A stretch of 64,000 nucleotides of DNA, from positions 18,159 through 82,158 of the forward strand of contig PFEF01000008.1 of assembly GCA_002793915.1 (NCBI GenBank). The letters run 5' to 3'. Shown here piece after piece: positions 1 to 64,000 of this stretch (its first letter is position 1; each line of letters opens with the position of its first letter). The position numbers and the translations under genes are program-made. The notes under the pieces are model-generated. The model searched no databases. It was not told where the DNA came from and saw only the letters and a program-made list of their open reading frames with translations. Source of the DNA: Candidatus Ryanbacteria bacterium CG10_big_fil_rev_8_21_14_0_10_43_42. Its GTDB lineage: Bacteria; Patescibacteriota; Minisyncoccia; Ryanbacterales; 2-02-FULL-48-12.

Positions 1-120
1 AGCTAAAAGCACGGTTCCGAAAAAGATTGTTCCCCAGTCGGGTATAAGACCAACCCAACTAAATAAGAAAACAGCAAAGATAACCAACAACAGCTCTCCA
101 AATATTCTTCTCGTACTCAT
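1..120 (-). CDS. small hydrophobic protein, N-terminal 40 codons only (gene runs off window start)
   Basis: ATG at 118-120 (minus) preceded by AAGGGG SD (revcomp of 128-133) 7 nt upstream; translation MSTRRIFGELLLVIFAVFLFSWVGLIPDWGTIFFGTVLLA is a TM helix; 21-nt gap to upstream gene suggests operon. Confidence 0.4.
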   Translation of the reverse strand, partial: MSTRRIFGELLLVIFAVFLFSWVGLIPDWGTIFFGTVLLA

Positions 121-141
121 GGTGCGTCCCCTTTTTTTCGT

Positions 142-1722
142 TTAGCGTCTTCTTCGGAAAAACCAGAGACTCCGGAAAATATCGGCAAGGGGCGCAATGC
201 CACCGGAAAACATTTCCCAAAACTTTGGTCGCCCCTCGCGCTCTGGGGTATCTCCTTCGAGGTCTTCCAATACTCTCTTTTTACCCCATCTAAAAGCGCG
301 GATAATACCTCCGATGCTTGCATACAAATACATGAGAATGGTAGTAGCCCACAAAAGCCATAGAAGTTCCCAAAGAGAATCGATGCGGGAAATTTCCTTG
401 ATTTCCGGTAAAACCGGCTCTTCCGGCTTTTGAGGAATCGGCGGCAATCCTTGGAGTTTCCGCGTTCTTTGAATTCTCTTCTGTGCCGTAAGGTGGTCTC
501 CCCACCGCACATATGCATTATATTCGGAAAGACGCTCTTCATATTCGTTCTTCTTCTGGTCAAACTCTTCCTGCGCCATTCTTTCTTCTTCGGTAGCCCC
601 CAGCAATACTTCCGCTGTACTGAAGTAATTAAAGTATGCGAAAGTACAAAGAATTGAAAGACCAAGAAGTATGTGTGCTATCTTACTGGCGCGTTTTGAG
701 ACTTTCACAACCGGTGGTCCGAACACATCAAAGTTTTCTGTTCGTTCCAACGGTGGAGATTCGATGAAGAATTTTGTTCGGCTCCGTATAAAGAGCCTGC
801 GCTTCACATATCCCTCCAATGGAATAACGATGTCAATAATCCTTTTCTCGAACCCTTTCTCATATACGCTTAAGACGCAGGTTCCGGCACATGGATTTTT
901 ATCCTTATCCCACATGCGCACGGTGTATGAAACTTCTCCCGCCTCTGTTTCTTCGGGTGATTGTTCAAGAATTTTCATATCAAAGTCTGCTGCAACAATT
1001 GGTTTTAAAACCGTTATCGTGTCGCTTTGCCGCACGCTTGACTTCTCCCGAATATATGCGGCAACAACATGCTGTCCCGGAATAAGGTCGGTTATGTTAT
1101 ATACCGCCTTGCCGCCTGCACCAGAAGACATGTCCGCAACAACCCTTCCATTGAGATCAAACGAAATTGTTTCGTTTACCTCTTTTTTGTCATCGCGAGA
1201 AACAATAGCCGTAAGTATAACACTGCCCTTGCCATCCAGATCCGTCACCGGATCCGTATGCTCAAGGTGTATCTTAAACACCGGCTCTTTCGGTTTCGAG
1301 ATGGAAATTTTTTTATCTTTCCTTATCGTTGTTCCCACAACCTGCGCGCTTACCGTATGACTGCCTGGCTCAATGCCGCGCATAACGAGAGATGCATTTC
1401 CGTCTTCCTCGGAAGACAGCGTTTCATACACCACCTCATCAAGGAAAAAACGTATTTCAACACCTTCAATGGGGGTATTATTTTTTTGTGACAGCGTAAC
1501 TGCCACGGTAACATACCCCACACCATCTTCTTCTTTTGGCTCAGAAACACGCAAAACAAGTTTTGTGCCAGACAGATTAAGGTGGTTCTTGTCTTCTTTT
1601 TTTTCTTCTCCTTGAGGGTGACTTATGGTTATAGTCACTTTTTTTTGGCAGTCCCAGCAATAGGGGCCGCTCCAGTTAACAACATTACTCACACCGCAAA
1701 GCGGGCACGTTACGTTCTCCAT
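142..1722 (-). CDS. membrane protein with N-terminal C4 zinc-ribbon (CPLCG..CWDCQ), Ig-like/beta-sandwich repeats and C-terminal TM helices; function unknown
   Basis: 526-aa ORF; CxxC-x14-CxxC at N-terminus; repeated ~90-aa beta-rich segments; two hydrophobic helices near C-terminus. Confidence 0.6.
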   Translation of the reverse strand: MENVTCPLCGVSNVVNWSGPYCWDCQKKVTITISHPQGEEKKEDKNHLNLSGTKLVLRVSEPKEEDGVGYVTVAVTLSQKNNTPIEGVEIRFFLDEVVYETLSSEEDGNASLVMRGIEPGSHTVSAQVVGTTIRKDKKISISKPKEPVFKIHLEHTDPVTDLDGKGSVILTAIVSRDDKKEVNETISFDLNGRVVADMSSGAGGKAVYNITDLIPGQHVVAAYIREKSSVRQSDTITVLKPIVAADFDMKILEQSPEETEAGEVSYTVRMWDKDKNPCAGTCVLSVYEKGFEKRIIDIVIPLEGYVKRRLFIRSRTKFFIESPPLERTENFDVFGPPVVKVSKRASKIAHILLGLSILCTFAYFNYFSTAEVLLGATEEERMAQEEFDQKKNEYEERLSEYNAYVRWGDHLTAQKRIQRTRKLQGLPPIPQKPEEPVLPEIKEISRIDSLWELLWLLWATTILMYLYASIGGIIRAFRWGKKRVLEDLEGDTPEREGRPKFWEMFSGGIAPLADIFRSLWFFRRRR

Positions 1723-1869
1723 AAATCACCTCTCTTTTTTCAAATTATTGATTGCAATATAACACTTTTTTATTAAAAAGTCAATAGTTTAAACACTTCA
1801 TTCTACGTTTTTTATTATTTCTTTTTTCTTTTATATAAAAACACTCCAAATGGTGTAAATGAAGCGTTA

Positions 1870-1897
1870 TTGACAAATAAGAAATTTACTGTATTTT
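1870..1897 (+). promoter_or_regulatory. putative sigma70-type promoter (TTGACA-16-TATTTT) for 1924 gene
   Basis: TTGACA at 1870-1875, TATTTT at 1892-1897, AAGGAGAG SD at 1911-1918, ATG 1924. Confidence 0.35.
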
Positions 1898-1923
1898 TAA
1901 TAACAAGACAAAGGAGAGCATAC

Positions 1924-2283
1924 ATGGAACGCCTTATATTGTTTTTTGTTATTTGGGCTGTTTTATCCGGATGGGAAGATAATAAAATAGCGTTTCGAAA
2001 AAGCGCTCTAATATTGGTTTATATTCATATCGGTATTCTTTTTTTTATTCCTCTGGGCGTCATTGGCCTCACGGCAAAAGCCGGTGGATTGGCCATTATA
2101 CTGGGTTTTGCCGTAGGTGTGTTTATTTTTCTTTGTATTTTTATAGAAATGCTGGGGTGCCTTGCCTGGTATTACGGCGTGCGAGAAGATGGTCGTAGGG
2201 GTGAAGCTTCCTGGCGCATTCCTCTTCTTATTGTAGGCGGACTGCTCTGGATTATAGGCCTTCCAAACACGCTTTTCTTCTGA
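1924..2283 (+). CDS. small polytopic membrane protein (about 4 TM), unknown function
   Basis: ORF with SD AAGGAGAG 6 nt upstream of ATG 1924; hydrophobic helices throughout; longest ORF starts 1870 but lacks RBS. Confidence 0.5.
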   Translation: MERLILFFVIWAVLSGWEDNKIAFRKSALILVYIHIGILFFIPLGVIGLTAKAGGLAIILGFAVGVFIFLCIFIEMLGCLAWYYGVREDGRRGEASWRIPLLIVGGLLWIIGLPNTLFF

Positions 2284-2319
2284 CAATACTCCTTTTTATA
2301 AGGAGTTTTTTATTGCGCG

Positions 2320-3216
2320 TCACTCTTCTTTCCGGCGGCGGCCGTGAAACGCCTTATGCACTTCCCGAAGCTGTTTATCCGTAAGGTGTGTATATACCTG
2401 TGTGGTTGTTATATTCGTATGCCCCAACATAACCTGTACCGAGCGCAAATCGGCGCCGTTTATAAGAAGATCGGTGGCAAACATGTGCCTTAACGTGTGA
2501 GGGGTTACTTTTTTTGGAATACCCGCCTTAAGGGCATAGTACTGTAATATACGCTGAACAGAACGAGGCGTTAGACGTGTTGGTTCTGTAAGCGCATTTC
2601 CCTTATGCGCACTTACAAAAAGGGCCGGAGTAATATCTCCGCGCTTATCAGTATATGATTTTATGGCTTTTTTTGCGCCATCAGACAGAAAAACAACGCG
2701 TATTTTTCCTCCCTTTCCCCGAATGGAAAACTCATCTCGATCAAGCGGTATCGATTCTTTATCCAAAGAACAAAGCTCGGATACGCGAAGACCCGTTGAA
2801 AACAAAAGCTCTAGAAGCGCCTTATCCCGCAACACTGAAAGGGAAGACCCCTTTGGCGCATCAAGCAAACGCTCTAAATCCCGCTCATCTATTAAGTCAA
2901 TTTCGCGCCCGTCTGTTTTTGCCAGCTCTATTTTTTCCGGAATAAGCGATGGCTCGTCCCGGCGCACAAGATATTTCAGAAATCCCCGAAGGGCGATAAG
3001 GTGGTAATTCTGGGTTTTTCTGTCTAATGCGGCTCTGTTAAGCCATAATCGGTATTGTCGCACAACTTCATCCGTAATAGCTTCCGGCTTTGTAACTCCT
3101 GAAAACCGAATAAACCGGGTAAGATACCGCCTATAATTATCAATGGTTTTCCTGCTCCGTCCCTTTTCAATCTCAAGATAGGCAAGATAATCGTCAATAA
3201 GCTTCATGCTTTTCAT
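2320..3216 (-). CDS. tyrosine site-specific recombinase, XerC/XerD family
   Basis: 298 aa; N-terminal SAM-like core-binding domain; C-terminal catalytic motifs R..HTLRHMFAT..LGH..TQVYTHL typical of Xer/phage-integrase family. Confidence 0.85.
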   Translation of the reverse strand: MKSMKLIDDYLAYLEIEKGRSRKTIDNYRRYLTRFIRFSGVTKPEAITDEVVRQYRLWLNRAALDRKTQNYHLIALRGFLKYLVRRDEPSLIPEKIELAKTDGREIDLIDERDLERLLDAPKGSSLSVLRDKALLELLFSTGLRVSELCSLDKESIPLDRDEFSIRGKGGKIRVVFLSDGAKKAIKSYTDKRGDITPALFVSAHKGNALTEPTRLTPRSVQRILQYYALKAGIPKKVTPHTLRHMFATDLLINGADLRSVQVMLGHTNITTTQVYTHLTDKQLREVHKAFHGRRRKEE

Positions 3217-3319
3217 TGTACCAAATTGCCCCCTATTATGCTTACATATGGCAAAAGTTGCCGGTTACTTTATAAAGGGGGCTTGCAAAAAACCGCACAC
3301 TATGGTAGTATGCGTGTAC

Positions 3320-3586
3320 ATGATTCCCGCAAAAGAAAAATCAAAAGTTATAGCAAAATTCCGTATCCATGAGAAGGATACGGGTTCTTCTGACGTACAG
3401 ATAGCCGTTGTAACGGAAGAAATTACCCGCCTCGCGGATCATTTGAAAAAAAATCCCAAAGATAATCATTCCCGCCGCGGACTTCTTAAAATGGTAGCTA
3501 AGCGGAAAAATCTTCTTGCTTATCTTGCTCGTGAAGATGACGGACGTTATCAAGGTGTAATCAAAAAACTCGGCTTAAAGAAATAA
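3320..3586 (+). CDS. rpsO: 30S ribosomal protein S15
   Basis: 89-aa translation MIPAKEKSKVIAKFRIHEKDTGSSDVQIAVVTEEITRLADHLKKNPKDNHSRRGLLKMVAKRKNLLAYL matches S15 along its length; longest ORF (from 3206) is an artefactual extension. Confidence 0.9.
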   Translation: MIPAKEKSKVIAKFRIHEKDTGSSDVQIAVVTEEITRLADHLKKNPKDNHSRRGLLKMVAKRKNLLAYLAREDDGRYQGVIKKLGLKK

Positions 3587-3733
3587 TGCCACATCTTATA
3601 CTAGGTGGTGTTATTTTTATAAAACATACCATAAAACGTAAAGACACATAGGTTTAGCCATGACTTAAGGAACAGATAGACCGTCATGGATAACAGGAAG
3701 ACATGCTAAATATGTGTGCCGTAAAGAAGAATT

Positions 3734-4261
3734 ATGACAAGACCTCTCTATCCTGCTGAACGTGTTGCGGTGTTTATCGATGTACAAAACATGTACCATT
3801 CCGCGCGCAGTTTACATAATGCGCGCGTAAATTTTAAAGAAATACTGAAAGAAGCCGTGGCCAACCGCCACCTTATCCGTGCGTTTGCTTATGTAATACG
3901 TACAAAAACGGGGGAAGAACAGCCGTTTTTTGAGGCACTGCAAAAGCAAGGTATCGAAATTCGCGTACGTGACCTCTTGGAGTTTTACGGGGGTGCTAAA
4001 AAGGCGGATTGGGATGTCGGTATTGTCATCGATGCTATTCGTACATCCGAAATTGTGGATGCTATTGTTCTGGTAAGCGGGGATGGAGACTTTGTTGATC
4101 TGATCGATCATTTGCGTAGCCGCGGACGGCATATTGAAGTTATGGCATTCGGCAAATCAACCTCAAGTCGCTTAAAAGAGGCGGCCGATACATTTATAGA
4201 TATTTCCGAAGAACCGAAAAAATACCTTATCAACATTAAAAAAGGTTCCAGTAAACCATAA
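3734..4261 (+). CDS. NYN-domain (LabA/DUF88-like, PIN-fold) predicted ribonuclease
   Basis: 175 aa; VAVFIDVQN..D..I.....D..VLVSGDGDF motifs of NYN/LabA family; sits between rpsO and pnp. Confidence 0.7.
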   Translation: MTRPLYPAERVAVFIDVQNMYHSARSLHNARVNFKEILKEAVANRHLIRAFAYVIRTKTGEEQPFFEALQKQGIEIRVRDLLEFYGGAKKADWDVGIVIDAIRTSEIVDAIVLVSGDGDFVDLIDHLRSRGRHIEVMAFGKSTSSRLKEAADTFIDISEEPKKYLINIKKGSSKP

Positions 4262-4359
4262 TAATAATTAATATATTAATAACGCAGTTGAAAGGAAAGG
4301 TCTGTAGATAGATAGATGCTTACTCATAGCAAGGCGTCTAAAATCTGGAGATCTGTACC

Positions 4360-4376
4360 GGAATACTGCGTATTCC
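4360..4376 (+). promoter_or_regulatory. 7-bp stem/3-nt loop hairpin (GGAATAC-TGC-GTATTCC) ending 4 nt before pnp start codon
   Basis: perfect inverted repeat at 4360-4366/4370-4376; nearest GGAG (4347-4350) is ~30 nt upstream of the ATG, so the hairpin occupies the RBS position. Confidence 0.3.
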
Positions 4377-4380
4377 ATCA

Positions 4381-6600
4381 ATGGAAACTAAACAATTCTC
4401 TATAGAAGTTGCCGGAAAACCGCTTGTGGCGGAATTTTCTCCTTTAGCCGAACAGGCAAACGGATCTGTACTAGTACGCTACGGGGAAACCGTCGTATTT
4501 GCTACTGCCGTTATGGACAAAAAAGAACGCGAAGGAGCAAAATTTTTTCCGTTAATGGTAGATTACGAAGAAAAATTTTATGCCGCGGGGCGTATTTTAG
4601 GCTCACGTTTCATGCGACGGGAAGGGCGCCCTTCCGAAGAAGCTATTTTAATGTCGCGCGTTATCGACCGCTCAATTCGTCCGCTATTTGACCACCGCAT
4701 GCGAAACGACCTTCAGGTAACAGTAACGGCTCTTGCGGTAGATGAACAAAATGACCCCGATGTACCCGCACTCTTTGCGGCTTCTTTGGCGCTTGCCGTT
4801 TCAAATATTCCCTGGAATGGTCCGGTAGCCGCCGTACGCGTCTGTAAAACGGCTGAAGGGATGCATAGCATAAATCCCACATACGAAGAGCGGGAAGATA
4901 ATACTCTTGATACGTTTTTTACCGGTGTTCCCGGGCACATAAACATGATTGAAGCTAGCGCCAAGGAAGCATCCGAAGAAGAATTCATTACGGCATTTGA
5001 AGAAGGGTCCGCCGTAATAAAACAACTTATTGCATTTCAAAATGATATCGTAAAAGAGATGGGCGTTCCCAAACGAACTATTAAGCTTCCGGAGCCTACC
5101 GATGAACTCATAAAAGCGCTCGCCGCATATGAAGAACGCGTGGAAGATGCCATATATGAAACCGATAAAGTTCTTCGTGCCGAACGCATGAACGATATGA
5201 TGAACGAATGGATGAGCCACGTTGCTGAATCTTATCCCGATGCATCAGCCCAGCTCGCGGAACATATGTTTGAAGAGCTTATGAATAATATCGTACACCG
5301 CAACATACTGGACAAGCCGGATGGTGAAGAAAAACGCGCCGACGGACGTGCTCTTAATGAAATTCGCCCCCTCTTTACCAAAACACATATTACCGAAAGG
5401 AATCATGGGTCTGCTATATTCTATCGCGGACAAACACACATCCTTTCCGTGGCTACTCTTGGCGCTCCGGGAGATTCGCTCCTTATTGAGGGTATGGAGG
5501 TACGCGAAAAGCGGCATTTTATGCATCATTATAATTTCCCGCCATTTTCGGTAGGAGAAGTAAAACCCATGCGTGGTCCGGGGAGACGCGAAATTGGGCA
5601 TGGAGCCCTTGCCGAAAAAGCACTTCGTGGCGTCATTCCGCCAAAAGAAGATTTTCCCTACACCATTCGTGTTGTTTCGGAAACATTCTCTTCAAATGGA
5701 TCATCCTCGATGGGTTCCGTATGTGCATCTTCCATGGCACTTATGGATGCGGGTGTACCTATTAAAGCCGCTGTCGCCGGTTCCTCTATGGGACTCATGG
5801 TGCGTCACGACAAAGCAAGCGGAAAAGTAATCTATAAGGTTCTCACCGATATCCAGGGCGTTGAAGATCATTTAGGCGACATGGATTTCAAGGTTGCCGG
5901 CACGCGTACCGGTATCACCGCCATTCAGCTTGATATTAAAGTGGAGGGCGTTACGCTCGACATGATCCGCGATGCATTCGCGGAAGCCCGCAACGGCCGG
6001 CTTAAAATTCTCGATGCCATGGATGCCACTATAAGCGAAACTCGGAAGGAAATTTCTCCCTATGCACCGAAAATAATTACCATGACGATAAAGCCCGATA
6101 AAATTCGTGAGGTTATAGGACCGGGTGGAAAAGTCATTAACGAAATTATCGATCAAACCGGATGTCAGATAGACATAGAACAGGATGGCTCTATCTTCAT
6201 CACCGGAACAAACACGGAAACGGCAATGGAGGCGCAAAAACTTATCGAAGAAATTGTGCAAGATTATGAAGTGGGGCAGAAATTCACCGGACGCGTAACA
6301 CGTCTCTTCAACTTTGGAGCCATGGTTGAAATCGCGCCGCGCACGGAAGGAATGGTACATATCTCTGAATTGGCGCCATTCCGTGTCGAGCAGGTAACCG
6401 ATATGGTAGATGTAGGGGATGAAGTGCCGGTAGAAATTATCGCTATTGATGACATGGGACGTATTAATCTCTCTATAAAGCGCGTCGCCACTCTTGAGGC
6501 AAAAAATCCCTCCGCAGGCAAATCATCCTCTCGTCCGCCTTCTGAAAACACTCCTTATAAGGGAAAACATGCTCCACGCGACAGACATGATCGTTCATAG
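4381..6600 (+). CDS. pnp: polynucleotide phosphorylase (polyribonucleotide nucleotidyltransferase)
   Basis: 739 aa; two RNase PH domains, hallmark GDMDFKVAGT motif, C-terminal KH (IGPGGKVINEI) and S1 domains. Confidence 0.95.
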   Translation: METKQFSIEVAGKPLVAEFSPLAEQANGSVLVRYGETVVFATAVMDKKEREGAKFFPLMVDYEEKFYAAGRILGSRFMRREGRPSEEAILMSRVIDRSIRPLFDHRMRNDLQVTVTALAVDEQNDPDVPALFAASLALAVSNIPWNGPVAAVRVCKTAEGMHSINPTYEEREDNTLDTFFTGVPGHINMIEASAKEASEEEFITAFEEGSAVIKQLIAFQNDIVKEMGVPKRTIKLPEPTDELIKALAAYEERVEDAIYETDKVLRAERMNDMMNEWMSHVAESYPDASAQLAEHMFEELMNNIVHRNILDKPDGEEKRADGRALNEIRPLFTKTHITERNHGSAIFYRGQTHILSVATLGAPGDSLLIEGMEVREKRHFMHHYNFPPFSVGEVKPMRGPGRREIGHGALAEKALRGVIPPKEDFPYTIRVVSETFSSNGSSSMGSVCASSMALMDAGVPIKAAVAGSSMGLMVRHDKASGKVIYKVLTDIQGVEDHLGDMDFKVAGTRTGITAIQLDIKVEGVTLDMIRDAFAEARNGRLKILDAMDATISETRKEISPYAPKIITMTIKPDKIREVIGPGGKVINEIIDQTGCQIDIEQDGSIFITGTNTETAMEAQKLIEEIVQDYEVGQKFTGRVTRLFNFGAMVEIAPRTEGMVHISELAPFRVEQVTDMVDVGDEVPVEIIAIDDMGRINLSIKRVATLEAKNPSAGKSSSRPPSENTPYKGKHAPRDRHDRS

Positions 6601-6627
6601 ATAGTGTAATAACTAGTAAAAACAACT

Positions 6628-6657
6628 GGTGGTACAAACATACCGCCTGTTTTTTGT
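6628..6657 (+). terminator. rho-independent terminator after pnp
   Basis: GGTGGTA-CAAACA-TACCGCC stem-loop (G.U wobble included) followed by TGTTTTTTGT. Confidence 0.55.
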
Positions 6658-6742
6658 ATGACACCCGCCGAACGTACTTATAAACAACGTATACCGCATC
6701 TGCCACTTATCACTTTCTGCCTCCTACGGTATACTAAACACC

Positions 6743-7714
6743 ATGGATGAAGAAAAACAACCAATAAATGAATCGCCGTCCGATAAATCAACAAGTCCGT
6801 TTGGAAGACAATCGGAAAAAAAACTTCCTCCCCAAGAAGATTCAAAAGAAGAAAAAGAAACGTCTACACCGGAAGAACTTCTGCCGCACATTCGCACAAT
6901 GAAATATGACGTACAACACTATGTAAAGGAAAAAAATCTTTCTTTTTCGGACCTTGTCGCTAAACAACAACAAAAACAATCCTCCGAACCCTTCGTTCGG
7001 GAAGACCCTATTTCCGAAAAAGGATGGTTTCGGGGCGTATTAGGTCTTATCCTTCTTATTGTTCTTGGCATCGGCGGATACGGCGGATTTGTACTCTTCA
7101 CCACGCGAAACACCCTTCCGGCTGAAGAAGCCCCTCCGGCAAAAGCATTTATTGTGGTGGAAGACCGTGAAGTTATAACCGTCCGCGACGGAGACCGTGC
7201 CGGCCTTCTGCAAAAGATCGAAGCTTCTCGCCGTGACCGCCTGCCGTCACGTTCCATAAAACACGTTGTTATACGACTTGAATCATTCGGTGGCGGATCT
7301 CGTTTTGCCACCATTGAGGACTTCTTTTCCATTCTAAAATTTCAAGTTCCTTCCGGATTTATGAATAATTTAGAAGATAAGTTTGATCTTCTTGTATATT
7401 ACCGTCCCGATGGTGCTAACACTGCCCTTATTCTTGACGCGAAAGATGACGAACGCGCTCTTTCGCACATGCTTTCCTGGGAATCAAGCATCATGTTTGA
7501 TTTCCGAAATCTCTATTTCGATGATGCCGTAACACAACCGTCTCAACTTTTTGAAGATACGGTTATTCGAAACATAGACGTTCGCACCCTCGCCCTCGGA
7601 GGCGGGCTCACGTTTTCCTACGGTATTTTTGCCGAAGATCTTCTTCTTCTTTCAACATCGGAAGAATTCCTTGAAATCCTTATAAACCGCCTCTTCGTCT
7701 CTCCTCCACGATAG
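6743..7714 (+). CDS. hypothetical membrane-anchored protein (disordered acidic N-terminus, one TM, C-terminal globular domain)
   Basis: 323-aa ORF; single hydrophobic helix (WFRGVLGLILLIVLGIGGYGGFVLF); no recognisable family. Confidence 0.5.
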   Translation: MDEEKQPINESPSDKSTSPFGRQSEKKLPPQEDSKEEKETSTPEELLPHIRTMKYDVQHYVKEKNLSFSDLVAKQQQKQSSEPFVREDPISEKGWFRGVLGLILLIVLGIGGYGGFVLFTTRNTLPAEEAPPAKAFIVVEDREVITVRDGDRAGLLQKIEASRRDRLPSRSIKHVVIRLESFGGGSRFATIEDFFSILKFQVPSGFMNNLEDKFDLLVYYRPDGANTALILDAKDDERALSHMLSWESSIMFDFRNLYFDDAVTQPSQLFEDTVIRNIDVRTLALGGGLTFSYGIFAEDLLLLSTSEEFLEILINRLFVSPPR

Positions 7715-7773
7715 ACTTCCTCTCCCAAAAACCCTATAATAGACTCGTTACCAGAATATACTATTTGTAATCC

Positions 7774-8130
7774 ATGACCTTAGATATCAACAATTTCAAA
7801 GCGAAACTCGAAGAAGAGCGGACACAATTGGAAATCCAGCTTTCGAAAGTCGGGCGGCGGAATCCGGAAAATCCTGAAGATTGGGAGCCAAAATTTGACG
7901 ACATCAACGAACAAGAGTCCAGCGCTGATGAAATGGCGGACAAGTTTGAAGAAATGGAACAAACACTTGCCCTTCAAAATAATTATGAAAGCCGTCTTAA
8001 TACGGTAAAGACCGCGCTCGCTAAAATTGAGGCGGGAACTTACGGACAATGTCCGAAATGCAATAAAGCAATCCCTCTCGAGCGCCTTGAAGCCGATCCG
8101 GCGGCGGGATGTATGTGCGAAGAAGCTTAG
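7774..8130 (+). CDS. DksA/TraR-family C4 zinc-finger protein
   Basis: 118 aa; coiled-coil N-terminus, C-terminal CPKC-x17-CMC motif as in DksA/TraR. Confidence 0.7.
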   Translation: MTLDINNFKAKLEEERTQLEIQLSKVGRRNPENPEDWEPKFDDINEQESSADEMADKFEEMEQTLALQNNYESRLNTVKTALAKIEAGTYGQCPKCNKAIPLERLEADPAAGCMCEEA

Positions 8131-8301
8131 TTTTAAGCAATAGAAAACTTCTCCCACACAAGACAAAGCCCATCCTTGAAGGTCGTCTTGCTTACTAAAA
8201 CAGACATGCTATAAAGAACATACGGGGAATACACACTGCCCTGTATTTTTTTGTCTTAATCTTTCCTAATAAGAGAACAACCTAAAAACTAACCTCTGAA
8301 A

Positions 8302-9825
8302 ATGTCCGTAAAAATTCATTCAGCGGAAATTGTCGGTATTGATGGCGCTATTATAGACGTGGAGATCGACCTATCACCCGGTTTACATACGTTTTCAATC
8401 GTGGGACTCGCCGATAAAGCGGTGGACGAATCCCGGCATCGTATAGCGGCCGCTATAAAGAATTTCGGTGCCCGTCCACCGCATAAAAAAAATAATCGTG
8501 TTACCGTTTCCCTGGCACCTGCCGATTTGAAAAAAGAAGGTCCGGCATTTGATCTTCCTATAGCTCTTGCTTATCTTTTAGTATCTGAACAGGCAATTTT
8601 TACACCGGAGGGAAAGCTGTTTTTAGGAGAGCTTGCACTTGACGGCACACTTCGTCCTGTTAAAGGCACTCTTTCTCTTGCCATAGCCGCACAAAAATAT
8701 GGCTATAAAGAATTATATGTCCCGTATGGAAACGGTATGGAAGCGGCGCTCGTTAACGGCATAACTGTTTATGAGGCGCGTCATCTGAAAGATATTGTAT
8801 ACCACCTTGAAGGATCCTCTCCTCTTTCTCCCGTTCCTATTACGAGCACAGAAAAAAAATCAACGGAACACCATGCGGACTTTTCCTACATAAAAGGACA
8901 GGAAGCCGCTAAACGCGGACTTGAAATTGCGGCGGCCGGCGGACACAATATAGCATTATCCGGACCTCCCGGCTCTGGTAAAACACTTCTTTCCCGCGCA
9001 CTTCCGTCCATACTTCCACCACCCGAACGTGAAGAAATTATGGAGATTACTCAAATTCATAGCATTGCGGGCATATATCCGCCGCATGAGGGTATTATTA
9101 CGGAGCGCCCGTTCAGAAGCCCGCATCACACAGCGTCCCACGTTGCTCTTGTGGGAGGGGGAACGACACCGCGCCCGGGAGAAATTACACTGGCACATCG
9201 GGGAATATTATTTTTGGATGAATTTCCGGAATTTGAAAAACGCGTACTGGAAGCGTTGCGTCAACCACTAGAAGACGGTGTTATCTCTATTTCCCGCGCC
9301 CGGGGATCCATCACATTTCCTGCACGCATTATGTTGGTTGCCGCTATGAATCCGTGCCCGTGCGGAAATACGGGAAGCGCTAAAAAGGAATGTATATGTC
9401 CACCGCATGCAATAGACCGATATGCACGAAGAATATCCGGCCCTATTATGGATCGCATTGATATGTGGCTTACCGTAGATGCCGTTGAACATGACAAATT
9501 ATCCCTTAGTAAAAATGGAGAACCGTCGAGCACTATCCGAGATAGAGTAGAAAAAGCACGCATTATTCAAAAAGACCGCCTGAAAAAAACTCCCTACATT
9601 ACCAATAGCGATATTGGTGCAAAACACATACAAACGTTATGTGTACTCTCTTCAAAGGCGGATGCAACATTACAAAATGCGGCGAGCGCACTGGAACTTT
9701 CGGCACGAAGTTATCACCGCGTTATAAAAATAGCCCGCACTATCGCAGACCTTGCCGGAGAAAATATCATCTCTGAAAATCACATTCTGGAAGCCATTCA
9801 ATACCGTCCCCGAAAACAAGAATAA
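8302..9825 (+). CDS. comM: YifB/ComM-family Mg-chelatase-like AAA+ ATPase
   Basis: 507 aa; N-terminal Lon-like domain (FDLPIALAYL), Walker A GPPGSGKT, Walker B ILFLDEF, C-terminal ChlI-like region. Confidence 0.9.
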   Translation: MSVKIHSAEIVGIDGAIIDVEIDLSPGLHTFSIVGLADKAVDESRHRIAAAIKNFGARPPHKKNNRVTVSLAPADLKKEGPAFDLPIALAYLLVSEQAIFTPEGKLFLGELALDGTLRPVKGTLSLAIAAQKYGYKELYVPYGNGMEAALVNGITVYEARHLKDIVYHLEGSSPLSPVPITSTEKKSTEHHADFSYIKGQEAAKRGLEIAAAGGHNIALSGPPGSGKTLLSRALPSILPPPEREEIMEITQIHSIAGIYPPHEGIITERPFRSPHHTASHVALVGGGTTPRPGEITLAHRGILFLDEFPEFEKRVLEALRQPLEDGVISISRARGSITFPARIMLVAAMNPCPCGNTGSAKKECICPPHAIDRYARRISGPIMDRIDMWLTVDAVEHDKLSLSKNGEPSSTIRDRVEKARIIQKDRLKKTPYITNSDIGAKHIQTLCVLSSKADATLQNAASALELSARSYHRVIKIARTIADLAGENIISENHILEAIQYRPRKQE

Positions 9826-9908
9826 AGAATGGAGAAGTAAGCGCGCCATACCCGTCTCCCTTAAGAAACTCAATCCATTATTTGTCTAAAAACTACTACA
9901 GATGCCCG

Positions 9909-10949
9909 CTAGAAAGGATTTTTAGCGCCCCGAACTTCAAAATGCACATGACATCCCGTGGACCGTCCGGTTGATCCGATCGTACCAATCGTTTGCCCCT
10001 GCACGACGTACTGTCCAATGGAAACCCAGTTTGCGGTATTGTGCGCATAAAGCGTCTGGGTGCCGTTTGCATGTGATATTACGATATAATTTCCGTACCC
10101 GCCATTCCATCCGGATGCCCGAGAGACAATTACCGTTCCGGAGGCGGATGCATAAATAGGGGAACCACACGAAAGTGCTAAATCCACACCATTAAACCCA
10201 TGTAAATCTTGTGTTTTCTTTCCACCACCTACAGGACGGATATAATAGCCGGAAGCATCTTTTAAATTGCCTATATTAATCCGAAGCTGACTTGTACCTG
10301 CCGCTATCACGCGCTCTTTTGTTACCTCTCCATCGGGAATAATAACCTCATCCCCAACAGCAAGCACCGCATCCGCCGAAAGATCATTATAGGCAAGAAT
10401 TTCATCCAGATCTCCGCTATATTTTTTCGCAATGGACTGAAGAGTATCGCCCTTTGCAACAGCATGACGAATTCCCGTTACCGGCAAAATAACCAAAACA
10501 TCTCCCGGTTTGATAAGATCCCCGCGCGTTATATTATTCGCCCAGATAATGGTATTGGTTGTTACCCCAAACATGCGCGCAATGATGGAAATATTATCGC
10601 CCTCGCGTACGGTATAAAGCGTAATACTATCGGTCCTTATTTCTTCCACATCGGCAATGCTTCCCAAAGGACCCACCACCGGAAGAAGGGTACTCGCATC
10701 TATAATGGGAAGCGATGCTCCTCCGGTAGCCGCCGCTTTTATATCCGGATTATGTGGTGCCTCCAAAAGAGGCATGGTTTGAAGAGATGTAGTTCCGTCA
10801 TAATCCGCATCCGCTTCTTGCAACACATTATTAAGCCCTAAAAGACCGCCTATAAATGAAAAAAGCCCGGCGTGTGCCTGCTCTATAGAAAACAAGGATA
10901 TGGTAAGCGCAACTACGACAAACAGGATTGCCTTTTTAAATCGGTACAA
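9909..10949 (-). CDS. LysM-domain M23-family metallopeptidase (peptidoglycan hydrolase)
   Basis: 346 aa; signal anchor, two LysM repeats (YTVREGDNISIIARMFGV; HAVAKGDTLQSIAKKYSG), C-terminal M23 motifs HxGxD...YAHN...GSTGRSTGCHVHFE. Confidence 0.85.
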   Translation of the reverse strand: MYRFKKAILFVVVALTISLFSIEQAHAGLFSFIGGLLGLNNVLQEADADYDGTTSLQTMPLLEAPHNPDIKAAATGGASLPIIDASTLLPVVGPLGSIADVEEIRTDSITLYTVREGDNISIIARMFGVTTNTIIWANNITRGDLIKPGDVLVILPVTGIRHAVAKGDTLQSIAKKYSGDLDEILAYNDLSADAVLAVGDEVIIPDGEVTKERVIAAGTSQLRINIGNLKDASGYYIRPVGGGKKTQDLHGFNGVDLALSCGSPIYASASGTVIVSRASGWNGGYGNYIVISHANGTQTLYAHNTANWVSIGQYVVQGQTIGTIGSTGRSTGCHVHFEVRGAKNPF

Positions 10950-11107
10950 AGAAAGACGTTTTGATTTTTTCTGCGTACTAATGGAATTGCATATAATGAT
11001 AATCTTCTAAATATGCGGAAAAGCGACAATAACACGGAGAAATTTCAGAGTACGGAGCGTTCTATATACGTCCTACCATGATACCAATCTTACCATACCG
11101 TGCAATA

Positions 11108-11136
11108 TTGACAATAAAATAGTATTATTGTATATT
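11108..11136 (+). promoter_or_regulatory. sigma70-type promoter TTGACA-17-TATATT
   Basis: TTGACA 11108-11113, TATATT 11131-11136; followed by GAGGAGG SD (11175-11181) and ATG 11187. Confidence 0.5.
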
Positions 11137-11186
11137 ATATTTAGTTAAATTTACCTGTGTAATCTTGCGCCAAAGAGGAGGCAAGT

Positions 11187-11381
11187 ATGACCGATGTTTC
11201 GTATCTTTACGGGAACTTTGTCGAGGGTATTACAAAAAAAAGAGCCCCGGTGAAGGGAATTGTGGTAGGGTTTCAAGAAGGAGAAATTAAGGATTCTGTC
11301 CCGGAAATTTATCTTTTGATCGAGCGAGAAAATGGATTTCTGGAATCTATCTTATTTGAAGGAACAAAAGTCATAATATAA
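11187..11381 (+). CDS. small hypothetical protein (64 aa)
   Basis: strong promoter and SD upstream; weak hairpin (AAGCC-n9-GGCTT) plus T-run 11380-11405 downstream. Confidence 0.45.
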   Translation: MTDVSYLYGNFVEGITKKRAPVKGIVVGFQEGEIKDSVPEIYLLIERENGFLESILFEGTKVII

Positions 11382-11487
11382 GCCTGCTTACGGGGCTTTT
11401 TTCTTTGTATATTATATTGCCTGCTTTCTTATTATCCTCTAGCCGTCCTCTCATGTTATCCTTTCTGTATCGCTACACTATAATCCT

Positions 11488-13428
11488 ATGTCGCAAACAA
11501 ACATCTTAAACGATCTGAATCCCGCCCAACAAAAAGCCGTTCTTACCAAAGACGGCGCTCTTTTGGTTATTGCCGGCGCCGGATCCGGGAAAACAAAGGT
11601 GCTCGTACACCGCATTGCACGCCTTATAGAAACAGGCGTTCGTCCTGAAAACATCCTTGCCGTTACCTTTACCAACAAAGCCGCCCGCGAAATGAAGGAA
11701 CGTGCCATTCAACTATTAACAGGAAACGCACGCTCCGGCGAAACACCCACACCCAAAACCACGCCATGGATAGGCACTTTTCACGCATTGGGCGTTTATA
11801 TTCTCCGGCGACACGGCAGTCATCTGGGCATCCCCGGCAACTTTACCATTCTTGATGAAGATGAGGCGCGGGCCCTCGTGAAACGGCTTTTAAAAGAACG
11901 TTCCGCTGACCCAAAACAATTTCCGCCCGCCCGCATACGCCAAATGATTTCTCACATGAAAAATAATCCCGCGACAAAACATGACGAAGAAGAGGAACAC
12001 ACCTATCCCGAAATAATACGAGATGTATTTCGGGCGTATGAAGAAGAACTTGAACGCGCACATACGCTCGATTTTGATGATCTGCTCGTGCGCACTCTTC
12101 GCTTGCTATCCGAATATCCCGACGTTCTTGCGGCATATCACCGTACATGGCCGTACATTATGGTGGACGAATACCAAGACACAAACCATATACAATACAC
12201 CATAACGAAACTTCTAAGCAAAGGGTCCGGTAATATTATGGTAGTGGGAGATATAGATCAGGCAATTTATTCGTGGCGGGGGGCTAATTTTCGCAATATT
12301 TTGGCATTTGAAAAAGATTGGCCCAAAACAACAGTCATAACGCTTGAACAAAATTACCGCTCAACATCAATAATTCTTGAGGCGGCAAATACGCTTATCA
12401 AAAACAATAACGAACGGCGGGAAAAAAACCTCTGGACGGCAAATGAGGGAGGGGATCGTATTCGCATTACCGTAACGGACGACGAGCGACAAGAAGCGCG
12501 ATATGTTTTGCGAACCATTCATGCTCTTACCCAAAAACATACGCGCCTTAACGATATAGCTATTTTGTACCGCACCAACGCACAATCCCGTGCCATTGAG
12601 GAAGAACTAATAAAACACGCTGTTCCATACCGCCTCGTAGGAGGCACGCGATTCTACGAAAGAAAAGAAATACGGGACATGCTTGCTTATATGCGTATTG
12701 CGCAAAACCCGGAAGACGTCATAAGCATGGATCGCATTCGCAACGTTCCCGCGCGGGGCATCGGAAAGGTTCTCGCGGAAAAATACAAGAATAACATTCC
12801 TCTCACACCAAAGGAACAGAAAAAGATTTCCATTTTTGAAAACATACGGCGCATACTGGAAGAAGCGCGTGCCAAGAAACCCGTAAGCGAATTTTTACAG
12901 ACAATCATCCGGCATACGGCGTATGAATCTTTTTTGCGGGATGGAACAGCAGAGGGAGAAGACCGCTGGGCAAATATTCTTGAGCTTTTTACGGTGACAA
13001 AAGAATATGATTCCGTGCCAGCTCCGCGCGGAACGGAGCAATTTTTAGAGGAAGCATCCCTTCTTGCCGATGCCGACACGGTGGATGAAACAACGGGTGC
13101 TGTGCATCTTATGACCGTACACGCCGCAAAAGGGCTGGAATTTAATACCGTATTTGTTGTAGGACTTGAAGAGGGTGTGTTTCCCCACAGCTTAAGCGCA
13201 TTTTCAGGGGATGAACTCGAAGAAGAACGCCGCCTGTGTTATGTGGCTCTCACACGGGCAAAATCACAGCTATTCCTCACTATGGCACGTACCCGCATGC
13301 TTTACGGAGAAAAAACATGGAATGAACCGTCGCGATTTCTTGCGGAAATTCCGGAACATCTCATAACAGAAACACCATCCAAACCGGCTATTCAAGAAGA
13401 AGATATCATAGGCTACGACATAGGATAA
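11488..13428 (+). CDS. uvrD: UvrD/PcrA-family ATP-dependent DNA helicase
   Basis: 646 aa; Walker A AGAGSGKT, motifs DEYQDTN, VGD.DQAIY.WRGA, helicase C-terminal motifs. Confidence 0.9.
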   Translation: MSQTNILNDLNPAQQKAVLTKDGALLVIAGAGSGKTKVLVHRIARLIETGVRPENILAVTFTNKAAREMKERAIQLLTGNARSGETPTPKTTPWIGTFHALGVYILRRHGSHLGIPGNFTILDEDEARALVKRLLKERSADPKQFPPARIRQMISHMKNNPATKHDEEEEHTYPEIIRDVFRAYEEELERAHTLDFDDLLVRTLRLLSEYPDVLAAYHRTWPYIMVDEYQDTNHIQYTITKLLSKGSGNIMVVGDIDQAIYSWRGANFRNILAFEKDWPKTTVITLEQNYRSTSIILEAANTLIKNNNERREKNLWTANEGGDRIRITVTDDERQEARYVLRTIHALTQKHTRLNDIAILYRTNAQSRAIEEELIKHAVPYRLVGGTRFYERKEIRDMLAYMRIAQNPEDVISMDRIRNVPARGIGKVLAEKYKNNIPLTPKEQKKISIFENIRRILEEARAKKPVSEFLQTIIRHTAYESFLRDGTAEGEDRWANILELFTVTKEYDSVPAPRGTEQFLEEASLLADADTVDETTGAVHLMTVHAAKGLEFNTVFVVGLEEGVFPHSLSAFSGDELEEERRLCYVALTRAKSQLFLTMARTRMLYGEKTWNEPSRFLAEIPEHLITETPSKPAIQEEDIIGYDIG

Positions 13429-13432
13429 CAAC

Positions 13433-14182
13433 ATGCATCCCAAAAAATCCCTCGGGCAAAATTTTTTAACCTCAAAAGAAACGGCAGGGCGCATAGTACG
13501 CGCGGCTACTCTTTCGCCGGGAGACGTTGTGTTGGAGGTGGGGCCCGGAAAAGGAATATTAACAGAACTTCTTCTGGAAACAGGAGCTGTAGTATTTGCC
13601 ATAGAAAAAGATCCGCGCATGGTTCTCTTTCTGAAAGAAAAATTTGCGGATAAAAAAAACTTCACCATTACGGAAGGGGATATTTTAGACAGCACCGTCC
13701 ATGACGTACTGCCCGATACTTATTCTATTGTCGCTAATTTGCCGTATTATATTACATCACATTTCCTGCGCCTTTTTTTGGAAGAATTAAGAAAAAAACC
13801 CGTGTCCATGACGCTCATGGTACAGCGCGAGGTGGCTGATCGTATTATAGCGCGCCCGCCGCACATGAGTTTATTGTCGCTTTCCGTGCAAGCTTTTGGT
13901 ACACCAAAAAAAATACTCAACGTATCCCGCAAACAATTCTCACCGCCACCCGATGTAAATTCTGCGGTAATTACCATACAACAAATTTCTGATGCGTTCT
14001 TTATAAAAAATAATACAACGCCCCAAGAATTTTTCCCCGCAATCAAAAAAGCATTCTCCCAGAAAAGAAAAATGCTTCGTTCATCAATAGGCATTGCGGG
14101 GAAATGTTCCACAAAACGCCCACAAGAATTGTCGTTGCAAAACTGGCTGGATATAGTACCTCTAATAAAAAATGCTTTGTGA
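13433..14182 (+). CDS. rsmA: 16S rRNA (adenine1518/1519-N6)-dimethyltransferase
   Basis: 249 aa; LGQNFL, VLEVGPGKGILT SAM motif, NLPY motif. Confidence 0.9.
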   Translation: MHPKKSLGQNFLTSKETAGRIVRAATLSPGDVVLEVGPGKGILTELLLETGAVVFAIEKDPRMVLFLKEKFADKKNFTITEGDILDSTVHDVLPDTYSIVANLPYYITSHFLRLFLEELRKKPVSMTLMVQREVADRIIARPPHMSLLSLSVQAFGTPKKILNVSRKQFSPPPDVNSAVITIQQISDAFFIKNNTTPQEFFPAIKKAFSQKRKMLRSSIGIAGKCSTKRPQELSLQNWLDIVPLIKNAL

Positions 14183-14201
14183 ACTCACAAAGTATTTTTA
14201 C

Positions 14202-14966
14202 TTACGAGACCGGAATATATCCGTCCGGTCCTCGTTTGTAAATTTTTTCCCCCGGTGTGGCCGGAGAAAGTGAAAGAGGAGAAGATCTCGCTCGGGGAGC
14301 CACGTTCGCCTGCAATGGAATCACGAACGACTCATACTTTCTACCATTAAAGACAGAAAACGCGAGTTGTTTATATTCTCCCGACGGGAAGAATATACTG
14401 CCGGATACCGTACCTCCCGGTGCAAGCGTAGCGCTTTGTATCTGAGTTTCGTGCAAGCGTGCAAGTTCCTGCTGTGGATTTCCTGTAAGAGCATGTTGCA
14501 GTCCCGCTCCAAACATACGCCCGGCATACGGCACCGATGATCCGAGCATCACAGCCCCTATTCCGAGAGAATTTAATCCTAATGAATCAACGGGTTCGCT
14601 CCACGATTTTTGCGGAGCCAGAGCGCTTGTCTGATGTCTATACAGGCCGTTAACATCAACGCCTTGTACGGATGAGATTGTGATAGGAATATTCCCTTTG
14701 TTCGTGGCGCTAAACTGAAACTCTGTCCAACGCGCACTGCCGGACACCGGCCGAACAAACACACTAAGGGAACCGTTCCTTGTTTCCACGCCTTTACCGG
14801 GTACGCCAACCTCTTTTGGCGCAAACACACCCCCGATTGCCCGTCCGGCAAACTCACTTGCTATATTGGTTGCCGTGTACTGCATTAACGCAGGGCCTGC
14901 GGCCGTGCACCCCGAAAGGGAAAGCACAACACACCACCCCAACATCCTTGAGAGGTTCACGTTCAT
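14202..14966 (-). CDS. predicted lipoprotein, unknown function
   Basis: 254 aa; signal peptide with lipobox LSGC; AGGAGGAGG SD upstream. Confidence 0.5.
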   Translation of the reverse strand: MNVNLSRMLGWCVVLSLSGCTAAGPALMQYTATNIASEFAGRAIGGVFAPKEVGVPGKGVETRNGSLSVFVRPVSGSARWTEFQFSATNKGNIPITISSVQGVDVNGLYRHQTSALAPQKSWSEPVDSLGLNSLGIGAVMLGSSVPYAGRMFGAGLQHALTGNPQQELARLHETQIQSATLAPGGTVSGSIFFPSGEYKQLAFSVFNGRKYESFVIPLQANVAPRARSSPLSLSPATPGEKIYKRGPDGYIPVS

Positions 14967-15069
14967 AACCTCCTCCTTTCGTAAAGTTATATTGAATTAT
15001 TAATACCACATATTATTTAAAAAAGCAAGTCTGTTCTCGAATCGCATACCGTATAATACGAATCATATA

Positions 15070-16131
15070 TTACCCGCACCCGCATATACCCGTCTGTGGA
15101 TCCCATATGGCATTTGGCCAGGCGCCGCACTGTAAATTAAGGCATCCGAGCGGTATGGTGCATCCCATGGAATGCGGTCCACAATCGGGAACGCTTACAC
15201 ACACAAAACCGGTACAATTAAGTCCGCAATTACAACAGCCAATCACGCTGTTAAATCCCGGCACCGTAAAAAATGGGGCATCATCCTTATAGCAATCTCC
15301 CCCCAATCCAAATGATGATCCCCCCGTTACCCATGACGCACGTGCTTCTTGTGGAATTAAAACAAAGGCGACAGCATCCAGTATATCCCGTACAAGATCA
15401 TGCGTATTTTCCGTACTTATAAGAAACTTTTGCCCGCCAAGCATCACAGAAACCGATTTAAACTCCCTTTCATAACTCTGCCGCTCCCGCGTAACATCAT
15501 CTTTAAGCGTGGTTGTAATATGATATATATACACTTCTTTCTGCTCTTCCGTAATAAAACCGCGTTCGGCGGCATATGCCACGAGTTGCCGTAAAATAAC
15601 ACTGATTTCTTCGTCCGTAGCGGGATTCGGATTAATATCCTTTTCATCAATAAACCCTTCATTCTTCATAAGAAGCTGTACATTATACAAAGAATCCCTG
15701 TACGTCGGCGGCCATAACCGGTCAAAAACAAGCTCTTCAATCTCTTCCGGAGAACGTTCTGGTGTTTTGTCGGGGGAAGAATCTGTAGTTGCAGGAATAG
15801 AAGAATGTTCCTTTTCCGGTACCTCGTCTTGATTTATGTGCGGTAATAATGTCACCACATTGTTTTTTATCGTTTCAAACACATCATATTGAGTGTTATT
15901 ATCATCGCTTTCTTTTATTGCGGAAAATAGAGGAACTTTTTCATGCAAACCGCCCGTATATTCTTTCTCCGATAATGATACATATGACGAGGAAGAATAA
16001 TCTTTACTCTCACGAGACAACTCATTGTCTTCTCCATAGCGCGTGCCTAAAAAAACCAGGGATAGTAAAACAAAAGCAAGTACTGATCCGCCGCCTAAAA
16101 AAAATATTGTTTGTTTATCTATGCCGTACAT
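15070..16131 (-). CDS. membrane-anchored protein with extremely Cys-rich C-terminal domain
   Basis: start placed at MYGIDKQ.. (16129-16131), immediately followed by TM helix; longest ORF extends to 16260 but would overlap divergent gene; last ~75 aa contain 16 Cys (CCNCGLNC..CGCG). Confidence 0.45.
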   Translation of the reverse strand: MYGIDKQTIFFLGGGSVLAFVLLSLVFLGTRYGEDNELSRESKDYSSSSYVSLSEKEYTGGLHEKVPLFSAIKESDDNNTQYDVFETIKNNVVTLLPHINQDEVPEKEHSSIPATTDSSPDKTPERSPEEIEELVFDRLWPPTYRDSLYNVQLLMKNEGFIDEKDINPNPATDEEISVILRQLVAYAAERGFITEEQKEVYIYHITTTLKDDVTRERQSYEREFKSVSVMLGGQKFLISTENTHDLVRDILDAVAFVLIPQEARASWVTGGSSFGLGGDCYKDDAPFFTVPGFNSVIGCCNCGLNCTGFVCVSVPDCGPHSMGCTIPLGCLNLQCGAWPNAIWDPQTGICGCG

Positions 16132-16254
16132 ATGTACATCATATACCGTACCATGCAAAATATATAGAGGTTCATAAGTTATCCACACGGAAAAACATAA
16201 ATTTGTCACGGGAAAAGGTACAATATATTGTATTAGCGGTAATGTCCGTGCGTT

Positions 16255-17244
16255 TTGCAATACCTTCCTAGTAAAAAATTTTTTATATTCCTTTTTACTC
16301 TCACAATACTCTTGAGTGTGGGATGGTATTTAAATTCTCCAAAAACACATCAGACAATACAGACAAACACATCATCCAAGAAAAAGGATTCCTCCACAGG
16401 CATCATAGCCAAAAAAGATACGGACGGCGACGGACTTCTTGATTGGGAGGAAACTCTCTGGGGAATGAATCCCGACAATCCCGATACTGACGGGGATGGT
16501 ATTTCTGACAATGAAGAGGTTCTAGCACAGGAACACACGCTTTCTCTTGAATCCATCGCATCCATATCACCCGCCTCCGATACGCTTTCTGACGACGAAC
16601 CGCCTTCTCTCGTTGCTCAAATTGCCCAAGATTTCGGAAAAACGTATCTCCAACAAAAATTCACCACCTCATCAATTGATACGGAGCGCATGAGTACGGA
16701 TCTTGTAACAAAACTGCAAAATACCATTGTCGAAGAATCATCCCGAAATCTTTCCTCACCCTTTAGTGAAAAAGATATTATTGTGATAAAAGAAAACTCC
16801 TCATCCGCTCTGCTTACCTATATAAATGGGCTCGGAAATGCCATACAAAGCATGCCTCATATTGAAAAAAACGGCATACTGCTGTTTACTCTCGGACTTT
16901 CCAAACAAGAAATTATCAGTGAAGATCTTTTTACTGAAGAGCTTACGGGCTACCTGACACTTATAGAGTCGCTTAAAAAAATTCCCGTACCGAAATCCAT
17001 GGCAGATACTCATATCGCTCTGATGAATAACTTCTGGCATCAGTATCAAATTATACGCAGTCTTTCGAAAGTGGACAGCGATCCGGTTCGAGCGCTTGCG
17101 GCATTCAATCGCTATCCCGAAATTGCCGAAGAATCCCTCTCTCCTCTTGGCGCTATTATAGATAGTATTGTTCAAAACGATCTCTCCTTTACCGAAGAAG
17201 ACGGCGGTCTGGTGTTTGTCAGTTATAAGGAATTACGCAAATGA
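16255..17244 (+). CDS. secreted/membrane-anchored protein with thrombospondin-type-3-like Asp-rich Ca-binding repeats
   Basis: 329 aa, TTG start per ORF track; N-terminal signal anchor; DTDGDGLLDWEE..NPDNPDTDGDGISDNEE motif pair. Confidence 0.5.
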   Translation: MQYLPSKKFFIFLFTLTILLSVGWYLNSPKTHQTIQTNTSSKKKDSSTGIIAKKDTDGDGLLDWEETLWGMNPDNPDTDGDGISDNEEVLAQEHTLSLESIASISPASDTLSDDEPPSLVAQIAQDFGKTYLQQKFTTSSIDTERMSTDLVTKLQNTIVEESSRNLSSPFSEKDIIVIKENSSSALLTYINGLGNAIQSMPHIEKNGILLFTLGLSKQEIISEDLFTEELTGYLTLIESLKKIPVPKSMADTHIALMNNFWHQYQIIRSLSKVDSDPVRALAAFNRYPEIAEESLSPLGAIIDSIVQNDLSFTEEDGGLVFVSYKELRK

Positions 17245-18788
17245 AATTTCTTTCCCTACTACGACAGTCTTTCAGATCTCACACTCTTGTTAAGGGAGGT
17301 GTTGCTCTTTTTATAGTTGGTAGTATATTCCTTCCATTCGTTCGTACGGCCGATGCCGTAGTTCCCGTACACTGCCCGACCATCTGCCAAACATGGGATG
17401 TTGCGCTTTCGGGAAAAATAGGCGCATCACCCGAAAGATGGTTTGCCACGAAAGAACATAGTTCAACCGGCCTTGCAAGCGTTACGGGGATCGTTGACGC
17501 AATAACAAACCCTTCACTCGATGCCATTCTTTGGGAAATAGCACGCGTTATCTTACGACAATTCGCTGAAAATATTATTGAATGGATTAAAACCGGCCAA
17601 GATCCGTTCTTTTTCGGCGGTACAAACGGGGGGTTATTCGTAACAAACATAGATGAGTTTGTGCTTGATGCGGCGGATAATGCGGCAGGCGTCTTTCTTT
17701 CGGAATATTTGGGAGATGCATATGATAATCTATGTTCTCCGTTTCGTCTTGATGTAGCACTTGGCCTGGGACACAGTTACGGGCGTGATTACGGCAGTTT
17801 TAAATATCAGGCACGGTGCAGTATAACCGACATTGTTGCCAACCTCGAAGATTTTTATAACGATTTTGAAAACGGCGGCTGGGAAGCATGGTTTGCAACG
17901 TCTCGCTATGAAAATAACCCCTTAGGCCTTCTTACTCTTTCCGTGGAAACTTCCATTGGCCGCGAAACGCGCGCCGCAAATGCCAACATTCTTGATTTTT
18001 CAGCCGGTCTCGGTTTTCTGGGTCTTCGCGAGTGTCCGCCGGAAAACCAGATTCCCGGCCCCACACAGGATGGAAAACCGCTTTGTAAAAATAACGGCTA
18101 CATAACAAAATCTCCCGGAAAAGCCGTAGAGGATCAATTAGCCGATGCACTTGGTCAAGATATCCGTCAGCTGGAAATAGCCGATGAAATGAACGAAATT
18201 ATTGCCGCCATTTTTGATGAACTTCTTTCCTGGGCATTGGGAGGCGCCGGCGGGGGACTCCTTGGTTACGAAAAAGGATCCGTTCCTGATTTTCCGGATC
18301 CCGGCGATACGGGAGCGCTTTCCTGTGCCCGCGCAACAGGAAAACCCAGTGGCTGTGAATGTTCATTTAATGAACAGTGCGCAAGTAAAATATGTAATGG
18401 AAGTCTGGTATGTGAGGCACCTCCAACACCGCCCGATATTCCCGGAGGAGGAACAACACAGTGCTCGGACGGTTTTGATAATGATGGCGATCGCCTTATA
18501 GATTCCGCCGATCCCGATTGTGTTGATGCAAATGACGATTCAGAAGCTTACCCTCTTCCCGAATGTAGTGATGGTCTTGATAATGACGGGGATTTACGAA
18601 TTGATTTTCCTGTTGATCCCGAATGTCCCAATGCTCTCTTCAACGACGAAACAGGAGGACCACCACCTCATTGTAGTGATGGTCTTGATAATGACGGGGA
18701 TAGCCTCATCGACTGGCCGGATGACCCGGGATGCAGAGACATATTTGATGATCGTGAAACGGATACTCCAAACCCGACTGAAAACTAA
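17241..18788 (+). CDS. secreted protein with three C-terminal CSDGxDNDGDxxID..DP.C repeats (putative Ca/metal-binding)
   Basis: 515 aa; signal anchor; start overlaps previous stop (ATGA); 29-nt exact DNA repeat tgtagtgatggtcttgataatgacgggga at 18564 and 18671. Confidence 0.55.
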   Translation: MKFLSLLRQSFRSHTLVKGGVALFIVGSIFLPFVRTADAVVPVHCPTICQTWDVALSGKIGASPERWFATKEHSSTGLASVTGIVDAITNPSLDAILWEIARVILRQFAENIIEWIKTGQDPFFFGGTNGGLFVTNIDEFVLDAADNAAGVFLSEYLGDAYDNLCSPFRLDVALGLGHSYGRDYGSFKYQARCSITDIVANLEDFYNDFENGGWEAWFATSRYENNPLGLLTLSVETSIGRETRAANANILDFSAGLGFLGLRECPPENQIPGPTQDGKPLCKNNGYITKSPGKAVEDQLADALGQDIRQLEIADEMNEIIAAIFDELLSWALGGAGGGLLGYEKGSVPDFPDPGDTGALSCARATGKPSGCECSFNEQCASKICNGSLVCEAPPTPPDIPGGGTTQCSDGFDNDGDRLIDSADPDCVDANDDSEAYPLPECSDGLDNDGDLRIDFPVDPECPNALFNDETGGPPPHCSDGLDNDGDSLIDWPDDPGCRDIFDDRETDTPNPTEN

Positions 18789-18806
18789 AACAAACAAGAT
18801 TACATA

Positions 18807-20936
18807 ATGATTTCTTTTTTGCAAAATAAAATACTCCTTTTTAGTGGCATACTCCTACTTACGCTGTTTGCGGTGTTTTCGCCGGCGGTATCGCATAGCG
18901 CGGATGCTCAATTTTATTCCGAATGCATAAATAACGTAATACCGGGAAAAATCGAATATGCTTTATGCGGCGAGGGCGCAACACTAAAAGCCGCCGCAGA
19001 CGCTTGTGCGGCAAAAGGGTGTACAGGGCTTCAATTTCAATGTCTTGGATCCTCGGCGGGATCTTGCCCCACACCTCCTGTTGATCCCACCGCCACACTC
19101 ACAAAGGCAGCCGGTGGTGCCGTCGTGCAGTACGTTCTTCCGAGTGTTATCAAGGCTCTTATCGGTATAATACAATTTCTTAATTCCGTTCTTGTCTGGG
19201 TGGTGGGAATTGTGGCACGTCTATTTGATCAAGCTGTTGCCATAGCGCTTGCCGGCTTTGGACAATTAAAATTTATTGAACTGGGCTGGACTATCGCGCG
19301 CGATGTTGCCAACATATTCTTTATTCTTATTCTTCTTGTTATTGCCATTGCCACCATCCTGCGTGTTGAAACATACGGCATAAAACAACTCCTTCCGCGC
19401 CTTGTCATTACCGCTCTTCTTATCAACTTTAGTTTGGTAATATCATTTGCCGTGGTAGATGCGTCCAATCTGTTAGCGCTTCAATTTATAGAGCCCATTT
19501 ATCCGGTATCTAATAAAATTGCTGATGTTATGAATATCAGCCAAATAACAGCGCTTAACGCGGGCACTTCACCAAGAACAGAAATTGAGTTTACCGATGC
19601 GGTTACTAACGGTTTTTACGATGTTCTTAATAAGTACAATAACTCCCCTGTAGCAAATCCAAGCGCTGCGACCGCAATGGCTCTCGGCCAAGCTCCCAAC
19701 CAGTTTGACCCTCTTATAGTAGATGGCTTGTTTCAGGTTATCATTCTTATTCTACTGCTCATTCTTATATTTGTGTTTATAGCGCTTGGCGCCCTTCTTA
19801 TCATTCGCACCATTGCTCTCATGGTTATATTTGTTTTCGCCCCTATCGGATTTATCGCCGGCATACTCCCGCAAACAAAAGGATATAGCACGGACTGGTG
19901 GCGGGCACTGTTTAACTGGTCATTCTTCTTTCCGGCATCCGCCTTCATGATGTACCTTGCCATACAATACGGAAAAGAAATAAGCGCCATCGTACGAGAT
20001 TCTCAAACGCTTAATACCGCCGCTCTATTCAGTTATGTGAGTATCGCCGCCATCCTGCTTGGCTCCATCTTGGTGGCAAAGAAAATGGGTATCTATGGAG
20101 CTGATGCCGCCATCAATATTGGCAGAAAGATACAAAAAAGTGCGCAAGGATATGCCGGTAGGGGAACTAAAAACTTAGGATTGCGAGCTACCGGGGGAGT
20201 AGCGCAAAGCGTCACGAAAGGCGTCTCAAGCATTCCAGTAATAGGCGGCGTACTAGCTAAAACTCCTGCCGCTATTGTGCGCGCAGACGAAAAGAGAAAA
20301 AGTGAAAAAGAAAAACAATACCGTGAAATTGCGAAAGGTTCCAAAACCGCCGTTCGAGCGGCACTCCAGGGAACAGCTCTTCCGGGCAATAAAGAACTTA
20401 TCCGGCGCCTTGCCGTTGAAGAAGGAAAAGCGGATGCATTAGACACCGCAGACCTTAGGCGCGATCACGCAAAATACATCACCACAGGAAATACGAAAGC
20501 TATTAAGAATATTGAAAAAGTACTTCCTGAACTTGCCGCTACCCGCGGAGCAACTCCTCAAGAGCAGGAACTAAATCTCAACCAAGCGGTATCAAACCTA
20601 ACCGTAAAAGATATTCAGGATAATCTTAGGGAAGATTCTCTTGCCAACGAAAAGGTTCAGAATGCGCTTCTTTTGGCGGCAAAATCAAATGTATTGGAAG
20701 CGGGATTGGATGAATTTGGAAAGAAATTTGGTGATGCATTGGAAAGCGCATACACTCGCTTAAAAAGCATTACACCGCCTCCCGGAACTTCTCAAGAACT
20801 GCATGCATACGATAAACTAAGCAGATCGACCGCGAAATTCTTTGTCGTAAGTCCGGGCGCTCAAATTCTTAATTCGAAAATAAGTCATGAAATTGCGTCT
20901 TCAGCTAAAACAAGAGGTCATAATTTTAATCCTTAA
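18807..20936 (+). CDS. large polytopic membrane protein, VirB6/TrbL/PrgH-like by topology and context
   Basis: 709 aa; signal peptide, Cys-rich ~90-aa ectodomain, >=6 TM helices, ~300-aa hydrophilic C-terminal domain; positioned upstream of VirB3-like and VirB4 genes. Confidence 0.5.
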   Translation: MISFLQNKILLFSGILLLTLFAVFSPAVSHSADAQFYSECINNVIPGKIEYALCGEGATLKAAADACAAKGCTGLQFQCLGSSAGSCPTPPVDPTATLTKAAGGAVVQYVLPSVIKALIGIIQFLNSVLVWVVGIVARLFDQAVAIALAGFGQLKFIELGWTIARDVANIFFILILLVIAIATILRVETYGIKQLLPRLVITALLINFSLVISFAVVDASNLLALQFIEPIYPVSNKIADVMNISQITALNAGTSPRTEIEFTDAVTNGFYDVLNKYNNSPVANPSAATAMALGQAPNQFDPLIVDGLFQVIILILLLILIFVFIALGALLIIRTIALMVIFVFAPIGFIAGILPQTKGYSTDWWRALFNWSFFFPASAFMMYLAIQYGKEISAIVRDSQTLNTAALFSYVSIAAILLGSILVAKKMGIYGADAAINIGRKIQKSAQGYAGRGTKNLGLRATGGVAQSVTKGVSSIPVIGGVLAKTPAAIVRADEKRKSEKEKQYREIAKGSKTAVRAALQGTALPGNKELIRRLAVEEGKADALDTADLRRDHAKYITTGNTKAIKNIEKVLPELAATRGATPQEQELNLNQAVSNLTVKDIQDNLREDSLANEKVQNALLLAAKSNVLEAGLDEFGKKFGDALESAYTRLKSITPPPGTSQELHAYDKLSRSTAKFFVVSPGAQILNSKISHEIASSAKTRGHNFNP

Positions 20937-20941
20937 TTTAT

Positions 20942-22141
20942 ATGGCAACACTTACACCACAAGAAGCGGATCAACGCATACAACGTCTCCCAAAGGCGCT
21001 TCGGCACGTTTTGTTTGCGGGAGCTACGGCTGACGCCGTATTTGATATTGGTACAAAATACAAACTTCTTATCGATAAAATGGGAGAACTGGCGTCCGAA
21101 ATAGGCGACTTTATGATCGGTGCCACAAAACCAAATGAATTTGTCGGTAATTTGGAACGTCGCCTTCAAATAGATAAAAGCGTTGCAAAACAAATAGCCG
21201 ACGATGTTAATAAGCAAATATTCGCCCCCGTCCGAAAAGAACTTCGTGAACTTCATGGCGTGGAAGAAAGCGATAAAGACACAAAAACGGAAGAGGTTCC
21301 CCAAAATATTGCGGAAACAACGGAACAAAGTACCGCTTCTTCCTTATTTGACGACAAACTTAATTTCGTAGAAGAAGAAGGAAAGAGTCTTTCTTTTGTA
21401 AAAAACAGCTCCATTGAAACATTAAAACGCGAACTTGATGAAGCGGTAGAAGAACCCCCTCACTTAAAAGAAAGTCATTCCTACTCACGGAATGACCCGT
21501 ACCGTGAGTCCATCACCAATGATGCATCTCCGCCTCCAAAACCATTCCCTAAATCAATAAAACCGCCGGAAGAAAAAGCCCCGCCTCCGCCGGAAGAAAA
21601 GATCACACCCGCATCTCCCATGTTCTCCCGTCTTCCCGAAACAACCCTTCAACCCAAAAAGAATATTCCTCCCGCCGCACCTGTTCCGTATACAAATGAA
21701 AAACCTTTTTCTTCCTCTCCATTTAGAAAAATACCGTCTCCGGGACCAAAGGCTGTTATCGACATAGATACCATAGCCAATGAAAAAGTTTCTTTTACCC
21801 CTATAGAAAAGAAAAATGACCCGCCTCCACCGCTCACCTCTTCCTCGCAAGAAAAAGAGCCTGTTAAAGAAATAACCCCCGTATCTCCGCCTGAAATAGT
21901 ATCTCTTGAAGAAAAATCTCCGGAAACCATACCAAAAGGAGGCGCTATCCCCACATTTCGCGGATTTTCCGCACAAAAGAAACAAGTGGAGGGCGTCCCT
22001 CGTGTACCGGATTACTTGCGTCCGGCCGCTTCTCCGCCTCCGCCAAAACCACCAACGCCACCCAAGCCAAACCCCGTAAAACAAAACCTTTCTCCTTCAA
22101 AACAAGATGAAAGCGATCCCTACCGCGAACCAATATCATAA
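20942..22141 (+). CDS. proline/glutamate-rich low-complexity protein, unknown function
   Basis: 399 aa; globular ~110-aa N-terminus then PPPKPxP / PPEEK repeats. Confidence 0.5.
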   Translation: MATLTPQEADQRIQRLPKALRHVLFAGATADAVFDIGTKYKLLIDKMGELASEIGDFMIGATKPNEFVGNLERRLQIDKSVAKQIADDVNKQIFAPVRKELRELHGVEESDKDTKTEEVPQNIAETTEQSTASSLFDDKLNFVEEEGKSLSFVKNSSIETLKRELDEAVEEPPHLKESHSYSRNDPYRESITNDASPPPKPFPKSIKPPEEKAPPPPEEKITPASPMFSRLPETTLQPKKNIPPAAPVPYTNEKPFSSSPFRKIPSPGPKAVIDIDTIANEKVSFTPIEKKNDPPPPLTSSSQEKEPVKEITPVSPPEIVSLEEKSPETIPKGGAIPTFRGFSAQKKQVEGVPRVPDYLRPAASPPPPKPPTPPKPNPVKQNLSPSKQDESDPYREPIS

Positions 22142-22173
22142 AACACACTATCCGACCCTCACCATATACTTAC

Positions 22174-22662
22174 ATGCAACAATTTCAGGTACCACAATTT
22201 ATTCAGGTGGAAGATAAAATTTTCGGTCCTCTCACCACAAAACAATTCTTCTATCTTCTGGGTGGAGGCGGGCTTTCCTTTTTATTTTGGTTTTTCTTCA
22301 ATTTCTGGATCTTCATCATACTTTCCATTCCTGTCGTAGCACTCGCACTCGCACTCGCATTTTACACGGTAAATGGACAGCCTCTTGTTTCTGTTATCGG
22401 AAACTACTTTGGCTACATAGCACGCCCCCGTCTCTTTATCTGGAAAAAGAAGGAACATTTTTCCAAAAAAGATTCTGTCATAACGGGCGGAGGCGGGGGA
22501 CTGCACATACCAAAAGTATCCCAGGATAAACTAAAGGACCTCGCATGGTCTTTAGATGTTATGGAGCATGTAAAGCGAGAACGTCCGCCAAACATTCGTG
22601 AAAATGCATTCCCCGCGAATAAAGATAAGGACAACGTCCCTCCGCGCACGACCGACGTCTAA
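22174..22662 (+). CDS. small 2-TM membrane protein, VirB3/PrgI-like by position
   Basis: 162 aa; two adjacent TM helices; gene directly precedes VirB4 N-domain ORF. Confidence 0.45.
   Translation: MQQFQVPQFIQVEDKIFGPLTTKQFFYLLGGGGLSFLFWFFFNFWIFIILSIPVVALALALAFYTVNGQPLVSVIGNYFGYIARPRLFIWKKKEHFSKKDSVITGGGGGLHIPKVSQDKLKDLAWSLDVMEHVKRERPPNIRENAFPANKDKDNVPPRTTDV
22339..22359 (+). repeat. (GCACTC)x3.5 hexanucleotide tandem repeat inside CDS (encodes ALALALA)
   Basis: direct reading of 22339-22359. Confidence 0.5.
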
Positions 22663-22679
22663 TAATATAAATCTTTTCT

Positions 22680-23330
22680 ATGGCACAATCCACACGCCCC
22701 GCACAAGACATTGTCTCCATAAAGGAAGTTCGTGACGGCGTTCTTCTTTTGAAGGACGGTTCTTTTCGTGTGGTACTTATTGCTTCCTCTATTAACTTCG
22801 CTCTTAAATCGGGTGAGGAACAGGACGCTATCGTGCTTCAGTACCAAAATTTTCTTAATTCGCTTGATTTCTCCGTTGAATTCTTTATTCAATCACGCAG
22901 ATTGAATATTGATCCATACCTTGATATTTTACGCGAACGCCTTAAACACACCTATCATGATCTTATGAAAATTCAAATTACCGAATATATCGACTTCGTA
23001 GGTTCATTTGTGGATTCCGCAAATATTATGACAAAGAATTTTTATATCGTTGTTCCCTTTACGCCGGGCGGATCTTTAAAGAAAAAAGAAGTACAAAGCG
23101 TTTTTTCCTCTTTATTTAAGGGAGGAAAGGAATCAAAGCCGATTGAAGAAGGAGCCTTTGAAGAATATAAAACGCAATTATACCAGCGTGTGGAGGTTGT
23201 CCGGCAAGGACTTATACGCACAGGCGTGCGCGTTGTACCGCTTAACACCGAAGAATTAGTGGAGCTGTTTTATGAACTTTATAATCCGGGAGAAGCGGAG
23301 AAGGGGAAGATACCGGAAACAACCGGTTAG
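22680..23330 (+). CDS. VirB4-family N-terminal domain encoded as separate ORF
   Basis: 216 aa; IVSIKEVRDGVLLLKDGSFRVVLIASSINFALKSGEEQDAIVLQYQNFLNSL resembles N-terminus of Gram-positive-type VirB4 (TraE/PrgJ/TcpF); different frame from 23398 ORF. Confidence 0.55.
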   Translation: MAQSTRPAQDIVSIKEVRDGVLLLKDGSFRVVLIASSINFALKSGEEQDAIVLQYQNFLNSLDFSVEFFIQSRRLNIDPYLDILRERLKHTYHDLMKIQITEYIDFVGSFVDSANIMTKNFYIVVPFTPGGSLKKKEVQSVFSSLFKGGKESKPIEEGAFEEYKTQLYQRVEVVRQGLIRTGVRVVPLNTEELVELFYELYNPGEAEKGKIPETTG

Positions 23331-23397
23331 GGCACCATATATTGGCTTTTTGGAAATGGTTCCAAGAAACCAATACCCGGCATCCTAATATTACACT

Positions 23398-25221
23398 ATG
23401 GGTTTATTTGATTCCCTTACGGGGAAAAATAAGAAAAAAGAGGATGAAATTCTTCCTGTATTTCCGCAGGATATTTATGCCGCCGGCATGCTTGATTTGG
23501 GAGATGCTATAGCTCCCGCGGCTCTTGAGGTGAATTCCAGCTATATTCGCCTCGGTGAAAAGTATGCCCGCACCATATTTGTATTTACCTATCCGCGATT
23601 TCTTGCGACTAGCTGGTTTGCTCCCATCATTAACCTGGATAAAATATTCGATGTCGCAATATTTGTCCATCCCGTAAACACCGTTATTATTTTGCGCGAT
23701 CTTAGAAAAAAAGTTGCCGAAGTGCAGTCGCAAATTTCCTTGCGCGAAGAAAAAGGACTGGTGCGCGATCCGGTGCTTGATACCGCATATCAAGATCTTG
23801 AAGCGCTCCGCGATAAACTGCAACAAGCCCAAGAAAAATTATTTAGCTTGGGACTCTATATAACCGTATATGCCGATACGCTCAAGGAGTTAGATGATTC
23901 GGAAACTGAAATTCGATCTCTTCTTGAAGCCCGTTTGGTATACGCAAAACCGGCATTGTTTCAACAGCAGGAGGGTCTTACGAGCACATTTCCTTTAGCA
24001 CTTGATGTGTTAAAAATAAGCACCTACATGAATTCTTCTCCTATTTCGAGTATTTTTCCTTTTGTTTCCTTTGATCTTACATCCAATCGCGGTATTTTAT
24101 ACGGCATCAATCGGCACAATAACAGTCTTATCTTATTTGATCGCTTCACCCTTGAAAACTATAATACGGTAATCTTCGCAAAAGCCGGTGCCGGAAAATC
24201 ATACATGACAAAACTTGAAATCCTTCGCTCCCTTATGTTTGACGTAGAGGTGATTGTGATTGATCCGGAAAGAGAATATGAGTATCTTGCCGAAACGGTG
24301 GGAGGACGCTTCTTTAATATATCGGTAAACTCGCCTCATCACATCAACCCCTTTGACCTTCCGTTTCCGCAGGATGATGAATCGGTGGCAGACGTACTCC
24401 GTTCAAATATCATAAACCTTGTCGGACTTTTTCGTATTATGCTGGGCGGCTTTACGCCCGAAGAAGATGCTATTTTAGACCGCGCCATTACGGAAACTTA
24501 TGCCGCAAAAGATATTACCCCCGATGCTGATCTTACAAAAGTATCTCCTCCTCTTCTTTCCGACCTACAAACCATTCTTGCTGACATGGAAGGAGGGGAT
24601 CATATTGCCGTCCGGCTAAGAAAGTATACCGAAGGAACGTGGGCCGGATTCCTCAATCACCCCACCAATATCAATATCGACAAACATATCGCCGTATTTT
24701 CACTGCGGGATATGGAAGAGGAAATTCGTCCGGTGGGTATGTATATCGTTACCCATTACATCTGGAATGTTGTGCGTTCAGAGCTTAAAAAGCGTATTTT
24801 AATCGTAGATGAGGCGTGGTGGATTATGAAAACGGAAGATGGTGCCTCTTTTTTGTACGGTCTTGCGAAGCGTGCGCGTAAATATTACCTGGGTGTTACT
24901 GCCATTACACAGGATGTTACTGATTTTATCAGCTCCACCTACGGAAAACCTCTTATAACCAACTCCTCCATTCAAGTTCTTCTCCGCCAATCACCCGCAT
25001 CTATCGATATTATCCAGCAAACATTCAACCTTACCGATGAAGAAAAGTTCCTTTTACTGGAATCAGATGTGGGGGAGGGTATTTTCTTCGCGGGATTAAA
25101 GCATGTTGCCATTAAGGTTATTGCGTCGTATACGGAAGATCAGATAATTACATCCGATCCGGCGCAATTACTGGCCATTAAAAAAGCGAAAAAAGATCTT
25201 ACGGAACAGGAGGGATTATAA
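23398..25221 (+). CDS. virB4: VirB4/TrbE/CagE-family type IV secretion ATPase (C-terminal ATPase portion)
   Basis: 607 aa; Walker A AKAGAGKSY, Walker B ILIVDEAWW, downstream motifs GVTAITQD; overall VirB4-like organisation. Confidence 0.8.
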   Translation: MGLFDSLTGKNKKKEDEILPVFPQDIYAAGMLDLGDAIAPAALEVNSSYIRLGEKYARTIFVFTYPRFLATSWFAPIINLDKIFDVAIFVHPVNTVIILRDLRKKVAEVQSQISLREEKGLVRDPVLDTAYQDLEALRDKLQQAQEKLFSLGLYITVYADTLKELDDSETEIRSLLEARLVYAKPALFQQQEGLTSTFPLALDVLKISTYMNSSPISSIFPFVSFDLTSNRGILYGINRHNNSLILFDRFTLENYNTVIFAKAGAGKSYMTKLEILRSLMFDVEVIVIDPEREYEYLAETVGGRFFNISVNSPHHINPFDLPFPQDDESVADVLRSNIINLVGLFRIMLGGFTPEEDAILDRAITETYAAKDITPDADLTKVSPPLLSDLQTILADMEGGDHIAVRLRKYTEGTWAGFLNHPTNINIDKHIAVFSLRDMEEEIRPVGMYIVTHYIWNVVRSELKKRILIVDEAWWIMKTEDGASFLYGLAKRARKYYLGVTAITQDVTDFISSTYGKPLITNSSIQVLLRQSPASIDIIQQTFNLTDEEKFLLLESDVGEGIFFAGLKHVAIKVIASYTEDQIITSDPAQLLAIKKAKKDLTEQEGL

Positions 25222-25261
25222 TAAATCTTGAACAGCTTATTTACAAGCATAATCTATTGCT

Positions 25262-25780
25262 ATGGCATCAGACGCAATAGCGCAAATATCCATAGAACAA
25301 TCTGATACCGAACAGGAAAGCCGGGCGGATCTTCTGCGTGCACGGACGGCCGATAAGCGGCGGGAAAAAAATACCGAAAAAAACCAAGAAATAAAAACCG
25401 GTACTCAAAAACCCTTTCCCATTAGTCCCGTAGAATCAGGGATTGGTATGATGATTGGCTTATGTGTGGACGCATTTGAAGCGTTGGGGGCGCTTACCGC
25501 CGTCATTCCCGTTATAGGGTGGGCTATTGCGGGTGCCAGTGCTGTGGTAGGAGCCGTATTTAGTGGTATAATGTTTTTAGGAATTGCTCTATGGTTTTTG
25601 TTTAAGGGAATTTGTCCCGACAATCCACATAATATAACATTATATACCGTTTTATTTGCCACAACGTTCAGTAATACCGTTTTTAATTGGCTTCCCGCAT
25701 GGTTTGGATTTTTCTTCTGGCTATTTTATCGTTTTTATAAGAAAAAAATTATTCCTTTTTCATTCGAATCTAAAAAATAA
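25262..25780 (+). CDS. membrane protein (3-4 TM), unknown; part of secretion-like cluster
   Basis: 172 aa; acidic N-terminus, hydrophobic helices. Confidence 0.5.
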   Translation: MASDAIAQISIEQSDTEQESRADLLRARTADKRREKNTEKNQEIKTGTQKPFPISPVESGIGMMIGLCVDAFEALGALTAVIPVIGWAIAGASAVVGAVFSGIMFLGIALWFLFKGICPDNPHNITLYTVLFATTFSNTVFNWLPAWFGFFFWLFYRFYKKKIIPFSFESKK

Positions 25781-26793
25781 TGACGTATTCTTTTAAAAAA
25801 TATAGTAGTCTTTTTGCTCTTGTAGGAAGTGGTACGCTTCTTGTTTTTAGTTTTATGACGTTCTCCGCTTATGCGCAAGACACTCTTGTTAGCCGTGATG
25901 TGCAGTTTATATTCACACCCCCTTCTCCCGGACCTCACGAAACTGTTCGGGTGGATGCACGTTCTTTCAGTTTTGATATGGAAACAGCCCTATTTACCTG
26001 GGTAGTAGATGGCGTAACGGTGGAATCGGAAGTCGGTAAAAAATCCATAACCATCACAACCGGTCCGGTGGGGTCCGAAACACGCATATCCTTAACTGCC
26101 ATACCAAAAACAGGCAGACGCGTTGAAAAAAGCATTACTATTTTCCCCGGTAGTTTGGATTTAATATGGTCAGCGAATACATACGTGCCGCCCGGATATC
26201 AAGGAAAACCCCTTCCCACCCGAGGATCTACCGTAACCGTTACGGCCGTTTCCAATATTGCGGCCGGATTTGGACTCCTTTCGGCAAACGAGCTTTTTTA
26301 CGAATGGCGGCTAAATAATATTATTCAACCCCAATATTCCGGACGGGGACGAAGTGTATTTTATTTTACTATCGGAACAAGTCCTAATATAGAACATGTT
26401 GTGTCCGTAATCGTGAAAGACGCTTCGGGTGCCACCACCCAAGAAAAACGCGTTACCATCAAACCGCAAGAGCCGCGTATATTGTTTTACGAAATAAATC
26501 CTCTGCGCGGTCCTCAATTTAATAATGCTATCACAGATCGTTTCTCGCTAACGTCGGGTCAAGAAGCCCAATTTCTTGCTGTTCCGTTCTTTATACGCAC
26601 GCCTCTATCATCATTTACTTCTTTTTGGAAAATTAACACAGATATACTTCCTCCGGATGAATCCGATCGTGATATACTGAATTATCGTTCCGATTCGGGA
26701 AGTGCGGGAAAGCAAACTATTTCTTACGAAATTGAAAATCCGTCTTATATTTTTGAACGGGCACGTAATTCATTTATCATCAATGTACAATAA
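25780..26793 (+). CDS. secreted beta-rich protein, unknown
   Basis: 337 aa; signal peptide; repeated beta-sandwich-like segments. Confidence 0.5.
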   Translation: MTYSFKKYSSLFALVGSGTLLVFSFMTFSAYAQDTLVSRDVQFIFTPPSPGPHETVRVDARSFSFDMETALFTWVVDGVTVESEVGKKSITITTGPVGSETRISLTAIPKTGRRVEKSITIFPGSLDLIWSANTYVPPGYQGKPLPTRGSTVTVTAVSNIAAGFGLLSANELFYEWRLNNIIQPQYSGRGRSVFYFTIGTSPNIEHVVSVIVKDASGATTQEKRVTIKPQEPRILFYEINPLRGPQFNNAITDRFSLTSGQEAQFLAVPFFIRTPLSSFTSFWKINTDILPPDESDRDILNYRSDSGSAGKQTISYEIENPSYIFERARNSFIINVQ

Positions 26794-26800
26794 CTTCTCT

Positions 26801-27199
26801 ATGCGTATATTCTTCTTTATTGTAATAATCCTGTTATTCTTTTCTGTCGGGTGGTTGGGGGCGGATGCCGCCACTTACAACCTGCTCGCGCCCTTGCCGG
26901 GCGGAACAGCATCTATTGATACCAGTAACGGCTTTATTACCTATATTTCTCAAATTTTCTGGTTTCTCTTAAGTGCCGCCGGCATTTTAGCTGTTCTTAT
27001 GCTTATTTTTGCCGGAGCCGAATATGTGGGCGCCGCCGGAAACCCCAGTGTTATAAATGACGCAAAAAGCCGTATTTTTAATGCTATCCTTGGCCTCCTT
27101 CTCGCACTTACGGCATATCTTATTTTAATAACGATAAACCCCAATCTGATTAATTTAAAATTAACTGTTCCTCCCATTCCGGCATCCGTAAATCCTTAG
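26801..27199 (+). CDS. small secreted protein with two hydrophobic helices, VirB2/TrbC-pilin-like topology
   Basis: 133 aa from ATG 26801 (longest ORF from 26702 overlaps upstream gene); signal peptide ..GADA then two hydrophobic helices separated by a short polar loop. Confidence 0.4.
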   Translation: MRIFFFIVIILLFFSVGWLGADAATYNLLAPLPGGTASIDTSNGFITYISQIFWFLLSAAGILAVLMLIFAGAEYVGAAGNPSVINDAKSRIFNAILGLLLALTAYLILITINPNLINLKLTVPPIPASVNP

Positions 27200-27206
27200 A
27201 TATTAT

Positions 27207-28409
27207 ATGAACAGCGACAAACGAAAAAAAATAATTATTATCGGCGCAAGCGTTCTTGGTGTCATTCTTATTGGAACAGGAATATTTTTCTTTTTCCGCG
27301 GTGACAGTCAGAATTCCGAACAGTCATTTTTTGGAAGGCTGTTCGGCGGAGATATGCCCGTAATTCCCGGCGAAGGCGACGGTATAGAAACTCTTCCCCG
27401 CCCGAACACACCTGCAGAAGGGGAGGGGCCACGCCTGAATCGTGTTTCGGAAGAACCGGTTATCGGAGCAACATTCATACCCGATACTGATAAAATAAAA
27501 TATTTTAAAAAAGCCACCGGTCACCTTTTTGAAAATACTTACGACGGATTAAACGAACGTCGCGCGTCAAATATCACCATTCCCGCCATCCAAAAAGCAC
27601 TCTGGTCTCCTTCAAAAGAGTATGCGGTACTTTCCTATTATACGGACGGGGATATACGACACTTTTATACAAAATACTCCGGCACAACAACGGCAGAATC
27701 CGGTTTTTTACCGCCGTCTCTCACATCTATAACTATGTCCGCTGAACGTGATGTTATGGCATATACACTTCCGGTAAACGGAGAGACTGCCGTCATAACG
27801 GCACGCCCGGATAATACCGCGCAAAGCACTATTCTTCGCACGTCCATCCCTGACATTATACTTGCCTTTCCCGGATCACAGACGCTAAGTATACAAACAA
27901 AGGGGTCCGCTTATGCTGAAGGTTATTTATATACCCTCACAACGCCAAACGGAAATCTCGTTAACGTATTGGGCGAAATATACGGACTTTCATCGCTTTG
28001 GTCCCCGGATATAAATACCGTTCTCTATTTTTCAACAAACCAAAACGGCAATAGCCCGTCACTAAATCTTTATTCAAAAAATACCGGAGTGGTACGCACC
28101 CTTTCTATGACAACACTTCCGGAAAAATGCGTGTGGTCATCACGGGAAGAGGAACATATCCTTTATTGTGGTATTCCCGATAAACTCCCCCGCACGACAT
28201 TACCTGATGCGTGGTGGCAGGGGACCGTATCATTTTCCGATTCCATTTGGCGCATCAACCTGGATACTAATGAACAAATAAAACTTATAGATACAAGCGA
28301 GTTGAACGTAGATGCTGTGCATCTTTTCACTTCAGGGGATGCTTCTCATCTCTTTTTCACCAATAAAAAAGACGGCAGCTTATGGAGCTACCGCCTTACT
28401 GGTCTCTAA
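27207..28409 (+). CDS. membrane-anchored extracytoplasmic protein, possibly beta-propeller
   Basis: 400 aa; N-terminal TM anchor; Gly/Pro-rich linker; repeated W/Y-containing beta segments. Confidence 0.5.
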   Translation: MNSDKRKKIIIIGASVLGVILIGTGIFFFFRGDSQNSEQSFFGRLFGGDMPVIPGEGDGIETLPRPNTPAEGEGPRLNRVSEEPVIGATFIPDTDKIKYFKKATGHLFENTYDGLNERRASNITIPAIQKALWSPSKEYAVLSYYTDGDIRHFYTKYSGTTTAESGFLPPSLTSITMSAERDVMAYTLPVNGETAVITARPDNTAQSTILRTSIPDIILAFPGSQTLSIQTKGSAYAEGYLYTLTTPNGNLVNVLGEIYGLSSLWSPDINTVLYFSTNQNGNSPSLNLYSKNTGVVRTLSMTTLPEKCVWSSREEEHILYCGIPDKLPRTTLPDAWWQGTVSFSDSIWRINLDTNEQIKLIDTSELNVDAVHLFTSGDASHLFFTNKKDGSLWSYRLTGL

Positions 28410-28422
28410 AAACCATGTATAT

Positions 28423-28893
28423 TTAGGTTGTATTTGTTGAAGGTTTTATAACCACACGCCTGGTTTCTCCCTCCCCGATGCTTTCCGTCTCTATGTCAGG
28501 ATCTTCTGCGAGAGATACGTGAATAATACGGCGCTCGTATGCGCTCATGGGCTGCATAATAACTTCTTTTTTAAAATACCGCACACGTTGAGCGCTCATA
28601 CGTGCTCTGTCTTTAATTTCTTCAATGCGTTTTCGCTGGTAATCATTAACGTCAATAAGAAAGGGAATATACTCATCTCCCAAAACCCGCTCCGCCATGC
28701 GCTTTACAATAGCATGAAGTGCCAATAAGTGCTGTCCATTTTCCCCTATTAAAATGCCGCCGTCAGGCGTTTTAATATGAAAACATACGCTATCTATAAG
28801 CTCTGTTTCTTCAACCGAAGACACAATATTCATTCGTTTAAGCGTTTCTTCAAGAAGACTTCGTATCACCGGCGTTGTTTCGTTCTGGTTCAT
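28423..28893 (-). CDS. jag: Jag/KhpB-like RNA-binding protein (KH + R3H)
   Basis: 156 aa; R3H-like C-terminus; located downstream of yidC as in rnpA-yidC-jag operons; start may be at later Met because 44-nt overlap with yidC. Confidence 0.75.
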   Translation of the reverse strand: MNQNETTPVIRSLLEETLKRMNIVSSVEETELIDSVCFHIKTPDGGILIGENGQHLLALHAIVKRMAERVLGDEYIPFLIDVNDYQRKRIEEIKDRARMSAQRVRYFKKEVIMQPMSAYERRIIHVSLAEDPDIETESIGEGETRRVVIKPSTNTT

Positions 28894-29647
28894 GATCTTG
28901 GGAAGATGTGGCCATTATTATCTGTGCTTTTCTGCGCACGATTGACTCGTGGATAATAGCAAATAGGTTCATTGTTGTCCAATAAAGCGCAACAGCAGCC
29001 GGGAAACGAAGTCCGATTATAAAAATAACAATCGGCATTACGTACATCATCTGCGATGTCATGATACGGGAAATGTCGGGCATACCGGAAGAAGACTCTT
29101 TTGGCGGTGTTTTGGGGGATGGAGGCATTGCCAACTTCATTTGAATAAATTGTGTGATTGCAGCTAAAGCCGCCACAAAAACACTCGCCTCCATAAGATC
29201 GATAACCCCGAAAAACATGGTATGTATCGTTTCCGGCAACGCAACAAAAGAGTAAAGCTCTCCCGGAATCGTTTCCATATTAAGTCCGGCCCCAAAAACA
29301 TGATAAAGCGCAATAAGAATGGGGAGTTGCACAATAAGCATCAGGCATCCCGAAAAAGGATTAACGCCGTGCTCCTTATACAATGCCATAATCTTTTGCC
29401 CTTGTTCCTGCTGATTATCTTTATGTTCTTGGCGTATTTGGGAAATTTTTGGCTCAAGTGTGCGCATTTTTGCCTGCGCTTTCACTGAATGATGAGTAAA
29501 AGGAAACAATAAAAACCGCACCGCAATCGTAAGGATAATAACAGCAAAACCAAGATCATGAAATGGTAAGAATGTCGTTAAAAGAATAAGCGCATTTAAG
29601 AGCGGTTTATGGAGAATTTCGTTATAGAGTGTTATAAAAATATTCAT
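28850..29647 (-). CDS. yidC: membrane protein insertase YidC (short, monoderm-type)
   Basis: 265 aa; 5 TM; conserved YidC core motifs (LLPFH..LT...RFLLFP, PILIALY). Confidence 0.85.
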   Translation of the reverse strand: MNIFITLYNEILHKPLLNALILLTTFLPFHDLGFAVIILTIAVRFLLFPFTHHSVKAQAKMRTLEPKISQIRQEHKDNQQEQGQKIMALYKEHGVNPFSGCLMLIVQLPILIALYHVFGAGLNMETIPGELYSFVALPETIHTMFFGVIDLMEASVFVAALAAITQFIQMKLAMPPSPKTPPKESSSGMPDISRIMTSQMMYVMPIVIFIIGLRFPAAVALYWTTMNLFAIIHESIVRRKAQIIMATSSQDHEPERNNAGDTKSS

Positions 29648-29656
29648 TGGTAATTA

Positions 29657-29890
29657 TTACTTAACAGGATCATATATATCATGCCGAGAAAAAGGGTGGC
29701 ACCTGCCAATACGACGCATGCCACACCATATTCCTTTTATAAACCCATATGTTGTGAGCGCATTTATGGTGTATTCGGAACAAGATGGGTAAAAACGACA
29801 CGTGCGAGCACGCCCTCTCATAAAGAATCCATGATCAGGTGAGAAAAAAAAGCGATACGTCTTTATAATATATACGGCTACTAAGACCAT
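29657..29890 (-). CDS. yidD: membrane protein insertion efficiency factor YidD
   Basis: 77 aa; CRFYPSCSEY...GRCHP motif. Confidence 0.8.
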   Translation of the reverse strand: MVLVAVYIIKTYRFFFSPDHGFFMRGRARTCRFYPSCSEYTINALTTYGFIKGIWCGMRRIGRCHPFSRHDIYDPVK

Positions 29891-29898
29891 GTTTACTA

Positions 29899-30273
29899 TT
29901 AATCTATTTCTAACTTAGAGTGCTTACTTCTATCGTTCATGATAGCACTTTTTTTCAGTATTATCTCTATATGTTTTTTCATATCCTTATAAGATATACC
30001 GACAATATCCGGGTACGTACGCAATACGCAATCATACCCACCGGAGAGAGAAGGCAGATAAAATCGTATAATCTCATGAAGCTGTCTTCTAAGACGATTT
30101 CTAACAACAGCATTCTTGGAAACAGCTCCGGAAACAACAAAACCGAATCGTATATACTTTCGGTCTGTTCTGCTATATAAGAGCGTAAGGGGACCGCTTC
30201 GGGCCGTATGACGAGCGTCAAACACCCCCTTAAAATCTCCTCTGCTTACTAAACGATGTGTTTTAGGTAGCAA
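29899..30273 (-). CDS. rnpA: ribonuclease P protein component
   Basis: 124 aa; LPKTHRL...RNRLRRQL motif. Confidence 0.85.
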   Translation of the reverse strand: MLPKTHRLVSRGDFKGVFDARHTARSGPLTLLYSRTDRKYIRFGFVVSGAVSKNAVVRNRLRRQLHEIIRFYLPSLSGGYDCVLRTYPDIVGISYKDMKKHIEIILKKSAIMNDRSKHSKLEID

Positions 30274-30301
30274 TTTCCTTTATTTACAAGGTTTTTATAG
30301 G

Positions 30302-30436
30302 TTATACCGTAAGCTTGGCCCGCCCCTTTCGACGTCGTCGAAGAAGGACGTTTCTTCCCGTCTTTGACAACGAACGCTTTAGAAATCCATGCGTACGCTT
30401 ACGTTTTTTGTTCTTTGGTTGATAGGTAACTGACAT
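30302..30436 (-). CDS. rpmH: 50S ribosomal protein L34
   Basis: 44-aa translation [44 protein letters not shown]; not in ORF track (short). Confidence 0.85.
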
Positions 30437-30680
30437 ATCAAACACCATACCATACTTTCTTTTATACTTCAATATGGATGTTTATTTTCTCTAAAATAAG
30501 AAGTTCATACACAGGTTATACACAATTGATTGATTTTGAGGATAATATGTGGATAATTTTTTTCTTTACCTCTTTTCTGATACAATATACATACAAAGAA
30601 AAAATATACGGCATGTGGATAATATATTTCCCTTTTTTCTTAACTTTGAACCTTTTAGTCACCCATAACTGTTCTTAATT
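30437..30680. promoter_or_regulatory. oriC-associated region upstream of dnaA with DnaA boxes
   Basis: TTATACACA at 30516-30524; TGTGGATAA (revcomp TTATCCACA) at 30548-30556 and 30614-30622; rpmH/dnaA divergent junction. Confidence 0.5.
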
Positions 30681-32057
30681 ATGACAAACGAGGAATTATG
30701 GCAGGCAGTTCTCGGGGAAGTTGAGCTCGCTATCTCACGCGCTAACTTCATAACGTGGTTTAAACACACATCTATTGCACAAAATGAACATAATGGCATC
30801 GTAGTACATGTACCAAATGCCTTTACGAAGGAATGGTTGGAAAATAAGTATCATAAGCTTATTATGCGGGCTCTTAGAAGTAATAATCCCGACGTACGCA
30901 GTATTGAATACGTTATCTCATCCTCTCCACCGCCCATATATACTCTCGACACACCATCACGGCCGCAAGCGGTCGTTATTGAAACGACCGGACAAGAAGA
31001 ACAGCTTGATTTTCAGGACTTTAGCGTTGACAAAGAAACAAATCTTAACCCTCGTTATACTTTTGATACGTTTGTCGTTGGGGGGTTTAATGAACTTGCT
31101 CATGCGGCGGCAATGTCTGTTGTAAAAAACATAGCGTCCCTCTATAATCCCTTGTTTATTTATGGTGGTGTGGGTCTTGGAAAAACCCATCTTTTGCAAT
31201 CCATCGGGAATGCGGTTAAAAAAGAAAATCCGTCTCTTTCCGTGCATTATGCAACATCAGAAAAATTCACCAACGATCTTATTACCGCCATACAAAACAA
31301 CGAACCCCAACGATTTAAAGACCGTTACCGTAAATTCGACGTTCTTATTATCGATGATATTCAGTTCATTGCCGGAAAGGTGCGTACCCAGGAAGAGTTT
31401 TTTCATACATTCAATGCATTGTATGAAAACAATAAGCAGGTTATTTTTTCATCCGACCGACCGCCAAAATCAATCCCCGATCTGGAAGAACGCCTTCGTT
31501 CTCGCTTTGAAGCCGGTCTTATTGCTGATGTATCCCAGCCCGACTACGAGACACGCCTTGCTATTACACGATCAAAAGCCGCCGCACGCAACCTTTCCGT
31601 TCCGCCTGAAACCCTTGAATATATAGCCTCCGCCGTCGAAAAAAACATCCGTGAACTTGAAGGAGCGCTTAATATAGTCGTTGCACGAAGTAAAGTACTA
31701 GGACGCCCGCTTACTCCCGAAGAAACAAAGGAAATCCTTCTTCAAATAATTAATAAGCCGAAAAAAGTCATTACCGCGGCGCGAATCATTAAGGAAGTTT
31801 GTCAGTTATATGATATTCAGGAACGCCACTTATTTGAACGAAGCCGTAGGCGTGAAATTGTACGTCCCCGTCAGATAGCCATGTATCTTCTACGTCAAGA
31901 TTTTGGAGGATCCTTTCCGTATATCGGACAAAAATTTGGCGGCCGTGACCATACGACAGCTATTCATGCCTATGAGAAGATTTTACGCGACATGAAGACC
32001 GATACAAAATTGTCCGATGAAATAAATATGCTTCGCGATCAAATCTATGAAACGTAA
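30681..32057 (+). CDS. dnaA: chromosomal replication initiator protein DnaA
   Basis: 458 aa; Walker A GGVGLGKTHL, DnaA signature, C-terminal HTH (GGRDHTTAIHA). Confidence 0.95.
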   Translation: MTNEELWQAVLGEVELAISRANFITWFKHTSIAQNEHNGIVVHVPNAFTKEWLENKYHKLIMRALRSNNPDVRSIEYVISSSPPPIYTLDTPSRPQAVVIETTGQEEQLDFQDFSVDKETNLNPRYTFDTFVVGGFNELAHAAAMSVVKNIASLYNPLFIYGGVGLGKTHLLQSIGNAVKKENPSLSVHYATSEKFTNDLITAIQNNEPQRFKDRYRKFDVLIIDDIQFIAGKVRTQEEFFHTFNALYENNKQVIFSSDRPPKSIPDLEERLRSRFEAGLIADVSQPDYETRLAITRSKAAARNLSVPPETLEYIASAVEKNIRELEGALNIVVARSKVLGRPLTPEETKEILLQIINKPKKVITAARIIKEVCQLYDIQERHLFERSRRREIVRPRQIAMYLLRQDFGGSFPYIGQKFGGRDHTTAIHAYEKILRDMKTDTKLSDEINMLRDQIYET

Positions 32058-32362
32058 GGATATTCCGTACATAACCCCATAAAAAGACATTACAAAAGAC
32101 AAAGGGGATTACCCGTTAATAACAAGTGGTGAATCTACGTATAACATAGTTGTAAGATATCCCTCCCGAAAAACACCTTCACATACCATACATGTTATAC
32201 CCTACTTCCTCCTCTTTTTATCCCCACACCGATTACACATAAGACGATGTGCAGTAGGAGATTTATGAAGTTATCCACCTATCCACAGGCCTTACTACTA
32301 GTGCAAAAAATAATAATTATTTTCTTTATTACTAATAAGTAATTAATAAAGATCCGGAATAT
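32058..32362. promoter_or_regulatory. oriC-associated region between dnaA and dnaN: tandem DnaA boxes plus AT-rich tract
   Basis: TTATCCACC 32271-32279 and CTATCCACA 32279-32287; AT-rich 32305-32350. Confidence 0.5.
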
Positions 32363-33466
32363 ATGAAATTCACCGTTCTCAAAGACAATCTAAAGGAAGC
32401 CGTTTTATTGGCGGAAAAAACCACCGGACGCAAGTCTTCACTTCCTATATTGTCCGCTATATTAATAACAGCTGAAAAGGGGCGTATTACTCTTACTGCC
32501 ACAAATCTTGAAACCGGCATTGAAATTACATTACCGGGCAAGATTGAGCAAGAAGGAAGAATAGCGGTTCCGGCGCGTGTTTTAAGTTCTTATGTAGGTT
32601 TACTTAGAGATGAGCAAGTAGAAGGATTACTTGAGGGGGATAATTTGGTATTAAAAACAGGTGCGGGACGAACAGTTATGCGTGTGTATCCAGCGGATGA
32701 ATTTCCTCTTCTTCCTAAAACAGAGGAGGGACATATGATTGAATTACCGGCACGTACAGTACGCGATTCACTTAGGCGTGTTGCGGTAGCGGCGGCAACG
32801 TCTGATATAAAACCTGAAATTGCGAGTATTTTATTCGCCTTTACACCAAAGGATCTTATAATAGCCGCAACGGATAGTTTTCGGCTTGCGGAAGCGAAAA
32901 TTACCGGGACATACGGAGTTTCCGGTGATGGTATGCGTTTTTTATTGCCGGTACGCAGTGCACATGAACTTGTGCGCCTCTTAGATAATGAAGACGGATC
33001 GGTAGAGGCTTATATTTCCAAAGGGTATGTTACGTTTTTAACAAAACGCTTCCGTATGGTCTCCCGGTTAACGGAAGGTGTATATCCGGATTATGAGCGC
33101 ATTATACCGACAAAATTTATTACAGAGGCGCAGGTGAAGCGAGATGATGTGTTAGAAATGCTTCGTCTGTCCAGTGTGTTTATAGGAAAACTTCAGGATG
33201 TTGCGTTGTTTGTAGATCCTGCTGGTATTATGCGTGTTGATACGGTAAATGCGGAAGTGGGTGAAAATACATCTCATATTCCGGTAGAGGCTAAAGGAGA
33301 AACAATGCAGATAAGTTTTAATCATCGTTATGTTCTTGATGGTCTTACGCAATTACCTGGTGGAGATACGTTTTTTGGCTTTACATCCGCTTCCGGTCCT
33401 TTGTTAATGCAGAGTAAGGGGGAGGAGGGAAGGTATAGATATATTGTTATGCCAATGAAGGTTTAA
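32363..33466 (+). CDS. dnaN: DNA polymerase III beta sliding clamp
   Basis: 367 aa; three-domain beta-clamp pattern; immediately after dnaA. Confidence 0.9.
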   Translation: MKFTVLKDNLKEAVLLAEKTTGRKSSLPILSAILITAEKGRITLTATNLETGIEITLPGKIEQEGRIAVPARVLSSYVGLLRDEQVEGLLEGDNLVLKTGAGRTVMRVYPADEFPLLPKTEEGHMIELPARTVRDSLRRVAVAAATSDIKPEIASILFAFTPKDLIIAATDSFRLAEAKITGTYGVSGDGMRFLLPVRSAHELVRLLDNEDGSVEAYISKGYVTFLTKRFRMVSRLTEGVYPDYERIIPTKFITEAQVKRDDVLEMLRLSSVFIGKLQDVALFVDPAGIMRVDTVNAEVGENTSHIPVEAKGETMQISFNHRYVLDGLTQLPGGDTFFGFTSASGPLLMQSKGEEGRYRYIVMPMKV

Positions 33467-33567
33467 TATAAAAGTATCCTGTTCGATATATTATTTTTTT
33501 ATTGCTTTTATATGAACTCTTACCTATAAATAATACTGATATGTTCCTTAAATAAAGGAGGTAGGTG

Positions 33568-34296
33568 ATGGATATTGAAGAGCGGCTTATTATTGCGGCA
33601 GACTACGATCCCGAAAAATCCGGTGGCGTAAAGGATGTTGTCCGTAATGTGCTTAATCTGGCGGATAACCTTGAAGGTCTTGGTGTATACATTAAGGTTA
33701 ACTCCGCGCTACGAGTGGCGGGGTATTATCTTATAAATAAGTTGCATGATAGGGGTTTGAAAGTATTTGCGGATTTGAAGCTTATCGATATTCCAAATAC
33801 AATGAAAACCGATGCTTTATTGCTGGCTGATTATTTTCCGGAAATACTCACGGTTATGTGTTGTGCGGGTACTTCCGGTATGCGCGCCGTTCAAAATGTA
33901 CTTTCGAAAACAAAAGTTCTTGGGGTTACGGTGCTTACAAGTCTTAATGATGAAGAATGTCGCAGTGTGTTTAACTGTTCCGTTAATGATGGAGTGTTGC
34001 GATTTGCTCATATGGCGAAGTTAGCCGGCTTAAATGAGCTCGTAATTTCACCCAAGGAAGTTGAGGTTATTAAAAATAACTTCGATTCTGAATTTTGGCT
34101 CAATACGCCGGGGATTCGTCCTGAATGGAATTTAGTTGAAGGAGACGATCAGTCACGTTTCCTAACGCCCGTTCAGGCGATTAGAAACGGAGCAACGCGC
34201 ATTGTTGTTGGACGCCCAATTACTAAAGACAAGAATCCAAGGGAAGCCACAGAACGCACCTTGGAAGAAATAAGGCAGGGATTAAGCGAAAATTAA
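33568..34296 (+). CDS. pyrF: orotidine 5'-phosphate decarboxylase
   Basis: DLKLIDIPNT active-site motif, VVGRPI near C-terminus; AGGAGG SD 6 nt upstream of ATG 33568. Confidence 0.85.
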   Translation: MDIEERLIIAADYDPEKSGGVKDVVRNVLNLADNLEGLGVYIKVNSALRVAGYYLINKLHDRGLKVFADLKLIDIPNTMKTDALLLADYFPEILTVMCCAGTSGMRAVQNVLSKTKVLGVTVLTSLNDEECRSVFNCSVNDGVLRFAHMAKLAGLNELVISPKEVEVIKNNFDSEFWLNTPGIRPEWNLVEGDDQSRFLTPVQAIRNGATRIVVGRPITKDKNPREATERTLEEIRQGLSEN

Positions 34297-34446
34297 CTCC
34301 ACTCTAACGAATAAAAACCCTTTGCAAATAATGCATAATTGGGTTTTTTTTATAAAAATGGAAAAAATAGAAATAGGTGTCAGGCACTTTTTGGACAACA
34401 TACCAATGAACGTTCACTGAACATATCATGGTATGTTTTTTTGTGG

Positions 34447-34479
34447 GGAAAGAAAAAGCCCAGATGGGGGTGTCTGGGC
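34447..34479 (-). terminator. rho-independent terminator for minus-strand gene 34488-34835
   Basis: GCCCAGA-n8-TCTGGGC hairpin (34458-34479); on minus strand followed by TTTTTCTTTCC; 9 nt after stop. Confidence 0.5.
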
Positions 34480-34487
34480 GGGGCTTG

Positions 34488-34835
34488 TTATAAGAACTTG
34501 TTATTCTTCAGTAAAGACACTAGTTGGATAAGAAGCCACGAGGTTTCATTTGGGTTGCCTTGTGGACCTAGCCATTTATCGTTAATAAAACAGATAAGTC
34601 TGCGTGCATAACAATATACTGCGAGTTCTGTTCTATAATCCACCCCTTGTATGTGGGGTATTTCTACAAGTGCGATCTCGTCTGTTGGTAATGTTTCCTT
34701 TACTTGATTCCACCGTTTAAAAGAGTAGGGAATTTCCATCGTATCCAGGAAAGTAAATAAATGGGGCGAATAATAGCGTGTTATTGTTTTATGGATGTTG
34801 CCTCCACTTATATAGACATTCATTAAGTTCTCCAT
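34488..34835 (-). CDS. hypothetical protein (115 aa)
   Basis: ORF with downstream intrinsic terminator; no family recognised. Confidence 0.45.
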   Translation of the reverse strand: MENLMNVYISGGNIHKTITRYYSPHLFTFLDTMEIPYSFKRWNQVKETLPTDEIALVEIPHIQGVDYRTELAVYCYARRLICFINDKWLGPQGNPNETSWLLIQLVSLLKNNKFL

Positions 34836-34945
34836 TTCTTTTCGAGTATCTTTTTACAATATACTAGTATTGGTTTTGTAACACAAATTATTGTTTAACT
34901 TTCGAGAGAAGAGCAAGAGCAGTGATTTTAGCGGCGGTTGCTTAT

Positions 34946-34982
34946 GAAAAAAGCGTACCATAAGCATAGTACGCTTTTGTTG
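34946..34982 (-). terminator. rho-independent terminator downstream of sigma-factor gene (bidirectional-looking)
   Basis: AGCGTAC-n10-GTACGCT (34952-34975) flanked by A6 and T-run. Confidence 0.55.
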
Positions 34983-35027
34983 TAGAAATCCCTGTTTCAT
35001 ACGGGTAGAAACTCAAGATAGGGACTC

Positions 35028-36476
35028 TTATTCTGATACTGCGGCATGGAAGAGATCATTAAGCAATCCGATCACGATAGCTTTCTTCGCATAAAGATCA
35101 AGACAGGATAATTCCTTCCGAAGTTCCTGGACCCTGTCGGTAAGTTGTATTTCTTCTTTGCGGGGCAGAAGCGCCTTGATCGCTAATGCGGTTATCGCTT
35201 CAGGAAGACGGACGGACTCATTACCGACAGTACCAAAATCAGAGCCTTTGCATGATGTACGCGCATCAATATAGGGAGAATGATCAACGTTAGTTCGGGT
35301 TGATAGATCGCGTACTTCATAAATACGCGGTTTGTCTTTATTGTCGTTCGGGTTCAAACATACTAGTAGATCAAAATCTATCAGATGTTTCATAGCGTAT
35401 GCCGGGACGTTTGCTTGGCGGAGGATCTTTTTCGGATTCATTACTACAAAACAATCTCTTTCATATTGCATCGCATGCTTCTTAAGCACAGTTAAGGCGA
35501 TTTCATACTGTTCCCTACGCTCTGTTGTTCCTTTGCGGTACCCTTGCGGCTGGTTGTCGGGTACGGGAAGGCTTTCAGAACGCCTTTTTTTAACCTCCTT
35601 ATTGGAATTCCCCCCTTGAGGACCGGTTGCGGGCGCTGAATTCATGATCTCACGCATCTCTTTTATGGCTTGTGTTTTTAACTGACTTATCCTACTTTCT
35701 GTCAGATTCAACATTTGTCCAACTTCTTTTTCAGTGCGATCCTCATAAAATAGAAGGGTCAATACTTGTTTGCTTCGATGTGGTAGAAGATCAAGGGTCT
35801 TAATCGCCATACGGAGTAATTCCGCCTCCTCTACTGCGGATTCCGGATTATTCGAGTAATCAGGCAACTCGAATTCATAGGATTCCAAGTAATGGTAATG
35901 ATTCTCTGTATTACCCGGATAGGGAGGCAGTATATCCCCTAAACCTCTTACATCGATATGTGCACGTGCCCTTCTTTTCTGAAATTCCTCCATGGTGAGG
36001 CCTAACCGCTCCGCCTCTTCTTCATGAGTTGGAGTGCGATGAAGCTCCTGCTTCAAATTTAAATTATTAGAAGTAATTTCTCTCTCCATCCTACGCGAAG
36101 AGCGCGGCGCTATATCAATGGAGCGTAAATGTTTTATCATTTCCCCATTGATTCGCTTCTTTGCATAGTCAGTAAAAGCAACACCATAAGACGGATCATA
36201 CCGGTCTCTACACTGAAGCAAGCCGACCACACCGCTTTGAAAAAGCTCTTCGATAGAAACAGTATTCCGCCGTAAGGATTTCTGCATATTCTGCGCCATA
36301 GTGCGCACCATCGGTAGAAGGGATTCTACATCGATGGGAGCATCGGCAATTTCCCTTTCTTCAGAAGACATAAAACTCATCCCCCATTCTGAATTTATGT
36401 TATGTGAAGGTATGTGTGTTAATGAGCACGTGTAGAAACTCTGCGTACGCGACACAGTATCTTTTACGCAACTCAC
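35028..36476 (-). CDS. sigma-70 family (FliA/WhiG/sigma-28-like) RNA polymerase sigma factor fused to ~200-aa C-terminal domain of unknown function
   Basis: region 2 (FTDYAKKRINGEMIKHLR) and region 4 HTH (EKEVGQMLNLTESRISQLKTQAIKEMRE) recognisable in first ~270 aa; long C-terminal extension; alternative start MSFMSSEE at 36380. Confidence 0.75.
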   Translation of the reverse strand: MSCVKDTVSRTQSFYTCSLTHIPSHNINSEWGMSFMSSEEREIADAPIDVESLLPMVRTMAQNMQKSLRRNTVSIEELFQSGVVGLLQCRDRYDPSYGVAFTDYAKKRINGEMIKHLRSIDIAPRSSRRMEREITSNNLNLKQELHRTPTHEEEAERLGLTMEEFQKRRARAHIDVRGLGDILPPYPGNTENHYHYLESYEFELPDYSNNPESAVEEAELLRMAIKTLDLLPHRSKQVLTLLFYEDRTEKEVGQMLNLTESRISQLKTQAIKEMREIMNSAPATGPQGGNSNKEVKKRRSESLPVPDNQPQGYRKGTTERREQYEIALTVLKKHAMQYERDCFVVMNPKKILRQANVPAYAMKHLIDFDLLVCLNPNDNKDKPRIYEVRDLSTRTNVDHSPYIDARTSCKGSDFGTVGNESVRLPEAITALAIKALLPRKEEIQLTDRVQELRKELSCLDLYAKKAIVIGLLNDLFHAAVSE

Positions 36477-36507
36477 GCAAAGAATTACACGCTTACATTA
36501 CTGCCCG

Positions 36508-36544
36508 AACCGAATAAGATTACCTACAAAGGTTATTCGGTTTT
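36508..36544. promoter_or_regulatory. 10-bp perfect inverted repeat (AACCGAATAA-n15-TTATTCGGTT) in sigma-factor upstream region
   Basis: direct reading; plus-sense T4 follows, but no plus gene upstream. Confidence 0.3.
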
Positions 36545-36614
36545 CGGACATTGTACGTTATAATCTATCTTTTAGCAATGACCTATCTTATTTATATTCG
36601 GCAACACGCACCCC

Positions 36615-39095
36615 TTACTCAACCTTAAACTTCACTTCTTTTTCTTCCACATTTCCTACATTATCATAGACCTTAATGAGAAGTATCGCGTTTTTCTGAT
36701 CGGGAGTAAGTGATGAAAAATCAACCGAAAATGATCCTATACCCTTATCAGATCCCATAAATTGTCCATTCAGAAAATAATCCGCCTGCTTAATGGGATA
36801 CGTTCCTTTTGTAGAGAGTGTTATGGTAAGTGGAAGAGATCGCTGATAAGTGGCTCCATCCTGCGGATGAACTATAATAATATGCGGTTTGTTTTCTTCC
36901 GTGTGAACATCATCAAATTCAGTGGGAATATTGTTTGGTTCGCCGGTAATATCGATATTATTTTGTACAGCCCAGGCCTTAACACCTTCTTCCCAGTTTT
37001 TATATTGGGCGTCTCGTTCAGGAAACTCCGGAATAGGTCCGCGCGGATCGCTTTTATTCACCCAGTGCAGTATGGAATGAAGTTCCGGTACTACGCGTAT
37101 TTCGCGGAATTCTTCAGGCGTGGCATCTGTGGCACGTTTTCCGGATACGGTATCAATTTCGTATGTAACACCGCCGCGCCATTCTCCCATAAGAAAGGGT
37201 TTTGTTACGTCTTCTCTTTCCGGTGGTACAAAATCTTCCGGCGGCAAGGTTTCAAATACGCGTTCCAGAAAATCATGCCAAATAGGTGCTACGATAAATC
37301 CGGCAACTTTTTTCTCCATAGGGGAATTATCGTTGTTTCCCGCCCACACACCGGCTACGATGTTGGGAGTGTATCCTAAGATCCATGCATCACGGAAATC
37401 GTTTGTGGTTCCGGTTTTAGCGGCTACAGGACGTGTTGAGAAGTATAATGCCGATTGTGACCCGAATGCGGGTGTGCGCGCGGCATTGTCGGACAATATA
37501 TCGGTAATACGGCGTGCAATCTGTGTATCAAGAACGGGTCGGGGGGTTGGTTCGTAATCAAAAAGCATATCTCCGTTATTTTGTTCTATATGAAGAATCA
37601 TGGCGGGTTCATTGCGCACGCCATCATTTGCAAACACGCCGTAAACGGAAGCAAGCTCAAGGAGTTGTACCTCACCGCCCCCTAAAACGAGGGTAAGACC
37701 GTATCGATTTTGTCCTTCAAGGGTAGTAATACCGAGTCGGGACGCCGTTTCAAGAGCTTTTTTAATACCTGTGAGGTAAAGAACTTTTACGGCGGGTATG
37801 TTTACGGACTGCGCTAATGCTTCCCGAAGTGTCATAGGGCCGTGAAATGTGCCGTCGTAGTTGCCGGGCCGGTAACTTTCTGCTCCTGCGGATGCAAATT
37901 CTGTTTGTACGTCAAAAACAATGGTTTCCGGTGTATATCCCTGTTCGAGAGCGGACGCATAGACGATCGGCTTAAAGGCGGAGCCGGGTTGGCGGAGAGC
38001 GGTTGTTATATTAAAATTTCCCTCATCTTCACGATTAAAATAATCACGCGATCCAACCATGGCAAGTACTTCACCGGTTTTCGGATCGATCGCTATGATA
38101 CCGGTATTGGAAGCGCCGAAATCATTATCTATTGTTTCCGCATACTCGGCAATAGTTTCCTCCGCGTGCTGTTGATAATCGATATTAAGCGTTGTTATTA
38201 CCTGCAAGCCGGTCTTTTTTATAAATTCCTCACCATATAGTTCATGAAGCTGATTGATAACATCCATAACAAAGTGTGGTGCGCGAATGCCGTGTTCAGC
38301 AACGGGAAGAAAAGCTATGGTTTCTTCTTTTGCCGAATCACGATCCTCTTCTGTTATATATCCCAGTTCTGCCATACGGTTAAGAACAGTGTTTTTACGT
38401 GCCTCTAGTTCGCGAGTATGAGTTCCATAAGGGGAAAAATAGGAGGGTGCCTGTGGAAGAGCCGCTAAATATGCCGCTTCCGCAAGAGTAACGTCTTCGG
38501 CGCTTTTGCCGAAGAATATTTGTGAAGCCGCTTCCACGCCATAGGCATTTGATCCGTACGAAATTTCATTTAGGTACATGTTTAAAATTTCATCTTTGGT
38601 ATTAGTGCGTTCGATTTTGAGCGCAAGTACCGCCTCCTTTAACTTACGGGTAATGGTTTTTTCGGGGGAAAGGAGGGTATTTTTTACCAACTGCTGTGTG
38701 ATGGTTGATCCGCCCTGAACAAGAATGCGTCCGCGCATAAGGTCCGTTATAAATGCACGAAATATGGAAAAAGGCGATATGCCGTGATGATTGTAAAAGT
38801 TGGCATCTTCAATGGCAATTGTTGCGTTTTTAATTTCGCGAGGAATATGGTCAAAATTAATAACAGTGCGCTTTTCTTCATTAAAAATTTCGAATAAAAG
38901 CGTCTCTCCGGTGCGATCGAAAATTTTTGTTGATTGAACCACTTCCCGTTCCCGTAATTCGGCGGCACTGGGAATATCAAGGGTGAGAATAAATATGCTT
39001 AATCCCGCAATTCCCGCTAAAAACAAAAAAAGACCCAGGACAAAAAGCCCTTTTACCATACGTCCAAATTGTTCCCATTTCCGCTTTTTTGGCAT
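36615..39095 (-). CDS. bifunctional class A penicillin-binding protein (transglycosylase/transpeptidase, PBP1A-like) with extra C-terminal domain
   Basis: 826 aa; N-terminal TM; GT51 motifs EDANFYNHHGISP, GGSTITQQLVKN; transpeptidase SAFKP (SxxK), SVN, KTGTT; ~150-aa C-terminal extension. Confidence 0.9.
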   Translation of the reverse strand: MPKKRKWEQFGRMVKGLFVLGLFLFLAGIAGLSIFILTLDIPSAAELREREVVQSTKIFDRTGETLLFEIFNEEKRTVINFDHIPREIKNATIAIEDANFYNHHGISPFSIFRAFITDLMRGRILVQGGSTITQQLVKNTLLSPEKTITRKLKEAVLALKIERTNTKDEILNMYLNEISYGSNAYGVEAASQIFFGKSAEDVTLAEAAYLAALPQAPSYFSPYGTHTRELEARKNTVLNRMAELGYITEEDRDSAKEETIAFLPVAEHGIRAPHFVMDVINQLHELYGEEFIKKTGLQVITTLNIDYQQHAEETIAEYAETIDNDFGASNTGIIAIDPKTGEVLAMVGSRDYFNREDEGNFNITTALRQPGSAFKPIVYASALEQGYTPETIVFDVQTEFASAGAESYRPGNYDGTFHGPMTLREALAQSVNIPAVKVLYLTGIKKALETASRLGITTLEGQNRYGLTLVLGGGEVQLLELASVYGVFANDGVRNEPAMILHIEQNNGDMLFDYEPTPRPVLDTQIARRITDILSDNAARTPAFGSQSALYFSTRPVAAKTGTTNDFRDAWILGYTPNIVAGVWAGNNDNSPMEKKVAGFIVAPIWHDFLERVFETLPPEDFVPPEREDVTKPFLMGEWRGGVTYEIDTVSGKRATDATPEEFREIRVVPELHSILHWVNKSDPRGPIPEFPERDAQYKNWEEGVKAWAVQNNIDITGEPNNIPTEFDDVHTEENKPHIIIVHPQDGATYQRSLPLTITLSTKGTYPIKQADYFLNGQFMGSDKGIGSFSVDFSSLTPDQKNAILLIKVYDNVGNVEEKEVKFKVE

Positions 39096-39187
39096 AATGT
39101 CAATATATAGGAGTGCGTAGTAGGTAGCAAGAGGTGATAAGTGTGTTGTCTGGATAATATATATAATGCCATGGTACGCTTACAGGT

Positions 39188-40387
39188 ATGAAAGACGATA
39201 TAAGTAGGCGCATAGACGACCTTCTTGCCCGCGGGGTAGATGAAGTTATAGATAAGGAGCATTTGCGCAACCGGCTTAATGTATCGGCAGGCGGAGGAAA
39301 AGCGCTTCGCGTAAAGCTTGGTATTGATCCAACAAGTCCGCATATTCATCTTGGTCGCGCCGTACAACTCCTTAAGTTACGGGATTTTCAGGAGCTAGGG
39401 CATCAGATCGTATTTATTGTGGGGGATTTCACCGGTGTTATCGGAGATACGAGCGATAAGGAAGTCGAACGCCCTATGCTTGCAAAAGAAAGTGTTGAGA
39501 AGAATATGAAAACATATCTAAAGCAGGTCGGTAGAATACTTGATATGAAGAAGGTAGAGGTGCGGTATAATTCAGAATGGCTTAATAATGTTTCCTACCA
39601 GGAGATTACTCGTCAGGCGAATGTTTTTTCACTGCATGATTTTATCGGACGAAAAAATATAAAAGATCGTTTGGATGCGGGTAAGCGTATATCGCTTAGG
39701 GAACTTCTTTACCCGCTCATGCAGGGGTATGATTCAGTGGTTATAGAGGCGGATGTGGAAATTGGCGGTACTGATCAGCGATTTAATATACTCGCCGGAC
39801 GTACTCTTCAGGAAGAATACGGACAAGAACCGCAGGACATTATAACAAGTAATCTTATCCTGGGCCTTGATGGCAGGAAAATGAGCTCCAGTTGGGGTAA
39901 TACAATTAATATTACGGATGAACCGAATGATATGTACGGAAAAATAATGAGTATGGCGGACGGGCAAATAATCCCCTATTTCGTGCATTGCACGCGCATA
40001 CCGATGAATACCGTAAAAGCATACGAAGAAGATATGAAGAACGCGACTAATCCGCGGGATATAAAAATGATACTCGCGCGTGAAATTACCGCCTTGTATA
40101 ACGGAGAAAAAAAGGCAAAAGAGGCGGAAGAATATTTTACATCCGTATTTCAAAAAAAGGAAATTCCAAAAGATATACATTCTGCACATGTCCATGCGGA
40201 CGAATCAATAGATGTTGTTCTTTTCCGCCTTAAGCTTGCTTCATCAAAAAGTGATGCGCGTCGCCTAATACGGCAGGGAGCCGTATCTTTGGACGGTGAA
40301 AAAATTAGCAAGCCGGAATACATGTTTAAAAGCGGAGGTATTCTTCGGGTGGGGAAACGTCATATGATAAAAGTTATATATCCGTAA
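39188..40387 (+). CDS. tyrS: tyrosyl-tRNA synthetase
   Basis: 399 aa; HIHLG (HIGH) and KMSSS motifs; C-terminal S4 domain. Confidence 0.9.
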   Translation: MKDDISRRIDDLLARGVDEVIDKEHLRNRLNVSAGGGKALRVKLGIDPTSPHIHLGRAVQLLKLRDFQELGHQIVFIVGDFTGVIGDTSDKEVERPMLAKESVEKNMKTYLKQVGRILDMKKVEVRYNSEWLNNVSYQEITRQANVFSLHDFIGRKNIKDRLDAGKRISLRELLYPLMQGYDSVVIEADVEIGGTDQRFNILAGRTLQEEYGQEPQDIITSNLILGLDGRKMSSSWGNTINITDEPNDMYGKIMSMADGQIIPYFVHCTRIPMNTVKAYEEDMKNATNPRDIKMILAREITALYNGEKKAKEAEEYFTSVFQKKEIPKDIHSAHVHADESIDVVLFRLKLASSKSDARRLIRQGAVSLDGEKISKPEYMFKSGGILRVGKRHMIKVIYP

Positions 40388-40416
40388 TGGTGTTTACAAT
40401 AGAAAGTTGTTAAAAG

Positions 40417-40449
40417 AAAACCCCGCACATATGTGCGGGGTTTTCTTTT
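40417..40449. terminator. bidirectional rho-independent terminator (perfect 10-bp palindrome CCCCGCACAT/ATGTGCGGGG)
   Basis: 40421-40440 palindrome flanked by AAAA and TTTTCTTTTC; between convergent tyrS and small minus-strand ORF. Confidence 0.75.
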
Positions 40450-40463
40450 CAAAATATACGCGC

Positions 40464-40550
40464 TTACTCTTCGTCCTCGTCTTCTTCATCTTCTTCTGTA
40501 ATCTCATCGCCTTCCATCATTTCATCTTCATTTGAGATAAACTCATCCAT
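40464..40550 (-). CDS. possible tiny highly acidic protein (28 aa, MDEFISNEDEMMEGDEITEEDEEDEDEE)
   Basis: ORF below track cut-off; stop 13 nt from bidirectional terminator; AT-rich -10-like TATACT directly upstream; may be non-coding. Confidence 0.25.
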   Translation of the reverse strand: MDEFISNEDEMMEGDEITEEDEEDEDEE

Positions 40551-40677
40551 AGTATAAATAAATACTATTTCTAGTAAAACGACCGTTGGCGCATCATCAA
40601 TTACGAGACGCTTTATAATAAATAACAAAAAGAAAAACCTCTGTCAACGGGTAAAATATCCTTATTTTTTAACGATA

Positions 40678-41163
40678 TTACGCAGTATGTTTTGTTTTTG
40701 CTGTAGCGGCCGCGGTAAGAGCGATTGCGAGCGCGTCAGCGGCATCATCGGGTTTTGGAATGGCGGGAAGACGCAGTAATTGCGTCACCATATACTGCAT
40801 CTGTTTTTTGTCAGCATTTCCATATCCGCATGTGGCAACCTTTATTTCAAGGGGTTTAAGTTCTACAAAAGGGATGGCATGTATTTGGGAAAGAAGAATA
40901 ATAATACCGCGTGTTTCAGCAACCTTGAGAGCTGTTTTTGCATTTTTAGAAAAAAAGAGCTCTTCCGTAGCGAGAAGATCCGGTTTTTCTTCCTCTATAA
41001 TACGGGTAAGTTCTTTGTAGAGCGCATGGAGTCTTTCCGCATGAGGAAGCGTTTTTGCAGTTTCAATGCATCCGGCACGGATATGGGTGGTGGTCATACC
41101 TTCTCCTAGAATAATACCATACCCCATGCGCCCGAATCCCGGATCAACGCCAAGTATTTTCAC
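40678..41163 (-). CDS. ruvC: crossover junction endodeoxyribonuclease RuvC
   Basis: 161 aa; ILGVDPGFGRMGYGII N-terminus and catalytic acidic residues. Confidence 0.9.
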   Translation of the reverse strand: MKILGVDPGFGRMGYGIILGEGMTTTHIRAGCIETAKTLPHAERLHALYKELTRIIEEEKPDLLATEELFFSKNAKTALKVAETRGIIILLSQIHAIPFVELKPLEIKVATCGYGNADKKQMQYMVTQLLRLPAIPKPDDAADALAIALTAAATAKTKHTA

Positions 41164-41696
41164 GACGAAGGAGCAATGTTGGTAAAGATGCTCTGAATAT
41201 CGTCATGCTCGTCTAATATTTCCACGAGAGTGGCAATTTTTTCCCGAATAACGTCATCCGCTTCTACGGTTGTTTGCGCTATCCATTCGTCATCAGATTT
41301 TTTAAATGCCCACAAGGCACCGCCCGGCGCCATCTTAGTATCATGATCCGAAAGAATTTTACGAATTTCTGAAAAGGTGCGGTTATTGTTGTCCGTTATA
41401 CCCTCGATAATTATAGCAACACCACCCGGACCAAATGCTTCGTAGGTTACCTGCTGTAATGTATCGGCGGACATACTGGCTTTTGCAATAGCTCGCTCGA
41501 TCGTATCTTTAGGCATATTCACCATTTGTGCTTTTTCGATGGCCGTGCGGAGTGCCGGATTCATATCCGGATTCGGTCCCTTTTCTTTTGCGGCTATGGT
41601 AATAACACGGGAGAGTTTGCCAAAATTGGCGCTTCGCTGTGCGTCTTTAGCGCCCTTTTTATGTTTAATGTTTGCCCATTTTGAATGTCCTGACAT
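41160..41696 (-). CDS. yebC: YebC/PmpR-family transcriptional regulator (short variant)
   Basis: 178 aa; MSGHSKWANIKHKKGAKDAQR signature; 4-nt overlap with ruvC start. Confidence 0.8.
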   Translation of the reverse strand: MSGHSKWANIKHKKGAKDAQRSANFGKLSRVITIAAKEKGPNPDMNPALRTAIEKAQMVNMPKDTIERAIAKASMSADTLQQVTYEAFGPGGVAIIIEGITDNNNRTFSEIRKILSDHDTKMAPGGALWAFKKSDDEWIAQTTVEADDVIREKIATLVEILDEHDDIQSIFTNIAPSS

Positions 41697-41720
41697 ACGT
41701 TTTTAATTTTACCATTATAA

Positions 41721-42290
41721 TTATTCATTCGTTTCTTTATGAATCTTACGGGAATATTTGAGTATAAGATCCTTAGCCTCATGTAAGTGCGGAATTTCAT
41801 GAACAACAAAGCTTTTTTCTCCGGCCGTTTGAATGGTCATGTTCCCGAAATCAAACATGGTTGGAATAAATCCGGGAGTTTCCACGGTAACATCTTGTAC
41901 GCGCTCTATCAAGAATTCCGAAGTTTCACGACTGAAAAGACCACGCTGTTCCAGATCGATAATACGTTTATCGGTAATAACCCACACATCCAAATAATAA
42001 TTAATCCAGGATGTAAATAAAAACGCAACCGTAAAAAGAACATATAAAGTGAACAAAAGCCGTCCGAGCGGAATAACAATATCTTCACCGATATAAGGGG
42101 TAAGAAAAACACGGAGTAGAAAAATAAAAAATCCGCACACCAAAAAACCCAAAATAGCGGCAATATCTTTGGCAAGAGAAAACCAATGGCGATGGATTAC
42201 CAGAAGTACTTGTTCGTTTGCATCAAGATGAAGAGGTTTTATAGGCATAATGAGGTGTGTTTTCTTTATATCACAGTAATGAAAGATCAT
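41721..42290 (-). CDS. membrane protein with bacterial PH-like (YdbS/YdbT, DUF304) domain
   Basis: 2 TM helices then beta-rich ~80-aa domain; alternative start MPIKPL at 42248. Confidence 0.5.
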   Translation of the reverse strand: MIFHYCDIKKTHLIMPIKPLHLDANEQVLLVIHRHWFSLAKDIAAILGFLVCGFFIFLLRVFLTPYIGEDIVIPLGRLLFTLYVLFTVAFLFTSWINYYLDVWVITDKRIIDLEQRGLFSRETSEFLIERVQDVTVETPGFIPTMFDFGNMTIQTAGEKSFVVHEIPHLHEAKDLILKYSRKIHKETNE

Positions 42291-42483
42291 TCCATGGTAC
42301 GCGCAGAAAGAATATGATGGAGAGGATAATTAATATTCCTGAAACAACAATAAACGGCATAATAAAGTTATGTGTGGGATCTTTTTCAATCACATACGTA
42401 CGTACATGATAAATAAGGGCAGCGGCAAACGCGATATATCCGCCCAATATAAGAAGAAAAATAATAAGACTTATAATAACCAT
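42271..42483 (-). CDS. small 2-TM membrane protein (70 aa)
   Basis: ORF between ruvB and PH-domain gene, hydrophobic. Confidence 0.4.
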   Translation of the reverse strand: MVIISLIIFLLILGGYIAFAAALIYHVRTYVIEKDPTHNFIMPFIVVSGILIILSIIFFLRVPWNDLSLL

Positions 42484-42497
42484 GGTGCGTATAAGGC

Positions 42498-43529
42498 CTA
42501 TAAAAGCTTTTTTTGATGTTCTTCCGGCATATGCACACCCATGTGATCGTATGCTCGTGCGGTGGCGATGCGTCCGCGGGGCGTGCGTTCTAAAAACCCG
42601 AGCTGTAAGAGGTAGGGTTCGTGTACGTCCTCTATGGTCTCTATTTCTTCGGCAGTAGAGGCGGCAAGCGTTTGTACCCCAACGGGACCGCCACGATATT
42701 TTTCGATAATGGCGGTTAAAATGCGCCGATCACTCGTATCAAGTCCCAGTCCGTCTATTTCAAGAAGTTGAAGAGCGGCGGTACTCATCTCGGATGAGAT
42801 GGTGCCGGTTCCCCGCACCTCGGCGTAATCACGGCATCGTTTCAGTAGGCGATTTGCGACGCGCGGTGTAAACCTGCTTCGACGCGCAATTTCATGCGTA
42901 GCATCTGCGTCAATGGGAACGGAAAGAATATTTGCTGAACGGGTAATAATGCGTTCAATGTCATTTTCCGTATAAAAATTAAGACGAAATACACCTCCGG
43001 CAAAACGAGAGCGAAGCGGGGATGATAAAAGCGCAATACGGGTAGTTGCGGCAAGAAGAGTAAAAGGGGGTAGATCAAGCTGAATGACGCGTGCGGAGGG
43101 CCCTTTCCCGAGAACAATATCAAGAGAGCGTGATTCCATGGCAGGGTAGAGAATTTCTTCTACGAGCTTATTTAATCGGTGAACCTCGTCTATAAATAAA
43201 ATATCTCCGGGGGATAGATTGGTAAGAATAGAAGCAAGATCCCCAACGCGTTCAATGGCAGGGCCGGATGTTATGCGAATTTGCGAACCCATTTCTTTTG
43301 CAATAAGATGAGCAAGTGTTGTCTTACCAAGTCCGGGCGGACCGTAAAACAACGCATGCTCCATGGGTTCTCCACGTTTCTTAGCCGCTTCTATAAATAT
43401 AGAAAGATTTTCTTTTATGGTGCTTTGACCAATATAATCATCCCATGTTTGCGGACGCAGTGTCATATCGAGTGATTTGTCGTCGCGTTCACCGGCGGGA
43501 GTGAGAATATGTTCGTTTTTTAGTTCCAT
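42498..43529 (-). CDS. ruvB: Holliday junction branch-migration ATPase RuvB
   Basis: 343 aa; Walker A GPPGLGKTTLA, Walker B ILFIDEVHRL, sensor motifs. Confidence 0.95.
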   Translation of the reverse strand: MELKNEHILTPAGERDDKSLDMTLRPQTWDDYIGQSTIKENLSIFIEAAKKRGEPMEHALFYGPPGLGKTTLAHLIAKEMGSQIRITSGPAIERVGDLASILTNLSPGDILFIDEVHRLNKLVEEILYPAMESRSLDIVLGKGPSARVIQLDLPPFTLLAATTRIALLSSPLRSRFAGGVFRLNFYTENDIERIITRSANILSVPIDADATHEIARRSRFTPRVANRLLKRCRDYAEVRGTGTISSEMSTAALQLLEIDGLGLDTSDRRILTAIIEKYRGGPVGVQTLAASTAEEIETIEDVHEPYLLQLGFLERTPRGRIATARAYDHMGVHMPEEHQKKLL

Positions 43530-43611
43530 AATGAGTGAAGATATAGATTTATTTTGCGTGTCTTTTTATAGCGGGAACAGAGGTACATAAAATGTCGATA
43601 AAAGTAGGGGG

Positions 43612-43640
43612 TTGACTTTTCTTTTTAAATCTGTTATAAA
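43612..43640 (+). promoter_or_regulatory. near-consensus sigma70 promoter TTGACT-17-TATAAA pointing into intergenic region
   Basis: TTGACT 43612-43617, TATAAA 43635-43640; no plus-strand CDS downstream. Confidence 0.4.
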
Positions 43641-43680
43641 CTCTAAGAACAGCAAACAGCCAAAAAGGCGGTTTTTCTTT

Positions 43681-43834
43681 GGAAGCCTCCAGACAATTAA
43701 GGCCTATACACCTTACCTGGATCCTTTTGTTGCGGATATTCTGGTCGTCGCGTTTACGTGCCGTAGCTGGGGTACTCCCACGTTGGATTCTAAGTCCTTT
43801 GTACCTATGCGGGGACAATTGTCCGGAGGCTTTC
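43681..43834 (+). ncRNA. candidate structured small RNA or miniature inverted-repeat element (18-bp arms enclosing ~118 nt)
   Basis: GGAAGCCTCCAGACAATT (43681-43698) pairs with AATTGTCCGGAGGCTTTC (43817-43834) with 17/18 pairs incl. one G.U; strong promoter 40 nt upstream; identity not established. Confidence 0.2.
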
Positions 43835-43848
43835 GAAGAAAAAAACTA

Positions 43849-45522
43849 CTATTCTCCCGTAACGCGTTCCACTTCCGAAATGCTCGTAATTCCCGCGAGC
43901 ATTTTTAGTATACCATCCTGTTGCATGGTGAGCATGCCTTGTTTTTCTGCCGCTTCCCGTACGTCCGCTTCGGATGGTCGTTCAAGAATAAGATGCTCTA
44001 TTTCATCATTAATACGAAATACCTCGAAAATGCCAATGCGTCCCGTGTATCCCGTATTATTACATGAGGCACATCCCTTAGCACGCCATATTGTCGCACC
44101 GGAAAGAGGAGGTGTGGTGTAGGGTTTAGGTAGTTCTCGTACCATTTCTTTTACACTCGCAAGCTCCTCGCCTTCAAGAATATACCCCTCTTTGCAATGT
44201 TCGCATAAACGACGGACCAGCCGCTGTGCCATGGCTATGTTAATGGCAGGGGCGATAATACTGGGATCTACTTCAAGATCAATTAGGCGCGGTATGGTTC
44301 CCGGCGCATTATTGGTGTGTAGTGTGGAGAATACGAGGTGTCCGGTAAGGGCGGCATGCATAGCAATCTCCGCCGTATCACGGTCGCGGATTTCTCCCAC
44401 GAGAATAATATCGGGATCCTGGCGTAAAATAGATCGAAGGCCGTTGTTGAAATCATATCCTTTTTCGGTATTAACCTGTGTCTGATTAACACCGGTAAGA
44501 TGATATTCAATAGGGTCCTCGATAGTGATAATATTTATGTTCGTATTGTTTACTTCTCGAAGAAAGGAATAAAGAGTGGTTGTTTTTCCGGAACCGGTAG
44601 GACCGGTTGTGAGAATCATGCCATTGGGTTTTTTAAGCTCTTCTTCGACAAGTATGCGAACCGGATCTTGCATTCCTAAATCCTTAAGACCAATATCTAT
44701 TGTCTTCGGATTTAAAAGACGCATTACAATTGATTCCCCGTGAGGTCCCGGCAGAGTAGAGGTACGGACTTCTATATCAATATCATCCGTACGAATGGTA
44801 AATCGTCCGTCTTGTGCGCGATTTTTTATATTAAGCTTAATGCCGGACAGCAGTTTAATGCGTGAAAGGAGAAGAAGGTAAATACGCTCCGAGAAAAAAG
44901 TAACGTCTTCCAGTACGCCATCAATACGTACGCGAAGACGTGTTTCTTTTTCTTCGGCCTCAATATGAATATCCGATGTCCCCAGGTTAAGAGCTCCTTG
45001 TAAAAGCACTTCAAGTGTTCCGCTCGTTTTACGGTCTTCTTTTGCTTCAAGAAGGGGTGATAGGGTATTGGTAAGATCGGCAAGACTTCTTATGGTACGA
45101 GCCGCTTTGGTGATGTCGGACGTAGCGCGGAGTTCAACAACACCCTCTTCAACCGCTTTAACGGTTGATACTTCTTTATATTTTTCCCACGCCTTTTCCA
45201 GGCTGTGTGTGGAAACCAAAAAAAGTTGTGGTATGTAGCGTTTTCGTTTTAAGTCTTCCAAAAGAGCCTGTGCGGAATCATGATTAGGTGCACGCAAGCC
45301 GATTTTTATATTGCGTCCGACTATCTGAATAACGGCAAGTCCCGCATCTCGTGCGATGGATTCGGGAATAACGGCGAGTGAATCAGTATCAATAGATATA
45401 GTATCCAAATTTAAATAAGGGATGCCGTATTTTTCGGCAAGCATGCGTGCGAGATCTTCCCCTTCTTTTATGTGAAGCTCGCGCAGGTGCTCATCTACTT
45501 CATCTTCGCTAAATTCTGTCAT
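43849..45522 (-). CDS. pilB: type IV pilus assembly ATPase PilB / GspE family
   Basis: 557 aa; N-terminal GSPII_E_N domain, Walker A GPTGSGKTTT, Asp/His boxes, tetracysteine CEHC..CASC zinc motif. Confidence 0.9.
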   Translation of the reverse strand: MTEFSEDEVDEHLRELHIKEGEDLARMLAEKYGIPYLNLDTISIDTDSLAVIPESIARDAGLAVIQIVGRNIKIGLRAPNHDSAQALLEDLKRKRYIPQLFLVSTHSLEKAWEKYKEVSTVKAVEEGVVELRATSDITKAARTIRSLADLTNTLSPLLEAKEDRKTSGTLEVLLQGALNLGTSDIHIEAEEKETRLRVRIDGVLEDVTFFSERIYLLLLSRIKLLSGIKLNIKNRAQDGRFTIRTDDIDIEVRTSTLPGPHGESIVMRLLNPKTIDIGLKDLGMQDPVRILVEEELKKPNGMILTTGPTGSGKTTTLYSFLREVNNTNINIITIEDPIEYHLTGVNQTQVNTEKGYDFNNGLRSILRQDPDIILVGEIRDRDTAEIAMHAALTGHLVFSTLHTNNAPGTIPRLIDLEVDPSIIAPAINIAMAQRLVRRLCEHCKEGYILEGEELASVKEMVRELPKPYTTPPLSGATIWRAKGCASCNNTGYTGRIGIFEVFRINDEIEHLILERPSEADVREAAEKQGMLTMQQDGILKMLAGITSISEVERVTGE

Positions 45523-45604
45523 AGAGAAAGTATATCATTTGTCATTCCGTTCTTGAAACAAATTTTCTCGAAGATAATCCGGGAAATGCCATACGCACAG
45601 GTAT

Positions 45605-46519
45605 TTATAAGACGTTTTTTAAGAGTTTTCGTATTTCTATCTCCGCCTCGCTGAAAGTCGTGTATGATTCCAGAATAAGATATCCGTTTGTAAGAGGCGT
45701 TTTCGCTTCAAGAGAAATAATACGAAGCATCTCCCGATCAGATCCATATATAAGCACCTTTATATGATCTTGTTGCTTGGTTTTCATTTCTTCCTGCCAT
45801 AAAACAATAGCCATAGAGGGAAGAGTTATAATGGTGCTCATATGTTCTACCAGCGAAGGAAGAATTGACGGTTTTGTTTCCGTTTTTTCAAAATCTTCTT
45901 TTGGGAGAAATGCCCACAGTACATCAATATCTTCATCAGTATGGGAACGTAACAGTGCGCGCCCTAAAAGTTTCATGTGAGCTTCATTCCAGGGGAATAA
46001 TGCCTTTTCTTTAACGTCTACTGCGGGAGGGGATGTGTACGTATGCTTTATGTGTGAACGGGAGAGGTTAAGGATAACGCGCTCATTCTTAAACGGCGCA
46101 TCATGCGTAAGAGTATTCGATAAATCTTTTTCGTCGGCAAATCCAAACGCCACAATGGCGTCACATGCCGGATAATGTTCCTCGAGATCAAAAGACTCTT
46201 TTGTTATGGGATGGTCCGGAGAAAGAAAAATACGTAAATGCCCATTTTGTTTTTCATACCGAAGTTCGCCTATGGGATTTTCTTCAATATTAAAAGAAAG
46301 CGCGACTTCTTTTTTAATTCCTTTTTCGGGAAAAAGATTCGCCCAACGTTTTTGCACAGCGGATGGCATATTCATTATATGCGCCCTATCATTAAGTCGC
46401 TCCTTGAGAGCATGAGCCGCAAGTACGTCGGTATCTTCCGATTCACTGCCAAGTAAAATACCTACGCGCTCAGATTTTGTAATAGTATCCAATAAAGATG
46501 ATATATCACCATTTTCCAT
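45605..46519 (-). CDS. hypothetical protein (304 aa)
   Basis: ORF with no recognisable motif. Confidence 0.5.
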   Translation of the reverse strand: MENGDISSLLDTITKSERVGILLGSESEDTDVLAAHALKERLNDRAHIMNMPSAVQKRWANLFPEKGIKKEVALSFNIEENPIGELRYEKQNGHLRIFLSPDHPITKESFDLEEHYPACDAIVAFGFADEKDLSNTLTHDAPFKNERVILNLSRSHIKHTYTSPPAVDVKEKALFPWNEAHMKLLGRALLRSHTDEDIDVLWAFLPKEDFEKTETKPSILPSLVEHMSTIITLPSMAIVLWQEEMKTKQQDHIKVLIYGSDREMLRIISLEAKTPLTNGYLILESYTTFSEAEIEIRKLLKNVL

Positions 46520-46556
46520 GCTTCATTCCTAGCATAAGAGGAAAGCGAGCGCACTA

Positions 46557-46585
46557 TTGACTTTTTATATATTTAACAGTATAAT
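46557..46585 (+). promoter_or_regulatory. consensus-like sigma70 promoter TTGACT-17-TATAAT
   Basis: TTGACT 46557-46562, TATAAT 46580-46585; GGGG SD 46612-46615; ATG 46621. Confidence 0.55.
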
Positions 46586-46620
46586 GATAAAAATCTATTC
46601 TCGTTAAAAAAGGGGATTAT

Positions 46621-47388
46621 ATGGCAATAAAGAACATCGCTTTTTTGGTAGCCCTAATCTTTTTATTTGGTTCGGTAGACGTTTCTGAGGCTGGTGGTCG
46701 TAGGAGGCGCAATAATAGCGGTCGTACAGCAGCATTTGCCACTATTGGTACGGTGCTAGGTATGGGATTATTGCTTCGTTTTTTTAACAACAATAAACGA
46801 GAAGAAACGGAACGCCTTGCTATCAAAAAGGAATACGAAATGCAGGGCAAACAAGCGGAGCTGAATGCAGCGCTTGCCGCACCTAACGCACTGGGAGACA
46901 ATAGAGAAACGTCCACTGTTGACCAAACGCTTCCGGGTCGCACGATTTTACACGCGCCGTTTCGGACGGCATCACCCAATCCTATTCCGCGGAACGATGG
47001 AAGTTTGTTGCGAGATAAAAAGAGGCGAGAATTCCATCAGAAAGCGCCGAAGTTTATTCCTCCACCACCTCCACCGGCAAAAGGGGAATTTAGGACGGAG
47101 CCGGCTCATTATGTGCAAGCCTCGCTTGGCGAGCGCAAGAGAAAGCCACAACTTCCTCGTATTGATACTTTGCACCAGCTTCGTGCAGAGCTGCCTCTTA
47201 CGGATGAGTATAGAAACGCGCGCCTTGCGCTTTCTATGGGCATTGAAGAGGTAAGTGATCCGAATCGTGCGGCGTATAGCAAAAGTGAACTTCGTGCCGT
47301 TCTTGGAAATCTTAAGGAACTACAAGAACGTAGGCGTAGCCGCGCCCTCGACGATCTTGTAATGTATCTTTTATGGGCGGTTAGATAG
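46621..47388 (+). CDS. secreted protein, Arg-rich after signal peptide, poly-Pro segment, unknown
   Basis: 255 aa; signal peptide MAIKNIAFLVALIFLFGSVDVSEA; PPPPPP; coiled C-terminus. Confidence 0.5.
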   Translation: MAIKNIAFLVALIFLFGSVDVSEAGGRRRRNNSGRTAAFATIGTVLGMGLLLRFFNNNKREETERLAIKKEYEMQGKQAELNAALAAPNALGDNRETSTVDQTLPGRTILHAPFRTASPNPIPRNDGSLLRDKKRREFHQKAPKFIPPPPPPAKGEFRTEPAHYVQASLGERKRKPQLPRIDTLHQLRAELPLTDEYRNARLALSMGIEEVSDPNRAAYSKSELRAVLGNLKELQERRRSRALDDLVMYLLWAVR

Positions 47389-47396
47389 GAGGATTA

Positions 47397-47693
47397 GTGA
47401 AGATAGTACTTTTGATTGCAATTATCATATTATCTGGGATATCATCGGTATCGGAAGCGCGATACTATAACAGGAGTTATAGGTCACGGTATTATAATAA
47501 TTATCATTATAACGATAATTATTATAATAGATATCGATATAGGCACTGGAATGGGTGGTATGGACGCAACAATTATAACTATTGTTGCGATAGTGATAAA
47601 AGTACTGTCGAAACCGGACGAGAACGGTTTCGACAAAAAACCATTATCGAGAAAAAACCGGACGGATCATTCCGGTATGAAAATTCTCGATAA
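47397..47693 (+). CDS. small secreted Tyr/Asn/Arg-rich low-complexity protein
   Basis: 98 aa; GTG start with AGGAGG SD 47387-47392; signal peptide MKIVLLIAIIILSGISSVSEA paralogous to upstream gene; YYNRSYRSRYYNNYHYNDNYYNRYRYRHWNGWYGRNNYNY. Confidence 0.45.
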   Translation: MKIVLLIAIIILSGISSVSEARYYNRSYRSRYYNNYHYNDNYYNRYRYRHWNGWYGRNNYNYCCDSDKSTVETGRERFRQKTIIEKKPDGSFRYENSR

Positions 47694-47712
47694 AACATGT
47701 TCCTTCATTTTA

Positions 47713-47745
47713 AGCGACATCAAAACAGGTGTCGCTTTTTTCTTT
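47713..47745 (+). terminator. rho-independent terminator
   Basis: AGCGACA-n10-TGTCGCT then TTTTTTCTTT. Confidence 0.6.
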
Positions 47746-47787
47746 ACCCGCTTTATATATGGCGTATATCTGCTACTATGCGTGCAT

Positions 47788-48270
47788 ATGGAATCAAAAG
47801 AATTTACCTCCCATTCAGAGGATGAAACAAAGGCCATTGCCCGTTCTATAGCGAAGGAACTTATGAATAATCCGCTAGAGGGAGCGGGAGCGTTGGTGGT
47901 GGCTCTTACCGGAAATCTGGGCGGCGGAAAAACAACGTTTACGCAGGGATTCGCTGAAGGTTTTGGTATTACGGAAACCGTTTTAAGTCCTACTTTTATC
48001 CTTATGAACACATACCCCATTCCTCTGTATACAACAACAAAAACACAACACGAATCCTTTAAAAATCTGGTGCATATCGATGCATACCGTCTGGACACCT
48101 CTATGCAGTTACACGCCCTTGGTTGGGAGGATATAATGAAAAGTATCCATAATATTGTTTTGATTGAATGGGCTGATAGAGCGCGAAAACTATTACCGGA
48201 ACGGTATGTGGAGATACAATTTGAGGTTATTCATGAAAAAACAAGACGTATATTACTTAAGATATTATAA
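47788..48270 (+). CDS. tsaE: tRNA threonylcarbamoyladenosine biosynthesis protein TsaE
   Basis: 160 aa from ATG 47788; P-loop LTGNLGGGKTTFTQG, SPTF motif; upstream part of long ORF (IIIIIITIIII) is frame artefact over AT-rich DNA. Confidence 0.8.
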   Translation: MESKEFTSHSEDETKAIARSIAKELMNNPLEGAGALVVALTGNLGGGKTTFTQGFAEGFGITETVLSPTFILMNTYPIPLYTTTKTQHESFKNLVHIDAYRLDTSMQLHALGWEDIMKSIHNIVLIEWADRARKLLPERYVEIQFEVIHEKTRRILLKIL

Positions 48271-48282
48271 TACTTCTTACTA

Positions 48283-50925
48283 ATGGTTTCTTCCCAAAAA
48301 ATAGAGCAACCGCGCAAGCTTCTTATTCTTCTGGATACGCATGCTCTTATTTACCGTGCATTTCACGCCTTACCTCCGCTTACATCACCGGCGGGGAAAC
48401 CCGTAGGAGCTGTGTATGGTGTCGCTAACATTGTTCTTAAAATGCTGAAGGAGTATAAACCTGATTACATTGCCGCCGCATTCGATCGTGCGGAACCGAC
48501 ATTTCGCCATGATGCCTATGACGGTTATAAGGCGCAACGGGAAGAAGCGCCAGACGATCTCATTGCTCAATTCGGTACCACACGCGAGTTAATGGACGCA
48601 TTTCATATTTCGACTTATGATGTTCCCGGTTTTGAAGCTGACGATATGATTGGCACCATCGTAACCCGTGTTTTAAAAGATACGGATGATGTTGATATTC
48701 TTATTATATCGGGAGATGCGGATTTACTTCAGTTGGCGGATGAAGATCGTGTGCGGATATATCGGCAGGGAAATAAAAACGTATCCGACACAACGCTTAA
48801 TGCGGCGGGTGTGCGAGAAAAATATGGATTCGGACCGGAGCATATTGCGGATTATAAAGGATTAAAGGGGGATTCTTCGGACAATATTAAGGGTGTGCCG
48901 GGTATTGGGGATAAAACGGCAACGGCTCTCATTATGGAATTCGGAAGTATTGAAAATATTTACAAAGCGCTTTCCAGAAAAGATGCCTATCCGGCATTAT
49001 TTAAACCGCGCGTGGTACGCGCTCTGGAAGAGTATAAGGAAGATGCTTTTTTTAGCCGTGACCTGGCGCGTCTCCATACGGAAGCACCTATATCTTTTGA
49101 TCTTGAAAAAACATACTGTCCCCGGTTTGATACGGAACATGCTTATACTTTTTTGGAACAGCAGGGATTTCGCAGCCTTTTAGCGCGTTTGCCCAACGAA
49201 AACGGAAAAAAGGAGGAGGTGCTGGAAGATAAAAGCACTAAGCATAACGTGCATCAATGCACAAAAGATACGGAGGAAATGTTCATAAAGAGTGTTTCGA
49301 ATATGCCGATAGTAGGATGGCTTCCTGACGAAGACCGCACCGGCGTTTTGATAGGAGATAAAAAAATGATATGGCATATTTCCGCCAAGGAATGTTTTCG
49401 CATGAAAAAAATGATACGGGACCTATTTAGCGATGCCGCTAAAAAGCATATTGCCCACGAAGCAAAAGATTTAATACACATCCTGCATGCGGCGGGCGTG
49501 GATTATGTTGCATTTGCCCATGATACGGGTATAGCCGCATGGGTTTTAGATCCCATCGAGCGGGACCTTACCATTAATGCTTTGGCGGATATGTATTTGG
49601 GAGTGGAATTGAAAGCATATGAAGAAGGTGTACTTTATTTGGAGGATATTACAAAAAAACAGGAGCAAAATCTTATAGCCGATAAGGTGGATAATGTATT
49701 TTATACAATAGAACTTCCTCTTATACCGGTACTTGCACGCATGGAAGAAACAGGTATAGCGCTTGATACAAAAGAGTTAGCCGTATTTTCCCGTAGGTTG
49801 GAAAAGCGCATAACGGAACGAGAAAAAACGATATATGCGCTTGCGGGAGAAGAGTTTAATATAAACTCGCCGAAACAACTTTCTGAAATTTTATTTGATA
49901 CCATCGGCATTATGCCGGAGCGCATGAAAAAAACAGAGGGAGGAGCTCGCTCTACGCGTGCATCCGAACTTGTAAAAATGAAGGATATGCATCCGATTAT
50001 CGATGAAATTTTGAGTTACCGGGAGGAAGCGAAACTTAAGTCGACTTATGTAGATGTTCTTCCGGTTCTTGTACATAAGGATACGGGACGCATCCACGCC
50101 ACGTTTAATCAAACGGGAACCGTAACAGGGCGATTATCATCGCAGGATCCTAATTTACAAAATATTCCTATTAGAACGCCGTTAGGACAGGAGATTCGCC
50201 GTTCCTTCGTAGCGTCTCCGGGATATGTATTCATCGCGTGTGATTATTCGCAAATCGAACTTCGCCTCGTAGCATCTCTTTCGGGGGATGAAAAAATGAT
50301 AACGGCGTTTAAGAACGGGGAAGATATCCATACCCGTACAGCGGCGGCCGTACACGCGGTTTCGCTCAAGGAAGTAACGTCCAGTATGCGTCGGGCGGCA
50401 AAGGTTATTAACTTCGGTATTCTCTATGGCATGGGGGCGGTAAGTCTTGCCGAGAATCTTGGCATAACGCGTAAAGAAGCGGATGTGTTTATAAAAGCAT
50501 ATTTTGCGGAATTTCCGCGCATAAAGGAATACATGAATGAACTTAAGGAACAAGCCGAAGAAGAGGGATATGTTGAGACATTATTTGGACGCAGGCGATA
50601 TTTTAGGAATATGGCATCTTTAGGATGGCAGGCGCGGCGGGAAGCGGAGCGCATGGCTATTAATGCGCCCATTCAGGGATCGGAAGCGGATATTATGAAA
50701 ATCGCAATGATACAGATAGCGGAAAAACTCAAAAAGGAACAAAGTAATAATACCGTGCGTCTTCTTATTCAGGTACATGACGAATTGCTGTTTGAAATAA
50801 AAGAAGACTTAGCAGATCATTACGCAAAAAAGATCGCATCCATTATGGAATCCGTATGCACGCTCGCCGTACCGCTTACGGTAGACAGTAAAAGAGGAAA
50901 AAACTGGTATGAATTGAGTGTATAA
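48283..50925 (+). CDS. polA: DNA polymerase I
   Basis: 880 aa; 5'-3' exonuclease domain, central 3'-5' exo-like domain, Pol A motifs RRAAKVINFGILYG and VHDELLFE. Confidence 0.95.
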   Translation: MVSSQKIEQPRKLLILLDTHALIYRAFHALPPLTSPAGKPVGAVYGVANIVLKMLKEYKPDYIAAAFDRAEPTFRHDAYDGYKAQREEAPDDLIAQFGTTRELMDAFHISTYDVPGFEADDMIGTIVTRVLKDTDDVDILIISGDADLLQLADEDRVRIYRQGNKNVSDTTLNAAGVREKYGFGPEHIADYKGLKGDSSDNIKGVPGIGDKTATALIMEFGSIENIYKALSRKDAYPALFKPRVVRALEEYKEDAFFSRDLARLHTEAPISFDLEKTYCPRFDTEHAYTFLEQQGFRSLLARLPNENGKKEEVLEDKSTKHNVHQCTKDTEEMFIKSVSNMPIVGWLPDEDRTGVLIGDKKMIWHISAKECFRMKKMIRDLFSDAAKKHIAHEAKDLIHILHAAGVDYVAFAHDTGIAAWVLDPIERDLTINALADMYLGVELKAYEEGVLYLEDITKKQEQNLIADKVDNVFYTIELPLIPVLARMEETGIALDTKELAVFSRRLEKRITEREKTIYALAGEEFNINSPKQLSEILFDTIGIMPERMKKTEGGARSTRASELVKMKDMHPIIDEILSYREEAKLKSTYVDVLPVLVHKDTGRIHATFNQTGTVTGRLSSQDPNLQNIPIRTPLGQEIRRSFVASPGYVFIACDYSQIELRLVASLSGDEKMITAFKNGEDIHTRTAAAVHAVSLKEVTSSMRRAAKVINFGILYGMGAVSLAENLGITRKEADVFIKAYFAEFPRIKEYMNELKEQAEEEGYVETLFGRRRYFRNMASLGWQARREAERMAINAPIQGSEADIMKIAMIQIAEKLKKEQSNNTVRLLIQVHDELLFEIKEDLADHYAKKIASIMESVCTLAVPLTVDSKRGKNWYELSV

Positions 50926-50970
50926 ATTTACGTATGTTATGGCTACACTATTTGTCCATGATACAATACA

Positions 50971-52191
50971 GTGATGGAATCTTCGGAAAAAAACGTCACA
51001 TCCGTACAAAAGCAATATATGGAATTTGACTCACGAAGAGTTTCGGTTACAAACTCGTTATTTTTTCGCATTTTTATATCCATTTTCGGCCTCTCCATTA
51101 TTCCGGTTATTGTTTCGGGCATTCTCATAGCGGCGGCATATCAAGCCATTTTACGGGATTATGTACACGGCGGTATCCTGGCGATTGTAGAGCAGAATGT
51201 TCGTATTCAATTTTTATTAATTCTTCTTTTTATTGTTATTCTTGTTTCATTTTTTTCTTTTATTCTGGCACGCAGTATTACACGTCCCATACAGTTATTG
51301 ATTAGCGCCACGCGCCGCATTACGGATGGCGATATGAATATACGCATTAAGCTTGATAGGAAAGATGAAATTGGAAAACTTGCCACATTTTTTAATATTA
51401 TGGTTCAACGCTTTGTTGAAACACAAAAAAGAAATACAGCCATATCACGCATTAAATCACAGTTTGTATCTGTGACGGCGCACCAACTGCGTACACCGCT
51501 TTCGGCCCTTAAGTGGACAATACGTATGCTTCTTGACGGCGATATAGGGACACTGCAAAAACGACAAAAAGATTTGCTTATGCGCGGATACGATACAAAT
51601 GAGCGCATGATACGATTGGTGAATGATTTTTTGAATGTTTCGCGTATCGAGGAGGGGCGATATGGGTTTCATTTTGATAAGATACAGATAAGAACGAGTA
51701 TTAGTGAGGCTATTGAGGGAGTTTCTCTTGATGCCGCACGCCGACACGTTGCCATATCCACCGATCTGAAAATCCCTGAAGATCTTGTGATTGTTGCCGA
51801 TAAAGAACGTCTTCATACCGTATTTACCAACGTTCTCGATAACGCGGTGAGATACAGTAAAGAGAACGGTTCCGTTATCGTATCGGCATTTATGCGTCCG
51901 GACGAATTACTGCAAGTAGATATTACCGATACGGGCATAGGTATTCCCGCGGAGGAACGCGACCGCATATTTACGCGCTTTTACCGTGCATCAAATGCCA
52001 CGCGGCATCAAACAGATGGATCGGGACTGGGATTATTTATCGTACAAAATATTGTCGAACGTCATGGAGGCACGGTGTGGTTTACTTCAGAGGAGGACAA
52101 GGGAACAACTATTTCTTTTACCCTACCAAGTGATGGTAGGGATTTAAACGAGAAAAAGGATTCGTTTAAGGAATTTATGGACGCTGTATAG
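50971..52191 (+). CDS. sensor histidine kinase (2 TM, HAMP, HisKA, HATPase_c)
   Basis: 406 aa; H-box HQLRTPLSALKW; N, G1 (DTGIGIP), G2 (GSGLGL) boxes. Confidence 0.85.
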   Translation: MMESSEKNVTSVQKQYMEFDSRRVSVTNSLFFRIFISIFGLSIIPVIVSGILIAAAYQAILRDYVHGGILAIVEQNVRIQFLLILLFIVILVSFFSFILARSITRPIQLLISATRRITDGDMNIRIKLDRKDEIGKLATFFNIMVQRFVETQKRNTAISRIKSQFVSVTAHQLRTPLSALKWTIRMLLDGDIGTLQKRQKDLLMRGYDTNERMIRLVNDFLNVSRIEEGRYGFHFDKIQIRTSISEAIEGVSLDAARRHVAISTDLKIPEDLVIVADKERLHTVFTNVLDNAVRYSKENGSVIVSAFMRPDELLQVDITDTGIGIPAEERDRIFTRFYRASNATRHQTDGSGLGLFIVQNIVERHGGTVWFTSEEDKGTTISFTLPSDGRDLNEKKDSFKEFMDAV

Positions 52192-52239
52192 TCATGTTGC
52201 GTCATGATAGTATAAGATATACGCTAAATACCGATCATT

Positions 52240-53067
52240 ATGAAAAAGCGCATTCTTGTTGTTGAGGACGAAAAAGATCACCTGAATATTATGGTGCATA
52301 AACTAGAACTTGAGGGATATGAAGCGCTTTCAGCGGAGGATGGCGCGGAAGGACTTCGTATGATAGAGGAAGAAAAACCGGATCTGGTGCTTTTGGATGT
52401 TGTACTGCCTTCGATGGACGGGTTTGAAGTATTGACTCGCATGCGCGAAAAAGGCATCACAATACCTGTGATTATTGTTTCAAATTCGGGGCAACCCGTA
52501 GAAATTGACCGCGGAACGGCATTGGGAGCGAAGGACCATCTTGTAAAAGCAGAGTTCAATCCGGGAGACGTTATAGAAAAAATTCGTATTCAGCTGGGGG
52601 AAGTGTCTTTATCGGAGGAGGAGAAGGAGAAAAAGAATCACGAGTCGTCCAGTAACGTTCCTATAGCGCATTATGTGCAAAATAAGGAAACAATTATTTT
52701 AATTGTTGAGGATGATAAATTTCTTCGGGACCTCATTGTGAATAAATTTTCGAAAGAAGGATTTACGGTACATGAGGCCGTCGATGGAGAAATGGCGTTA
52801 TCCGTATTGCAGAAAGTCGCGCCGCAAATAATTCTCCTTGACCTACTTCTTCCGGGAATAGACGGATTTGAAGTTCTTCGGCGATTACAAGCGGATGAAA
52901 AACTTTCCGCTATTCCCGTTGTTGTCTTAAGTAACTTGGGTCAGCAGGAGGATATGGATAGGGCACGTTCATTGGGTGCGCGAGATTTTCTCATAAAGGC
53001 GCAATATACGCCAGGTGAGATTATTGTGCATATAAAGAAAATTCTTAGCGAAGCATACATTAATTAA
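52240..53067 (+). CDS. response regulator with two tandem receiver (REC) domains and no output domain
   Basis: 275 aa; REC1 (DLVLLDVVLPSMDG) and REC2 (QIILLDLLLPGIDG) each with acidic pocket and conserved K. Confidence 0.8.
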   Translation: MKKRILVVEDEKDHLNIMVHKLELEGYEALSAEDGAEGLRMIEEEKPDLVLLDVVLPSMDGFEVLTRMREKGITIPVIIVSNSGQPVEIDRGTALGAKDHLVKAEFNPGDVIEKIRIQLGEVSLSEEEKEKKNHESSSNVPIAHYVQNKETIILIVEDDKFLRDLIVNKFSKEGFTVHEAVDGEMALSVLQKVAPQIILLDLLLPGIDGFEVLRRLQADEKLSAIPVVVLSNLGQQEDMDRARSLGARDFLIKAQYTPGEIIVHIKKILSEAYIN

Positions 53068-53102
53068 ATGTTTTAAATGAAGCCTGCGGATATATTCTAA
53101 TT

Positions 53103-54026
53103 ATGCTGTATTTTTTTTATGGGGACGATACATACCGGAGTCGGAAAAAACTTCGTGAGATTGAAGACCGTTTTCACGCACTTATGGGAGGAAAAGAGGC
53201 AAGTGTACGCATTGAAGCCGCATCGGAAGAGATTGCCTATATGCGTCGTACTATCGAAACACCATCACTGTTTCGCGATAAGCGTCTCATTATTATAGAA
53301 GGAAGTCGCGAAGCGTCGGCGGATATTCGGGAATATGTGGAAGAGCGCGTCCCGGCATATGCCGCCGATGAGGATGTGTATGTACTGTGGGAGAGGGGAC
53401 TGGGAGATTCATGTAAAAAATTTGTTTCATTGGTAAAACAATACGCGACGAAAACACAGGAATTTAGCTCTTCGTCTTCGGTGGGAATACGTTCTTTTTT
53501 GGAAAGTGAGTTGCAGAGGCGGAAAAGAACTCTACCGGCCGATAAGAAACAGGAATTACTTGCGTATGCCGGAGGAGATTCTTGGCGTCTCGTCAATAGT
53601 CTTGATAAGGTTCTTTTGGAAGGAGACGGTGACACACATGAACGGGTATCCGGGCAGAAGGAATCCAATATATTTTTATTTACGGACGCCGTCGGTATGC
53701 GAAAAAAAGATCAAGCGTTTCAATTGTTTCATCAGTTTAAGGAAGAAGGTATGGCGCCGGATCAGATATTACGCGCACTGGCATGGCATGTGCGCGTTCT
53801 TGCTGTTGTTGCCGATCTTGTAGCGCACGGTGAACGGGAAAGTGATATTGCACGCCAGGCAAAACTTCATCCCTTTGTAGTTAAAAAGGCCATAATGCAA
53901 AGCAAGAAATTTAGCTTAGCGGAGCTTTCAAATTTTTATAATCGCCTCTCTTTGTTGGATACGAAAACAAAAGAAAACCGAGGGGATATATCCCTCGGCC
54001 TTCTGGATGTACTGCTTGCATTATAA
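53103..54026 (+). CDS. holA: DNA polymerase III delta subunit
   Basis: 307 aa; MLYFFYGDD N-terminus, NIFLFTDAV motif typical of HolA. Confidence 0.65.
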   Translation: MLYFFYGDDTYRSRKKLREIEDRFHALMGGKEASVRIEAASEEIAYMRRTIETPSLFRDKRLIIIEGSREASADIREYVEERVPAYAADEDVYVLWERGLGDSCKKFVSLVKQYATKTQEFSSSSSVGIRSFLESELQRRKRTLPADKKQELLAYAGGDSWRLVNSLDKVLLEGDGDTHERVSGQKESNIFLFTDAVGMRKKDQAFQLFHQFKEEGMAPDQILRALAWHVRVLAVVADLVAHGERESDIARQAKLHPFVVKKAIMQSKKFSLAELSNFYNRLSLLDTKTKENRGDISLGLLDVLLAL

Positions 54027-54027
54027 A

Positions 54028-54291
54028 TTAGGATCCTTTCTGTATGAGTTTTGCGAGGTAGGATTTTTTACGAGATGCAGTATTTTTTTTGAGAACATTT
54101 GTCTTTGCCGCCTTATCAATTGCTTTATACGCTTTTGGAAGGAGTACCACGGCTTCCTCTTTTTTACCCGCCTCCACAAGTTTTTTAATGTCTTTTGCGG
54201 TATCTCGAAAGGCCCGTGTTTTTTTCAGGTTTTGGATGCGGCGTTTTTCTGATTGTCGCAGGTCTTTAATTTGTGATTTTATATTCGGCAT
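54028..54291 (-). CDS. rpsT: 30S ribosomal protein S20
   Basis: 87 aa; MPNIKSQIKDLRQSEKRRIQN... S20 signature. Confidence 0.85.
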   Translation of the reverse strand: MPNIKSQIKDLRQSEKRRIQNLKKTRAFRDTAKDIKKLVEAGKKEEAVVLLPKAYKAIDKAAKTNVLKKNTASRKKSYLAKLIQKGS

Positions 54292-54331
54292 AGTTTTACG
54301 ACTATAGCATATATACGGTTAATGTCAAAAC

Positions 54332-56257
54332 CTAAATACGGGTGAGTATATCGCGCAGTTTTGCCGCTCGTTCAAAATCCAAGTTTGCCGCCGCGTCCAG
54401 CATTTCGTCTTCCAGTTCCTTTTTTAATTCCGTTACCGACCGTTTTTCTGTTTTTACGCGTCTAACAGCATCTTCAATTGTTTCCTCTTTTGCATGTTCA
54501 GGAAACCATTCCCGGACATCTTTTTGTATGGCGTGGGGAATAATGCCATGCTTTTTATTGTATGCGTTCTGTTTTTTGCGCCGGCGTTCCGTTATGCCCA
54601 TAGCGCTTTTCATGGAATCCGTTATGGTATCGGCGTACATAATAACGCGTCCCGACAAATGGCGCGCGGCGCGTCCCATTGTTTGTATGAGTGTTGTTTC
54701 ATTGCGTAGAAACCCTTCTTTGTCGGCGTCCAGAATGGCTACCAGGGAAACCTCCGGCATATCAAGTCCCTCTCGCAGAAGGTTAATACCAACGAGGGCA
54801 TCAAATGTTCCAATGCGGAGCTTATTGAGAAGCGCGGGGCGTTCCAGTGTTTTTATGTCGGCATGAATATATTCGGCCTTAATACCGGCATCTCTAAGAT
54901 AATCCGCAATATCTTCCGCAAGTCGTTTTGTTATAGTAGTTACAAGTGTTCGTTCTCCCCGTTTGGAGCGTATTTTTATTTCCTGAATCAGGTCCTGAAT
55001 CTGGTTTTTTGTGGGGCGTATTTCTATTTCAGGATCCAGTAGTCCGGTGGGGCGTATGATTTGTTCTATAACGGGACCTTGTTTTAATTCGTATGAACTC
55101 GGAGTAGCTGATACATATATTGTTTGTGATACTTTTTCTTCGAATTCGGCGAATTGGAGAGGACGGTTATCAAGCGCCGATGGTAATCGAAATCCATGAT
55201 CAACGAGAGTGCGTTTTCGTGCCTGATCTCCGTTATACATGCCGCGAATTTGGGGAAGCGTAATGTGTGACTCGTCGATAAAAACAAGGTAGTCATCCTT
55301 AAAATAATCAAATAAGGTATATGGCGGATCTCCCTTTTTTCGGAATGATAAATGACGGGAATAATTTTCAACACCAGACAGATATCCGGTATTTTTAAGC
55401 ATTTCCATATCAAATCGCGTGCGTTGTTCCAAGCGTTCAGCTTCTAAAAGTTTTCCGTTTTTGCGAAAGACGGCAAGTTGTTCTTCCAGTTCGGTATAAA
55501 TATTTGCAACAGCTGTGTCTATTTTTTCCTGTGGCGTGACGAAATGTTTTGCCGGAAATATACGCATGTCTTTTTGTGTGGAGGTGTTATTTATGCGGTC
55601 AATCTGATTGCCAAAAAATTCGATTGTCGTTATTTCCATGCCGGTTGGAGAGGTAATGGTTACCTTCTCTCCTTTCGCCGTGAATGTTCCGGGAAGGCTT
55701 TGTATGTCATTTCGGGTATATTGAAGAGTGGCAAGCGTTCGTAGGAAATCCTGCCGGCTAAGGGTTTCTCCCACACGAATGCGCGCACTCATGGCATCAT
55801 ATTCACGCGGATCCCCAATGCCGTAAATGCAGGAAACGGAGGCGACAATAATAACATCTTTACGGGAAAGAGCGGATTGTGTGGATGCGTGCCGTAGACG
55901 GTCGATAAATTCGTTTATACTCGCATCCTTTTCTATATAGGTATCTGTTTGGGGAATATATGCTTCCGGCTGATAATAATCGTAGTAAGATACAAAATAG
56001 TGTACGGCGTTTTCCGGAAAGAACTCCTTAAATTCCTGATAAAGCTGTGCGGCAAGAGTTTTATTATGGGAAAAAATGAGGGTTGGTTTTTGAATACGCT
56101 CAATAACATTCGCCATGGTGAATGTTTTTCCGGACCCCGTAACACCCAGAAGTGTTTGATAGGGCTTTCCTTCCCGAATACCGGCCGCTAAGCTTTCAAT
56201 AGCAGTGGGCTGATCTCCGGTAGGTTTGAATGGTGATGAGAGATGAAATTTTGACAT
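54332..56257 (-). CDS. uvrB: excinuclease ABC subunit B
   Basis: 641 aa; Walker A GVTGSGKTFT, beta-hairpin, UVR domain at C-terminus. Confidence 0.95.
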   Translation of the reverse strand: MSKFHLSSPFKPTGDQPTAIESLAAGIREGKPYQTLLGVTGSGKTFTMANVIERIQKPTLIFSHNKTLAAQLYQEFKEFFPENAVHYFVSYYDYYQPEAYIPQTDTYIEKDASINEFIDRLRHASTQSALSRKDVIIVASVSCIYGIGDPREYDAMSARIRVGETLSRQDFLRTLATLQYTRNDIQSLPGTFTAKGEKVTITSPTGMEITTIEFFGNQIDRINNTSTQKDMRIFPAKHFVTPQEKIDTAVANIYTELEEQLAVFRKNGKLLEAERLEQRTRFDMEMLKNTGYLSGVENYSRHLSFRKKGDPPYTLFDYFKDDYLVFIDESHITLPQIRGMYNGDQARKRTLVDHGFRLPSALDNRPLQFAEFEEKVSQTIYVSATPSSYELKQGPVIEQIIRPTGLLDPEIEIRPTKNQIQDLIQEIKIRSKRGERTLVTTITKRLAEDIADYLRDAGIKAEYIHADIKTLERPALLNKLRIGTFDALVGINLLREGLDMPEVSLVAILDADKEGFLRNETTLIQTMGRAARHLSGRVIMYADTITDSMKSAMGITERRRKKQNAYNKKHGIIPHAIQKDVREWFPEHAKEETIEDAVRRVKTEKRSVTELKKELEDEMLDAAANLDFERAAKLRDILTRI

Positions 56258-56402
56258 AATAACGTAGCCATTATACAGTATGGTGAGGAAATGAAAAGGA
56301 ATGGAAATTATCTATAAGCGAGCCGCGGCTTCGCTTTTTTCTTTCATTAAAAAAACCTATACTACCAATATATCCTGACCGTTAGCATCTAATACTGAAC
56401 AT

Positions 56403-56987
56403 ATGATATCACGCATTGAAGGCATGATTGTACTCAAGGGAAATCGGTTTCTTGTTATAGATGTGGGCGGCGTGGGGTATAAGGTGTTCGTAGCGCCCGA
56501 GACCCTTAGAGCCATTCCGTCAGATCAGGGTTCTATAGCATTGTGGACGCATACGCATGTGAAGGAAGATGTTTTGGATTTATACGGATTTCCAACTTTT
56601 GCTGAAATGAGTTTCTTTGAGACGCTCATTTCGGTTTCCGGCGTAGGACCGAAATCAGCGCTGGGTATTTTGGGTGTTGCTCCTCTCGATACCCTGAAGC
56701 GCGCAATAGCATCGGGAGAGACGATATATCTTACCAAGGTGTCCGGTATCGGTAAACGTGTGGCGGAAAAAATCATAGTGGAGTTACGAGATAAGCTAGG
56801 TGGAGACACGATGAGTGATGAGGTGCGTGAGACTATGCAGGGAGATGCCGATGTTATTGATGCTCTTCTTGCTATGGGATACGGTCAGCGAGAAGCACGC
56901 GAGGTTATTCAGAAAATTCCGGCAGACATTACGGAAACAAAAAAACGTCTCGCGGAAGCACTTAAAATTATGGGAAAAGGACAATAG
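56403..56987 (+). CDS. ruvA: Holliday junction DNA helicase subunit RuvA
   Basis: 194 aa; OB-fold N-terminus, HhH motifs (VSGVGPKSA; VSGIGKRVAEKI). Confidence 0.9.
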   Translation: MISRIEGMIVLKGNRFLVIDVGGVGYKVFVAPETLRAIPSDQGSIALWTHTHVKEDVLDLYGFPTFAEMSFFETLISVSGVGPKSALGILGVAPLDTLKRAIASGETIYLTKVSGIGKRVAEKIIVELRDKLGGDTMSDEVRETMQGDADVIDALLAMGYGQREAREVIQKIPADITETKKRLAEALKIMGKGQ

Positions 56988-56991
56988 TATT

Positions 56992-58269
56992 ATGCAGGAA
57001 CCGACAGAAACAATATTGCGTTTTTTCCGCCGCTTAATTCCGGAGCGGCTCTTTATTATATTTCAGCCGTACTACCATAAAATTCTTTCGGGCTTTGCTT
57101 CTATGCTTTATCGCCGACCGTCGAAGAATCTTATCGTTATAGGTGTTACCGGTACAAACGGAAAATCAACTACGGTAGAGTTTCTTTCCGAAATTCTTAC
57201 GGAGGCTGGGTATCGTGTGGCGTCGACATCCTCTATTCGTTTTCGTATTCACGACCGTGAAAAAACAAATACAGCGAAGATGACTATGCCGGGGCGGTTT
57301 ACATTACAAAAGTTTTTACGCAGTGCTGTGCGCGCCGGATGCACGCATGCGGTTCTTGAAGTAACATCCCAGGGTATACGGCAATTTCGGCATGCAAATA
57401 TTGATTTTACTATAGCGGTTATTACAAATATAACCCCCGAACACATAGAATCACACGGATCTTTTGAAGAATACAGAAAAGCAAAGGCGGAGCTGTTTGC
57501 TTTGGCACCTATTCACGTTCTTAACAAAGACGATAAAGAGACGTACGATCATTTTTTGCGCATACCCGCTGATGAGCGGCATGTGTACAGTGTTCTGGAT
57601 ATTCCTAAAAAACTGCATCTGAAGATACCGGGTGAATTTAATAAAGAAAATGCGATGGCGGCCCTCACCGCGGCGCGTGTATTGGGTGTCGATGATAAAG
57701 TAAGTATGCGCGCCCTTTCACAAATAACATATATACCCGGGCGCCTGGAGATTATACAAGAAGAGCCGTTTGGTGTTGTAGTGGATTATGCTCATACGCC
57801 GGACGCACTGGAGAAGGTATACGAATCTTTTGATGTAGGCACGCATAAACTTATTTGCGTTCTAGGATCCACCGGTGGCGGGCGGGATACTTGGAAGCGT
57901 CCGGAACACGGACGCATTGCCGCGGAGCATTGCAATAGTATATTTCTTACCGATGAAGATTCTTATGACGAACCTCTGGATCATATTTTAAAAGATGTGG
58001 AAAGGGGTTTTTATAAAGCACCGTCCTTGCAGACAAAAAAACTTCATTATGAAAAAATTTCCGACAGAAAAAAAGCCATTGAAAAAGCCATTATGTCGGC
58101 ACAAAAGGGAGATGTTGTTATTATTACGGGGAAAGGTTCCGAATCGGTTATGATGGGGCCGGACGGTACGCGCATTCCTCACGATGATAGGGAGGTGGTA
58201 CGCACGATACTGGCACAAAGGAAAAAAAATCATGGAAATGGAAAAGGAGGTCTATCTCATACTGCATAA
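56992..58269 (+). CDS. murE: Mur ligase, MurE-like (UDP-MurNAc-tripeptide synthetase) lacking typical N-terminal domain
   Basis: 425 aa from ATG 56992; GVTGTNGKSTT P-loop, DYAHTPDAL motif; longest ORF (from 56815) overlaps ruvA and is rejected. Confidence 0.7.
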   Translation: MQEPTETILRFFRRLIPERLFIIFQPYYHKILSGFASMLYRRPSKNLIVIGVTGTNGKSTTVEFLSEILTEAGYRVASTSSIRFRIHDREKTNTAKMTMPGRFTLQKFLRSAVRAGCTHAVLEVTSQGIRQFRHANIDFTIAVITNITPEHIESHGSFEEYRKAKAELFALAPIHVLNKDDKETYDHFLRIPADERHVYSVLDIPKKLHLKIPGEFNKENAMAALTAARVLGVDDKVSMRALSQITYIPGRLEIIQEEPFGVVVDYAHTPDALEKVYESFDVGTHKLICVLGSTGGGRDTWKRPEHGRIAAEHCNSIFLTDEDSYDEPLDHILKDVERGFYKAPSLQTKKLHYEKISDRKKAIEKAIMSAQKGDVVIITGKGSESVMMGPDGTRIPHDDREVVRTILAQRKKNHGNGKGGLSHTA

Positions 58270-58708
58270 TATCCGCAGTCTTCATAATGTAGGGTCCTTA
58301 TTTCGAACAGCGGATGCGGCCGGCGTTGCGGGTATTATCCTTACGGGGTACACATCAAAGCCGATTAGTGCACTCGGATATGTTCGTCCGGAGATTGCAA
58401 AAACAGCGTTGGGAGCGGAGCATGTCGTATCATGGAAATACAAAAAAAGCATAAGAAATGTCGTATGCCAGTTAAAAAAAGAGGGCGTTTCCGTTGTGGC
58501 GCTTGAGCAGGGTGAACAAGCGGTCGATTATAGAGCATACGTGCCAGCATATCCCATGGCGCTTATTGTCGGTAATGAGGTGCGTGGTTTGTCAAAAGCA
58601 TTACAGAAACAATGCGATACGGTTATTCACATTCCCATGCGGGGAGTAAAGGAGTCATTAAATGTTTCGGTGGCGGGAGGAATTGCTCTTTTTGAGCTAA
58701 TGCGCTAA
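58232..58708 (+). CDS. SpoU/TrmH-family RNA 2'-O-methyltransferase
   Basis: 158 aa; NVGSLFRTADAAG, LIVGNEVRGL, SLNVSVAGGIALFEL SPOUT motifs; overlaps murE 3' end. Confidence 0.7.
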   Translation: MEMEKEVYLILHNIRSLHNVGSLFRTADAAGVAGIILTGYTSKPISALGYVRPEIAKTALGAEHVVSWKYKKSIRNVVCQLKKEGVSVVALEQGEQAVDYRAYVPAYPMALIVGNEVRGLSKALQKQCDTVIHIPMRGVKESLNVSVAGGIALFELMR

Positions 58709-58778
58709 AGGTAATATATAGAACAACGTTGAAAACATATCTTGTTTTCCGTATATTGCATACCATATACTATATATC

Positions 58779-59354
58779 ATGAATGAAATCGTACTTGATA
58801 TCGAAACAAAAAAATCATTTCAGGAAGTGGGGGGAAAAAACAATATGCATCTCTTGGGCGTATCGGTCGTTGGCGTGTATCAGTATGCCGACGATTCATT
58901 TCGGGCGTATGAAGAAAAGGATTTTTCCGAACTTGAACAGGTCCTTAAAAACACATCGCGCGTTATAGGTTTTAACAGTAAATATTTTGATTTTCCTGTT
59001 TTACAACCACACATACAAATTGATTTAAAGTTGATTCCGCACCTTGATCTTATAGAGGCAACGCAAGATCACTTGGGTTTTCGCGTATCCCTCGATAATT
59101 TGGCAAAGATTAATTTAGGTGTGGGAAAAAGCGGGCATGGTTTGGATGCGATAACCTGGTGGCGGGAAGGGAACATAGAAGCCATTAAAAAATATTGCCT
59201 GGATGACGTTCGTATTACGCGTGATATTTATGAGTATGGAAAAAAACACGGTAAGGTGGCGGCGGAAACACGGACCGATCCGCGGGTAGATATACCGGTA
59301 CATTGGGAAATCGCAAAAGACGACCCGCGATATGTACAGGGATCTCTCTTTTAA
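58779..59354 (+). CDS. DEDD-type 3'-5' exonuclease (RNase H-like fold)
   Basis: 191 aa; LDIETK ExoI motif, FNSKYFDFPVL, YCLDDVRITRDIY ExoIII-like. Confidence 0.6.
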   Translation: MNEIVLDIETKKSFQEVGGKNNMHLLGVSVVGVYQYADDSFRAYEEKDFSELEQVLKNTSRVIGFNSKYFDFPVLQPHIQIDLKLIPHLDLIEATQDHLGFRVSLDNLAKINLGVGKSGHGLDAITWWREGNIEAIKKYCLDDVRITRDIYEYGKKHGKVAAETRTDPRVDIPVHWEIAKDDPRYVQGSLF

Positions 59355-59376
59355 TACATAAGAAAGTGAAAAAGAA

Positions 59377-59407
59377 ATACCACCCCTCAAGGGCGGTATT
59401 TCTTTTG
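59377..59407 (+). terminator. rho-independent terminator after exonuclease gene
   Basis: ATACCACCC-n5-GGGCGGTAT (one mismatch) then TTCTTTTG. Confidence 0.55.
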
Positions 59408-59553
59408 AATCTTAATAATGTATGGTGGGCGATCATCTTTTACCTAGAACTGAATTATTACCTAAATACCACGAAAAGTACAATTTAGTGTTGATTTGCA
59501 ACGAAATTGATACATTAATTAAAAGAATTGCTTGCAGAAATTAATAGACAAAC

Positions 59554-59587
59554 AAAAAAGCACCACCAAGGCGGTGGTGCTTTTTTT
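59554..59587. terminator. strong bidirectional rho-independent terminator
   Basis: AAAAAA-GCACCACC-aaggc-GGTGGTGC-TTTTTTT; 6 nt downstream of stop of minus-strand gene 59594-61132. Confidence 0.7.
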
Positions 59588-59593
59588 AGATGG

Positions 59594-61132
59594 CTATGAC
59601 CCCAATAATATTCGTAAGTTTGCTGACATTGAGACCATAATGTTATCCATCATCTCATATGCATCTTCATTGGTAGAATATTTAATTTTTGCTTCTCCCA
59701 TTGAATAAGCCAAGAATGATACTGCGTTTAGCAGGTCTTTATTATCCTTGTTTTCAAGGATAAAACGTCGGTAAAATGGATGGGCAATATTCCATAGAAT
59801 AATTGTCTTTTTACCTTGTTTTTCTACGTCAAATATAATTCCCGCGCTTCCAAAATCATGTAATTCAAACTTTGCTATTTCAGGAAGAGATGGGCGTCCT
59901 CTGTGTTTATCTGTCTCCGGCGTTTTATTTTCTTCTTTCTCTCTTGCTTTTCGTGTTCTTTTTACAGGTATTTCCTTTTTTGCGTCAGACACATCAAGGA
60001 GTTTTCTGCTTTGAGCTATAGCTTTTTCAGCATCACTAAAGTTTAAATCTTCTGACTCTTCTACAGAATGGATTTTTCGGAAGCGGTTCCGAAGAGTATC
60101 GATTTGCGGCAATACATCATTTTTCAACTTGTCTAACACCGCTTGTGATGGTTTCACACCATGTTTGGAGTAATTAACACCCATAGCCTGATCTAATGTT
60201 CCCGGGAAGAATATCTCAACTCGTACTCGGTTTAGATCATTGTGTTTTGAGAAAATATTTAGCGTTTCCCCACCAGAGATTTGTCTATGGTTCCTAATTA
60301 GATAAAATCCTTGATTTGTTTGATTGAGTTTAAGTTTCCTGTTTATTGATTGGTCAAACATGGGAAGAACATGGATCTTAACAACTATTTCTTCTTCTCC
60401 AATGTTTGGAACTTTAATCGAAAACTTTTCACTACTGTAAAGTTCAGACCGTTTTTTATATTCATCCACCAAAATACCATCTTGCCACATGGGATCCACA
60501 ATATCAACTTTAGAGTTGTTAACTGTAATAACTTTGCCCGCGCGGAGAAACTCTCTGAATACTTCACCAAAATACTTACTTACCCTGTCAGAAAGCTCAT
60601 TAATATCCGTATAATTAACCTGATCACACTTTTCAATGATTAGTACCGTTCCGCATTTATCCAACCCATATCCTGCCGCAATACGCATATCCTCTTTGGA
60701 TGATTTCTCCCTGTAAACCTTAAAGTCATTAACTTCCGCCATATAATCCAAATCCATAATACCGGTGAGCATATCTTGTCCTTCCTCTTTGGTGTATATA
60801 ACAACCCTTCTTCCTATGGATATAGATGCGGTTACAAGCCCCATCCCAAACCTACCAAGGTCTGACTGGGTATCACGGGAAGTTAGAGATCCTAATTTTA
60901 GTGCTTGTTCTAATACATCTTCACTCATCCCGATCCCGTTGTCTGCAATAGATACCCGATAATCCTCCCTGTTTTTTTCAATTTTTATGTCTATAAGACT
61001 GGCGTCAGCATCAAGCGAATTATCTACCAAATCAGCTAAAGCGATGCTGTTATCATAGCCGCTAAATCGAAGGGACTCCATCAGTTTAGAGGCGTTAGGA
61101 GTATTATTCCTAGAGAAGTTTTTGTATTCCAT
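59594..61132 (-). CDS. stand-alone GHKL (Bergerat-fold, MORC/HATPase_c_3-like) ATPase with ~350-aa C-terminal domain of unknown function
   Basis: 512 aa; N-box LADLVDNSLDA, G1 IADNGIGM, G2 GRFGMGL in first 110 aa; followed by AT-rich islet. Confidence 0.65.
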   Translation of the reverse strand: MEYKNFSRNNTPNASKLMESLRFSGYDNSIALADLVDNSLDADASLIDIKIEKNREDYRVSIADNGIGMSEDVLEQALKLGSLTSRDTQSDLGRFGMGLVTASISIGRRVVIYTKEEGQDMLTGIMDLDYMAEVNDFKVYREKSSKEDMRIAAGYGLDKCGTVLIIEKCDQVNYTDINELSDRVSKYFGEVFREFLRAGKVITVNNSKVDIVDPMWQDGILVDEYKKRSELYSSEKFSIKVPNIGEEEIVVKIHVLPMFDQSINRKLKLNQTNQGFYLIRNHRQISGGETLNIFSKHNDLNRVRVEIFFPGTLDQAMGVNYSKHGVKPSQAVLDKLKNDVLPQIDTLRNRFRKIHSVEESEDLNFSDAEKAIAQSRKLLDVSDAKKEIPVKRTRKAREKEENKTPETDKHRGRPSLPEIAKFELHDFGSAGIIFDVEKQGKKTIILWNIAHPFYRRFILENKDNKDLLNAVSFLAYSMGEAKIKYSTNEDAYEMMDNIMVSMSANLRILLGS

Positions 61133-61312
61133 TTTATTTGACCTCGATAGCTATTAACCACCAAGATCGGTTAATTTTAATAAACAAAAACAGACCACAT
61201 AGAGCGTCTGTGTACGTTAAAAATATTATGGATCCATAAGCTTTTAGATTAGGCCTCGATAACGCCGTAGCGCCACCAAAACACTGCTTATAATTTAATA
61301 TCTCCAGTATAC

Positions 61313-61651
61313 ATGATGAGATTTTTTTGTCAAGCGCATGTGATCATGTATAGTGAAGACATGTTTAGAAACGAGGAGAAATCTGAACACAAAGACCTGC
61401 CCACCACACTAGAGTCCTTGGACACGGGTGATGGGCTATACATTGCTATTGGTGATCCATTGCCCAACGGAGACGTAAAAGTAAACTACTTTTACAGCAA
61501 TGAGATACCTAAACTGAAAGCAAAAGTTGGAAATACTGTGCGCCAAATGAAAATCTCGTATGACTCTGTTGCGTACGACAACAATCAGTTGCTACATCTT
61601 TTATTTGGAAAAACAAAAAAGTTTCGTGAACAAGTTAAAGAAAAAAACTAA
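61313..61651 (+). CDS. hypothetical protein in AT-rich islet
   Basis: 112-aa ORF, no motif; possibly degenerate. Confidence 0.3.
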   Translation: MMRFFCQAHVIMYSEDMFRNEEKSEHKDLPTTLESLDTGDGLYIAIGDPLPNGDVKVNYFYSNEIPKLKAKVGNTVRQMKISYDSVAYDNNQLLHLLFGKTKKFREQVKEKN

Positions 61652-61826
61652 CCCGGATAATGTTTTTGTTGACAGCAAAGAACTTGTTGAGTTTCTTCAT
61701 GGTGCCATTCGCGCCAAAGGAAGAACGACGCAACATACGCAATTTTCAGTAAGAGAAGCGATATTTCTATCCGAACTTATTTTACACAAACAAAACGATC
61801 TAGTCCTATTTGTAATTGCGGACTAT

Positions 61827-62045
61827 ATGGCTGATAACTACCACAGTAGAGTTTCTGTATTTGCAAATGGTGCTTCATTCAGACGATTGCAATTCTTCAA
61901 ACAATTTCTTTTGCATAAAGGAAATGCTACTAAAGCGGCAATTGGTGCTGGCTACAGTCCAAAATCAGCCAAGCAACAGGGTCATAGATTACTTCGTTGG
62001 ATACAAAATAATCAACACAAATCAGTATCTGGGTTTCCTCTATAA
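61827..62045 (+). pseudogene. fragment resembling N-terminal HTH of phage terminase small subunit
   Basis: LQFFKQFLLHKGNATKAAIGAGYSPKSAKQQGHRLL matches Terminase_2-type HTH; ORF stops ~35 aa later (full-length ~150 aa expected). Confidence 0.4.
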
Positions 62046-62132
62046 GTCATCAAAAGTAAGCATTTTACTCGAACCAATAGAAACTCTTGCCTAAAGTAAG
62101 CCGGATCCACTGATTTGCTATCAATGGCATAT

Positions 62133-62429
62133 TTAGTGATTTTGTTCTTTGGCTTTACTCGAAAAAGTAATCCCTATCCCAAGCAACACGATGAATACAC
62201 TCAATTGAACCAGCCCATGGAGCGAGAAAGCCTCAAAAATGAAATTAAGTATATAACCAAGATAAGGAATAAACACTGTCCAAGTTGGGGGAGTAGGGAT
62301 CGCAAAACCAAACAAATCTCTTGCAAACGGCTCATCAGGTTCTTTAGAAACTATCATTGAAAAACTTATGAGGAAAACGATAGCAATCCCGATAAAAAAA
62401 TTGCCAACAATTCTATTTAATTTTAACAT
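62133..62429 (-). CDS. small membrane protein (98 aa, 3 TM)
   Basis: hydrophobic ORF; start codon abuts repeated leader element copy 1. Confidence 0.45.
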   Translation of the reverse strand: MLKLNRIVGNFFIGIAIVFLISFSMIVSKEPDEPFARDLFGFAIPTPPTWTVFIPYLGYILNFIFEAFSLHGLVQLSVFIVLLGIGITFSSKAKEQNH

Positions 62430-62510
62430 ATTTTCGCGTAGGTTTTAAGCTAATAATTGCTCACACAAAAAGTCCGCATAACACACATCGACAATTCTTT
62501 TCGGATACTG
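62430..62510 (-). repeat. repeated 5' leader element, copy 1 (~80 nt)
   Basis: TTCGCGTAGGTTTTAA..ACAAAAAGTCCGCATAAC..CACATCGACAATTCTTTTCGGA shares ~75% identity with 63317-63400. Confidence 0.5.
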
Positions 62511-62558
62511 CGGGATATTCCAAAGAATAACTTATTGATTACATACTTTCAGGCATCA

Positions 62559-62963
62559 CTACGATAACCACACAAGGCGCACAAATATGAGATAACCAAG
62601 CAGTAGAATTACCGTTATTGGTGTAAAAACCAACATCATTCGCCATTCTTTTTTATCTTTTGTTTTGTCTAAACGCATAAGCGATATTGTGCCGGTGGCA
62701 ACAGCAAAGATCATAAATACGATGGTCAGATACAAAGACGCAACAAAAAGGTTCTCGGAAGCAAAGAACAGGAAATCATCCAAATCTTCATGCCTTTCTA
62801 ACCAGTCTGACAAGTATTCATACCTGTATACAAAATCATATAACCAGTCAAACGACGACGGCAAAAATGTTCCTATCCCCACCCACAGTAATCCAATAAC
62901 ATACAGCACAATGAAAACGAGAGTAAGTTTTGAGTATTTATTTGTTGTTGAAAACATATTCAT
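62559..62963 (-). CDS. polytopic membrane protein (134 aa)
   Basis: hydrophobic ORF 8 nt downstream of 62972-63316 gene (operon). Confidence 0.45.
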   Translation of the reverse strand: MNMFSTTNKYSKLTLVFIVLYVIGLLWVGIGTFLPSSFDWLYDFVYRYEYLSDWLERHEDLDDFLFFASENLFVASLYLTIVFMIFAVATGTISLMRLDKTKDKKEWRMMLVFTPITVILLLGYLIFVRLVWLS

Positions 62964-62971
62964 GGTTTATA

Positions 62972-63316
62972 TTATTTTCCTCTAATAAACAAAGTTTTTA
63001 TCCTATGGCGTAGTAGTATCAAGATCCCCAAAATTATGAAAACGAGCCTCAACAATGGTTCGTCAGTAATATCACCCCCTACTTTTCCAAGAAAAACGCC
63101 GGGAAGTAAACCAACTACTACCAGCAAATAACCAAACAAGTCCCATTCGGAGCGATTATTTTTTTTGTAATTTTCTAGCGACTCTTTGTCAGTTATTGTA
63201 GACTGAAAATAATCTTCTCGCGCTTTTCCTTTTAGAAAAGGTGGGATTGGCTTGCCTACCAACTTAAAGTTAGGTTTGTACAGCTCATCCTGCTTTTTTT
63301 CGTTTTGATTTTCCAT
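62972..63316 (-). CDS. small membrane protein (114 aa)
   Basis: start MENQNEKK at 63314-63316 abutting leader copy 2; longest ORF (to 63442) would read through the repeat. Confidence 0.45.
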   Translation of the reverse strand: MENQNEKKQDELYKPNFKLVGKPIPPFLKGKAREDYFQSTITDKESLENYKKNNRSEWDLFGYLLVVVGLLPGVFLGKVGGDITDEPLLRLVFIILGILILLRHRIKTLFIRGK

Positions 63317-63400
63317 GTTCGCGTAGGTTTTAACTATTAAAAGTTGGCCACAAAAAAGGCCGCACAACTCACACCGACAATTCCTTTCGGAATTGTCCAG
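63317..63400 (-). repeat. repeated 5' leader element, copy 2, containing perfect 9-4-9 palindrome GACAATTCC-TTTC-GGAATTGTC (63376-63397)
   Basis: direct comparison with 62430-62510. Confidence 0.5.
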
Positions 63401-63418
63401 CACCCTTTCGGGTACTGA

Positions 63419-63465
63419 CCTACGCGAATAAGTGGCGGTCATGCGACCATCTTTATTCGCGTAGG
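63419..63465. repeat. 13-bp perfect inverted repeat CCTACGCGAATAA-n21-TTATTCGCGTAGG
   Basis: direct reading; shares CGCGTAGG core with both leader copies. Confidence 0.5.
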
Positions 63466-63523
63466 ATTTGATACCATACCTTTAGAAATCTAAAGGGTTA
63501 GGTTTGTAAGTATAATTATATAA

Positions 63524-64000
63524 TCACAATTGTGATAAGGGAAGCTGATCTTCTTTCTTCAAGCTCATTTCTCTATAGATCTTCTTTAAGCTTTCCTTCG
63601 CATATCTTATAAAAGTATCATATTCTTCTTTTTGCCTATCAACTTCTTTCAAGAATGCCTCATACATTTTAAGAGACCCCGGCATGTTGTTATTCTTTTC
63701 GTACATTAAGCCTTGTACAAAAAGAAGCTCTTTTTTGCTTTGATATTTTTTATAGTATTCAGCTAAAAACACTAATACACTATTGAGCGTAAAATCCGTT
63801 ACATATCCATCAAGTGCCTTCTTATACAAATTAAACGATCTTTCAAAATTGCCTTCAAGTAAAACAAGAAAGGCTTCGCTATATCTCCAAGCACTATCAG
63901 GTAAACTACTGTTCCTATTTTGTTTTTTAATTTGTTTAATAACTTTTTTTGACCCCAACACATCTCCTTTTTCAAAAAGGTATAAGGCTTTGCTTAAACG
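63524..64000 (-). CDS. TPR-like helical-repeat protein, 5' end likely beyond window
   Basis: ORF remains open to window edge in same frame (..LSKALYLFEKGDVLG upstream of annotated Met); repeated A/Y/L helical pattern. Confidence 0.4.
   Translation of the reverse strand, partial: RLSKALYLFEKGDVLGSKKVIKQIKKQNRNSSLPDSAWRYSEAFLVLLEGNFERSFNLYKKALDGYVTDFTLNSVLVFLAEYYKKYQSKKELLFVQGLMYEKNNNMPGSLKMYEAFLKEVDRQKEEYDTFIRYAKESLKKIYREMSLKKEDQLPLSQL

Follow-up and report, generated by a model that had tools for sequence, protein, structure and literature searches.

Introduction

In translational ON riboswitches, of which the add adenine riboswitch of Vibrio vulnificus is an example, one strand of the closing helix alternates between its partner in the aptamer and the translation initiation region. 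Classic attenuators and the M-box Mg2+ riboswitch are terminator/antiterminator leaders, which respond to folding or compaction, and GEMM-I (c-di-GMP-I) is a two-domain RNA, joined by a GNRA tetraloop and its receptor, that lies upstream of heterogeneous genes, often for membrane or surface proteins. The Patescibacteria (the candidate phyla radiation) have reduced genomes and are mostly uncultured, and their gene regulation is poorly understood. The LOOT motif is said to originate from a survey of 224 motifs by Weinberg et al. in 2017, and we know of no function that has been assigned to it since that description.

The lead followed here came from one stretch of DNA of 64,000 nucleotides (the whole of which is termed ‘the window’), probably from a bacterium of this radiation, where the same 10-16 nt occur in the main stem of a LOOT RNA and again at two start codons. 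The pattern recurs, with three-way covariation, in dozens of divergent loci, and turns an orphan motif into a testable model of a leader that would switch at two levels. Were that model wrong, a known RNA family would still account for the palindromes of the window, and a local rearrangement for the second copy.

In Rfam, LOOT (RF03000) carries the type ‘Gene; sRNA’ and its model ends at hairpin P4. The main text of the survey makes no mention of LOOT (Weinberg et al. 2017, PMC5737381), and the only relevant text found in the literature remarks upon its cross-covariations (PMC7657543). The regulatory reading of LOOT set out below may be new, parts of it perhaps being present in the original supplementary description.

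A complete LOOT RNA ahead of three small-protein genes

A sequence-only reading of the window had described a duplicated leader element of about 80 nt, with palindromes, abutting the start codons of two transcription units for small membrane proteins (62430-63466), and its repeats, palindrome, inverted repeat, four cores and ATG positions were all recovered at the same places. Two direct repeats connect the copies, one of 39 nt (62467-62505 and 63353-63391, 87% identity) and one of 19 nt (62430-62448 and 63315-63333, 95% identity); copy 2 also holds a perfect 13-bp inverted repeat (63419-63431 and 63453-63465, arms 21 nt apart) and a 9-4-9 palindrome, GACAATTCC-TTTC-GGAATTGTC, at 63376-63397. 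The limits drawn around the element were correct as far as they went but slightly too narrow, the structure reaching 63504 and a promoter-like site 63538.

The segment 63376-63504 on the minus strand is a LOOT RNA (RF03000), scored by cmscan at 86.0 bits against a gathering score of 46.4 (E = 2.4e-16), with the match covering the whole covariance model (positions 1-121 of 121); no other Rfam family was matched by cmscan in the window. The leader of copy 2 folds with a minimum free energy of -79.5 kcal/mol (z = -7.0 against shuffled sequences). All six LOOT helices agree between the cmscan alignment and the independent minimum-free-energy fold: a P1 with an internal loop, a long P2 in two parts and two terminal hairpins (P3 and P4). 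The window RNA carries the conserved CCUAAC...UAUGG loop as well as GAAA loops on P3 and P4, the most conserved positions of the Rfam consensus being CCUAA and AUGG. The P1 internal loop is one that we take to resemble the 11-nt GAAA-tetraloop receptor (CCUAAG/UAUGG). With the same full model, six helices, CCUAA...AUGG loop and two GAAA tetraloops as the Rfam family, the window RNA is a typical LOOT; the unit here appears to extend past P4, where the Rfam model stops, in the manner of a leader, and the window has a second, partial 3' copy. Since the 13-bp inverted repeat is the long stem P2 (strands a and a') and the 9-4-9 palindrome is the last hairpin P4, LOOT explains the palindromes. The features of the locus, read along the minus strand, are as follows.

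63509..63538, minus strand: putative sigma-70-like promoter (TTATCA, 18 nt, TATACT), from a consensus scan and a consensus match only
63474..63502, minus strand: P1 hairpin with internal loop CCUAAC...UAUGG, from direct reading of the sequence
63453..63465, minus strand: a, the 5' arm of P2, CCUACGCGAAUAA, start-site mimic; 13/13 complementary to a' and paired with it in the fold
63433..63449, minus strand: b, interior of P2, a small hairpin GGUC-GCAU-GACC, alternatively complementary to c; from duplex energy and family covariation
63419..63431, minus strand: a', the 3' arm of P2, UUAUUCGCGUAGG, anti-start-site strand; from the inverted repeat and the fold
63398..63417, minus strand: P3 hairpin with GAAA tetraloop, from cmscan and the fold; compensatory changes across loci
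63376..63397, minus strand: P4 hairpin with GAAA tetraloop, the 9-4-9 palindrome, from cmscan and the fold; compensatory changes
63350..63375, minus strand: c strand (core GUGCGGCC, 63358-63365) and U-rich tract (UUUUUUGU, 63350-63357), beyond the 3' end of the Rfam model; from complementarity to b
63314..63331, minus strand: a2, AAAACCUACGCGAAC followed by the AUG of p114, a direct repeat of a; from sequence match
62972..63316, minus strand: p114, an ORF of 114 aa with two hydrophobic segments
62559..62963, minus strand: p134, an ORF for a small hydrophobic protein, with a GAGGA-type ribosome site of its own
62430..62505, minus strand: copy 1, duplicating part of the sequence 3' of LOOT, with no LOOT body; from alignment
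62133..62429, minus strand: p98, an ORF of 98 aa for a small membrane protein, with a homologue in locus L099

The putative promoter would begin transcription a few bases 5' of LOOT, and the 3' end of LOOT sits 60 nt ahead of the p114 ATG at 63316, on the same strand. The four CGCGTAGG cores found within 1.1 kb are a, a', a2 and a2' (the last in copy 1), with a2 adjoining the ATG of p114 and a2' that of p98; exact CCTACGCGAA stands at 62433-62442(-), 63318-63327(-), 63419-63428(+) and 63456-63465(-). The search for further cores that had been suggested returned one additional exact CCTACGCGAA in the window, at 36090(+), which was judged to be a chance occurrence: it lies inside an ORF of the opposite strand, with neither an AAAACC prefix nor an adjacent ATG.

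LOOT loci across the Patescibacteria

The comparison set comprises about 190 related LOOT loci, with 184, 186 or 188 entering the counts depending on the test. These copies derive almost only from Patescibacteria MAGs and metagenomes; all 20 of the 20 related loci that were tested score above the LOOT gathering threshold, with one LOOT each. The closest relative of the window LOOT (locus L188, Ca. Paceibacterota) is 83% identical over 156 nt. Some genomes hold several LOOT copies, each with a different a sequence, and part of the loci sit beside genes of mobile or defence type.

The position of LOOT relative to genes bears directly on whether it acts upon the transcript that contains it. According to one alternative, LOOT is a stand-alone, trans-acting small RNA, with b:c and the U-rich tract as its terminator and a' as an antisense seed directed at the p114 and p98 mRNAs. 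The ‘sRNA’ type in Rfam agrees with this, and the different a sequences of LOOT copies in a single genome would avoid cross-talk; the placement of the loci does not. An ORF starts on the same strand 25-100 nt downstream in 160 of 188 loci (85%), as against 28 of 170 (16%) in a control on the divergent side, so that genomic position favours a 5' leader over a trans-acting small RNA. Boxes resembling a -10 element are enriched 22-30 nt upstream of the LOOT CCTAA motif (186 loci), and, in loci of the a2 class, the stretch of about 36 nt from the U-rich tract to the ATG shows by eye no consistent promoter, which also speaks against a separate small RNA. Here, and in the same 85% of loci, LOOT is thus found in the 5' region of an ORF, directly upstream and on the same strand.

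The genes that follow are diverse. Among 143 downstream proteins, Pfam identifies DNA methylases (10), peptidases (4), tRNA_anti-like proteins (4) and zinc ribbons, most proteins having no domain, and nucleases and membrane proteins are also among the genes led by LOOT. No common pathway or theme appeared among these 143 proteins in the Pfam search, and because the downstream genes lack a common function no trigger can be proposed.

Alternative pairings of the P2 strands

In the window, a' is predicted to be able to pair with a, a2 or a2', the duplexes with the two start regions having energies of -18.4 (a2) and -18.6 (a2') kcal/mol. A fold in which a':a2 is forced reaches -73.4 kcal/mol, compared to -79.5 kcal/mol for the LOOT fold, and three alternative folds lie within about 6 kcal/mol of one another.

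The same relationship recurs in other loci, although the sequence of a, a' and a2 varies from one locus to the next. In 43 of 188 loci the longest word that arm a shares with the downstream region has 10 nt or more, compared to 4 of 940 cross-locus controls, and in about 50 of the 54 loci where the common word is at least 9 nt the repeat ends 0-6 nt ahead of the ATG. In unselected loci (n = 184), a' forms a duplex of -14 kcal/mol or better with its own start region in 49 cases (~27%), and with the start regions of other loci in 0.5%; overall a2 is present in about 27-30% of LOOT loci, the window included. Within the a2 class, all four Watson-Crick pair types occur at each of positions 6-9, and in pair tables that were computed directly, from loci chosen for a = a2, canonical pairs fill 89.6% of a':a2 cells, the figure for shuffled partners being 49.6%. 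The pairing a':a2 exceeds a:a' by one Watson-Crick pair in 22 of 54 loci, and 19 of these 22 have U in both a and a' but A in a2; this systematic difference indicates that a2 is not a passive copy of a. Motifs resembling a Shine-Dalgarno (SD) sequence are nearly missing from the a2 class (1 of 54). Two other approaches were less informative. RNAalifold, applied from a' to the ATG in 43 a2-class loci, recovered P3 and P4 alone, and missed a':a2 because the variable a' was misaligned by MAFFT; a count of a' pairings over 300 nt downstream with G-U allowed had too high a background to be useful.

A second pair of alternatives concerns b. Its duplex with c has an energy of -22.4 kcal/mol in the window and a mean over loci of -25.7 kcal/mol (-16.0 in controls), and when all c strands are ranked against the b of a locus, the c of that same locus falls within the top 5% in 147 of 188 loci. 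RNAalifold predicts b:c with many compensatory changes, the loop and the 3' strand of the inner b hairpin covarying with c, and a c:d hairpin is enriched, chiefly in the a2 class. In most loci a GC-rich c is followed by a U-rich tract; in the window the partner b lies about 80 nt upstream, and a standard terminator scan calls no terminator at this point.

These pairings extend the case for and against a trans-acting RNA. Combined with the U-rich tract, b:c could simply be the terminator of a stand-alone transcript, and the window offers a' two identical targets in a2 and a2'. On the other hand, a' is locked into a perfect 13-bp helix, an unusual setting for a seed, and a second target beside an ATG occurs in this window alone among the ~190 loci. 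We consider a trans-acting function unlikely.

The pairings also bear on a proposal that LOOT is a constitutive, non-switching 5' module, such as an insulator or a protection from 5' exonucleases, in which a2 and c/d tune folding and copy 1 is a functionless by-product. No ligand pocket is evident in LOOT, and its conserved nucleotides appear to be accounted for by the tetraloop-receptor-like motif; a compact fold of this kind, the heterogeneity of the downstream genes and a copy 1 that is without structure and confined to the window would all suit such a module. However, the three-way relations a/a'/a2 and b5'/b3'/c are kept across divergent loci, which is not expected of an element that does not switch, and a strand a' directed at the start site would serve no purpose unless it were released at times. 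We regard this proposal as distinctly improbable.

Finally, the covariation separates RNA from DNA. Two of the three functions that had initially been offered for the element act at the DNA level, namely an operator or shared promoter for a dedicated regulator and a small mobile repeat; on the latter view a and a2 would be a target-site duplication. In their favour, a and a2 stand as direct repeats on either side of about 125 nt, the promoter-like site at 63509..63538 overlaps with a 12-bp palindrome, and LOOT is multi-copy in some genomes and found beside mobile or defence-type genes. The operator finds no support in the comparison across loci: the repeat differs in every locus, so that each would need a new regulator, and it covaries as RNA pairs, with GAAA tetraloops and compensatory base-pair changes that are signatures of RNA. 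The mobile repeat is unsupported as well, given that the 64 kb contain one full and one partial copy and no dispersed near-identical copies, that LOOT copies within a genome differ in sequence, that P1 and the promoter lie 5' of a (placing a and a2 inside the element rather than at its edge, unlike a target-site duplication), and that a and a2 differ systematically, U versus A. A DNA-level function is therefore very improbable. The remaining suggestion, a ‘riboswitch-like leader’, came closest of the three, in that the palindromes are LOOT stems and LOOT, across about 190 loci, has the character of a leader whose predicted alternative pairings extend to the start codon.

A proposed two-state leader

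Our preferred reading, to which we assign a probability of roughly 60%, is that the LOOT unit at this locus would be a cis-acting, two-state 5' leader that switches the genes downstream of it; as judged from sequence, LOOT probably turns the small membrane-protein genes on and off. In silico, the strands on which such a switch would depend each have two predicted partners, a' pairing with a or a2 and b with itself or c.

In the first state, P2 would be closed: a:a' and the small inner hairpin would form, c would be free or held in the c:d hairpin, and the start region would be single-stranded, permitting read-through and translation of the genes. In the second, P2 would be open: b would pair with c beside the U-rich tract, in the geometry of a terminator, while a' would pair with a2 across about -15 to -2, masking the start site, and the genes would be off at the levels of both transcription and translation. 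How stable the closed state is probably depends on a tetraloop-receptor contact of the P1 loop with one of the GAAA loops. Because a2 is found in only about 27-30% of loci, the translational arm cannot be general.

The proposed leader combines properties of the systems described at the outset. It is similar to the add riboswitch in that a' would play the alternating strand and closure of a helix would free the start site; unlike add, LOOT would mask a locus-specific, SD-less stretch abutting the AUG instead of a conserved SD, and its genes lack a common theme. Its likeness to the M-box and the attenuators lies in the 3' strand of b, which can pair with the 5' strand of b or with c, in the one helix that abuts a U-rich tract and in the possibility that tertiary docking decides the outcome; in contrast to those leaders, b:c is long-range, reaching across the roughly 60 nt of a', P3 and P4, and would form a pseudoknot with a:a'. 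With GEMM-I it would share an architecture of tetraloop-receptor type, and it shares heterogeneous downstream genes that include membrane proteins, but the architecture is otherwise different and the two have no similarity of sequence or model.

Extended to the family, the proposal would be that LOOT is a widespread, multi-copy, cis-acting switch of the Patescibacteria that gates both transcription read-through and translation of accessory genes (those for restriction-modification methylases and membrane proteins among them), with the tetraloop-receptor-stabilised P2 stem holding an anti-terminator and a locus-specific start-site mimic. We put this forward tentatively, as a possibility that falls somewhat short of even odds. 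The functional unit of LOOT appears to extend 3' through c, the U-rich tract, often d, and (in ~27% of loci) a2, which suggests that the Rfam model stops short on the 3' side; the family may likewise be mis-typed there as an sRNA.

The partial second copy and the downstream genes

Copies 1 and 2 are identical in 66 of 84 columns of a global alignment, and the 16 nt ahead of the start region, TTAAAACCTACGCGAA, are the same in both. Copy 1 corresponds only to the region 3' of LOOT, and lacks structure. It contains the 3' half of P4, c' (AUGCGGAC, 62472-62479), a U-rich tract (62463-62471) and a2' (AAAACCUACGCGAA, 62433-62446), and the similarity of the two copies stops at the start codons. That copy 1 might be a degenerate LOOT was rejected, there being no LOOT match at E <= 10 and a fold with z = +0.19 relative to shuffles.

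Copy 1 repeats c, the U-rich tract and a2 ahead of p98 as a local, partial duplication, and is unique to the window among the ~190 loci, none of which has another copy of a next to an ATG apart from the window's own. A purely local duplication had been named among the findings that would overturn the earlier interpretation, and this holds in part for copy 1, a unique local partial duplicate, whereas the main element has additional copies and covariation. The duplexes predicted for copy 1 (b with c', -17.0 kcal/mol; a' with a2' as above) are such that it could bring p98 under the same a' and b strands, or it could be a relic. The identity of the 16-nt a2' block, against about 70% elsewhere in the copy, is only suggestive.

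The proteins themselves have no family in Pfam or PHROGs searches of p114, p134 and p98. A tandem gene duplication was rejected as a full explanation of the two copies, p114 and p98 being unrelated (BLASTP E = 1.4).

The size and hydrophobicity of p114, p134 and p98 also raise the idea of a module akin to type I toxin-antitoxin systems, in which these proteins would be the toxins, held in check by LOOT as an RNA antitoxin covering their start sites, a' being complementary to two of the three start regions. Proteins of 98-134 aa exceed typical type I toxins, however, and their genes share both strand and transcription unit with the RNA; LOOT also precedes genes for DNA methylases, nucleases, peptidases and zinc-ribbon proteins, and across the loci it is not consistently paired with any single family of small toxins. 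This idea is scarcely credible.

The history of the second copy is illuminated by p98, which is homologous to the third gene of a LOOT-led, three-gene operon in locus L099 (BLASTP, 38% identity over 92 aa, E = 9e-27). This L099 homologue has an N-terminal part that p98 lacks and that the N-terminus of p114 (KKQDELYKP) resembles; the resemblance supports duplication and local rearrangement of a p98-type gene, and also counts in favour of a constitutive 5' module.

Repeats before two genes and the LOOT RNA

The repeats and palindromes that a sequence-only reading had described before two minus-strand genes (here p114 and p98) were all borne out when both strands were read, and the features concerned are as follows.

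62133-62429, minus strand: p98, 98 aa
62430-62505, minus strand: ‘copy 1’ of the leader element
62972-63316, minus strand: p114, 114 aa
62467-62505 and 63353-63391: direct repeat, 39 nt, 87% identity
62430-62448 and 63315-63333: direct repeat, 19 nt, 95% identity
63419-63431 and 63453-63465: perfect 13-bp inverted repeat
63376-63397: 9-4-9 palindrome
63376-63504, minus strand: LOOT RNA (RF03000)
63538-63509, minus strand: sigma-70-like site, TTATCA / 18 nt / TATACT, matched by consensus

When aligned, the two upstream regions are identical in 66 of 84 columns and share 16 identical nt (TTAAAACCTACGCGAA), and their likeness ends at both ATGs. The two proteins are unrelated (E = 1.4), and the pair is therefore not a simple tandem gene duplication, an explanation that the earlier reading had named as counting against it; a local duplication or rearrangement does survive for copy 1. 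An exact-match search of the window for the decamer CCTACGCGAA found, besides four copies within 1.1 kb, a single further site (36090-36099, plus strand), located within the opposite-strand ORF 35028-36476 and judged to be chance because it lacks both an AAAACC prefix and an adjoining ATG.

Of the checks proposed at that stage, Rfam and folding identified the element: a whole-window scan returned one match only, LOOT, at 86.0 bits (gathering score 46.4) with the full model covered, and independent folding recovered every LOOT helix (-79.5 kcal/mol; z = -7.0 against shuffles). The window RNA is a new member of this known family; the 13-bp inverted repeat is its long stem P2 (5' arm a, 3' arm a') and the 9-4-9 palindrome is P4, its last hairpin. 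The internal sequence of P1, CCUAAC...UAUGG, is presumably close to the 11-nt GAAA-tetraloop receptor, and GAAA ends both P3 and P4. The sigma-70-like site would start transcription just 5' of LOOT. A perfect 12-bp palindrome, TCACAATTGTGA (63524-63535), overlaps the -35 hexamer and spacer of that site as well as the stop codon of an upstream TPR-like ORF, and could be an operator.

Unusual cross-covariations have been remarked upon in LOOT (PMC7657543). That remark was all that a literature search, with the original supplement outside its reach, turned up; an earlier mention is possible, and the extended architecture and leader reading described below may be new.

Related loci

Three public collections, scanned with a pattern derived from the LOOT consensus, gave at least 120 loci in genome contigs, at least 120 in metagenome contigs and one in viral contigs. 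Among the matches listed, filtering left 223 loci (206 unique cores), and 188 of these had 200 nt or more of sequence downstream; the 20 loci tested against Rfam each hold a single LOOT, scoring above the gathering score. Almost all of the listed genome matches with the LOOT fold are Patescibacteria MAGs, including Saccharibacteria, Parcubacteria/Paceibacterota, and Doudna-, Falkow-, Yanofsky-, Uhr- and Gottesmanbacteria, and the nearest listed relative of the window RNA lies in a Ca. Paceibacterota MAG (83% over 156 nt). Some genomes carry multiple copies with differing stem sequences, such as three on one Doudnabacteria contig. A few matches in Streptomyces, Flavobacterium, cyanobacteria and similar did not pass the structural filter and were dropped. 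Bona fide LOOT also occurs in MAGs labelled Pacearchaeota, Gammaproteobacteria, Planctomycetia or Bdellovibrionales (L163, L128, L135, L161, L171, L176, L208), labels or bins that are doubtful because genome sizes and neighbouring genes look Patescibacteria-like.

LOOT in leader position

Of 188 loci, 160 have an ORF (same strand, 45 aa or longer) whose start lies 25-100 nt beyond P3; the divergent side, taken as control, gave 28 of 170, and -10-like boxes are enriched 22-30 nt 5' of the CCTAA motif; LOOT is placed as a 5' leader. The genes that follow are of many kinds (small membrane proteins, zinc-ribbon membrane proteins, peptidases, nuclease-like proteins), with DNA methylases making up 10 of 143 downstream proteins, most of which had no domain in a Pfam search. 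The conserved end of an upstream ORF, ...GAAGATATT(A/T)TGAAGTTATTGA..., recurs ~70 nt 5' of LOOT at L017, L027 and L046, which have type III-like DNA methylases downstream; there, LOOT therefore sits within conserved restriction-modification cassettes.

Three further elements, all outside the Rfam model, lie 3' of LOOT: a strand, c, directly after P4 and running into a U-rich tract; a segment, d, just after that tract; and a2, a repeat of arm a just 5' of the ATG in many loci, locus-specific in sequence. Arm a and the 300 nt downstream have a word of 9 nt or more in common in 54 of 188 loci (cross-locus controls, 19 of 940) and one of 10 nt or more in 43 (controls, 4 of 940), while the locus's own upstream region gave 3 of 175. 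In about 50 of the 54, selected without regard to position, the repeat starts 60-82 nt beyond P3, and 0-6 nt separate its end from the ATG of a real ORF. This a2 class is represented in each of the three LOOT sub-types and, by eye, takes in the N6_N4 methylase loci; its c-to-ATG distance is tight (30-47 nt), and SD-like motifs occur in 1 of 54.

In an unselected test of 184 loci, 49 gave a duplex of -14 kcal/mol or better between a' and the start region of the same locus (-24 to +3), against 0.5% when start regions of other loci were used. Within the a2 class, positions 6-9 each display all four Watson-Crick pair types, and 89.6% of cells are canonical versus 49.6 ± 2.4% with shuffled partners, figures that are descriptive only because the loci were picked for a = a2. 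The base 5' of the repeat adds a Watson-Crick pair with a' in a2 and none in a at 22 of 54 loci (in 19 of these, a has U, a2 has A and a' has U); a2 is therefore not a passive copy of a.

The entire interior of P2 (b, ~20 nt) is complementary to c, with a mean b:c duplex energy of -25.7 kcal/mol versus -16.0 with the c of other loci; when all 188 c strands are ranked for each locus, its own falls within the top 5% at 147 loci (median rank 3). For 100 loci, RNAalifold run on the native sequence from b to c predicted b:c pairing with numerous compensatory changes (at one pair, UA 39, CG 33, UG 21). Changes in the hairpin loop are matched by changes in c in the CTGAAC sub-type (CCCGC/GCGGGG, CCGTC/GGCGGG, CCTGC/GCAGGG, CGCAC/GTGCGG), and in CTAAAC...GTTTAG variants c is changed to match; the 3' strand of b can therefore pair either with its own 5' strand or with c. 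Segment d can in turn pair with c, chiefly in the a2 class; 39% of loci, and 15% of controls, reach -14 kcal/mol or better.

A second c-like strand with U-rich tract, or an ordinary hairpin terminator, follows the first at L008 (~20-90 nt after P3), L033 and L075, which suggests tandem attenuator modules. A semi-conserved ACAAYTDAAT lies between the -10-like box and P1, 8-20 nt 5' of CCTAA (for example L009, L028, L039, L040); its ACAA could pair with the UUGU ending the U-rich tract and would then close the whole RNA.

A proposed switch

Two competing sets of helices are inferred. With P2 closed (a:a' plus the inner hairpin), c would be free or in c:d, the start site open and the genes expressed; with P2 open, b:c adjoining the U-rich tract would have the geometry of a terminator and a':a2 would mask the start site from about -15 to -2, and the genes would be off. 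For the window the computed energies are -79.5 (LOOT), -73.4 (a':a2) and -73.1 kcal/mol (b:c). Because a, b and a' are contiguous without linkers, a:a' and the full b:c helix are probably sterically exclusive. Against the main rival, in which LOOT is a terminated trans-acting sRNA, stand the burial of a' inside a helix and the lack of room for a separate promoter. The proposed leader switch resembles in logic both translational ON riboswitches and terminator/antiterminator leaders. LOOT shows no obvious ligand pocket, its conserved positions resemble a tetraloop receptor, and no common theme was found among the regulated genes; possible triggers are folding kinetics, Mg2+ or temperature, a protein, or processing.

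Copy 1 and the genomic setting

Copy 1 was rejected as a second LOOT (nothing matched at E <= 10, and it shows no structure beyond that of shuffles, z = +0.19). It is limited to P4's 3' half plus the next 65 nt, up to the ATG, and a second copy of a beside an ATG was found in the window only, of ~190 loci among the matches listed. The p98 protein is homologous to the third gene product of a LOOT-led three-gene operon (L099; 38% identity, E = 9e-27). Because that homologue's gene has no leader copy and its N-terminus (KTKEELYKP) resembles that of p114 (KKQDELYKP; E = 0.05) and is absent from p98, copy 1 probably arose by local duplication or rearrangement of the leader's 3' part together with a gene start. 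It retains complementarity to LOOT strands (b with its c counterpart, -17.0; a' with its a2 counterpart, -18.6 kcal/mol) and may be functional, or a young relic.

The window is chromosomal (UvrB, a Mur ligase and RuvA are encoded), with 43% G+C. SD-like motifs precede only 11 of its 45 long ORFs, and -10 boxes directly before start codons are many: TATAAT- or TATACT-like boxes lie ~7-12 nt 5' of starts at 11488, 6743, 54332-56257 (minus), 58779, 48283 and 43849-45522 (minus), among others. Such boxes near starts, with few SD sites, suggest that leaderless mRNAs are common in the source organism. Taken with the Ca. Paceibacterota MAG that holds the nearest listed LOOT relative, these traits make a Patescibacterium the probable source. 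Two neighbours lie directly beside the LOOT operon.

59594-61132, minus strand: HATPase_c_3 protein, 512 aa
61560-62045: 161-aa ORF, matching the N-terminal part only of small terminase subunits

The stretch 59594-62045 looks like the remnant of a mobile or defence island.
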